NCBI GenBank assembly: GCA_001655205.1
Contig: LPNZ01006180.1
Coordinates: 1 to 41,682, forward strand
Direction of reading: 5' to 3'
DNA from: Lenisia limosa
Lineage: Eukaryota; Protista; Breviatea
DNA length: 41,682 bases
Shown: piece after piece, positions 1-41,682 of the stretch
Layout of the letters: each line of letters begins with the position of its first letter
Position numbering within the stretch: the first letter of the stretch is position 1
Notes under the pieces: generated by a model
Told to the model about the DNA's origin: nothing
The model's database searches: none
What the model saw: the letters and a program-made list of their open reading frames with translations, nothing else
Translations under genes and position numbers: made by a program

Positions 1-2136
1 TATTATTATGTTTTCCTGCACTCAAACAATTCCAGAAGCAAACCCTGATGTCGTCACAGGTGTCGTACTCTCTCAATTCTCTCATCAAGTGGGCTTGGAT
101 TGAGAATTGTTCTTCTATTTTCAAACAACAGTCCATATGACAAGGGAAGCATTCTCCAACCCGGCTCTTGCCAAGCCTAACTAAGCAGGATCATTGATAC
201 GGCTGCAGAGACCCGTGCTATCCAGTCCGAAGTCAAGGCCCTCGAAAATGTTGCATATCGATTCGCTCCTGTCAAGGTATTTTTTGGTCTCCTAAATGGA
301 AAATGAGAAAAGGCTCTATCTGGCCAAATCAAATACCATCACACTCATAAAGCATGTTTATTTTCATACTATATGAAACTCCTGTTAATTCATTGTTGTT
401 GGGCAGGCTTTCATTCTCCAGTGTGAGAGTGACTTTCTCATGACTCTCCTTTTGAAACTCAAGAAGCTGAAGGAATCAAGGAAAGAGGAAGTGGACTCCC
501 TCACAACAGAGGTTTGGTTGGTCAAGTCTGGATATCTCTGCAAATGTCAAGGAACTTGGTTTGACTTTCAGCTTGCCAAATCTGGTCGAGACCTGAGCCA
601 AAGAACACGCACGCTTCTGGAGGCTCGCATTGAAATGGTCCGTTCAGCCCATCGCTTCAACGAGGCCAAGAGGAAACACATGGCGGACCAGTGGGCTGGT
701 GTTCTTCTTATGATAGTGTTACCGCATGTGTGTCTGTGATAAAAATAATACAAGTTGTTATGTCATAATCTATCAGGAAATGAGAATCTAAACACCCCAG
801 GTTGCTGCTCCGCCGAATGGTTATATCCATCCGACGGCGATACACCGACATTCTTAAGACCCTTGCCTCCATATTTCCCCTCCACATCCCAGCCACTGGC
901 TTGCCAACCATTTGTGTATGCCCGTATTAACGAAAATCTTGGAAATTTTTCGTTATTCTCAAGTGAAAAGCTTCTCTTGTTCTTGTTTGCTTCTATTCTG
1001 AACAGTGCTTTAGTTCAATTATGAAGTTTTGAAGGTTTTTCCTCAGTTCCTGAATCCCCAACATTGATAGTTTTCCCGAAACCCCCTGTTTATGAGGGAT
1101 TGGATGCGGTGCTACAGAAGCGACTGGCTTGGGCTTTGTTTGTTTTGTNNNNNNNNNNNNNNNNNNNNNNNNNNNNNNNNNNNNNNNNNNNNNNNNNNNN
1201 NNNNNNNNNNNNNNNNNNNNNNNNNNNNNNNNNNNNNNNNNTAGGGCCTCCCACTGCCCAACAATCTCGAAGTAGTAGAGCTCGATCCTGAGGACATGAA
1301 TGCTGCACTAGGGCTCGGAGTAATCCTCACCAACCTCCTTTCAAACTATCTCAATGTTTGTTTCCGAGCCATTTGCTCTTCTTCATTCCACAGGTTCCCT
1401 TGCGCTTCCCATTGAAGTTCTATGGAAGTTGGTCGACAGTTACAGAGCCTCACATTAAACTGCTCAATAAGACCAACAAAGTGAAGGAGCCAGACGAGTG
1501 GGTGTTGATTGGCTTGGTTCCTTGATTCTATGAAGCTTTTATTGTATTGTCACAGTCTAATGTAATAGTTTTGGTCAAACACTGTTGTACTTCACCCTCT
1601 TTTGACCCTCACAGATTCCCCCTGTACTTCCGAAAGCACGTTAACGTCAAGAACCTGACATCGGGAGTGTACTACTTCCAGAAGGGCATTGAGCAGCTGA
1701 CCAATGCGGTTGGCGCTCCTCGAATGCCGATAGCAGCCACTGCCACCGGGCTCAAGGTCCTCCTCACTCCCTATGCTGACTCCCAGCTGTTTGCGGGGCT
1801 GATTATAACATGTTACTTATTCTCTCCCAAGTCTGGAACAAACGCATTTGTCTTTGGTTCTGACGTGGCAGGCTCGGCCCTCCAGCGTATAGAGTGGTCC
1901 CCACAGCGCCGCGACACGAGAGTGTCAACCCCTACGCCGCATTCAAGATCGACAGTGACAACATGGCCCAAAGACAAGTATGCTGGGTGGTGCATTTTGT
2001 TCTAAAGAATGTCTTTTTGGCTTGCTGCAGACACGTTCATTAGATTTATTTTTGTTGTTTGATTCTGTTCCATACTGACACGGTTAGGACGTACCTTCTC
2101 CTGCCCAATGAGGTTCCAAAGAGCCCTCAAAGATGA
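1..2136 (+). CDS. UVRAG: UVRAG/Vps38 (Atg14/UVRAG family) PI3K complex subunit, multi-exon, 5' end outside the window
   Basis: Exons near 1244-1354, 1394-1497 and 1616 onward splice to GLPLPNNLEVVELDPEDMNAALGLGVILTNLLSNYLN-VPLRFPLKFYGSWSTVTEPH...EFPLYFRKHVNVKNLTSGVYYFQKGIEQL. This parallels the UVRAG BARA/BATS-adjacent pattern (GVKLP..ALG....L+..+S..L.VPLRYP+...GS.S.+...FPLY...GV.LL.+NI.QL). Upstream exons (131-720) are coiled-coil-like. The stop at 2134-2136 assumes a last intron starting near 1978. Exons at 720-1240 are unresolved and include a gap. Confidence 0.8.
1111..1148 (+). repeat. 38-bp dispersed intronic motif, copy 1
   Basis: gctacagaagcgactggcttgggctttgtttgttttgt matches the reverse complement of 6852-6889 at 36 of 38 positions. 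It runs directly into an N gap. Confidence 0.85.
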
Positions 2137-2218
2137 CAATCACGGCCAAAAGGCCCAATAAGTGTACAAAATCAGTAATATACATTGTAAAGAGAGAGAA
2201 AGAGAACCTTACGTTCCT

Positions 2219-5200
2219 TTATCCATAGTGTTTGGAATTGGAATTTCGAAGAGCAAGTTGAGAAGGAATAATGATAAAGAAGACGAAGAACAAGATGATT
2301 ACGAAGATCTCGAGTCTGCTGCTCCTGCCGTTGCCAACGGGGAGGTCCGCAAAGCTTGGGAACAGAGACGTGTCATCAATGGACTTTTGGGCCGCAGGGT
2401 CATGAGGAAGGTTATCTGGGAGTATTGGGTTAATTCACACAGGCTCAACAGTATTATGAGGGGGGGAGGTGATATCCCACCTGGTGGAAGTTTGGCGGGG
2501 TCACCATCAACATCAATGACAGCAAACTCCTTGTCACTTGTGTCTTGAGCTTCAAGAGACCCGTCCAGTGAGGTGGTAGATTGCAAAGGCTCAATTGACT
2601 CCTTCTCAAACGGACAGTCCAGGTCTTTTTGGTTTATTGACGGTCTGATCTGGGGGTTGCGCAAGAGGGTATACGCCTTCAGCCATCTGATTTGTTGGCG
2701 GGAAGAAAAGAGACACAAAATAAAATTATTGATGGGGTGGATGGAAGTAGGAATTCTTATTTCACCATTTTCAATACCCTCTGACCGTTTTTGTGCACGT
2801 GAAGTCTGCGGTGCAAGCCCGGTTTTAAGTGTATAATATCCTAAACAGTTATTGTCTCCACGGGCCTACTGTGAAACATGATTCGACAGAACACCAGGAA
2901 AATGGGGTTCTGATGATGCGCATGGCAAACCACCATCGTCAAGTCTGAGAAATGGGAAAACTAAGGATTAGGACCAACATGCGAGATGCTCCCTATTGGG
3001 CACCAATCCAGCCTGCTCGTCTTTACATAAGAGACCCGTGGTGAAGAACTTATCGATTCGAACAAAGTTGGCTAGGGCCTGGAAAATCACAAAAAGATGA
3101 AGCAACAAGCACAAAATTCAAAACATCACAAGACTTACATTGAGTATTTTCTTAGCGAGCACGAAGATGCCGAAGAAGAGCCCTCCAAACACATACGACA
3201 CAATCGTTAGCAGATCGTAAACTGGGAAGAAACTATTTCTGGAGGTGGTTAGTGATAGGGGAGGCAACTGGAAATTGAAATGCAGTCAAAACAGGGGGTT
3301 TGTTGTGACCATCAGAGGAATTACAAGCCAAAGCCACGTAGAGTAGAATTGCAAGCCAAAGCCACGTACTTGAGCCGAGTCCCGTTAGTCGATGTGACGG
3401 CAGCAACAACAGGCAGTATGAAGCGAAGTACCACAGAGAGAATACCAAAGCTGATTGACACACTCGTGACAGCATGGATGATTTGGGCTTGGGTTGGTGG
3501 GCATAAAGCCAGCACCAGTAGTATGGGAGGGACCACCAGAATGAAGATGACCATAATGATAATGAACCTACTAGCCTACAGCAATGAAAACAGACCCTGT
3601 CATTACCTGAAGACCCGTGTAGAAGGACGAAATGGAAACGTTGAAATCTGACAAGCGGCCGTAGAACTTTTCTCCTTTTCGGATGGCCAATACCTGGTTG
3701 ATTAAAACAGTTGCTTGGTATGCATTATATAATACTCTTTGGATATGATTGGCAAACCTTCATTTTAAAGCGCCAAAAGATGTCGCGCCAAACCCATAGG
3801 CACACCGAACATCCAATAATGTTTGCTACCTGCAAGGTAAGGAACACGGCATCATACCAGGAACGCCTGTTGGCTATAGGTGGTAATGATGTCGAGAATG
3901 TTGAAGACTTTGTGTCGCTCATGAAGGATGTCATCAATGTAATCTTGAGCAAAGGCTGTGTGGTCACCTGTATTATGAGCATGATGTATAATGGAACAAT
4001 CTTCTATTTGCGCCTGTGTTTGAAGTTAGTTTTATCAAAAATGCCATAATAATACTCAGCATTTTATTTCCTTCCAGTCCAACCTAGGAAAAAGGCGATG
4101 GTTTGGAACGTTGTTGCGANNNNNNNNNNCGTCGAGAATGTTGAAGACTTTGTGTCGCTCATGAAGGATGTCATCAATGTAATCTTAAGCAAAGGCTGTG
4201 TGGTCACCTGTATTATGAGCATGATGTATAATGGAACAATCTTCTATTTGCGCCTGTGTTTGAAGTTGGTGTTATCAAAAATGCCATAATTATAACACAA
4301 CATTTTATTTCCTTCCAGTCCAACCTAGGAAAAAGGCGATGGTTTGGAACGTTGTTGCGAGCCACCCGGTTGTTCCCATTGAACTTGCTACAAATGACGG
4401 CGAAGGAAGGACAAACATTTATTGCCAGTTGAGACTTCGACAAGCTTGCTGATGCCTCCAACCATAGCGTCTTCTGCCAAGGGTTAAAAGCGAGGACAAT
4501 ATGGTCCGAAATTGACATGGGAAATATAATACGAGAGAGTATGTGATGTTATTTCATATATATATATATAGTATCTATAATATTTGAGATATATAATAAA
4601 TATTACTAATAGTATATCATATATGTATATATGTGGGTCCTCAAAGCTCCGGACATCATTCAAAATTCCCTGACACATCAAAACTCCCGGACAGCTTGAA
4701 ATTGACACCTTGTATAGGCCATTGCTAGTGTTTTTTGAAAAATGCTTCGACAGATACATAGAGAAATGGACCTCCTACATGTTCCCTAACTTTTTTTTTC
4801 AATTTTGAGCAAATGTCAACAATCCGTGAATTTGGTCTCCCGGGGGCCCCCCTTTTGCCTTTTCACAGGATTTTTTTCTGAATCTTACCCTCTTTTAGTG
4901 TTANNNNNNNNNNNNNNNNNNNNNNNNNNNNNNNNNNNNTAAAAAATATTTATACCCCTCGGAGTAATTGGTTCCGGGTTCCCATTTGCTTTGGCTATGT
5001 AATGGTGAATTTTGAGGAAAAAATGCTAAAAATAGCACTGTCTACAGGGGTAAACTTTCCCGGATAGTTGCCATTTATTCCTTGAATGTGGCCTTTTATA
5101 ACGGTTTTTGCTTGTTTTTGACCGTTTTTGGACCGTAAATAGAGAGCTTAGGGACTTAATTTGGTTTTGACCCGATAATATGTTAAATTGGGGTTTCATT

Positions 5201-8200
5201 ATTTGATTAAGATTGAGATTACTTTCAAAAACAGAAGGGAAATAGGGTTTCTGGGTGGTTTATTGTGATTTTGTATGGAAAACTCAAGCTGTTCGGGAGT
5301 TTTGATGTGTCCGGGAATTTTGAATGATGTCCGGAGCTTCGACTATACATATATTTATAATATGTATATCCTATATCAAAATAGAAATACATTTTGTATC
5401 AAACACACAACATCTTCCTCGAAATAATAATATATATGATAGATCAATAATAATACGCTCCCATCAATTCTGTTTCTTGTTAACATCCCAATGCTCACTC
5501 AGAAGGTCTTCTCTCTCCGCGTAAATTGATATCACAATTCCCACGTATTCAGCAATAGTCTTTCGCAGGGTTTCAACTCCAACCTGCAATTTAATACTTG
5601 GCCGGCCCTACCTTTGTCCACAAAGCCAGACACCAACTTGCAACACAGCAGTAGTACAAAATCTGTGCCGTCAGAAGAACTCTAACGACCCAAAAGGCAC
5701 CCATATTTCGCTTCATTCCAATACACTCCTCAACTTATTTTCTCATAAATCACGTTTATTCAGTTCATATGTTCTACACTTTCCTTGTACGCTTTCAAGA
5801 CAGAGCATACCCCAAGAGACACCCAGAAAGTGGTCCAGAGTCGAATGGGATATGTGAAATAGGCCGAAATGTGCTGAAATGTTAGGGTCTCATTATTTCC
5901 GGTCGAATGTGTCAACAACTCGCAAATCATAACAGTACATCAGAGAACTGGGGAGGGTTGGGGATGAAGAGGCTTGCAAGGTGTCTCTTTTTGAAATGCC
6001 TCAATGAAGCTCTGGCCCGAGTGATGGTTGATGTCATATCGTACTAAAGGGTCACAACCAAAGCCAGCCTACTCGGGAGCTGAGTACAAAATGGTGATAC
6101 TCATCATCAATCTGTTTCACTGACATTGTCAAACCAAGACGCTTCATTATACTCCTAAGCTATCAGGAAAATATAAAACCGAAAGACAGTTTTTGAAATT
6201 CCAACCTTTGTGTTCGAGGGAGTAGCGATCTCTTCGGGCTTTTGAGCTTGTTTGCAGGGGTCAAAAGCACTTTCACCACTTTCTGCGCATTATCTGAAAT
6301 GGCGAGGATATTCAAAGTCTCCGGCCGAGGCTGCAGGAGTCAGGATAACAGCCAACATACCTTCCGCAGTAGTTTGGTGACTGCGATAACGGAACAAAGA
6401 CAGCCAATGAAGAGAGCAACGAACTCTGGTATCCAGAGCAGCCCCTGAATAGTAAGTGGTTATATTGGTTAAATCTGAAGCAAGGGAAGCGAAGCAGATG
6501 GAACATATTTAACCATCTTGGGTAAACCATATCGACAACAGCTATTCATTCACCCAATGATTCGTACTGATACTCATCTCCCCCCCCCCCCTTCCAACAC
6601 CATGATCCTACCAATACGGCGTCTTGTGAAATTGACGTGTCCTCGAATGCAGCAAATGGAGTGACCAGGAGGATGACAATGGAAACAAGGTAACGCCGAA
6701 TGTCATTGGTCATGATGATGAAGATTGAAGCGCCAAGGTTGGATAAGCTGCCTATAGCCCGGGCCTCCGCATTAGCTGTGGGGAGGGAGTAAAATTGGAA
6801 ATTTTATGAAACAAAAAAGCTCACTCTGTTGGCTGACAACACACGAGGGTAACAAAACAAACAAAACCCAGGCCAGTCGCTTCTGTAGCGTACGGCAGTA
6901 TATACCCATTAACTTTTCAAATAAAAAAATCCCTTGACAAAACTCTGTCAAAAACAATTCAAAATGCTCCCTCATACACACTGAAAATTCACCCGGAACC
7001 AGGAGGTACATAATGTTAAAGGGATCCGAGATGAGGGGAGGAGAGTCACCCAAGGAGATCTCAGCTTGGTACCTTCCACTTGGTGCTGACAGGAGTCTAA
7101 AAGTCATGTATCACCATCGTTCACAAACTCAAGTGAGGTAAGGTCCACAATGCCGCTTGAGTTCGTTTTGGACGTATCAAGATCGTAAACAAAAGAAACA
7201 GTGTCGTTTGTCTGTTGATGAGAAAATAGTCCCGGCAGCTCACTTTTACATCCCTCAGAATCACTGAAACATCCCATCCATCAAGGTGTACGTTCCTACG
7301 TGTCAGAACCAATATGAAGTCCAAATAGCTCAATAATGGAAAGACCAGATAGTATATAATATGATACTGCTATTTATCTAAAAAAAAAGTCTGGAACGAG
7401 AAATACTGATGTTTTTCCAATCATTTCGAACCAAATGAAGCGTTGATAAAACGTTTCAATGGGAATAAGAGCACATTATCATTCACAATGCGCAATGCCC
7501 AATTAAGGATTACCTTGAGACTTGATCGTTCCTCTTGGCCTAAATAATAATAACAAGCGTGCTGAACTCTATATTTAGAGAACAGAAAAAACAAACTGGT
7601 ATCTGGCCGAAGCCGTCCACATTATCATGCTATACTCAGAGTCACTCCAGGGGCTTTGTCCAACCTTTATAATAGGGAAAATGTACTCAGTGCCTTGGTA
7701 AGTGTAAGGCCCAATAATGTACTAAAATGTGAGATATAAATGCCATTTTATCCGCTCACCGCCAATGGTATGCCGTCAGATTCCTGCTCTTCAGTTGGCT
7801 TCAGAACAGGGGACATCTGCTCCGGAGCAAGTAGGGGGTGCACGACATTGAAAGGCTTGGGCGTGAGTCACTGCAGGTGCCTACCTCTCCAAGGGTGCTT
7901 TTGTACTTGCCTGTGACCTGTAATCTGTATATTCCGGCGGAAGCTGACAATATCCTGCTTTTGAACACCGAATGTCCTAAAAAGTCATTTATGCCATCTT
8001 CGGTACAGCGGAAAACAAAATAAATACAATGCAAGACCATTCATAAATTACAAAATATAAATCTCCAGACCTTCAGCACCAGAGAGAATTCTGCTGACTT
8101 GGAGAACGGGTTTATGAGTTGAGGGGGCCACTGCGAATATCAAAAGTGAGGTAAAAAGCTATTTGTTTTATGCAACGAGTGTTATACGTATTTCTAAAGA

Positions 8201-11200
8201 ATGTACTAAAAAGTGTAGATCTTCAAAGAAGTAAAGAAGCTCACAGTTTGTTTGAGAGGAACACTCCAATGGACAAGACAAAGTTTTATAGTTTGCCGCT
8301 ATATTGGGGATGGTGATGACATAGCCATTGAAACGAGGTAGTCGCATTCCAAGCCCGCTCTCGATACACGAAACACAGTTCTAAACGTCAATAACAAGAG
8401 TTCCGTACATCTGAATAGGCTTGAGCAGGCTGCATTGTAATTGTCAGAAGCTCTGAAACAAAACAGTCTTCACAAGGAAACGAATACTTGACGGTGGCCT
8501 CAATCATCGAATCTCGAACCGTGCATGACTCAAGGCCTAGAGAGTGAAAGGGGGCAGGTGATCCTTCAATATGACTGTGGTTTTAGTCCTATTGCGCCAA
8601 TCAATAATTGAACAAATTTTTCTGGCACCAGATCCGACCTGCTTTCATATTGATTGAGAGATCCGAAATTCGCCGTTCGACAGTGTAGGAAATGGTGTGA
8701 CTCGCAGCACCGAATGCCTAGGGTTGGGATGGGAATTGAAAAAGTGTAACACTGCAGTTCAGAGCAAAATTATGAACTTATTTGGACATGTTTCCTCCTT
8801 ATATTACGTATTGCTACGTCTGAGATCACATCAGAGTACGAACTTACTACGAAATCTAATGAACAAACTTATAGCACTCACCCTCAATTGAATCGAATTT
8901 GCTGTTTGAAGGAGATTGTTGTGGGGAAGTTGATGAACCGTTGCAATAGTCACAAGGCCGTCAAAGGACTCAAAAGAAACATCATTTTGTTCAAATACTG
9001 GGTAAGGCTCTCCTGAAAGATAAAAGCCAAGCAACTCCATGTTACCTGACACGGCGTTGTACATTCGAAGATACTGATGCGCATGAACCTCCTTATGCCC
9101 TGAAAATGAATAATGGTGATGGTACTCTCACAGTTGTAAGAAAGAGTTGAAATGCTAAACTTCATATCTCTGCCTGCTGGAGACTCATACAAACTAAAAC
9201 CATGAGAAAAATGAGATAGGGTGAGGGATTCCACTGGTCAAAGATGATTCTTTTGAAGATTTCTCATACCCAGAAACAACGCTGTTTGGATCCGGGACAA
9301 AAGCGAGTTTAGCATGGGTGGTGATAGAAACCGTGGCATTTGTTAACAAGCAGTCCTGGGGGTTCACAGTACCAGGGAGGCACCAGGCTTGGTGAAGCTG
9401 AGGAAGTAATAAAAAGGCAAAAAGTGCGATAAACTCACTTCTCCGGGTGTGACATCAACCAAAGTGACTTCCTCAGTGGAATCCAAAGTCGTCGCTACCA
9501 CACGCGAAAGCCAGTTACTGGACAAGATGCCTTGCTAAAGCAACATTAAACGTTAGGCAACCAACATAGAGTGGAACGTCTTGTCCCTGGTACTGTACAT
9601 GACCGGCGTGGATGGCTGAGGGAAGGCCTGTCACTGTTTTCGACTGAGAAGTGAAATGAAATGAGAATGAAAACAATGAGTTTCAAAGGTCATACCACAA
9701 CAGCTTGCTTGAACGAAAGTCGCTCTGGGAACTGCGGATGAAACTCCACCTCCACTACTGCTGAACTGAATATATTATGAATAAAACATGAAACAACAAA
9801 ATTTGTGTTTATATCCCTGCCCAGTATCTCACCTGATCAATAGATCAGATACAAGTGCTACAATAAATCGGCCGCCCAGCCAGGGTGCAGCAGAAATAGA
9901 CAGGCTTGCCCGGCATGACCCTATACAGCTGGAGACGACCTCAATTGTGAGACCTTTGAGCGCCGGGTACTGCGGAAAACTGCAAAAGGGTGTGAAAGAA
10001 AAGTTAGGTCAGTCAGAGAATGTGTGAAATAATACGGGAAGGGGGAAAGTTACCGACTTTGAATGTGCCAGGAATGTCGGAACGGTAGTAGAGGAGACAA
10101 CAATGGCAGTGATATCAGCCTGGGTTACGTTTGTTGGGGCTTCGGTTGAGAACTGAACTTTGGCTTTGCCATTCCCTAAGTTGTGTGACATTCAAATTGG
10201 GATAATAATAATGATACTTCTATACTTCTTTGAGCTTAGCTTTATCTGTCGTACGTATGTATAGGAAAAATATTATGGGTTTAACTAAAACCGACAAACC
10301 TGAAAAAACGCGAGCTGATTCGGTGTGGAGTTTTGAATATGCAGAAGAGACGCTGACCCGGGTGGATTCTAGAACACTGTTAAACAAATACTTCACTATG
10401 GGGGAGAAATGTATAACGCTGTGAGTATAGAGTTGAAACGCAAATACAAGTGAATGAATTTCTCCATAACTCCCCAAAATTAGGATACTGTACCTATCAA
10501 AGAGTCTGTATTGATAGTTTCCGAGTTGGCCTACCATAGCACGATATTTCGGACAGATTAATAATGTCAGTTTTGGGATAAGTGTCGGAAGTAGTTGGTC
10601 TGGTTAATGAAAGGACAAAACCGGAGAAAATATAGCACGTTGTTATTTCCAGGGCTCAAGAAGCGTATGGGTCTTCTTTCGTGGAAAAGAACTAAAAAAA
10701 ATCATAACCAAAAATAACAAACCAAGGTTTTCGGCAAGGAGAGGAACATCGATTGCAATATTTACCTGGGGGGTTAATCATGACAAAAACCAACATTGTT
10801 AACTGGAACGCATGTTAACAACCGCACAGCCAGCGTGTTAATGGACGTTGTTGTCTCCGCCACGTGCAGTAACGGATAGGATATTTCAACACCAACACAT
10901 GCCTCATGGTCCGATACGACAGACCCATTAGTTGTGTGTGCATTAAGCCTAACAGAGTACACCTCAGCAGCATAAATGGTGTCTTGCAACGGTTGGGTCA
11001 CTTGGAAGCCTCGACATGTATAGTTGTCCCTTTTCGTGAGATCACAGGTCACCAACTCTTGAGATGAGACGGAGTACTTCAGTTTTGTGGAGAGGGTCAC
11101 TCCCTCTGCCAACTGCAATTTGATCACTGATGGTACAGCATTGAAACTCGATACAAAACGACATGAAACACTGAGTGCCAATGTAATCTAAAAAGTGAGA

Positions 11201-14200
11201 CTGTTACCTAGGTCTTTACCTCGGGGTTTACGTTTAGAGCTGGGAGACACAATATACGGGCTGATCCTTCAGCAGGGGTTGCTGTTATAACACCCGAGGA
11301 ATAGAAAATTTCTACTAGGCATTATTTGCTTGGGAAGATGGTCCAACCTTGGCTGTCTTTCATGACTGAGAGCTCGATTTCAAACCACTCGTCGATCTTG
11401 GGGGTCAAAGAAAGCCACCAACAAACATCACAGACGGCACCGCTGCATCCCTGCTCCCGGGAAATCAAAATTCTGTCTGAAGCTGCAGGAACATCAATAT
11501 TTCCACTCAATATCATTGCTCCTTGGAGATTGGCCGCAATTACTACAGTATTGCGTGTCCTAAATTGTCAGGAATAACCCTGGGATAAACTTATATCAGA
11601 ATCATATATTGATATCCCAATCTTCTGTTGGTTTTATTTGGACATAAATAAAACATTGAAATCAAAATAATATAACAGTACAATACTGTTCAAAGACGCC
11701 TGCAATAACGTTCGCTTTCTTTTCTTATTCAATAAATACTGCGTGAGAATTGGAACATAAAACATGCGTACATATGACGGGAGAGTAACATTTCACCGCA
11801 AATGGAGCCTTCATCACCACTCGGATGGCTGACGCTATGGAAGAGAATCCGTGTAAAGTCTGAACCATAAGGATAACAACATATGGCAAAGATGATAAAA
11901 TGGTCAAGCTTTGGTAAATATGCATATTCATGAACACTCTACTTAACCCCCTTTATAGTCCTGCAAACAGTTAGCTTCCAAAGATGAGTGCTCAATATGA
12001 GTCGGAAGCACTTTGCCGTCTGAAGCGTTACATTAATCATTTTCAATGCTTCGAAATGATTAATCTCTGCCAAACAGAGTCCCTATTTGCTACCAATATG
12101 AGTTCTCCTGCCGAAGCCATCAACCTCATCATGGTTATCAAGGAATCCTACCAATACTGTGAATAGCGAAAGTAGCTACAACGCCATCATCAAGCAGTGG
12201 CGAAATGCTCTGAACATAAGCACTGAACATCAGCACCAACAGTTAGACAGTAGCTGAGGGACACGGAACCTGAGCTTTGAAGTATTGGCGGCGAGCACTC
12301 AAAATCAAACGACACCTGTAACCAATAAGTCGCACAGGTATGGCCAACTCTCGAATTTTATCGGGCAAACCTTTGGGTTGTTTATGGCAATGGGTGTCCA
12401 CACATCCGGGTACATGGCCCATGGAATGTATTCCCCTTCGCAGAGAAACCCAAGGTACTAATGTGTTACAGAGTGTGAGGAAATGAGGGGATATTCCGAC
12501 ACATGTTTCAACCCACCACTCTATCTCCAGTTACTCCCAAAATGTTGGCATTTCTGATGATACCCTTGTTTCTTTCGAATTGTACCGTAGAATTGGCAAT
12601 GACCGCTAAAGAGCTAAACAAAAGCCCCACCCCAAAGAGCCGCAATCAAGAATCAATATACGGATCCATTAGTAGAATACATGGGGTCTTCGAATTTGAT
12701 TTGGATCCCGCAAACCATGATTACCGCCAAACGGAAGAGTTTGATTATACGGAACGTCAGAGGTGAGTTCTAACCGTCTCAAACTTGTCAACTCCTGACC
12801 ATCCCTATCGAACATCGCAACCTACAAGTGAAAAAGCCAAACAGATCCTCTTTCTATTGTTTTGAAATAATTATGAAAATATTAAATACTGTCTGTCGGT
12901 GCTGAAATTATTATGTTTCTGGATTTTTTAACTTCCAATCAATGTAGTAGAACCTCACAAACTTCGATAGGAGGCAGCGGCTGCCCTAGTGTGATTGAGC
13001 TTGGAGGTTTGGTGTTAACCCGAAGACGAAACTGCGCTTGATCTTGGAGATAATCAACATGTAGTACCAACTAATATACGTATACTGGACAGGCGCAAAA
13101 GTTGGCGGGCTGTTTTCGGACGCATTCTCAAGGCACATTGGGAGAGGAGAAATCTTATACAATCCTAAATAGGTGATTATCTTTTAGCATTACTCAAGAA
13201 GGATTGATTATTTATTTATGTATGAGTAAATGGTATAATTTGTTGATTTATTACTCGAGATAATGCTCTTTAACCCAAACTGACCAGGGGATGCTGAGGT
13301 CACCGAAAGCTTTTTGAATGTAGCAAACTAAAAGAGTTAATGCAATTTTCACCAACTCCCTGGTCGTCAGAGTGAGTTTCTTTGACGTCAAACGAGACGG
13401 CAGGACTATCAATAAAATCAAATCCTGAAGGAGTAAGAGACCAAATTGCATTTCGATAAAAGATATTGATAATATAGTCCACAAATTTATTGTCTTTCGC
13501 AAGTGCCCAACCATTAGTGCCTCACTCAGGTTTTCAAAGGAAACCGCCAACCAGTCAAGAGATTTGAGAAGCTTGGTGGCTGCAGCAGCAAGGGGATGTT
13601 ACAGGGGTCATTGGGCTCGGGTTTGACAATGTGAAAGTACAGGTCCACAGGACAGTTTTTGATGGGAAATCCCAGGGAATTCTTTATCGCAAACTACACT
13701 ATAAGAGAGATCGATGCAACCACATTACAGGAGAATACTCGACACAGACTTGGTTATCCACTCTTTTGTTCTCCCCCACCTACCATTGGGTAGTATGTTG
13801 CTGCCTTGACCACTTGCTTGCCTAAAACGTAATTCATACATATCATATGTATGCATGTTGACCAATGCACATGAGTGGATATCATATCACTGCGTGGAAA
13901 ACAACTGTGAAAATGAAACGAAAGGTGCTATGATACAAAAGTGCTTGTGGAGAAACAGAAAAGAAAAACATATTTAAACCAACACAACATTAAGTAAACC
14001 AAGAGAATCGATCAGAAAAGACCCACCACGGAGAAAAAAACACACTTGAAGCTATCGCAAAGCCTACCAGTTTCAATAACAGAGGGCACTTTGACGATAG
14101 TGTCGATTTCGAAGGGAATTGCGTTTCCGTAAAGCGGCGACGGATCGAACAAAACATTGGCAACCAACACTTCAACGTAAATCATTCCACTTAGAGGCCT

Positions 14201-14705
14201 ACAATGAAGAATGGACAACACTGATGCTGCTAGGAAGAAGCCCATGCCATGCCGACTCACCACCTGAGATCGTCGTCAGGTTGTGGTATATCAATATCCA
14301 CGCTTTTTTGTGTAGATAGATTACATATGCCTCCCAAAAGTATAGAAGTAATGGTGAATAAAAGTAGATTTTATGAGTATGTTTTGCTCAAAGAGGCATG
14401 TCTACAATGCCTTGGAGGACTATCGGGCCAGGTCCAATACTGCTATGCACAACCCTTACTACATCAACCTTGAGCCTTCAAACCTGCTCATGTACAACGT
14501 CATAGATATTCTAAATAGTTGGTTGGGGAATAATATGGCCTACAGAAGACATTCTCAGGTGGGCTTTCAGCCCCCATCGTTTGACATCAGCATCGTCATT
14601 GCTGACAGGCTCGGAGCTGTCAAGCAAGGACATTTCTTGGTCCGTTCTACTCTCCTCGTCGCTCTCAAGGAGGGGCTGCTTGAGCTGTTGCTCACTGCAA
14701 GACAT
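2219..14705 (-). CDS. STRA6L: Giant STRA6/RBPR2-like (RBP-receptor family) multipass membrane protein with a long N-terminal beta-rich, Ig/filamin-like region; dozens of exons
   Basis: Spliced minus-strand exons give STRA6-family signatures in the expected order: FQKRHLASLF...AYFTYPIRLWTTFW (~5830-6000); SQQAFLVANIIGCSVCLWVWRDIFWRFKMKVLAIRKGEKFY...SSFYTGLQASRFIIIMVIF (3540-3880); RLKNSFFPVYDLLTIVSYVFGG...ALANFVRIDK (3050-3230); AYLTMVVCHAHHQNPIFLVFCRIM (2880-2945); TSRAQKRWLKAYTLLRNP (2653-2815). The exon phase across the ~1 kb intron (4487-5498) is compatible. Same-strand exons continue to ~14.2-14.7 kb. The start (14705, or a signal-peptide-like MGFFLAASVLSIL at 14245) and the stop (2219 or 2299) are uncertain. 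Confidence 0.72.
3318..3373. repeat. 28-bp tandem duplication at an intron 5' splice site
   Basis: gaattacaagccaaagccacgtagagta followed by gaattgcaagccaaagccacgtacttga. On the minus strand the first copy carries the GT donor (gtacgtggc) and the second has lost it. Confidence 0.85.
4641..5342. mobile_element. MITE-like non-autonomous DNA element with 59-bp terminal inverted repeats, inside an intron of the STRA6-like gene
   Basis: 4641-4699 (tcaaagctccggacatcattcaaaattccctgacacatcaaaactcccggacagcttga) matches the reverse complement of 5284-5342 with 3 mismatches. There is no internal ORF, the flanks are TA-rich, and there is an internal N gap. No target-site duplication could be resolved. 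Confidence 0.75.
6852..6889 (-). repeat. 38-bp dispersed intronic motif, copy 2
   Basis: The reverse complement reads gctacagaagcgactggcctgggttttgtttgttttgt. It lies in the intron between STRA6-like exons ending LLVP and starting ANAEARAIG. Confidence 0.85.
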
Positions 14706-15564
14706 TTCTGATAGTTAAGTGACACAGTTCATCATCACGGAGGGGGTGCAAGCGTGGGTGGGAGGTTGTGGGAGGGTAGCAGCTCACTCTCAATACCAAT
14801 ATCCCAATCTTCTTAAGTGTGATTTCGACTTTACTACTTCTTCTCTTCTTTCTCGCTCCACAATCTGGCCACAACAACAATCTCCAGACAATCTCACTGA
14901 ATCTTCTCGCTCAAAACAAATATCGGTCATTCCGAGCCAACTTAAAATTTGTCACAAATATAGTAGTGCTCCTTGCAACAACCGTGCAATTAATTAATTA
15001 ATTGCCAATTTGACGGGACATATTGTCATGGGAACTCCATTTCAGACACTTTGATTCCCCCAAAATGTGTTCACCACTGTACACCGTACACCGCCACTAT
15101 AGAAAACTCGAAAACCGTACACCGCCACTGCTTTTCGGAACCCTCCTGGGGCTGTCTGAGGGAGATGGATTGTTGCTATTTTGGTTTTTTTTTTTTTTTT
15201 TTTCTGGGANNNNNNNNNNNNNNNNNNNNNNNNNNNNNNNNNNNNNNNNNNNNNNNNNNNNNNNNNNNNNNNNNNNNNNNNNNNNNNNNNNNNNNNNNNN
15301 NNNNNNNNNNATATGAACAAGTTAAACAAGTTAATTTACCCCCTAGCCCTCGCGCGCACTTTGACACTGCTTACCCCAATATGCCTTCGACCCCCTCCAT
15401 GATAGTGACATTTTGATATTGTGTATAAAGCCTTCACTCCGTCACATTTCATTTCAGCAATGGTGACAATACAAACGAATAAATAAAACAATAAGTGGCT
15501 GATAAGCATAGGGTGGGTGAAGTTTCACTTCGCCCTTGTCATAAGGAATTTGCAGGGAGAATTC

Positions 15565-18500
15565 TCATGAATCTTCCATCCTATACAGTAAAAATCAAAG
15601 ATAGCACTTATGCAATCATACATCTGAATGAATTCCTCTCTTGTCAACTCCTTCCTCTTGGTGTTCGGTTCAAGGTATCGCTAGAATGTCAACCTTTTTC
15701 CTGACAGATAACATGAATTTCATATTTGTACAGGTAGAGTAAGAGGACTCAAGAGAAATGGACCACCACGAACAATAGAACCTTGATAACAGTCCAGAAA
15801 ATTAAAATTTGCTTTTTTAAATAACAAACAAAACGCTTACCGAGAGGCGAAGATTCAAGTCAAATGTTTCAATTAAATCGTCAATCTGCGACAACTCAAT
15901 TGTGGACGCTCCTACACCCACTGCCTGGTCGAATGCATCCCCTGATTGTGAGAAGTGCATTCTGTTGTGTTGATAAAAGGAATTACATTGAATAAGAATA
16001 CTCAAGGAGCTGAACTACAATTCTATCTTTGCACGAAGTTACCGCACATAAAAACATATTGTAGTATATCTAGTACATATTTTACATGATATGATATGTA
16101 TAATATATGTATAACCCCTTGACGTAAGGTTCACAACCTACCAAATAAGTCTCTGTTGGTTTTCTTCTGATTTCGGGTTGAAACTGCTTTCCATCGTAGA
16201 ACTTGGACAATTTCAGTGAAGGACTGAAATGCTATGTTGTCAACTTATTACGCACGATCAAACGGGAGAATAACTGAGGGAGCTATGTTATGACAACAAG
16301 AAGTTACCCTATATTCATTTAGAAACGCGAAAAAGAGAGGGGGGGGGTGCTTGATCACTCAAAGCAAAAGAGAACACACACGAAGCCCAATCCCACATAT
16401 TTGCGCAGTCAGCTCATGGACCACTTCCAAGACTGCAGCCTCCACTTCTTCGTCTGACATACTCAAACACACCCCTGTTTACGTCATGGACACACAAAAT
16501 TTGGAAGGTAAAGCTTGACCCACCCTTTAAAGCATGCTGTACCTCGCTCAAGCCGATCCAACCTCGCCCTCCATCCGAACTGAACAAATTATATCATGGT
16601 CTGGTATGCTGGTCTTTCAAAGACAAGAAAATATATGAAATAAATCTAGGGAGCAAACATGAGAGAGTACATTAAAAATGATTATAATGGTTGCCAATGA
16701 AACAAAAAGTGCAACATTATTGAAGAAGTTATAATAATGGAACGGAACCTCTGATCAACCGAACGCATTTGCACTCCACTGATGAGCTCACTTGTTGAAT
16801 GCGGATCTGCAAATGTCGACCGCATCAGTTAGGGGCATCCTGAGTGATATGTTTGGGGTGTTTTGCAAAGTTTGGGGGAAGCCAAAGTGTGTCAGAATTT
16901 TTTATATTTTGCTACACGCAGAAAAGAGTTGGAGAAGAAAAAAGTGGATTGGGGGAGAGCAGGGGAAGAGGGCAGAGACAAACTATAAAAAGGAAAATAT
17001 TCTGGGGGAATGCCTTGCTCATCAGGTATAAAAAAACGCCAAACCATCTTCTCACTGAGCACATCATTGAAAATAAGAGTTATACTACGCTAAAATCACG
17101 TTAAGGTCAGCTTAGAGGGTATATTGAGCTACATTAAGAATACGGAAAATACTATGTCGGCGCTCTCACTGTTACTGAGGGGAGAAGGGCCTTTGTCCTT
17201 CCGTTCAGACGAATAGTTTAAGATGCTCTTTGAGTACCACAATTTTGGAGATTCTCCCTCTGGTGGAATAGTTTTCAACCCATAAGTTGATCATACCAGG
17301 TCTTGTCCTTGGCTCTGGTACCCCCAGCCTCCGCAAGGATGCTTCCGCGCTCGTCCACAGTCGTTGAGATCTGTGGCGTTCCTCTAAATGACCCTGACAT
17401 GCTAATGTTAACCCAGGTGGGGTGGAGCCTGAAATTGAATGCGATGAGTCGTGCTACCTGTCCAAGTCCAGTGTCTTGTGTGACTGATGTGGGTTTCCAT
17501 TCGTTTCGTTTGTCTCATGTTTAGACTGTAATTTTCCCTTTGTACGACCCCATTTGCCAGTTGCTATCTTGTAGTAAAGAAGAAAATGTGGTCTTGATGG
17601 TTACCTTGGGTTGTAAATAGAGACGTTGCACTGGGGTATAGTGCTAATATATGTACATATCATGACGATGAATACTATGGAAATAATGAATATATTAACA
17701 AAACCATTATGAACGGTTTCTGTGTGATACCTGCTTTTTCTTCCTGTTTCTCCGTAATATGCCATGCACAGAGGCATCAGTTTAGCTGTAGTGGTGACAA
17801 CGTAGGCCTTTTTCAGTGCCACCTCCACGAAGAACTTGGGAGAACTCAGCCAGTTGGTTTCCCTCAAGTGGGTGGATGCAATATACCTTCCTGACATGGA
17901 CCAATGGGCAAGATTGTTCTCCAAGCGCATCTTGACAATTGAGGGACTGTTGTTGCCTCCTCCTACTCTGCTGTACTGTTACAGATGGGGCTGGTTTGTT
18001 AATGGTGCTCGTGTTGTGACATTTAGATACCCGATGGCCTCCTTTCAACTTCCAAATACTTCATAACGGCAAATGGCGCAAGTAGTGTTCCTCCCGGGTC
18101 TTGCGGCATTCCAATGTAAATTGCCTGGGTTTTTTGACTTTTTAGTACATCTTGAAATGAATTCATTTGGAGTTTAAAGAAGATGAATACATCAAAAGCA
18201 TGCAACCACAGCCGTTTTCATTGTTTCAGGTCAGATGACTACATTGCTAAATACGGATGCGACATGATGCCATCCGAGCTCTCTTTGGCACAGGTTAGTT
18301 GCTGAATTGATACATTTGATCATTCCATGGTTTCCCAGTCTTTTGGTTGTGGGGTATAGATGTAGGATTAGTTTCATTGAGGCAAAGGTCATCATCTTTA
18401 GGGTATGGTTGAGCCATCCATCTGTTTTGGGATTCAATAATTTCGTTTGCTGTCTGAGTTTTGCCCTCTTTTTATTCCCCGTTTTCCATTGGACATAGTC

Positions 18501-21470
18501 TCACGTTGTAGCAAAAAAATAGGTGGAGCTTACTAGTTCGGCCGCCAACGCAGTCAGCATATATTGACCAGGAAGACGGTCTCAAGGTCTGGCAAGGGAT
18601 GTCTAGGAGTGATGATCAAACCGCTGCAAATCTACATACGATCAATTATTTCAGCGGCATTTTATTTAATTGAGCATTATTCGATTTTGACCACTTCAGG
18701 TTTTGTCCCAAGTAACTGCCATTGACGTGAACACGGACACTACCGTAGTCATTTCAAACACCGTGTCATGGGACGAAACTTTCACCCTCTTTGAAGAACC
18801 GGCTCACTTCCTTCCCGTTCATCGCTGTTTTCGTGGGTCAAAGCCAATGGATTATGAACTATTTGGAAGCTCTTTGAGGACGAGAGATGAGTGCTGTTGT
18901 CACCAATTATATTGCCTTTTTTGTACTGTGTGTTACGCTTATTATCTACTTCTTAACGAAGACGCCGCCACAAAACTTTGTAAGAAGCCTTCTGATTTGT
19001 TTTCTGCTGAAGTGTTGCAATTAGCCAGGACAAAATAATTGAACAAGAAAAAAGAACAAGGGGTGCTGTTTTTGCAGAGTAGTCCAATAGTGAGTGTCTC
19101 TAACTCCCCAGGATAACGTGGTTATGTCAATGGATTCGACCAAAGAGAAGTAGGAAGAGTTGTTGGCCTCCACTTTGCAAATCTGAATAAAAATGGATAT
19201 TACTCAGAAACTCTTTCTCACCGCCAAGCCCGAAACCTGCCCCCACCGCCGCCCCAGAGAGTTTTGTCATCCCCAAGTTAGCACTGGGCATATCAAGTCC
19301 CGGCGGAGGGGTGAGTGCCACCCCTGTTAGCGCCAGGTTAGTCCAGGTCTAATGCGATGTACATACCACGACCATTCTCTTACCCCGTAGAAGTAGCAAG
19401 AAGGTGGTTCCTCTAAAGTATCAAAAGTTCAATATCGCATAGATCAGGACGTTACTCGCCAGCAAGATCAAGAGAACAGCGTAAAAGACAAAAGAAACGA
19501 GAGTACTTCCACCTGCATAAGCGACACTGTATGTTGTGTAGTTTCACTTTGGTCGAAGACAGGATCAATCCATCAATCCCCATTCCTTGGCAGCAACTTA
19601 TAAATTACAGCTCTCCACCTCGTCTATCCCCTAGCCACACCTCGCTCCACCCGAAGTGAGAAACGGATTATCATCATGAATTCGTTAATTTTCTAGTTAC
19701 ATGATATATTATAAGATATCAGATAGAGTGACCTATTTTCCTTGACCCCCCCTTATTTGAATGCTTAGTGTGTTTATGTTTTTGGCTGTGTGGCCATTAG
19801 ATTAGTGTTAAATGTGATGTATTTTGAGACCAATAAAACAGCTTGGAATTGGAAAGAGCTTCTCTCGTTAGAATACTCGTAGAACAACTTGGCCTTTACT
19901 CTTGTTTAGTTGCTCTGAAGTCATCTACTCTATGGAATATCAAAGGCAAATAGAAGTACTAATACCATCAGTAAACGTTAAAAAGAATACTCTGAGAGTG
20001 TATATTGTGGTTTCGAGAACGTGAAATCGAAGTCACAAAATATGGCCATCCAAAAATAAGGTATCCCCACCTTTTCAACCAGTCTTGCGCAAAGACGATG
20101 TAGGCCTTTCGAACTACCCTGTCTTCATCATCTGTGACGGAATAAGAAAAATAAAAATTCTATTTCGGATTTTACATTTCCTTTTGAAACGCACTTCACA
20201 AATCATCCCCATTTACCAGTGCAATGCAAGCGATCAGCATCCTCCATCGATGTCACAATCACATGCTCAATCCTATTTGTTTCATCTTGGATAAGGAACG
20301 AGTATTGTTTCCCCTCTAAATAGTTAATTTATTGGTATTGTACACTCCAAGAAAAATGAAATCTAACATTCCAATAATAATGCATAAAATTGACATGACA
20401 AACCTGCAATCCACGCCTCAAGTTGATCCGTATACTTCTTAATCGTGCACTTGAAAATGTCAACCTCTCTTCTGACGCCCCTAAAGGTCGATATGATCAA
20501 CATCCTTCTCACAACATATATGATGATATATATATATATATATATATTAATACACAATATATTCTACATATCATTATGAAAACATATGATATCAGTTTTC
20601 AAACTTCAAGCTAAAAATCCCAACGGCTTACACGAGGGGCGCTGTCGGCACTGCTGCAGAGGAACACATCAGAATACCAGGCATACCATCCTGGTAAATG
20701 AGAGGAAAGACAAAGCAGCTGCTTTACACTGAGGAGGTTACACGGAGGGGGTAACACTGAGGGAATGATAGTGCTTACTAAGGGCTTTTACCCCCCCCCC
20801 TCCACATTACCAACAATGATATTTGAAGGGAAGGCTTTTGTTGTGTGCTTGATAGCTACTTTAGCTAGGCTACTGCGTAAGAAGCTGGCAATTGTAATGT
20901 TCATGATGTTAACCAAATATTCAATAAGCCCGCCCACAGAACAGTAACTCTTGAAGGGTCATGTTTGACTTCTTTAGCCACAGCTTCTATAAACACCTGT
21001 TATGTAAACATTTGATCTACATTATTACATATCAAGCTTTTCATAACCCAACAACGCACTTTTGGGGATTTAGTCTGATCAAGCTCGGCTGTCATTGGCT
21101 TCCCCCTATACTTCAGCTTCACTACAAACATAACTACGGCCAGAGGGATGTCGAAGTGACACGCAAATCACATTGAAAAATAACAACTATTTCGTGTTTT
21201 TCCAAGAGTAGTTGTAAAGATCGCACAAGAAATGGACAAAACAGCGCATACCAGTGATGGGTGACATTGGATCCCAAAGTGTATGAGGTGATTCGTAATC
21301 ACTGACAAAAAGTGGTTATTACCGGGTAAAATGTATATTTTTATATTTTTAAAACTATTTAAAGAGAGAAAAGCTTTAGAGGTGCAAACGGGTTTGCAAA
21401 AAACAGACAAAAAGACAAACATCCATGAATTGATTACGAATTTTAAAACAGCCGCATATCTCTCCGACAT
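15565..21470 (-). CDS. Uncharacterised multi-exon protein with a LamG/ConA-like motif and a C-terminal calmodulin-like EF-hand pair
   Basis: A chain of GT-AG-bounded minus-strand exons includes ELGWHHVASVFSN-AIYIG (~18110-18280, LamG/pentraxin-like WHHV motif) and MPLTDAVDICRSAFNNSDGGRGWIGLSEVQHALKGVCLSMSDEEVEAAVLEVVHELTAQICGIGLPFQSFTEIVQVL (16130-16835, EF-hand-like with G6/I8/E12). Several exon phases, the start and the stop are unresolved. Confidence 0.5.
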
Positions 21471-21562
21471 TCCAGCATGCAAATTCTTCTCTTTGGCATG
21501 TTTTTTTGGAATTTTGAATTAAAAAGAAAGTTAAAAATATATCGACTATCAGAAAAAGGATA

Positions 21563-24500
21563 ATGCCCGAAAAAGAAGAAGGTGAGGCCATAAGTGCACC
21601 TTCAGCCTCCCATCCATACGACAATGGTAATTTTTGCTATGACAAGAATGGGTGGAAGCTGCTTATGCGGCTTTTACCCGCCCCCTTCCTCTCCCCCCTC
21701 ATCCCTCAGGGGCCTCTGTTGTGCCGCTCTCAACCGACGATGTTGTCCTCCCTGAAAAGCAAGAGGAATTCAAATTGTGGTACACTGACTGGTTGGTGGT
21801 GGAGTGGTGAGGGTGTGTGCGGTGTGTGGGTTAAATTTTATCAGTCAAACTGTGAATTCTGCCATAATTGGTGGAAACTTATGCCATAACTTTTGTAGGG
21901 TTGTGAAGAACCCAAGGAAAGGGTGTATCATGGCGTGCTGCACCATGGTAAGTCAAGATTTCAAATGCAGGCTCTTTAGTGAAACAAGCTTTCATCATGT
22001 TGTTGCAACCCTAAATGATATATTTCCTCATCTCCCGCGATGTTCACAATGTAGTGCTGCCTCTTCCCCATCATCTGCATAGTCATGGGTATTTCCTTCG
22101 GGTCTTGGTTCTTCAACTTCTCAACGGAGGTGAGCTTGGCCAAAGGGGTGGCTTGTGGAATAAGTAAAAAAGGAATGTTGGTTTGTTTGCTCATATTCAT
22201 CGCCTGCACCGCCATGTCAACTTTTTCGATGGTCAACAAGTTGCTCTTTAGATTCCCATCTACCTTCGAGGGGAGTCGCAGCAGGACATGTTTGACGCCT
22301 ACGTTGTTGGATTTGTGAGGGGGAACCGTGTCCTTCCTTTGAGTTGCTATGTACGGAATACGATTGACAAAGCAGGATTTGGAGAGCGGAGACTCAGAGA
22401 AGCCTCAGCTTGTGCGATCAATGACTATGAATGCCAAGGTTTGCCCCTCTTTTTGAGTCACATCTAGGGCCAAGAATTGAACCTGGAGCTCTTCTGGGTG
22501 GCGAAGAATGACGAAGATGTGTTTTCACTCGACAATCTTAAGGTATGTCCCTTTTGCCCTTTGTCACATTTCAGCACATTAAATATGTGGAGGACCGCAT
22601 TATGGCCAGTGAAGATTTCAAGAAGATCTGCCATCTCGACTGGACTGAATCGCAGCTCGCTGCCGCCGCCAATGGTTTGCCAACTTCAGCTTTTCTATCT
22701 TGAGTGTCAACGTTACACACTGAAGTTATCAATAAAGGATGAAAATCCTCATATGCGCAAATAATTATACACATCTAATTCGGATACTGAAGCACTTATG
22801 GTATTGTAGGTTCTTTGAATGTTGAAGCTATGAATTCCGGTACTCTTCCTGGCTGCAAGCCGCTCTCATCTGTGACAATGGTTTGCTCTTAGATCATCAT
22901 TAGAAGTTAAAGCATAAGACTATTTTTCTATTCACAGTGATATTTTCGTTTTGACAACCACAGGCTTGTAACCCCAGCCTTGGACTGCCCTGCACAGACA
23001 AAGCATCCCTCCCTGCGGGTCTTTACAGCTGCGAAATAGGTAGGCTGTTCAGCCTAATCCCTGCGTAGAATACCACAGCTGTTGACTCTTACGATAGGGA
23101 CGTAACATTAACCATATAGCCGAGGGCTGTTCTCGTGATGAAACTGTTCTTAATGAAGCATTCATGAACGCCAAAATCGCGGAATATGCTAATTCTGACA
23201 ACTTCAATGGTTTGTGCTCGTAATGGCATACTTTCGAAACTTTGACATTTATACAAGCTGACGCAACAGTGACGGGGATTGCTTCGTTCTACGAAATGAC
23301 TGACAACACCTTCGGAAACGGCGTGTTGAAGGCCCAGGCCGTACGAACTCTGTATGTTGGCTGTATTTTTTTCTCTCCCGGGATTCAACCCGGTCGGGAC
23401 AGACTTCTACTTCAAAATTTATCGAGAATTCCTATTTTTTTGGCTTCTTATGCTGACTGTTTAGCATTCCTCTTGGCTTGCCTCTCCCTGATTATGTCAA
23501 CATTGACAAAGACTTTGTGAAACAAGAGCAAGATGTAGGCATGGTGCTTCACTTTGGTCAAAACGGACTTTTATTATCTAGGTTATATATAATACATATG
23601 ATATGTATACTAGATGATTTGAGTCTCACAAGTATGCTTAGCTTGGGACGAAATTGTTCAACAACTTCGATTCGATGCTTAGCGGAGAGTCAACATCGCA
23701 TTTGGAGGTTCGTTTTGTTCACTGATTGTTCTTTCTTATCTTGATGGATTCTTGTTTATAAGACTATTGTATCAATTCCACGCACCGCATATCTCTACAC
23801 AGGCAGCCAGTTACTCTTTAGCTTCTTTTCACTGGCCCGGCTATGTTGGACATTTACATGGGTGAAACGATGATGATGGACTTTCTTTGGGCTCTGGCAC
23901 CGTTCTTCTTCCTTATGGCTGTCTTGACGTTCAGTGCTAAGTTGGTGGTGGTCAAATAGAGAGCATGTGAGCTTATTTTAGTTCTGATAACAATATGCAA
24001 TCATGTTTAGTTCGGATTGTGAAGATATTTTCATTATTTTCATTTTGCATTATATCATGACTTTTAGGTCGCTCTTTTTGGGTTCAGCTGGGATGGCCCA
24101 GATTGCGCTGTGCTTCTTCCCCGCCTTCCTTTGGTACCGCTTGATCTTCCAACACAACTACTTTGGGGTATGCAGCACCAAGAAGAAGCAGTTTCACTTT
24201 TCAGATATTTAACGTCCTTGCGGTCTTCATCATCCTTGGAATTGGTGTTGATGACTTGTACATTATCCTAGTAAGTAATACTCTTGTCCCATTAACTTCA
24301 GGAAACATGGAATTTAGCTCTTATGGACCCCGAGGTTTCAACTCTTTCTCTGTCTTCAAAAATAGCGTGGTGGGTGAGGGGGATATGTTGTTTGTTCCTT
24401 TTGATTTTTTGAGCTTCAAAAACAGTATGTAATTAACAGTTCTTACAATGACAGAATTTATTACTTCAGTCTTGTGTAACACCTTTTAGGACTGTGAGGA

Positions 24501-27500
24501 GAGCCGCCAAGGCAATGTTTGTCACTTCTGCAACAACTGTTGCGTCGTTCTCTGCCAATGCGGTTGGGGTGGTTTCTAATTCTATGGGCTCATATTCTCA
24601 CCAGAGAAATACAATGATTACCAATGATTCTATGTAAAGAACTGGTCTTAACTTATTTCACTTTGCAGCTTTCCAGTTTCCCAGGCATCAAAACCTTTGG
24701 TCTCTTTAGTGTATGTGGGGAGATTGTTAAAACCACGAATATAGAATGTAGAATAGCTTAGTCCTTGTGAACACTATAGGCGAGTTTGGTTGTGGTCAAT
24801 TTCATTGCTGTCTGCACATTCTTCCCAGTCATGTTAATTCATCATGAAGTCAAAAAGGCTAAAAAGAAGGTATGATACGCAAAAAAGGATTTCTCAAGTT
24901 TTTGCCTTTATCTCTGCCGACAATGATTCCAAACCTTGGCGTTTCTAACTCGGCATTTTAGGGTTCCAATGTTGAGCCTGTCAGAACACTCCAGCCATCC
25001 GAGCAACCAAGTGGGTCAATCCTTCGTTTTTTTTTTGTTTTAGCTCATTATTTGACCTTTGAAGTAATATAAATCTTTTTATATCTTAGATTTAGTTCTA
25101 TACTGAAGGTTTATTGCTATCATCATACATTTCATGCCCAAAACACTAACACTATAGATGCAGTGGGCACTAACCCCTACCCCAAGGAAGAAGCCTCCCT
25201 AAAAGTAGGTGGCCATATTTCCATAATCTCTTTACTGCTGTTTTCTTGTTTCTGACATGAAAGGGAATTGTGAAGTGGTTCCATGACAAATACGGACCCT
25301 TCATCACGAAATACCGTCTCTTCGTCCTTGTTCCCTTTGTTGTCGTCACTATCGCATTGGCATTCAAAGGTGTGGACCTACTGACTCAAGATGACCAGCA
25401 GTTTATGATGAAGTAACTGTATTGTCCCGTCTCAAATTGCAGCCAAGGATATGGGCCCGAATCCCGAGCCACCCCGCTTCCTCCCAGCTGACGACAACTA
25501 CCAAAAGGTTCTCCTCGAAATGCCTAAGTACTTCACGAGAGGTTTGAAGGGCTTCACTGGAGTCGAAATGCCTTTCAACATAGTTGATATTTTGAGTAAC
25601 GTGTAACCCGCACAGGTGGTGCGAAGTCATCAGTAGTCTTGAACTTCATTTTCGGCATGGATGCTGAGAGTCCAATCGACCGCTCCGGCACCAAAGAAAC
25701 CGACCCTGCTGACCGCGGCGAAATCAACTGGGACGCTGTAGGCTTAGTATACTTTGATGTCATCATACATAGTGCTACTTCACGAATACTGGATTGAAAT
25801 ATGGCTCTGACGTTTCAGGATTTTTCGCTAGCCAAGGGCTGTGACTGTTTGGAGCACATCTGCGCTGAGGCTGAAAAGACTAACACTGAACGCCTGACTA
25901 TTGGACCTCCAGAGTTCCCAATCTCGTGTTTTGCAGTCGAATTCAAAGTACGCATCTCTCATCTCTGTTGAAACATCATAAAGGGGTGTGGCGAAGGCGT
26001 TAACACCATCACGTGTATTTAATACTCTAGAAGCTGATACCCTTCTTAATCGAATAGAAATGGACGGTGACCGAGAAAGGACAAGCCAAATGGGACCTTA
26101 TTACTGGGGAATCTGCCGACGCAAATGAGTTCAATTCGCTGCTCGCTGAATGGCTGTCTAACGAAGCCATTGCTCAGGCCTGGGGCTTCTACCTGCATTA
26201 CGAGGTGGGTGTTTTTTTTGAACAACAAATATCAGGCTCTTCTTTCATGTCCCTGACTGTGTAGAACGTTGAAGGAACACAGGTTCTTCGCTACATTAAC
26301 TCAGAGTTGACAATAAACCTTTTGGATACGGTTTGTGGATACGTTGCCGTCATTTTCCAAGGATGATTTCGAAGTTGGAGTTGAAATGAACAAAGCATGG
26401 CAGCTGTTTATGCTGAACATTCTTGAAGATGAACAGTGCAAAAATGTTAAGTGAGTCAGCTTAGCTATTTAACAGCTCAGGGACAACATGAGAGGCTTTG
26501 TCACTGACAGATATGGAGCTATCCAATACTTCTATATCCAAGGTGAGAATGGGCTCCAACCTAGTTGTTTTAATGTTTAGAAAAGCTGATAGTTGAGGCC
26601 TTCACCGGAATCGGCTTAGCATTGTTTGCTGCTTTCGTTATTATTTGTTTGAGGGGTAATCTTTCTTAATCGCTGCTACGTTTCCTTTTCCTAACCATTT
26701 TAGTACTGTCAACCGGGAATATCATAGTGTCTTTTCAGGCTATTTTAATCATGATAGTAAGTGGTTTATGTAGTCAAGGAGTTAGCTTGTGATAGTAGCA
26801 TGCTCCTCTCTAGTTTCATATCCTTACCTAATATAGTGTGTTGTGAGTTGTGTATTGGGGACAGCCGTCCTAGCTGGTTGGCTTCTGGACATCATGGTAT
26901 CTGTCGGTAAGAGGGGAAATACGCATTCTTCGTTTTTTGCATCAATACGAAAGGTATTGACGGGTTCCAAGTTAAACTCTTCTCATTACTTACCCTGTAG
27001 TTCTCGTGATGGTTGTTGGACTTGCAGTCGATGCGACGCTTCATGTCACGTATGCCTTTTCTTCTTTTCTCCCCNNNNNNNNNNNNNNNNNNNNNNNNNN
27101 NNNNNNNNNNNNNNNNNNNNNNNNNNNNNNNNNNNNNNNNNNNNNNNNNNNNNNNNNNNNNNNNNNNNNNNNNNNNNNNNNNNNNNNAAGCAACAGGATC
27201 ACGAAAGGAGAGGGTCATAGAAGCTCTAACCCATATTGGGTAGGAACCATAATGTCTCTCATCCCCAGATTTCCGATTGTTTGCGGCACCTTGACCACAC
27301 TGTGTGCTATGGTATTCCTCTTCTTCCCTAAGTTCACTGTTTTTGCAATAGTAAGGCTCTGCCTGTGCTGGTCACCCCATAGTTCGGAAGTATCATCTTC
27401 GTGACCCTGGTCTTTTCGTTGTTCTTCGGCATCACTGCCTTCCCGGCCTTCCTGGCCTTGACAGGTCCTGAGAATAACACTGGTAACATCTACTGCTGCA

Positions 27501-27514
27501 AAAAGAATAATTAG
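21563..27514 (+). CDS. DISP: Dispatched-like / Patched-family RND transporter with a sterol-sensing domain
   Basis: Exons splice to MPEKEEGEA...WVVKNPRKGCIMACCTMCCLFPIICIVMGISFGSWFFNF (TM1), LELFWVAKNDEDVFSLDNLKHIKYVEDRIM...FKKIC, AVRTLIPLGLPLPDY, SSD region SLFLGSAGMAQIALCFFPAFLWYRLIF...IFNVLAVFIILGIGVDDLYIIL (GxxxDD, ~24240), second-half GLAVDATLHVTYAF (~27020), ending GPENNTGNIYCCKKNN-stop. One apparent single-base frameshift occurs near 22270. Confidence 0.88.
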
Positions 27515-27689
27515 CGTGGGTTTTTTTTTTCTTTTATTTTTGTTGTCTCTTGTATTATGTTATATTTTTTTTGAGTGAATTTGGAGACCAGCACAATACC
27601 AGCGAAATATATAGAAAGAACAAAAGTAAATAGAACTCAGAAAAAATGAAACAAGATCTCCCACCACGGAAGACCATCAAACAAAAGCA

Positions 27690-30600
27690 TCACCCAGTGG
27701 TGAAGCTAAGGGGGATGAAGCCCTCCACACCCTCTATCCGGGCCTTAACCCAGCCGTCAGTTTCGTTCTGTAATACAAATGAGAGGGTTTACAAGATCAT
27801 CATGAGAGGCATGGGGACATGAGTGTTCCGCTTACATCATCTATGAGATCAATTATGGTGCCTTTTGAGAATGGCAAAGTCCCTTCTCCGTCTCCCTCAA
27901 AGTCGAAATTAGCCTAAAAGTGTGTCAGTTTTATTTTCTTTGCAAAGAAATCGACTATGTCAGAAATGCCTTACATACCGTTACAGTTCGTACCACAGGG
28001 CCAGCCCCCAGAGCGAAAAGAAGTTCCGAAGACAGCGGCGTGTCAGGCTGGATATCGACGTTAATGGGCTCTTCGTCGAATTCTTCTGTAACCGTTTCGT
28101 TGTTCGACCTAAAAGGTCATCAATGCCATGTGTGTCGGCTACCGTTGTTCAATAAATAAGATTGGAAAGAATTGGAATAATCATATATCATATACTACAT
28201 ATCATATATTATGTACAACTATAGGATGAGATTTGTTGTGTGTATCACTAGAAGAATACCCCCCTCCCCCAGATCCACGCTGACATTGTTTCGAGGTACG
28301 GGGTCTGGGGGTCTTGGGAGATTTTGGGCTTCAGTTGGGGGGCTACGGGGTGAGAAAAGGTACTTGAATAGATAGGGAAAATGCTATTAGAAACAATAAT
28401 CTCAGAGTTGTAGGAAGAGCTTACGGGCAGTTGTAGGCTTAGGCTTATCTAAACTGGTTAGCATAGAGAATCCAAAAATGAAATGCTGACAATAGTGCTT
28501 TAGTTTTTGGAGCGAAATGCACTCACGGGGAATGTAGAGGCTTTGCATTCTGTTGGACTGAACTATATCGCGTTCCGGGATGGCCATTTTAAAAGCAGGT
28601 TCGTTGGGGTCGGGTTTCTCCTTGAAAGTTACATTGTGGAGCAAACGTTTATGTATTACATAGCCCATATCATTGTGATAGAGGTTATTGATTGATCAAA
28701 ATCATACCTCAACAGGGGTGAGAAGCATGACAGAGTCACAATCTCGGAAGGACTTATCGGAAAAGGCCTTGTATCGTTGGTGAGGCGCTTTCTTTTTGCG
28801 TCCAATGCAGCACTATACGTCAGTCAAAGGAAATAAAGGAAAGCTAGACTTATTCTCTTTTGGATTAGAGTACGAGAAACATTTTTGATGATAGATCATC
28901 ATTCTATCATCCTTTGAAACCTGACGCCGCACCCACCTTGATCACGATCACCAGGACAAATGCGGCAGCGAGGCCGCCGGCAATCCACTTCCAGGGTATC
29001 GACCTTCCCGATGACGTGTTATCCACAATGATAGTGGACTCCTCCGGGATAGGATCAATCAGATTGGGCGGCACGTCAGCATCTGGGTGTGGTAAATAGG
29101 ACAGCCAGGTTCAATCATATCATAATGATGTTCTTGATGCTGCTCCATGATATATATTGTAGATACCAAGTGTTCAAATATATTTCGGATATTGAAACGC
29201 AAAAAGAATAGGCGCTGATAGGGGCGAACCTGAGGAGAAGGACAAAAGGACGCGGTCATCAGAGTAGTGCACGCCGCCATCAAGAGATACGGCAATGAAC
29301 ACAGAGCGTGATGACGACATTTCGGGAAGAAAACAGTCGATTGTGGTTGGGTCATCTTTGGCATCCTCTTCTTTCACCTGGATAATAAGCGGTCTTCAAT
29401 CTCTTTTCAAAGGAAGTAGAAAAGAAAAAAAACTAGAGCGGTAATCCAGCTCTCACGGTGATTCGGCCATTTGTCACGATGTTCATCTCAGTATCCAAGC
29501 CATATCGGCATTTGATCGAAGGTTGTGCAATGTTCGTTAAACCGGTGCCGAAGATTTGGACCAAATATCTTGGGGAATGAGAAATGCGAATTATAGAAAA
29601 TGCTCCATTTAAATATGTACGTAAACAAAGCTTGACTGGAGGGGGAAAGCCCTGCAATAATAATGGGGGAAAGAAAGAAAGAAAGCCACAACCCGCGGAC
29701 TTGGTAGCATCGAGAGGGACGTTGTCGGGTTCCACAGTTGTCACCGATGGTAGGCCGTAGAGCTAAAGGGTTAATGACATACTGTCAGAAATAGCCCATA
29801 AAAATACGGCTATTTACCACTCACTGTGATTGCTGGCCCCTTTGCTCTCCTCCTTGAATGCGAAGGGAGGAGGTCATCCTCGGACACTGCAACAGTCTAA
29901 AGAGCCATAAGACAGCCTAAGCAATAACAGCATTCACCATCTATCACCGATAATGTTGACTCTGGTTTCATATTGTCCATTTTAACAATGTCAAAAGGCA
30001 CAGAATTAACAAGGTCTCTTTCAAACCTAGAAGAAATCCATTCCAGAGCTCACTCACATATTTGCCTTGATCGAGAACAGTCTTGACAGGGCAGCTAAGA
30101 CCCGAGGCCACCAGAGAGCAATCTCCGGATGAAACAGTTGCGGTGCCGAATACAAGCTTGTAGGTTGAGCCCGCCTTCGTCTCCAGCTCCACATCAACTG
30201 TCGTTGACTCTCCGACAATGAAGTACTGCGGAGTAAGAGATTCAAGGCTGGATATGAGCATTTTCCAAATCCTGAATCATATTACTGCTTTCTGGTATCT
30301 TTGGGACCATTGGGGAACCCTCATCAGAAGTAAACAAACAAAGAGCATTAGCTTCAAGAGAAGAGCATTCCTTCTGTTGCCCTACCTTTTGAGAAATGGA
30401 CGAGACTACTGGGGATACTTGAACCTCACCGGCTGGGTCCCTGCAGCTTCCAGCATCGCAGCTGAGTGGTCAGACTTTACTCTCTAACCACCCTCATAAA
30501 TGTAAATGTGGTCAATCCGATGCGTTGCACATTTGAATTATGCACATTTGAATTAAAAATGCAAAAAAAGTACAACCAAAGTAACCTACAGAAAGCTGGA

Positions 30601-33600
30601 GTCAAGACAATCCACGCCGTCGCTACATTGCGAAAGACACTCGGATCCTTCGGTGTTACAAGTCAAGCCGTGACAGCTTGTTGTTGGGCTAAAAGCGGTG
30701 ATGGTTTATGTCTGTTGCTACATTTGAACAGTGGACACAGTCTAATGAATAAAGTTTCCCCAAGGTCCCAAAAATAAAAGTCACGGAAGACAATGGGATA
30801 ATAGTAAAGCGTTTTAGAAAGCTCACGGAGGCGTGCAGGCGCCATTGACACAGAAGCTGTCGCCTGCAAAAGCTCCAGCGCTGCACTGGCCTGAACTGCA
30901 ATGAGATCCGTCTCCGATGGCTTGGCAGCGGCCAGTTGAACACGTCATGCATTTCTAAAGGCAATCAGTCGACCATCAAAGAGTGGATTCGAAGCAAAAA
31001 AAAAATGTCAAGAATGGAAGAAATAATGCTTCAGCAATATTGCCTCATTTGCCACACAAGGGTGGTTACCAGTTTGTAATGCACTGCCTACCCCGGTACA
31101 CGCAGTAGCACAGCAGACGCTGGAAATACAGTTTCCACTGGCACAGTCGTTGCTGATGGTGCACTCCCCGCCATCAAGCTGACTTGTGACAACAAGAAAA
31201 CAAAACCTACCACTTTGCCTTCGGGACATTCGACAAATTCGCAGCTTTGTGAGGAAGCAGGCTTGGTTCCGGAGCAGTGGAACGGGCTTGATAATCAGAA
31301 ACACAAGGTACAATACATAACCGTAATCATGGGTTGAAATTTGACGTGGTGCTTTAAGCCCAAAACGATGATAGTTGCTTACGATGACGCAGTTGAGCTG
31401 TCGCGAACACACGTTACGTCCCTTGTTTGCGTACGGCCGCCCCCACATGAGGGTGAGCATTCTGACCACTCGTACGCCTTCCATTCATAGACCACAGCTG
31501 GGTACGTGAGAAAATGGGAATGGGTTCTGTTGGAAAGTTATCTACTACTAAAAAAAATCAAAGAATTGACGGAAAGAAAACAGAACAGATATTCCCAAAA
31601 CACATCTTCACTTTTCTTCCATAAATCGACAAAATACTCGTTAAGATCAATGATTTGCTCGTCTTTATGTAACTACAAAAAGCACAACACGGACGCACCT
31701 TGACACTCCGGGACGGCACTCCAGGACCCGCTGTCACACACCATATCGGTGACGGTCCCATCCGGGCCATCGGAAGTACTGCGGAAGCCTAGAGATAAAA
31801 CGAAAACCATAATAGATTGGAGAGAGGTGATCTTGGGGAGGTGTTTGGGATGGAGCAAAGAACCATCACGAGCAGGTTAGACACAAACCAGTTTTGCACT
31901 GCACTTTGCAGACATGGCCATTGGCCACGAGGCCCTTGCACGTCGTTGTGGCGTGGGCTGGCGTATCGAACGTTTGACATGATGTCGGTTCTGCTTGAGA
32001 TCACACCAGTATTGGAATAATATTGGCTGATGATTGTTGGTATAGTGAGACCAGCTTGTAATATTCACTCCTCTCCTCAAACTTTCACAGACAATAGCTT
32101 CGCTCCAAAAGCCGTACTCCGTACACGTGACCTCCTTTGTTTTTATCACTTCGGTTCCCTGGAAAAGTCAAGACTCTACTGAAGAGCTGTCGAGCAAAGG
32201 GTTTCTGATGAACACGTAGATGACAATCACTCCCTCGGCGCCAACTTCGACAACAAAACCGTCATTGCAGGTGTAGAGACAGGTATCGCCCTCATCGGCA
32301 CCCTGGCACCCCGACGCGGGTGTCGAGTGCGTCCCATTTGGAGGCATACCACAGGTCACGTCTACATTCCATCACTCAGTAGTCCTTGTTGCTCTAAATA
32401 TGCCCGAATATCTCAAAAAAAAAATCCTCGCTAAACATTGATATAACCGTTTTGAGGCACATAACCCACCTACCGGGACAAGGGGTGGCGATCTCGGACC
32501 AAACTGACGTTTCCCTGGGGCACGTCGTCTCGCGATGTGATACATCTTCGGAACAAACAAACGTGCATGATCGTGGTGGTGGCCCAGAGGAGCAAGTCAA
32601 ACCCGCGGCCTATGCATATGAAATCTCAAGATCTGACACTTTCGAACCTCGATCGCTTTCGATATATGCTGGTCTTTTACCCAACCCCTACCTGACTGGA
32701 GCCATGAAGAGACGGCGGAGCAGGGCAGTCGGCACATTTGGCCTCATTACAGGACTCGCTGCTAATCTGGGGTTGGGGGGTAAAGACCACTTATAATTCT
32801 AGGGTTGGGGGGTAAAGACCACTTATAATTCTAGGGTTGGGGGGTAAAGACCACTTATAATTCTAGGGTTGGGGTGATCCATTAGTTCCTTTGAAAAACA
32901 AGGTGAAGCAATATTATGCTATGAAATATTTATGAGCTTACAGGCTTGTCATCAAGACACCTTGATTCGTCAACATCAGCACCACTTGCCTGACACGCCA
33001 CCTAGGAGGTTAAGGGGACTTCTCATCGGAGCAAAAAATAGACATCTAATTCCTTTGCTCTCCGTTCGACCCCCCCCCCCCCCCNNNNNNNNNNNNNNNN
33101 NNNNNNNNNNNNNNNNNNNNNNNNNNNNNNNNNAGTAAAAAAATATTTAAATAAAAATAAAAAACGATTTTGTGAAGTGTGTGAGCTTACCTTCCAAGTT
33201 CCGCACTCTAACGAGGCGCAGTTTTCGGAGGCACTGGGTTTGGAGTCTGCAGGGCAATTGGAGTTATCGACAACCTTATTATCATGGTCAAGGCAGGTGA
33301 CTGTGCGTGATTTAGTGCGTGATCCACAAGAGGGTGCGCAAGCTGACCATGGTGTTGTCTGAGGGAAGTGAAGGGATAAATGGAAGCAGGTCTTCCATGT
33401 TATTTCCTTTATCATAACCCAATCAGTGAAGTCAACTCATCACACCAAGAAACTTGAAAGCGTCATTCAAGTTTTTATCATTGATTATCTATTTACTCAC
33501 ATTCCAGGTGTAACACTTGGGAACGGTGCAGCTTTCAGAAGAAGACGGTTTAGCAGCCTGGCATTTGCTGTCTGCAACAACCTTGCTCTGTTGAGGGGAT

Positions 33601-35541
33601 ATCGGGTAAACAAAAATTCTGACTGTGACAAGCCTGTGAAATGCACAAGACCCAGGCCTACATCATGATCAACACATGAGACGCTGCGTGTTCGTTTCGA
33701 CACGCCGCATTCAGCATCGCACTGCCCCCATTCGCCAACCACCCAGTCCGGACAGACAAACTCTCTGCAGTTCTGCGAGGATGCCGGTTTAGTAGCGTCA
33801 CACTCCGAATCAGCAACAACAGTGTCCTAATATGATAAAACAATCTTAGCTCCAAATATAGATATTTTCAAATACAGACTTGAAGAATAATAAAAGCTTG
33901 GCTCACCGTGTGGTCTTGACACGTGACCTCCCTGGTCTGGGTGCCACCCTCACATTCTACTGAACATTCACTCCAAGCTGTCGTCTATATTTGGTGACTA
34001 TTAAGGGGTGACAAACCCTCCAGCTGGGACAGTCGAACGTGTTACAATTTTGGGTCGTTGCTGGTTTGGCAGTTGTACATTTCGAATCCACAACAGTGTT
34101 ATCCTAAAACTGTCAGAGCAGGATTGACCTTTGATAGTTTTCTTGAAATCACCTGTTTGGGTGGACATACATATATCAGTTCATAAAGCATCTTGAAAAT
34201 AACTTAATGAAATCATGTAATAATGCATAACAAGTAACAAAGGCAAACCTGGTAGTCCTTACATACGACACTCCTGCTCTGGGTTCCACCTGCACAATCT
34301 TTGGAGCATGCTGACCACTCCCCAATCTAGAGAATGATCCCGTGTGTGTGTATGTGGGTAATGTTAGATTTATTTGTACTTCAAAAACCAATAGATACTA
34401 ATATAAACGTGTTAATATTCGACTACTATTCACAATAATCCTTCAATAATAAAACAAAGGAACTTCAACACTGCTGCAATTATGATATGAGATGATAATC
34501 ATATGTATTCAAAGGACCTGATCAACAATTCTGCCCACCAGCCAATCCGGGCAACTAAAGGTGTTGCAGTCGTCAGATGAAGCCGGCTTTGTAGCCGTAC
34601 ACTGACCATCATCCACCTGGTTGCCCTCATAATCTTCACACCAAACCTAGACAATAACATTATGTTCAGAAAAGGACAAATTCCTACATTTCTCGTTTTA
34701 GTACCTCCATCACACTCTTTGCTACACACTGACCAGAAGTCCGTCTAAACAGTAACCTAGACGACATAAAGGCTGAACCAACCTCCCATGTGGGACAAGC
34801 AAACGCATTGCAAGCTTTCAATGCTTCCGGCTTGGAATCCGCACATTCAGTTTCAGCAACAACTTCATCCTAATCGATTACACAAAAAAATAATTTTGAA
34901 GTTCTGTTTACCTCTGTATTTTGGAAAAGATTTATCTTTTTAGTCTCAAAACGTATCAGCTGACAGGATAGATTTATTTTTTTAGTCTCAAAACGTATCA
35001 GCTTACAAGATAGTTTTGGCATGACACAGTTCTTGTACTGGTTCCAGTTTCACACGGTTTGGAACAGACGGACCAGTCGGTTGTCCGCCACGTGGGACAG
35101 GCGAAAGTGTTACAGTCCTTGGTTATGGCCGGCTCAGGGGCGGGACAGAGGTTGTCAGCCACTTGCTCACCTTCGTCATCTAAACAGTATACCTTCAACG
35201 GTCAACATTTTTGCTTACAGTACTAATACCAATAGTAGCTAGTTTTNNNNNNNNNNNNNNNNNNNNNNNNNNNNNNNNNNNNNNNNNNNNNNNNNNAGAC
35301 CAGAGCGCATACTAAGAGGTGACATATAAATCCTGTATCCCAAAAAAGAAGGAACTAAAATAAAAAGAGAAACCCCTTCTCAGTGAAACCAATCCATTTG
35401 CATTACATCCAACTCACACTCCACGAGTATGCTGAAGCCTGGAAAGTGAGAAAGGTAATAAAATAAAGTCCTTCCACTTACCTGTTGCAATGTTAGCGAC
35501 AAAAGTAGAAATAGAAGTAGCTGGAAACCCCTTCGGAGCAT
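27690..35541 (-). CDS. Type I membrane receptor: signal peptide, TSP1 repeats, Sushi/CCP-like modules, TSP1, Cys-rich repeats, IPT/TIG, TM, Pro-rich linker, cytoplasmic SH3
   Basis: Signal peptide MLRRGFQLLLFLLLSLTLQQASA (ATG 35541). At least 7 readable TSP1 motifs (e.g. WSVCSKPCETGTSTRTVSC, WSACSKDCAGGTQSRSVVC, WSECSVECEGGTQTREVTC, WSECSPSCGGGRTQTRDVTC). Sushi-like CGMPPNGTHS...GDTCLYTCNDGF and CDSGSWSAVPEC. Cys-rich CASGNCISSVCCATACTG. IPT-like YGLPSVTTVEP...IFGTGL...IKCRYG...DCFLP...VSLDGG. TM WIAGGLAAAFVLVIVIK (28940-28987). SH3 ANFDFEGDGEGTLPFSKGTIIDLIDDNETDGWVKARIEGVEGFIPLSF (27690-27915). Confidence 0.85.
32769..32874. repeat. 32-bp G-rich tandem repeat (about 3.3 copies), telomere-like and G-quadruplex-prone
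   Basis: The unit gggttggggggtaaagaccacttataattcta starts at 32770, 32802 and 32834, with a partial copy at 32866. It abuts the 3' splice site of an intron of the minus-strand receptor gene. Confidence 0.92.
34929..35012. repeat. 42-bp tandem duplication spanning an intron 5' splice site
   Basis: gatttatctttttagtctcaaaacgtatcagctgacaggata followed by gatttatttttttagtctcaaaacgtatcagcttacaagata. On the minus strand this gives tatctt|gtaagc followed 42 nt later by tatcct-gtcagc. Confidence 0.88.
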
Positions 35542-35860
35542 CTCAATCTACATGAATACGTGGCAACCCAATATAAAAAAAACAACAATAGAATTAACTT
35601 TTCTGACTTTTTACTCTTGATTAATAAATACCTTTGGTATTACGTATATTTCCTTCTTACTACAGCGAAAGAGGGGTGTGTATTTGTTTTTTTTTTTGTT
35701 TTTGTTTTTTGTGTTTAAAAATTGATAATATATAGACCCCAAGTGGGTCTAATCCGAATCGTCTGATTTTTAATCCGAATTGGTACCCCGAGGTACCCTG
35801 TTTAGCATTTAAAGATTTTTTTTTCATTTTTTTTTTTCATCCTACCGCTTAATATTGAAG
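35542..35860. promoter_or_regulatory. Putative bidirectional promoter between the receptor gene and peroxiredoxin
   Basis: 319 bp separate the divergent ATGs. The interval contains a palindrome agaccc-caagt-gggtct (35734-35750), taatccgaat twice (35750, 35771) and ggtacc twice (35782, 35792). Confidence 0.4.
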
Positions 35861-36666
35861 ATGCTTGCTATTCAGAAACCCGCACCCGAGTTTGAAGGCA
35901 CCGCCGTCATGCCTAATGGCGAGTTCAAGACCATCAAGCTCTCTGACTACAAGGGCAAGTACGTCTGCCTCTTCTTCTATCCCGCTGACTTCACGTAAGT
36001 GGAAAATTGATTGAAACAAAACCTTTCTTTTGGTTTCCTTATATTACCTAGTCCTTGAAATCATTTTTTCAGTTTCGTTTGCCCCACTGAGATCATCAAG
36101 TTCTCTGAGATGGCCAAGAACTTCCGTGAAATCGGCTGCGAGGTTCGTGGCAGAAATACTGCTTTTGAAATACCGCGCCTTGATGACGAATCCCGTTACT
36201 ATTTTAGGTTATCGGTGTTTCTACTGACACTGAATTCGTTCACCTTGCCTGGACTGAGGTTCCCCGCAAGCAAGGAGGTCTTGGTAAAATGGACATTCCT
36301 CTTCTTGCTGACCCTGCCCACAAGGCTTCTAAGGCTTACAACGTAAGTGGTGAAATTATATTCACGTGTTGTCAACCCTGGGCATTCTTTCCCTTTAAAA
36401 TTCATAACTCTCTTTAGGTTCTCCTTGAAGATGGTGGAGTTGCTCTCCGCGGTATGTTCATCATTGATGGTGAGGGTATCCTTCGTCAAATGACCGTCAA
36501 CGATCTCCCTGTTGGCCGCAACGTTGATGAGGCCCTCCGTCTTGTCAAGGCTTTTCAGTTCACCGACGTCCATGGCGAAGTTTGCCCCGCCGGATGGAAC
36601 CCCGGAAGCGACACCATGAAGCCTGACCCCAAGGGCTCCAAGGAGTACTTCAATAAGGCCAACTAA
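35861..36666 (+). CDS. PRDX1: Typical 2-Cys peroxiredoxin (Prx1/AhpC-TSA), 4 exons
   Basis: Exons 35861-35994, 36073-36142, 36208-36342 and 36418-36666 give [16 protein letters not shown]...[14 protein letters not shown]...GGLG...LRGMFIID...[34 protein letters not shown]...KEYF. Peroxidatic and resolving cysteines and the GGLG and YF motifs are all present. Confidence 0.98.
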
Positions 36667-37295
36667 ATGTTCCTCTTTCTTTAAGTTATTTTATCATGTT
36701 TCATTTATCTGTTTCCTTTTCATAATCGCTATATTATGTTATATTAATATACGATGTTTTCCTATTAATTCTGGCTTCTGTTAGTTTTTTTCTAGTTACC
36801 ATTACAAAGTGGGGCATATTGGAGTGGGAGAGGAAAAGTGCATATAAGAAAATCAAAGAAACAGTTACCATAATCACAATTTTAACTAATCACTACTATC
36901 ATAACCTTCATCATTCACCCATTCCTCTCTGAGCGACAAAGAATCCATCGCGCTGGTGAGGTTTGCCTAGTTCATCAAAAAAAATATTTTTATTATACAG
37001 TTAGACTGTATGAATTTAATAAGAAAAGAAAAAGGGAGAGAACAGCTTTTTATCTATGACTCCCTCGCAGAGGCGTATTTCTATCGACAAAATTGTACGT
37101 AATATTTCCTAACCCAACTCAAGCAGAAAGTTATTTTTGTACACTTCTTCAAATGCTTTTCATCTTAAAACAAAGTGAAGGTGAAAATTGAAGAACGAGT
37201 CAAAATGATAAACGAAGGTGACACAAGGGTTCATCCCGAGTGTACCAAAGTATCATTGAGACTTGTCATGGGTACGAGGTATGAAAAATGGTACT

Positions 37296-39931
37296 TCATA
37301 CCTGTGAAAATGACCCAAAAAGTGATATCTCTTTCGTTTTGTTTACTAAGAAATGGTGATAAACTACAATTTTATTTCCTTTTCAACTGTTTAATCGCAA
37401 AAATAACGACTCACAGTCGTATCAAAGCGAGCAGGCTGAAGCAGTACCCATCACCACGTACGGGATGCCAAAAAACATAATAATCACCCAAGCATACAAA
37501 TTGGTGATAGTCCGCCTTGTCCTCGGGTATGTTGTTCAGCCAACGGTCTTCACCATCATCAGAGCTCAAGTCTAGAAAGTAATGCAGAGGTATGATGAAT
37601 AAGAAATAACAAAATACCAACATGTGGGTGAAGCCATCAAAGCCGAATTGGCATAATCAGACATTTTAAAAAGGAAAATGCTCAAAGTAAGGCAAATGAT
37701 TGGGTGAATTAATATTATACAATAACACAACAGCGTATGGTGTAGATGGCTTCGGCCAGGTACTACTACCTTGTTTTATTTCTCATCTCTATTTTTTCAA
37801 TAGTATATATAGCTATAGCTGTATATATCATATATATATATCATATGCATATACACTGTATATACCGTGACCAGGATTAAGTATTGACATATTTTCCTTG
37901 GGAAATCACATTGCAAATCGGCTAAGACTTATCCCGGTCACTGTATATGAGGCCATGTCTATGTACAAAATGTAATGATTTTGGTATTTTAGATAAAATA
38001 CTGCTTACCATCTCCAGACATCATAATCGCTTCTTCCTCGGGGTAATCATTAGTGTAGTAGTTTTCATCTGATGATCAGAGTAATATTCAAATATAGTTT
38101 TACAAGATAAACCACAAGGGCATGGGAAGCCTTATCTCCTCACCATTAGAGTCTTCGTCCTCGTCATCATAGCCGCTATCTGACTCATCCCCATGATTGG
38201 TATCGCGAAATAGCCAATCGTTCTCCGAAAGGAATGAAGAATCCACACTACACAATAATATCCTCAAGGAGGAGTCAGAATAAACTTTTTCCAAGCCCAC
38301 ATACATCAAACTCTCGCTGAAAGTGGCATCAGTATTGAGGTTTTCGAGAACGAAATAGTCATAAACGTATTTTGACTGAAAATTGTCATGAGAGTAACAT
38401 GAGAACAAACCTTGGTTAGTGTTCTTTTCCTTGAAACTTCTTCATCATCATCTGATGCTTCACGAAGCCATGCTTGTATTTCATTCCTCAAGAACTCCTC
38501 TTGATTGCTCTCACTACATAAAAAATTAATGACACTGGACGTTGTTACTCACTCTGCTGGTTCCGGCTTCATATTCTTTTGTTCCACATCCACGATATCG
38601 CACCACGAGAGGAGGCTTGAGTTTGGTCTAAAGGATCAAATACACGTTTTAACTACTTCCTCACCCTTTTCAACGTGTGTACATGTAAATGAATGTGACA
38701 GACGACAAACTCCCCTAAATCCTATTTTATCGATTGATTTTTGAAAAATATTGTGTCACAAATTAATATAATAGATTTGTAAAAAAACTTTTTCTAAAAA
38801 CCTACCGTATTTTTTTTAGGCAAAGTATTGGAACGTGTAAATTTCCCAACTCAAGTGTTTTCCATTCGAATTCACCCTCGTTTTTTAATCTACGTGGTTG
38901 TCTTCCTTTTGTTACTCGGTGTTTTCTGTTGAGGAAAACCCTCGTTCGCTTCGCAAACTCGTAAAAAATACATCCAGGAATAAAACTCGGGGTTATACTA
39001 TACTATATATCGATATGTGATATACCTATTTAATAATTTAATAACCTATTGGTAAACTGGAATGATCTTGCTATGGCAATACATGAAAACTCCACCAACT
39101 TAACAAGATCTTCAGTGGGATTGAAATGTGTTCGTTTTGCCTCTTGTGATGGGTAGCTGGCTTCTGCTTGGCGGAGGCGTTTTAACTGGGGAGGGTTGGA
39201 AATATCTCTAAAAGCCAGAAACAATTTTACAAGGCTCTCGTATAAGTTCAAACTCCTCATCAAATCTCAGAGAATTTGAAAGAAGGCAATATTGAATAAC
39301 GTGCAGAAGCATAAACAAACGTGATTATTTTACAGTTTGCTTTAACAACACAACGGGAGCATGAAAATTACCTAATTTAAAACAATAGCATACCTGTGGT
39401 CTCTTCAGTGTCTCACCCATCAGTCTCTGAAAAGTTATAGGTTGGGATTCAAAAAAACGACATATAAGTGCTCATCCAAGAGTCGATTAAATTCAAGCGT
39501 CAACCTTACGTCATGATTCACAATATATCAGCAAGGCAATTCCTCGTACCCGAATATTCTGAGATTCAAGGTCAGAAGGTGTACTGGACGCAATGGTGGA
39601 TATCAAGGTTGCCACACGCCGCTCTAAACATATTAGCTATAATTGCTGACAAACCTTTATTTTGTCGGTCTCTCGCATCTCTTTCAAGAACTAAACTGTG
39701 TTATCTGCTTGGATAAAAGCTAAACCAACTGAAAAGCTCAACACGTGACTCTTCGCGTGGTCTCTTGACTCGAACAATTACATTCTTGTTGTTGTCATTC
39801 TAAGGAATTGTCAGCATATGATCCCAAATGCTACTTTCCCCCTCCATCCTCTGCCCCTCTTTACTAACCTCAATCGTTGCTGAGAAAGATTCGGGTGGCG
39901 AGTCAATAAGGGGGGGTAAATCTTCATCCAT
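37296..39931 (-). CDS. IWR1: IWR1/SLC7A6OS-family RNA polymerase II nuclear import factor
   Basis: N-terminal VIVRVKRPREES (basic RVKR motif), central KYVYDYF, and spliced acidic DDEDEDSNDENYYTNDYPEEE (38030-38160), matching the Iwr1 signature DEDSNxExxxxNDYPDEE. C-terminal exons are approximate. Confidence 0.82.
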
Positions 39932-40371
39932 TGTAGTACTTGTGTGTTTTTCTCTTCTTTTCCTGTCTTTCTTCTCACTTCCTTCCTCACTTCTTCACAA
40001 CAACAAAAACATATTATTACAACAGAACAAGAAGAGATTTTAGTTAGTAGTTTTGGAATTTTGAACATATAGCTATTTTTCATGGGGGCTCGCTAAATTG
40101 AACATGCTTACCCATTTTCTCTTGTCCCCATGATTTTCCCCTCTTTACACCCCCCTCCCCCTCATCGTCAGCATACTTGTGTAATACTATAATTAATAAT
40201 TTAGCAACGAGGAAGAGTAGCCTGAACATCATTTAGAAGAAGCGCTACAAATACCCAGATCCAGTTAACCTTGGCAAGGCTACCAAGCGGTTAGAACAAT
40301 GTGACACAATCCTCAGCTTTCCTGAAATGTAAAACATCACCATTGGTCCACAAGATATCCCAGTTCGAGCA

Positions 40372-41682
40372 ATGAACGGGATCACACGCAAGCATGTCAA
40401 GTACATTCAGATGGAGATTACGACGGGGCCCAACACCCCGCGATTCCTTGCCTCACTCCACCGAAGCCTTCAAAAACGGGGTTGTTTACAGAGTTTGTGG
40501 CGTTTGCCTATTTTTTTTTTTTTTTTTNNNNNNNNNNNNNNNNNNNNNNNNNNNNNNNNNNNNNNNNNNNNNNNNNNNNNNNNNNNNNNNNNNNNNNNNN
40601 NNNNNNNNNNNNNNNNNNNATACTCTGATGGGGGGTAAAATGGAGAAATGGGCGGTGATGAAGAAATACTCGGTATGATTTACTCTTTTGCTTATTTTTT
40701 TTTTTTGATATTTCTAGAGAGAAGAGGACTTTTCTGTTGAAGCTTTCACTCGGCGCTTCAGTCTCGATGTGGGTTTTACAAGGGCAGTAGAAGAATGGTG
40801 GAGGTGACTAGCTCACACCCTTTTCTTTCTGTATTTCTGACAAAAACAGCTGCCTCAAGTTCGTAGTGGTCTTTCGGAGTCACAACATTCAGTGACAATG
40901 GAGACCTTCTTTTCATTTGTATGTCTTTCTTTCATCTGGCTGTGTTTCCTTTATTTTTTGTGCCGTTTTCTCTTCAGATGTTGTATTTGGGCCTTATTTT
41001 ATTTTTTTTTATTATTATTTTTTTTATTATTATTTTTTTTTCATCCTCTTTTCTATTTTATAGGTGTGTTTAAACAATTGGTATAAAAAAAAGGGGGGGA
41101 GGGTGAATCCGGAATTGTACATTTCATATAGTTTATGTTTCCTATTTCTTCTGATTTACTTATACTTAGACCGAAAAGTTGACCAATGTTTGGCGGGAGG
41201 GCATGATGGCTTTACGCGACGAAGAAGTAGGCTAATAGTTGAGAAGAGATTCAGGCAATTTTTACAAAGGCGTGGATGATATTGTAGGCGCAGCTTCGAG
41301 AGCATGTGTCAGTCCTCTGCCATTCTTTTGCTTTTGATGGATATCTCAGATATCAGGAACTGGTATTTTTAAGGGTATGCTCGGCCAAAGCATCACAATA
41401 CCAACAAGTGTTCTCATATATTTTATCTTTTTCTTCTTCCACAGGGCTTGTCCATTGAAGAAGCTCGTTTTTGTGAGGAATTGCTAACAGCAACGGAAAA
41501 CTCGATCAATCAGGCAAAGAAGCCCGCTCGCGGAAAGTTCACTGACGTTTGTACCACATGCTGCTTGCTTCTCGTAACCTTTCAAGAGTGAACTTGTCAT
41601 TCTCCACAACTGGATTCGGGAGCACAATGACCATCCATATCCCACTGAACATGAAAAATTGGAACTATGCCAACAGGTTGGT
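40372..41682 (+). CDS. TALE-superclass homeodomain protein, 3' end outside the window
   Basis: Exons near 41445, 41513 and 41587-41676 splice to GLSIEEARFAKKPARGKFTDSELVILHNWIREHNDHPYPTEHEKLELCQQ, i.e. homeodomain helices 1-2 with the TALE HPYP loop. Upstream helical exons read TEKLTNVWREGMMALRDEEAIFTKAWMILYQELVFLR. The start codon and first exons are uncertain because of a gap at 40528-40619. Confidence 0.85.

Follow-up and report, generated by a model that had tools for sequence, protein, structure and literature searches.

The locus analysed here lies in a window of 41,682 nucleotides, which is the whole of the stretch studied, and raises the question of whether a STRA6-like membrane domain in the protist Lenisia limosa is joined within a single gene to a very long N-terminal region or is encoded separately from it. 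The best explanation, with a probability of roughly 55%, is one minus-strand gene of ~60 exons running from ~14.2–14.7 kb to position 2219 and encoding a membrane protein of ~2,300 aa. The giant STRA6-like fusion proposed in the initial annotation stood in part: the C-terminal homology to STRA6/RBP_receptor and the BP2 calmodulin-binding helix were recovered, whereas the joining to the upstream region of ~1,600 aa relies on two inferred introns spanned by no RNA record, and a two-gene reading fits the sequence equally well.

The C-terminal membrane module

The region 2219–4473 on the minus strand is a spliced, transcribed coding region of a multi-pass membrane protein and contains the following elements:

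4297–4473, minus strand: exon h (KTLWLEAS...KEIKCC), starting at the strong phase-0 acceptor 4474 or preceded by the ATG at 4518
3758–4243, minus strand: exon A (4243–4130 plus 3889–3758 after removal of the duplicate), a 92-codon open frame with two membrane helices
3890–4129, no strand: assembly artefact of 240 nt (a 230-nt duplicate and a gap), to be removed
2481–3693, minus strand: exons B–H of the splice model, the conserved STRA6 C-terminal module, comprising the exons in the lines down to 2481
3607–3693, minus strand: exon with IRKGE and FYTGLQ
3325–3575, minus strand: exon, part of the C-terminal module
3139–3238, minus strand: exon, part of the C-terminal module
2979–3078, minus strand: exon with VRIDK
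2870–2944, minus strand: exon with HAHHQNPIFLVF
2786–2840, minus strand: exon, part of the C-terminal module
2481–2686, minus strand: exon with the BP2 helix at 2685–2653, followed by an acidic tail
2219–2415, minus strand: last coding exon with the stop codon (2221–2219), ending in a strongly hydrophobic segment missing from relatives

An X1 DNA contig joins 3889 directly to 4130, and 3891–4119 is a 97% copy of 4131–4360; thus, 3890–4129 is an assembly duplication. The gap at 4120–4129 adjoins the duplicate, and after removal the exon is continuous and in frame. Minus-strand GT-AG introns at 3605–3575 and 2480–2416 were confirmed by RNA, and one RNA contig splices 2481 to 2415 and then continues without a break to below 2100. 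The minus strand encodes HAHHQNPIFLVFC at 2886–2924 and WLKAYTLLRNP at 2653–2685. The reading RAQKR|WLKAY requires an intron of ~99 nt (2785–2687) with a weak GTCAGA donor and a strong pyrimidine-rich acceptor; this stretch is also open in frame when unspliced, and splicing it out lifts the Pfam PF14752 score from 11.7 to 16.2 bits. An alternative frame for 4420–3840 (four strong splice sites, GTGAGC donor at 5497) was rejected in view of the 111-codon (4548–4216, the region of exon h) and 92-codon open stretches of the competing frame and by the PF14752 match. A weak zf-TRAF match (E 0.009) was also recorded in 4216–4548.

The last ~240 residues of the membrane domain before the acidic tail are, as judged from sequence, homologous to the STRA6 C-terminal module, although very divergent from it. 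As claimed initially, five family motifs are present in order when compared with PF14752-positive proteins: IRKGE (family LRxGD), FYTGLQ (YxGxQ), VRIDK (RxDK/RVQK), AYLTMVVCHAHHQNPIFLVF (AY..HxHxNPxLxVF) and KRWLKAYTLLRNP (BP2). The same ordered set, LRxGD, YxGxQ, RxDK, HxHxNPxLxVF and BP2, is shared with the animal STRA6 and STRA6-like (RBPR2) proteins of PF14752. Alignment by hhalign with an alignment of PF14752-positive proteins gave a probability of 96.8% (E = 2.9e-10, 113 columns), and an HMM of the module scored 22.5 bits against a maximum of 5.7 among 600 shuffles. BLASTP with the protist protein P0005 yielded 38 bits over 261 collinear aa (shuffle maximum 26.9, with 0 of 600 shuffles reaching the observed score), and with the animal STRA6-like protein P0004, from exon A to BP2, 25.4 bits over 370 aa, a score reached by 4 of 300 local and none of 300 global shuffles.

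Within Pfam, the spliced 99-aa piece matched PF14752 at profile positions 569–599 (16.2 bits, E = 0.0045) and exon A matched it at positions 426–484 (13.8 bits, E = 0.024), both below the gathering score of 25 bits; these scores come from fragments and short spliced pieces rather than from the full protein of ~700 aa. Thus, the PF14752 check proposed for the spliced C-terminus found the expected collinear matches, whereas the best of them, on a fragment, lay under the gathering score. It should be noted that these two independent fragments, both sub-threshold, matched in collinear order one family among 24,736.

The BP2 helix, at 2653–2685 plus a split Arg codon, was judged by the pattern basic-x-R-W-x-x-[AL]-Y-T-L-[LV]-x-N-P in a cytosolic C-terminal tail, which KRWLKAYTLLRNP carries, and was compared with sheep RARWGLAYTLLHNP, zebrafish RAHWQLLYTLVNNP (PMC12714816) and ~20 metagenomic family members. 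The match to the sheep peptide is near-perfect, RW..AYTLL.NP being identical, so that the putative calmodulin-binding helix is conserved almost residue for residue. In the STRA6 of zebrafish and sheep, BP2 is a binding site for Ca2+-calmodulin (PMC12714816), and calmodulin binding by the Lenisia protein is predicted from the conserved BP2 sequence.

Several searches returned nothing of this kind. The PDB sequence search with single exons and the spliced 99 aa gave no STRA6 match, including the zebrafish chain; the homologous-protein search with exon A gave no candidates; the related-locus search of metagenomes with the 99-aa piece confirmed nothing; two exons found no usable match in the ESM Atlas; and Pfam searches of another 30 stop-free pieces and two additional spliced ones returned nothing relevant. 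A protein-representative search with exon 3324–3575 gave a single spurious match without a family, and the match of segment 5734–5594 to the first module helix of the family (E 0.25) was dropped as helix-to-helix noise. A manual alignment of exon A to the NR..F motif of the family was superseded by the HMM alignment, which placed FYTGLQ at YxGxQ.

The explanation that this is an unrelated membrane protein resembling STRA6 through a chance motif is close to refuted. It could draw on the Pfam scores under the curated cut-off, on the missing sequence match to the zebrafish chain in PDB and on the estimate that a scan of ~250,000 windows could match the bare 8-position BP2 pattern about twice by chance; however, it would have to account for five motifs in the right order and spacing, the hhalign probability, HMM and BLASTP scores reached by none of 600 shuffles, and the collinear matches of two fragments to the same family. 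The claim of a C-terminal membrane module homologous to STRA6/RBP_receptor and retaining BP2 was supported by the hhalign result, by scores above all shuffles and by the published peptides (PMC12714816). Meanwhile, the STRA6-like label applied to the whole C-terminus held for the ~240 residues named above and failed for the N-terminal helices: an HMM built from the animal N-terminal domain, which comprises the first five helices, gave −4.2 bits there, no better than shuffled sequences (mean −4.0; 251 of 300 scored at least as high).

The upstream coding chain

Upstream of the first membrane helix, a same-strand (minus) coding chain of ~1,600 aa extends over 14245–6446. The elements between this chain and the C-terminal module are included in the following list:

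14544–14705, minus strand: possible (optional) first coding exon, an acidic N-terminus with ATG at 14705, which would join 14263 via an intron of ~280 nt (open frame and phase-0 GTAGGC donor, without RNA support)
6612–14263, minus strand: chain of ~44 exons for the ~1,600-aa region, the presumed ectodomain (draft model, single exon borders approximate)
6776–6977, minus strand: inferred 202-nt intron, the first unproven joint, holding a very high-copy repeat (~6805–6890)
6361–6444, minus strand: exon with the first clear membrane helix and a basic stop-transfer (GLLWIPEFVALFIGCLCSVIAV-TKLLRK)
5485–6330, minus strand: six exons (6330–6206, 6154–6073, 6043–5939, 5873–5811, 5710–5612 and 5571–5485) of a manual splice model with consistent phases
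4609–5374, no strand: MITE-like repeat of 766 nt, within a 1,011-nt intron (5484–4474) or an intergenic spacer

The same-strand exon chain reported initially was substantiated by introns and by its coding score. Poly-A RNA contigs contained seven minus-strand introns across 2.4–13.8 kb, with those of GT-AG type upstream of the module at 13783–13694, 13551–13425, 9269–9194 and 7759–7722. Scored with codon usage learned from the membrane module alone, the best uninterrupted chain of exons over 14245–6446 reached +109 bits, whereas the plus strand reached −66 and local shuffles did not exceed +35. The chain begins at 14245 with MGFFLAASVLSILHC, which resembles a signal peptide or anchor, and the ATG there is the alternative start to that at 14705. 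The region is rich in Cys and N-x-S/T sites and matched no Pfam family. The N-terminal repeats mentioned in the initial annotation were not recovered, no internal protein repeat being found in 6.4–15 kb at E < 1e-3. An AF2 model of one 137-aa exon contained only beta strands (pLDDT 38). A JAB/MPN match at ~9040 (E 6e-4) was rejected because its core, LLGFYLSG, translates a probable 33-nt intron (GTAACA...TTTCAG).

One gene or neighbouring genes

The six exons of 5485–6330 encode a basic, presumably cytosolic stretch of ~105 aa followed by two to three hydrophobic segments, and an RNA contig covers 5571–5509 in the sole open frame. The exons between the first membrane helix and the stop all fit together in consistent phase, giving an open frame of 712 aa. 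The continuity of the gene depends on the joints 6977–6776 and 5484–4474, and no RNA record spans either. At the first, the GTATGAG donor has the same seven letters as the start of the RNA-confirmed intron at 9269, the acceptor CCCCACAG is pyrimidine-rich, and the phase is 1 on both sides; DNA depth is ~72,000 at 6700–6899. Since this joint has strong signals as well as a repeat, repeat-bearing introns of ~200 nt are plausible here. At the second, the sole phase-compatible donor, GTTAAC at 5484 (GAT|GTTAAC), is weak, and the strong GTGAGC donor at 5497 is out of phase for the supported downstream frame. The MITE has terminal inverted repeats of 91 nt (arms 4609–4699 and 5284–5374, 81% complementary) and a DNA depth of ~10,000, and the distance between 5484 and 4474 without it is ~245 nt. 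The assembly gap 4904–4939 lies inside the MITE and is non-coding; in one X1 contig it is closed by 6 letters, although this contig may derive from another copy of the repeat. In the one-gene reading, the repeat-bearing gaps 6977–6776 and 5484–4474 would be introns into which mobile elements inserted.

If the weak donor at 5484 is unused, an in-frame TGA follows at 5466, and an ATG-led open frame of 101 codons starts at 4518, just past the MITE. The initial statement that no gene boundary was obvious thus did not hold, as these two signals flank the MITE. They are also grounds for a competing explanation, which is a serious one but falls somewhat short of even odds, namely, that the locus contains two or three neighbouring same-strand genes with the MITE and the other repeat in intergenic spacers. 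A giant secreted or membrane-anchored protein would then end at TGA 5466 or before 6776, and a separate STRA6-like protein would start from ATG 4518 (~510 aa, six helices plus BP2) or from ATG ~6716 (~746 aa, the size of animal STRA6). Besides the stop, the open frame, the weak donor and the joints bridged by no RNA, this explanation is favoured by the upstream helices having no detectable STRA6 homology and by RNA depth being greater at 5.5–7.8 kb than at 3.4–3.7 kb. The depth of RNA contigs with distance from the 3' end (27.6, 5.8, then 10.7 and 12.7) shows no steady fall, a pattern that fits two transcripts slightly better. A simple gene finder allowing intergenic states splits the chain exactly at 5466; however, it was uncalibrated and also split the chain where manual splicing is continuous, e.g., at 13.3–12.4 kb.

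Separate genes would, on the other hand, leave the protein starting at 4518 with two helices before the LRxGD-type motif, whereas at least five precede it in all seven relatives checked. The upstream protein would, oddly, finish with a tail of three helices, and the strong, phase-matched splice signals at 6977–6776 also speak against a boundary there. In the spliced model, 359 residues separate the first helix from IRKGE, compared with 338–359 in five animal STRA6-like relatives, and this agreement would become a coincidence if the genes were separate; it may be due to chance in any case, because in the protist protein P0006 the helix and the LRxGD-type motif are 571 aa apart. STRA6 has nine helices, with the N-terminus outside and the C-terminus inside. 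Hydropathy is compatible with both structures: the fused model has ~9 hydrophobic segments from 6444 to BP2 and the two-gene model has 6, with a parity fitting an outside N-terminus and an inside BP2 in each. In favour of fusion, the same C-terminal module follows other large N-terminal parts in protist relatives. The metagenomic loci L048, L017 and L031, which have BP2 and long stretches of DNA upstream, were animal-type genes with kilobase introns and were uninformative in this respect.

It is improbable that the locus is a decaying copy, in which the MITE and repeat insertions broke up a giant gene that used to be continuous and is now weakly transcribed. Two mobile elements are indeed inserted within the locus, and RNA depth is very low (2–6) over most of it; however, neither insertion falls within the modelled coding sequence, every modelled exon stays open and in phase across ~2,300 codons, and introns are removed precisely in RNA. 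Moreover, in the one stretch present as near-identical assembly copies, six of the seven differences fall in the intron after exon h (4296–4244) and the seventh is synonymous.

Comparison with known systems and possible role

The animal proteins used for comparison were zebrafish and sheep STRA6 (PMC12714816), the jellyfish STRA6-like protein P0003 and the metagenomic L011. Animal relatives comprise 648–744 aa with 21–77 residues before the first membrane helix, as the initial annotation had stated of the size and short N-terminus of STRA6/RBPR2, compared with a possible ~1,600 residues in Lenisia. BP2 would lie on the cytosolic C-terminal side of the multi-pass domain, as in animal STRA6, and the fused model shares with it the length of ~700 aa from the first helix to the stop and the spacing from this helix to LRxGD. 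Unlike animal STRA6, the Lenisia protein has N-terminal helices without detectable similarity, the basic loop of ~105 aa where two helices would be, and, beyond the acidic C-terminal tail, one more hydrophobic segment.

The function of this STRA6-like protein is wholly inferred. In the one-gene reading, a signal peptide or N-terminal anchor would be followed by an extracellular region of ~1,600 aa without a family match and by a ~700-aa multi-pass domain, a probable divergent STRA6/RBP_receptor homologue, with the large N-terminal region facing outwards and BP2 facing the cytosol. The protein may bind calmodulin via BP2, its STRA6-type helices may transport a small hydrophobic ligand into the membrane or release it there, and the ectodomain might do the work of RBP, the soluble carrier docking on STRA6 in animals. 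No RBP is to be expected in a protist, unlike in animals. Ligand capture in place of RBP and the uptake of a lipid or retinoid are speculation. Downstream in the window, a search for a CRAL_TRIO gene found none. A broader and doubtful proposal is that the protist has an expanded family of giant receptor-transporters, in which a calmodulin-regulated STRA6-type module of pre-animal origin is combined with its own ligand- or prey-binding ectodomain of ~1,600 aa in place of a soluble carrier. If this were true, STRA6 would have begun as a carrier-independent device for the uptake or sensing of hydrophobic molecules, which animals later shortened and coupled to RBP. A genuine fusion would be a natural example of a receptor with a built-in ligand-delivery part.

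A protist homologue with a nearly unchanged BP2 suggests that retinoid signalling and RBP arose later than the membrane module and its control by calmodulin, and the ancestral function of STRA6 thus becomes an experimental question. STRA6 has been called animal-specific (PMC5977736, the sole paper found on the range of STRA6), and its mechanism has been described as unlike that of other transporters. The novelty of the occurrence outside animals proposed initially is reduced by PF14752 C-terminal modules already in databases. These are P0006, an MMETSP protist transcript of 909 aa, and P0005 (locus L059), a 1,221-aa fusion of DOMON, cytochrome b561 and the STRA6 module on a gene-dense, picoeukaryote-type contig with 62% G+C. 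The C-terminal module appears to be a movable unit because it is also found behind DOMON and cytochrome b561 in the latter contig. In both proteins, as in Lenisia, BP2 is conserved (with P0005 aligned collinearly by BLASTP). Pfam recognises only profile positions ~386–605 in these relatives, at the C-terminal end of a longer multi-pass protein whose N-terminal part is of another kind, so that they too lack a match to the animal N-terminal domain; the Lenisia protein would share this arrangement if both joints without RNA support are real. Their N-terminal parts, either a redox module of DOMON and b561 or ~650 aa containing several helices, differ from the presumed ~1,600-aa ectodomain without a family, and both are encoded by intronless open frames, compared with ~60 exons in the Lenisia gene.

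Exon structure and homology of the C-terminal module

The STRA6-like locus lies on the minus strand of the window, the sequence of which is eukaryotic, with short and densely spaced introns. The locus was found in two public runs from a single 2016 study: X1, which consists of DNA contigs, and X2, a poly-A metatranscriptome. The X1 contigs contained 98–100% of the sampled words from the window, and this run was probably the source of the assembly. In an X1 contig, position 3889 was joined directly to 4130, while 3891–4119 was a 97% copy of 4131–4360; consequently, 3890–4129 is a scaffolding duplicate, and once it was taken out, the exon across this first gap had a single continuous frame. The copies showed seven differences: six were within 4268–4297, inside the modelled intron 4296–4244, and the other was a synonymous third-position substitution. 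This pattern independently supports the modelled exon structure around this intron. The second gap (4904–4939) was located within a MITE-like element, outside the coding sequence in all models. RNA contigs confirmed the introns listed below and showed that the last coding exon is unspliced through to the stop codon at 2221–2219.

Features of the locus (introns: GT–AG, RNA-confirmed)
2480–2416, minus strand, intron
3605–3575, minus strand, intron
7759–7722, minus strand, intron
9269–9194, minus strand, intron
13551–13425, minus strand, intron
13783–13694, minus strand, intron
4609–5374, MITE-like element, ~766 nt, with 91-nt terminal inverted repeats (4609–4699 and 5284–5374, 81% complementary) and TA-rich flanks

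The sequence HAHHQNPIFLVFC was encoded at 2886–2924, and WLKAYTLLRNP was found in the next-but-one exon. The RAQKR/W junction of the initial annotation requires an intron of ~99 nt with a strong acceptor and a weak donor; the stretch is open unspliced as well.

The RBP_receptor profile PF14752 gave E-values of 0.024 and 0.1 with single exons (4243–4130 + 3889–3758 and the exon of the calmodulin-binding helix BP2, respectively), and 0.0045 (16.2 bits, below the 25-bit cut-off) with a spliced 99-aa piece, a fragment rather than the whole protein; a PDB sequence search with the exons and this piece returned no match. The BP2 sequence of the window (QKRWLKAYTLLRNPQI) was identical to the published calmodulin-binding peptides of sheep (RARWGLAYTLLHNPAL) and zebrafish (RAHWQLLYTLVNNPSL) (PMC12714816) at R, W, A, Y, T, L, L, N and P. 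The spliced protein was built from the exon coordinates and compared with an alignment of fetched C-terminal modules, in which the motif order was LRxGD, YxGxQ, RxDK/RVQK, AY..HxHxNPxLxVF and BP2. The spliced protein had all five motifs in this family order (IRKGE, FYTGLQ, VRIDK, AYLTMVVCHAHHQNPIFLVF and KRWLKAYTLLRNP). The module HMM scored 22.5 bits against this protein (maximum of 600 shuffles 5.7), BLASTP against the protist protein P0005 gave 38 bits over 261 aa (shuffle maximum 26.9), and hhalign against the family modules gave a probability of 96.8% (E-value = 2.9 × 10−10). At the level of sequence, homology to the STRA6 C-terminal module is thus considered established. The gene is expressed as spliced RNA, and its multi-pass product contains a STRA6-type C-terminal module in which the BP2 sequence is intact.

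BP2 is followed by an acidic tail and, at the very C-terminus, by a strongly hydrophobic segment of ~20 aa (IFVIILFFVFFIIIP, 2222–2290), which all relatives compared lack; this segment could be a further membrane anchor. A 1939-nt RNA contig over the last two exons extended 1480 nt beyond 2100, which reflects either an exceptionally long 3′ UTR or the joining of this transcript to an adjacent one.

Relatives in metagenomes and protists

Scanning of metagenome contigs with the back-translated pattern W..AYTLL.NP gave 60 matches, about 20 of which had the basic-RW..AYTLL.NP context. Contig L011 contained an intronless 687-aa frame matching PF14752 over its full length (E-value = 9.5 × 10−85), with 45% identity to a jellyfish STRA6-like protein. 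A natural fusion protein of 1221 aa in which BP2 was conserved was encoded at the loci listed below.

Loci encoding DOMON + cytochrome b561 + the STRA6 C-terminal half
L059:93–3968
L062:10001–13666

In the L059 protein, which is equivalent to P0005, the PF14752 match was limited to positions 394–605, behind DOMON and cytochrome b561; this contig was gene-dense and intron-poor (62% G+C), with eukaryotic neighbours. In the MMETSP protein P0006 (909 aa), the match was limited to positions 386–603. STRA6 has been described as animal-specific (PMC5977736), and protist entries with PF14752 are already present in sequence collections; the window protein is a divergent new variant within this known family. 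What is new is a near-perfect BP2 in a probable breviate, the deployment of the C-terminal half as a module and, possibly, a giant ectodomain.

A gene for CRAL_TRIO (Sec14-type lipid-binding) was found near the STRA6-module gene in both protist contigs, adjacent and convergent in one (L061:3325–5412) and ~10 kb off in the other (L062:1–135); none was found next to the STRA6-like gene in the window. The metagenome contigs L046 and L049, with mammalian-type STRA6 last exons (GRARWGLAYTLLHNP), presumably represent host or contaminant DNA.

Upstream region and the extent of the gene

A continuous exon chain of ~1600 aa could be drawn from the ATG at 14245, where it reads MGFFLAASVLSILHC and resembles a signal peptide, to the helix exon 6444–6361; alternatively, the first exon may be an acidic one that starts at 14705. 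The chain scored +109 bits under a codon table trained solely on the membrane module; the opposite strand scored −66, and local shuffles did not exceed 35. Four introns of the chain were visible in RNA. The part at 13.3–12.4 kb, broken by the ab initio gene finder, gave on manual reading GT–AG introns of 25–135 nt and protein-like exons. No Pfam family, ESM Atlas neighbour or confident fold was found for the upstream region. The suggestion that it is beta-rich is weakly consistent with the all-beta model of one 137-aa exon (pLDDT 38), while the suggested repeats were not borne out, as no internal repeats were found. A JAB/MPN match was rejected, being an intron translated as protein.

Fusion of this chain to the module depends on two putative introns, neither of which was spanned by RNA records. 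The first (6977–6776) contains a repeat of extreme copy number; its donor (GTATGAG) and its pyrimidine-rich acceptor (CACAG) agree in phase, and it is likely to be a genuine junction. The second (5484–4474) is 1011 nt, 766 nt of which are the MITE. It has a strong acceptor at 4474, which fits the well-supported downstream frame in phase 0. Beyond the stretch of the exon covered by RNA, the sole donor of phase 0 is GAT/GTTAAC, which is weak; a strong donor, GTGAGC at 5497, has phase 1. If there were two genes, the upstream one could end at the TGA at 5466, six codons beyond the weak donor, and the downstream frame would start at ATG 4518. The latter start leaves two helices ahead of the LRxGD-type motif, whereas every relative has at least five. 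Fusion is also favoured by the length of the spliced frame, 712 aa between the first helix and the stop codon (the size of animal STRA6), by the 359 aa that separate this helix from the LRxGD-type motif (338–359 aa in five animal relatives), and by the protist relatives, in which the module normally follows a large unrelated N-terminal part. However, the N-terminal helices of the window protein had no similarity to those of animals, P0006 departs from the animal spacing, and RNA depth was uneven along the locus in the direction expected from two transcripts, all of which disfavours fusion. On balance, the second junction is quite probably genuine, and a single fused gene across the whole locus is given a probability of about 0.55.

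BP2 serves as the principal calmodulin-binding helix of zebrafish STRA6, with sub-nanomolar affinity, and calmodulin is believed to take part in controlling which way vitamin A is transported (PMC12714816). Calmodulin would be bound by the cytosolic tail of the window protein, and the conserved helices may move a hydrophobic ligand between the membrane and an extracellular site; in a fused protein, its own ectodomain would provide the ligand or target contact.

The MITE-like element had a DNA contig depth of ~10,000, and its fragments were found in unrelated RNA contigs. The short repeat at 6805–6890 and, in the opposite orientation, at 1096–1148 (adjoining the gap 1149–1241) had an extreme summed DNA depth of ~72,000 and was the break point of many DNA contigs. 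A 93-nt RNA contig matched 5571–5509 exactly, with its first 30 letters from elsewhere; the implied 3′ splice site at 5571/5572 is preceded by GTTGAA, not AG, with an evident CAG acceptor left unused 11 nt upstream.

Follow-up and report, generated by a model that had tools for sequence, protein, structure and literature searches.

The locus examined here raises the question of whether a single gene of Lenisia limosa, a protist of the Breviatea, encodes a membrane receptor that carries adhesion modules outside the cell and an SH3 domain of its own inside it. The window, meaning the whole stretch of DNA analysed, comprises 41,682 nucleotides of contig LPNZ01006180.1 (assembly GCA_001655205.1). 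A minus-strand gene was found to run on it from 35541 to 27690, with at least 41 exons and approximately 1,285 codons in the spliced model (Table 1). The gene is genuine and spliced, comes from a single-celled eukaryote and encodes a long, predicted cell-surface protein built from adhesion modules of animal style.

Gene model, splicing and expression

Seventeen GT-AG junctions on the minus strand were obtained from RNA contigs of a polyA library, fourteen of them from spliced contigs and three from loose contig ends. A single open frame of 816 codons was found to connect, with consistent phases, the 25 exons that lie between 32766 and the stop codon, and the ten TSP1 exons upstream form an open frame of 367 codons in which every site is GT-AG. 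The visible frame is unbroken over approximately 1,257 codons and 41 exons. Introns verified by RNA all measure at least 62 nt, while seven of the predicted introns are merely 26-43 nt in length. The gene is expressed, with an RNA depth of 37 on the tail versus 6.4 upstream and a 3' UTR that extends past 27600; no RNA contig was identified on positions 33134-33590 of the TSP1 array.

Table 1. Features of the spliced gene model (positions in the window; exons listed in the direction of transcription)
Feature	Extent	Strand	Exons	Support or remarks
Exon 1: start codon and hydrophobic core of signal peptide	35482..35541	-		predicted; donor CAG/GTAAGT
Exon 2: predicted 21-nt micro-exon	35418..35438	-		AG acceptor, GTGAGT donor, phase 0
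Exon 3: TSP1 repeat 1, first half	35219..35311	-		holds assembly gap 35247-35296
Ten phase-0 exons: TSP1 repeat 1 second half, repeats 2-7, T-W-K of repeat 8	33191..35192	-	35192-35007, 34869-34783, 34744-34688, 34646-34539, 34326-34249, 34103-34017, 33984-33907, 33826-33662, 33587-33501, 33358-33191	predicted splice sites
TSP1 repeat 8, visible end of first-half exon	33044..33133 with gap 33085-33133	-	33084-33044 (visible)	
TSP1 repeat 8, middle (V-A-C ... K-P)	32942..33001	-		AG acceptor, GTAAGC donor, phase 0
TSP1 repeat 8 end and Sushi 1 start (C-P-A-P-P)	32692..32766	-		donor junction to 32609 from RNA loose end
Sushi 1, remainder	32474..32609	-		both junctions RNA-supported
Sushi 2	32083..32361	-	32361-32246, 32158-32083	acceptor 32361 from RNA; inner junction predicted
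Sushi 3	31699..31993	-	31993-31889, 31788-31699	donor 31699 from RNA loose end
TSP1 repeat 9	31214..31497	-	31497-31383, 31286-31214	junction 31383/31286 RNA-verified; Pfam 33.9 bits
Cys-rich region, approximately 135 residues	30386..31178	-	31178-31092, 30954-30827, 30688-30590, 30461-30386	open frame, fitting phases
Beta-sandwich-like module 1	29825..30225	-	30225-30058, 29896-29825	all junctions RNA-verified
Beta-sandwich-like module 2	29230..29762	-	29762-29701, 29568-29457, 29377-29230	all junctions RNA-verified
Stalk and single transmembrane helix	28937..29082	-		acceptor RNA-verified; donor AAG/GTGGGT predicted
First tail exon	28708..28812	-		acceptor TATAG/; RNA over 28762-28708 and donor only
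Further tail exons	27979..28620	-	28620-28527, 28448-28425, 28342-28285, 28108-27979	one RNA contig, depth 37, over all
SH3 exons and stop codon	27690..27913	-	27913-27836, 27767-27693; TGA 27692-27690	junctions RNA-verified

N-terminus and TSP1 array

The signal peptide named in an earlier, sequence-only reading of this DNA was recovered. The ATG at 35541, which has an in-frame TAG two codons upstream, opens a typical signal-peptide sequence with a predicted A-S-A cleavage site that depends on the predicted exon 2. This exon codes for the A-S-A signal-peptidase site together with the first Trp of TSP1 repeat 1, and with it the W-x4-W spacing of the other repeats is restored in repeat 1. Exon 3 reads Y-A-L-W-S into Ns; past them the frame is open, and it would be preserved provided that the gap is truly 50 nt. 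A predicted intron of 26 nt (35193-35218) may follow this exon, at the place before V-x-C that introns also occupy in repeats 3 and 8.

When exon pieces were compared with Pfam, matches to TSP1_ADAMTS (PF19030) of 43.4, 41.8, 34.1, 33.9, 33.6 and 31.6 bits were obtained, all above the gathering score of 23.8 bits. The array has a regular period of 55 residues, with six complete units of 54-55 residues in register, and its tandem units share a six-Cys pattern, begin with W-x4-W-S-x-C and have an Arg preceding V-x-C. The ADAMTS-type TSP1 array proposed previously is therefore confirmed and consists of nine repeats, eight in tandem and one past the Sushi modules. In repeat 8, the frame that follows the gap at 33085-33133 reads G-G-V-E-R-R onwards to the donor GAT/GTCTAT, and a predicted intron of 42 nt precedes exon 33001-32942, the motif of which fits the V-x-C ... 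C-x3-K-P of the other repeats. A direct splice from 33191 to 32766 across this gap would be in frame and was rejected because two exons were found in between. The acceptor of exon 32766 adjoins a tandem repeat of 32 nt x 3.4.

The signal peptide leads directly into TSP1, with no prodomain, metalloprotease or disintegrin. The protein has no protease head, since an in-frame stop lies upstream, a divergent peroxiredoxin gene is situated 313 nt from the gene start and the HExxHxxGxxH zinc-protease motif is absent from all six frames of the window. Furthermore, no exon piece was found to match reprolysin in Pfam.

Sushi modules, Cys-rich region and membrane-proximal modules

Sushi-like modules were also identified, of which Sushi 2 is backed by both Pfam and the PDB. 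Its first half scored 16.5 bits against Pfam Sushi (PF00084), for which the whole-domain cut-off is 20.7, and in the PDB its exon halves matched CCP modules only, namely those of DAF (E value of 2.8e-5) and, for the second half, beta2-glycoprotein I (0.003). Sushi 1 was assigned from its Cys spacing and W ... P-x-C motif, which fit CCP, exon 32474-32609 alone having no Pfam match. Sushi 3 was assigned chiefly by pattern, with weak matches of its second half to factor H CCP modules (E value of 0.19). The Cys-rich stretch, likewise seen previously, is present and unclassified, with no family match for its exons in Pfam or the PDB; the junctions 30590/30461 and 30386/30225 were obtained from RNA.

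Close to the membrane, where IPT/TIG domains had been proposed, two beta-sandwich-like modules are present. Their identity as TIG was not confirmed, as no match to IPT/TIG (PF01833) was found in Pfam or the PDB with the exon pieces of either module, and the nearest named ESM Atlas clusters for the last exon of module 2, which carry PF01833 TIG at scores of 0.82-0.88, serve as a lead only. Exon 30225-30058 gave no usable ESM Atlas match, and a word search with positions 29436-29762 (two exons) gave no match. An exhaustive search with the largest membrane-proximal exon among 1.84 billion representatives, a library that excludes the proteins of this genome, returned four matches. Three of these were repeat or secreted proteins of bacterial type (DUF11, SdrD-B, RTX/M10) and the fourth was without an informative family; thus no eukaryotic relative of this exon was identified in the library, nor was a TIG match.

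Transmembrane helix, cytoplasmic tail and SH3 domain

One transmembrane helix is coded at approximately 28993-28940, in agreement with the earlier reading. It corresponds to a single Kyte-Doolittle hydropathy peak (2.55), with Cys-Cys and a basic cluster (R-K-K-K) downstream of the hydrophobic helix. The signal peptide, the one helix and the positive-inside residues fit a type I single-pass topology. The tail of the model has 188 residues and carries the SH3 domain at its C-terminus. It also includes a disordered stretch and motifs resembling YxxPhi and acidic di-leucine, with Cys-Cys, the basic cluster, YKAF and DSVMLL located on its first exon.

The SH3 domain is split across exons, the first of its strands lying at the end of exon 28108-27979. 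Its two halves, scored one by one against Pfam SH3_1 (PF00018; whole-domain cut-off of 22.9 bits), gave 17.4 and 15.6 bits and aligned in register to positions 2-28 and 28-47 of 48, thereby spanning nearly the whole profile and upholding the claim of a complete C-terminal SH3. Of 47 weak matches of these halves in the PDB, 46 were SH3 domains (E values from 0.014 to 1.7), the best being those of Crk and Grb2. The ALYDY-like motif, the conserved Trp and the P-x-x-Y/F motif of SH3 domains are represented by A-N-F-D-F, G-W-V and I-P-L-S-F. The proline-rich linker PPTEAQNLPRPPDPVP had to be rejected because the sole open frame reads otherwise in exon 28342-28285; the stretch arises when the spliced mRNA is read in frame 2 across this exon and is absent from the protein. 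The suggestion that the receptor inhibits itself via its own PxxP had rested on this out-of-frame stretch and was abandoned. The true tail contains just four PxxP motifs, all of them minimal and none flanked by basic residues.

Alternative readings of the locus

With regard to the proposed join of the SH3 exons to the transmembrane exon, RNA links the SH3 to the tail up to 28762, while no RNA contig bridges 28762-29024 and the upstream contig stops near 29024. It is conceivable, although unlikely, that this region separates two transcription units, one for a TSP1-Sushi membrane protein that ends shortly past the transmembrane helix and one for a short, more highly expressed transcript of a soluble SH3 protein, which would begin near 28760 and start at a Met in exon 28812-28708. 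The tail RNA contig does end at 28762, leaving 50 nt up to the acceptor uncovered, and is sixfold deeper than the upstream contig; positions 28800-28999 are without any RNA contig, and read-through past the transmembrane donor meets a stop within 10 codons. However, coverage holes and a 3' bias are expected of a polyA library at approximately 6x depth, and the frame is open for the 17 codons from the tail acceptor to the start of the RNA contig. In addition, the transmembrane exon (donor AAG/GTGGGT) joins the tail exon (acceptor TATAG/) in phase 0, and Cys-Cys with a basic cluster is the usual sequel of a transmembrane helix. Judged from frame and splice sites, the transmembrane exon is very likely to be joined to the SH3-bearing tail.

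Two assembly gaps, 35247-35296 and 33085-33133, both conceal coding letters, each within the N-terminal half of a TSP1 repeat. The former interrupts repeat 1 past Y-A-L-W-S, and the latter conceals an acceptor and approximately 12 codons of repeat 8. The DNA contigs of run X2 stop at 32799 and 33134, and in the interval between these positions Ns occur along with a tandem repeat and a poly-G run, as might be seen if the scaffold were chimeric at the gaps and the TSP1 array above 33134 came from another gene than the Sushi-transmembrane-SH3 part. This is very improbable, given that TSP1 repeat 8 crosses the gap with strand, order and phase kept (first half to 33044, middle at 33001-32942, end at 32766) and that the missing acceptor is supplied by a loose DNA contig end, the letters of which at 33134 show a pyrimidine tract followed by TTTAG and the beginning of an exon. 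By domain logic, the model fits a frame that continues across both gaps. Just as improbable is a decaying, functionless copy of an ADAM-type gene that has lost its head: the protease and disintegrin parts are missing and the 5' part is weakly expressed, but the frame is intact over its visible codons, the gene has its own start codon and signal peptide, and its transcript is spliced and polyadenylated.

Comparison with known proteins and proposed role

No description of this architecture, or of a receptor-borne SH3 in protists, was found in the literature. An SH3 domain in the tail of a single-pass protein does have a precedent in yeast Fus1p, which acts in mating cell fusion; this type I transmembrane protein has been described as carrying a proline-rich region and, close to its cytosolic C-terminus, an SH3 (PMC2063912). 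This precedent tempers the novelty of the tail SH3, single-pass topology and tail SH3 being common to both proteins. The Fus1p ectodomain has, to our knowledge, no TSP1, Sushi or beta-sandwich modules.

Among animal proteins, ADAMTSL proteins and papilin resemble the present protein in their ADAMTS-type TSP1 arrays, to which no catalytic domain is attached, and exist beside protease-bearing relatives. They are secreted matrix proteins not known to have a transmembrane helix or an SH3, both of which are found in the present protein. Animal THSD7A and semaphorin-5 resemble it in being type I membrane proteins with an ectodomain that is mostly a TSP1 array; we know of no Sushi module or tail SH3 in either, these being features of the protein described here, and semaphorin-5 additionally has a Sema head. 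Apicomplexan TRAP and MIC2 are also TSP1-bearing single-pass adhesins, with a short tail coupled to the actin system, but they differ in having a vWA domain and, in place of the SH3 found here, an acidic Trp tail. No match to the vWA/I domain of the TRAP family was identified in Pfam on any exon piece at E values up to 1.

The product would be a type I membrane glycoprotein of approximately 1,285 residues with a cleaved signal peptide, in which eight TSP1 repeats, three Sushi/CCP modules, TSP1 repeat 9, a Cys-rich stalk, two beta-sandwich modules, the transmembrane helix and the SH3 tail would follow in order. Its long, rod-like ectodomain may touch ligands on surfaces or bacteria, and the SH3 in cis may draw proline-rich proteins of the cytoskeleton or of endocytosis to the site of contact, by which recognition would be coupled to actin or uptake with no kinase involved. 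Prey recognition, likewise proposed previously, would be a possible role. The kinase-less surface receptor proposed previously fits the spliced model in its adhesion modules outside and its SH3 at the tail end, and has lost its PxxP self-inhibition. On balance, we consider it probable that the locus is one gene for a kinase-less type I adhesion receptor whose SH3 in cis would couple recognition to actin or uptake. A broader scheme, in which the surface receptors of this lineage, ADAM-headed or not, would each bring along an SH3 adaptor, so wiring contact to actin or uptake, and in which the present protein would be a host-side docking receptor for bacteria living on the cell surface, is speculative and should be regarded as doubtful.

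The host lineage is the sister of animals, fungi and apusomonads, and it is reported to be without FAK and Src. With this gene, a protist near the animal-fungal root would possess TSP1 arrays, Sushi modules of the complement type and an SH3 borne by a receptor, and modules associated with matrix and complement in animals appear already to have been combined freely there. The gene also provides an expressed, concrete candidate for the way in which such cells, lacking tyrosine kinases for the task, may sense surfaces or partner bacteria.

Transcription, splicing and gene model

The window was found to be eukaryotic and intron-rich, with the motifs listed in an earlier sequence-only reading lying in stop-free pieces of the minus strand. 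A public study provided a polyA RNA run, whose contigs were placed on 27600-33590, and a DNA run in which 96% of sampled words were present. Within this range the contigs contained 14 skips, each bounded by GT..AG on the minus strand (14/14), and further GT-AG junctions were recovered from three RNA loose ends after a 2-nt ambiguity was resolved. The resulting 17 junctions, which define introns of 62-201 nt, show the receptor gene (35541-27690, minus strand) to be transcribed and spliced. It is a real, expressed and unusual adhesion-type receptor gene.

The gene model, built from RNA junctions and predicted GT-AG sites, consists of 41 minus-strand exons. It starts at the ATG at 35541, with an in-frame TAG two codons upstream, and its A-S-A cleavage site lies in a predicted 21-nt exon. 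The ten phase-0 exons between 35192 and 33191 read as one frame of 367 codons in which the TSP1 period is strictly 55 residues, and a single frame of 816 codons extends over the 25 exons between 32766 and the stop codon (TGA, 27692-27690). The visible coding sequence amounts to 3,776 nt and the protein to approximately 1,285 residues including hidden parts. Seven introns are predicted to be short (26-43 nt), compared to 62-201 nt for those verified by RNA; three of the seven, in TSP1 repeats 1, 3 and 8, share a position immediately before V-x-C.

Short introns predicted in the receptor gene
Feature	Position	Strand	Basis
GT-AG intron	35439-35481	-	prediction
GT-AG intron	35193-35218	-	prediction
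GT-AG intron	34745-34782	-	prediction
GT-AG intron	34647-34687	-	prediction
GT-AG intron	33985-34016	-	prediction
GT-AG intron	33002-33043	-	prediction
GT-AG intron	31179-31213	-	prediction

Exon sequence could be read on both sides of each of the two assembly gaps, so that coding letters are hidden in both. The gap at 35247-35296 interrupts the exon for the N-terminal half of TSP1 repeat 1, which runs as Y-A-L-W-S into the Ns; downstream the frame is open as far as a GTAAGC donor, and a true gap length of 50 nt would preserve it. The gap at 33085-33133 comes after the donor at 33190, and the loose letters of a DNA contig at 33134 show a pyrimidine tract, then TTTAG and the beginning of an exon. 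Past this gap, TSP1 repeat 8 is completed by the end of this exon (33084-33044) and, across an intron of 42 nt, by a 60-nt exon (33001-32942). Coding continuity across both gaps fits the domain logic, and is supported but not proven. A run of 15 Gs (33070-33084) directly follows the second gap; part of it would account for two adjacent glycines in a TSP1 repeat, with the remainder possibly a sequencing artefact at the contig end.

Extracellular domains

Pfam, PDB and other searches were performed exon by exon, and the scores given are those of exon-sized pieces. The proposed array of ADAMTS-type TSP1 repeats was confirmed by many Pfam matches of up to 43.4 bits (cut-off 23.8). For the Sushi-like modules, a half-domain Pfam match was obtained, and the identity of Sushi 2 is solid at the sequence level, its two half-exons matching the CCP proteins DAF (2.8e-5) and beta2-glycoprotein I (0.003), respectively, in PDB. 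Sushi 1 and Sushi 3 were assigned from the spacing of Cys, Trp and Pro along with weak matches. No family in Pfam or PDB was matched by exons of the Cys-rich stretch of approximately 135 residues.

The two membrane-proximal modules possess beta-sandwich-like sequence patterns. Their previous designation as IPT/TIG could not be confirmed, as no IPT/TIG match was found in Pfam or PDB at the exon level, and the link of one exon to TIG clusters in Atlas (0.88) falls under the trust threshold of that tool. The largest exon (30058-30225, minus strand) had relatives only among bacterial repeat and secreted proteins in a search of 1.84 billion representatives, with DUF11 and SdrD-B beta-sandwich repeat proteins ranking first. 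It aligns with six successive DUF11 repeats of one bacterial protein at 32-39% identity, with the motif G-x-C-S ... L-x-C in common; this likeness may stem from remote common descent or from beta-sandwich repeats having converged.

Membrane helix, tail and SH3 domain

A single transmembrane helix was identified, as had been claimed, with a hydropathy peak of 2.55 and followed by C-C-I-G-R-K-K-K. The C-terminal SH3 domain also stands. Its two exon halves match SH3_1 of Pfam in register (positions 2-28 and 28-47), and their 47 PDB matches are, with one exception, SH3 domains, Crk and Grb2 being the best, making this sequence-based identity solid. The spliced mRNA has only one open frame. The Pro-rich linker PPTEAQNLPRPPDPVP was rejected, as it belongs to another frame of exon 28342-28285, one in which a stop precedes it by a few codons, and the suggestion that the SH3 domain is autoinhibited by its own PxxP is thereby removed. 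The tail of 188 residues contains four minimal PxxP motifs, one YKAF motif and one DSVMLL motif, short sequences that could occur by chance.

The SH3 exons are probably joined to the transmembrane exon (29082-28937). The donor of the latter (AAG|GTGGGT) and the acceptor at 28812 (TATAG|) give a phase-0 join, the 17 codons upstream of the tail RNA contig are open throughout, and the sequence across the join reads like an ordinary stop-transfer signal. That contig (depth 37) links seven exon segments between 28762 and a point past the stop; a second (depth 6.4) links six and runs from 30151 to about 29024. Against a single transcript are the 262-nt stretch between them (28762-29024), for which no RNA contig was found in the polyA run, and the six-fold depth step at this boundary; both also fit the 3’ bias of a polyA library. 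We consider it quite probable that the transmembrane and SH3 exons share one transcript. No RNA contig from this run was found for 33134-33590 either.

Relation to known proteins

The design is a variant on known kinds of protein, with the link between membrane helix and SH3 likely but unproven. THSD7A and semaphorin-5, which are membrane proteins with TSP1 arrays, share part of it, as do TRAP adhesins and the protease-less ADAMTSL proteins. FAK-Src has not been detected in Breviatea. In yeast Fus1p, another type I membrane protein, an SH3 domain is found close to the end of the cytosolic tail (PMC2063912). Breviates, whose member L. limosa bears Arcobacter epibionts, branch as sister to the opisthokonts and apusomonads combined (PMC12453579). 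No description of the whole TSP1-Sushi-TM-SH3 combination was found in the literature.

Neighbouring gene and repeats

Upstream lies a divergent peroxiredoxin gene (35855-36666, plus strand) with AhpC-TSA and 1-cysPrx_C matches. The two genes probably share a bidirectional promoter region, because their starts are 313 nt apart. With this gene upstream and a zinc-protease motif absent across the window, the receptor gene has no ADAM head.

An intronic tandem repeat at 32766-32874 (32-nt unit, 3.4 copies, 98% alike) extends as far as the acceptor at 32766. A 62-nt DNA contig maps to it at doubled depth, and 32799 is where the main DNA contig breaks off. A 42-nt unit in 2.1 copies (34928-35017) lies in the intron that follows exon 35192-35007 and overlaps the last 11 nt of that exon. 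At 28177-28217, also intronic, a 33-nt piece recurs with two mismatches in two more contigs of the same DNA run, and is probably a short dispersed repeat.
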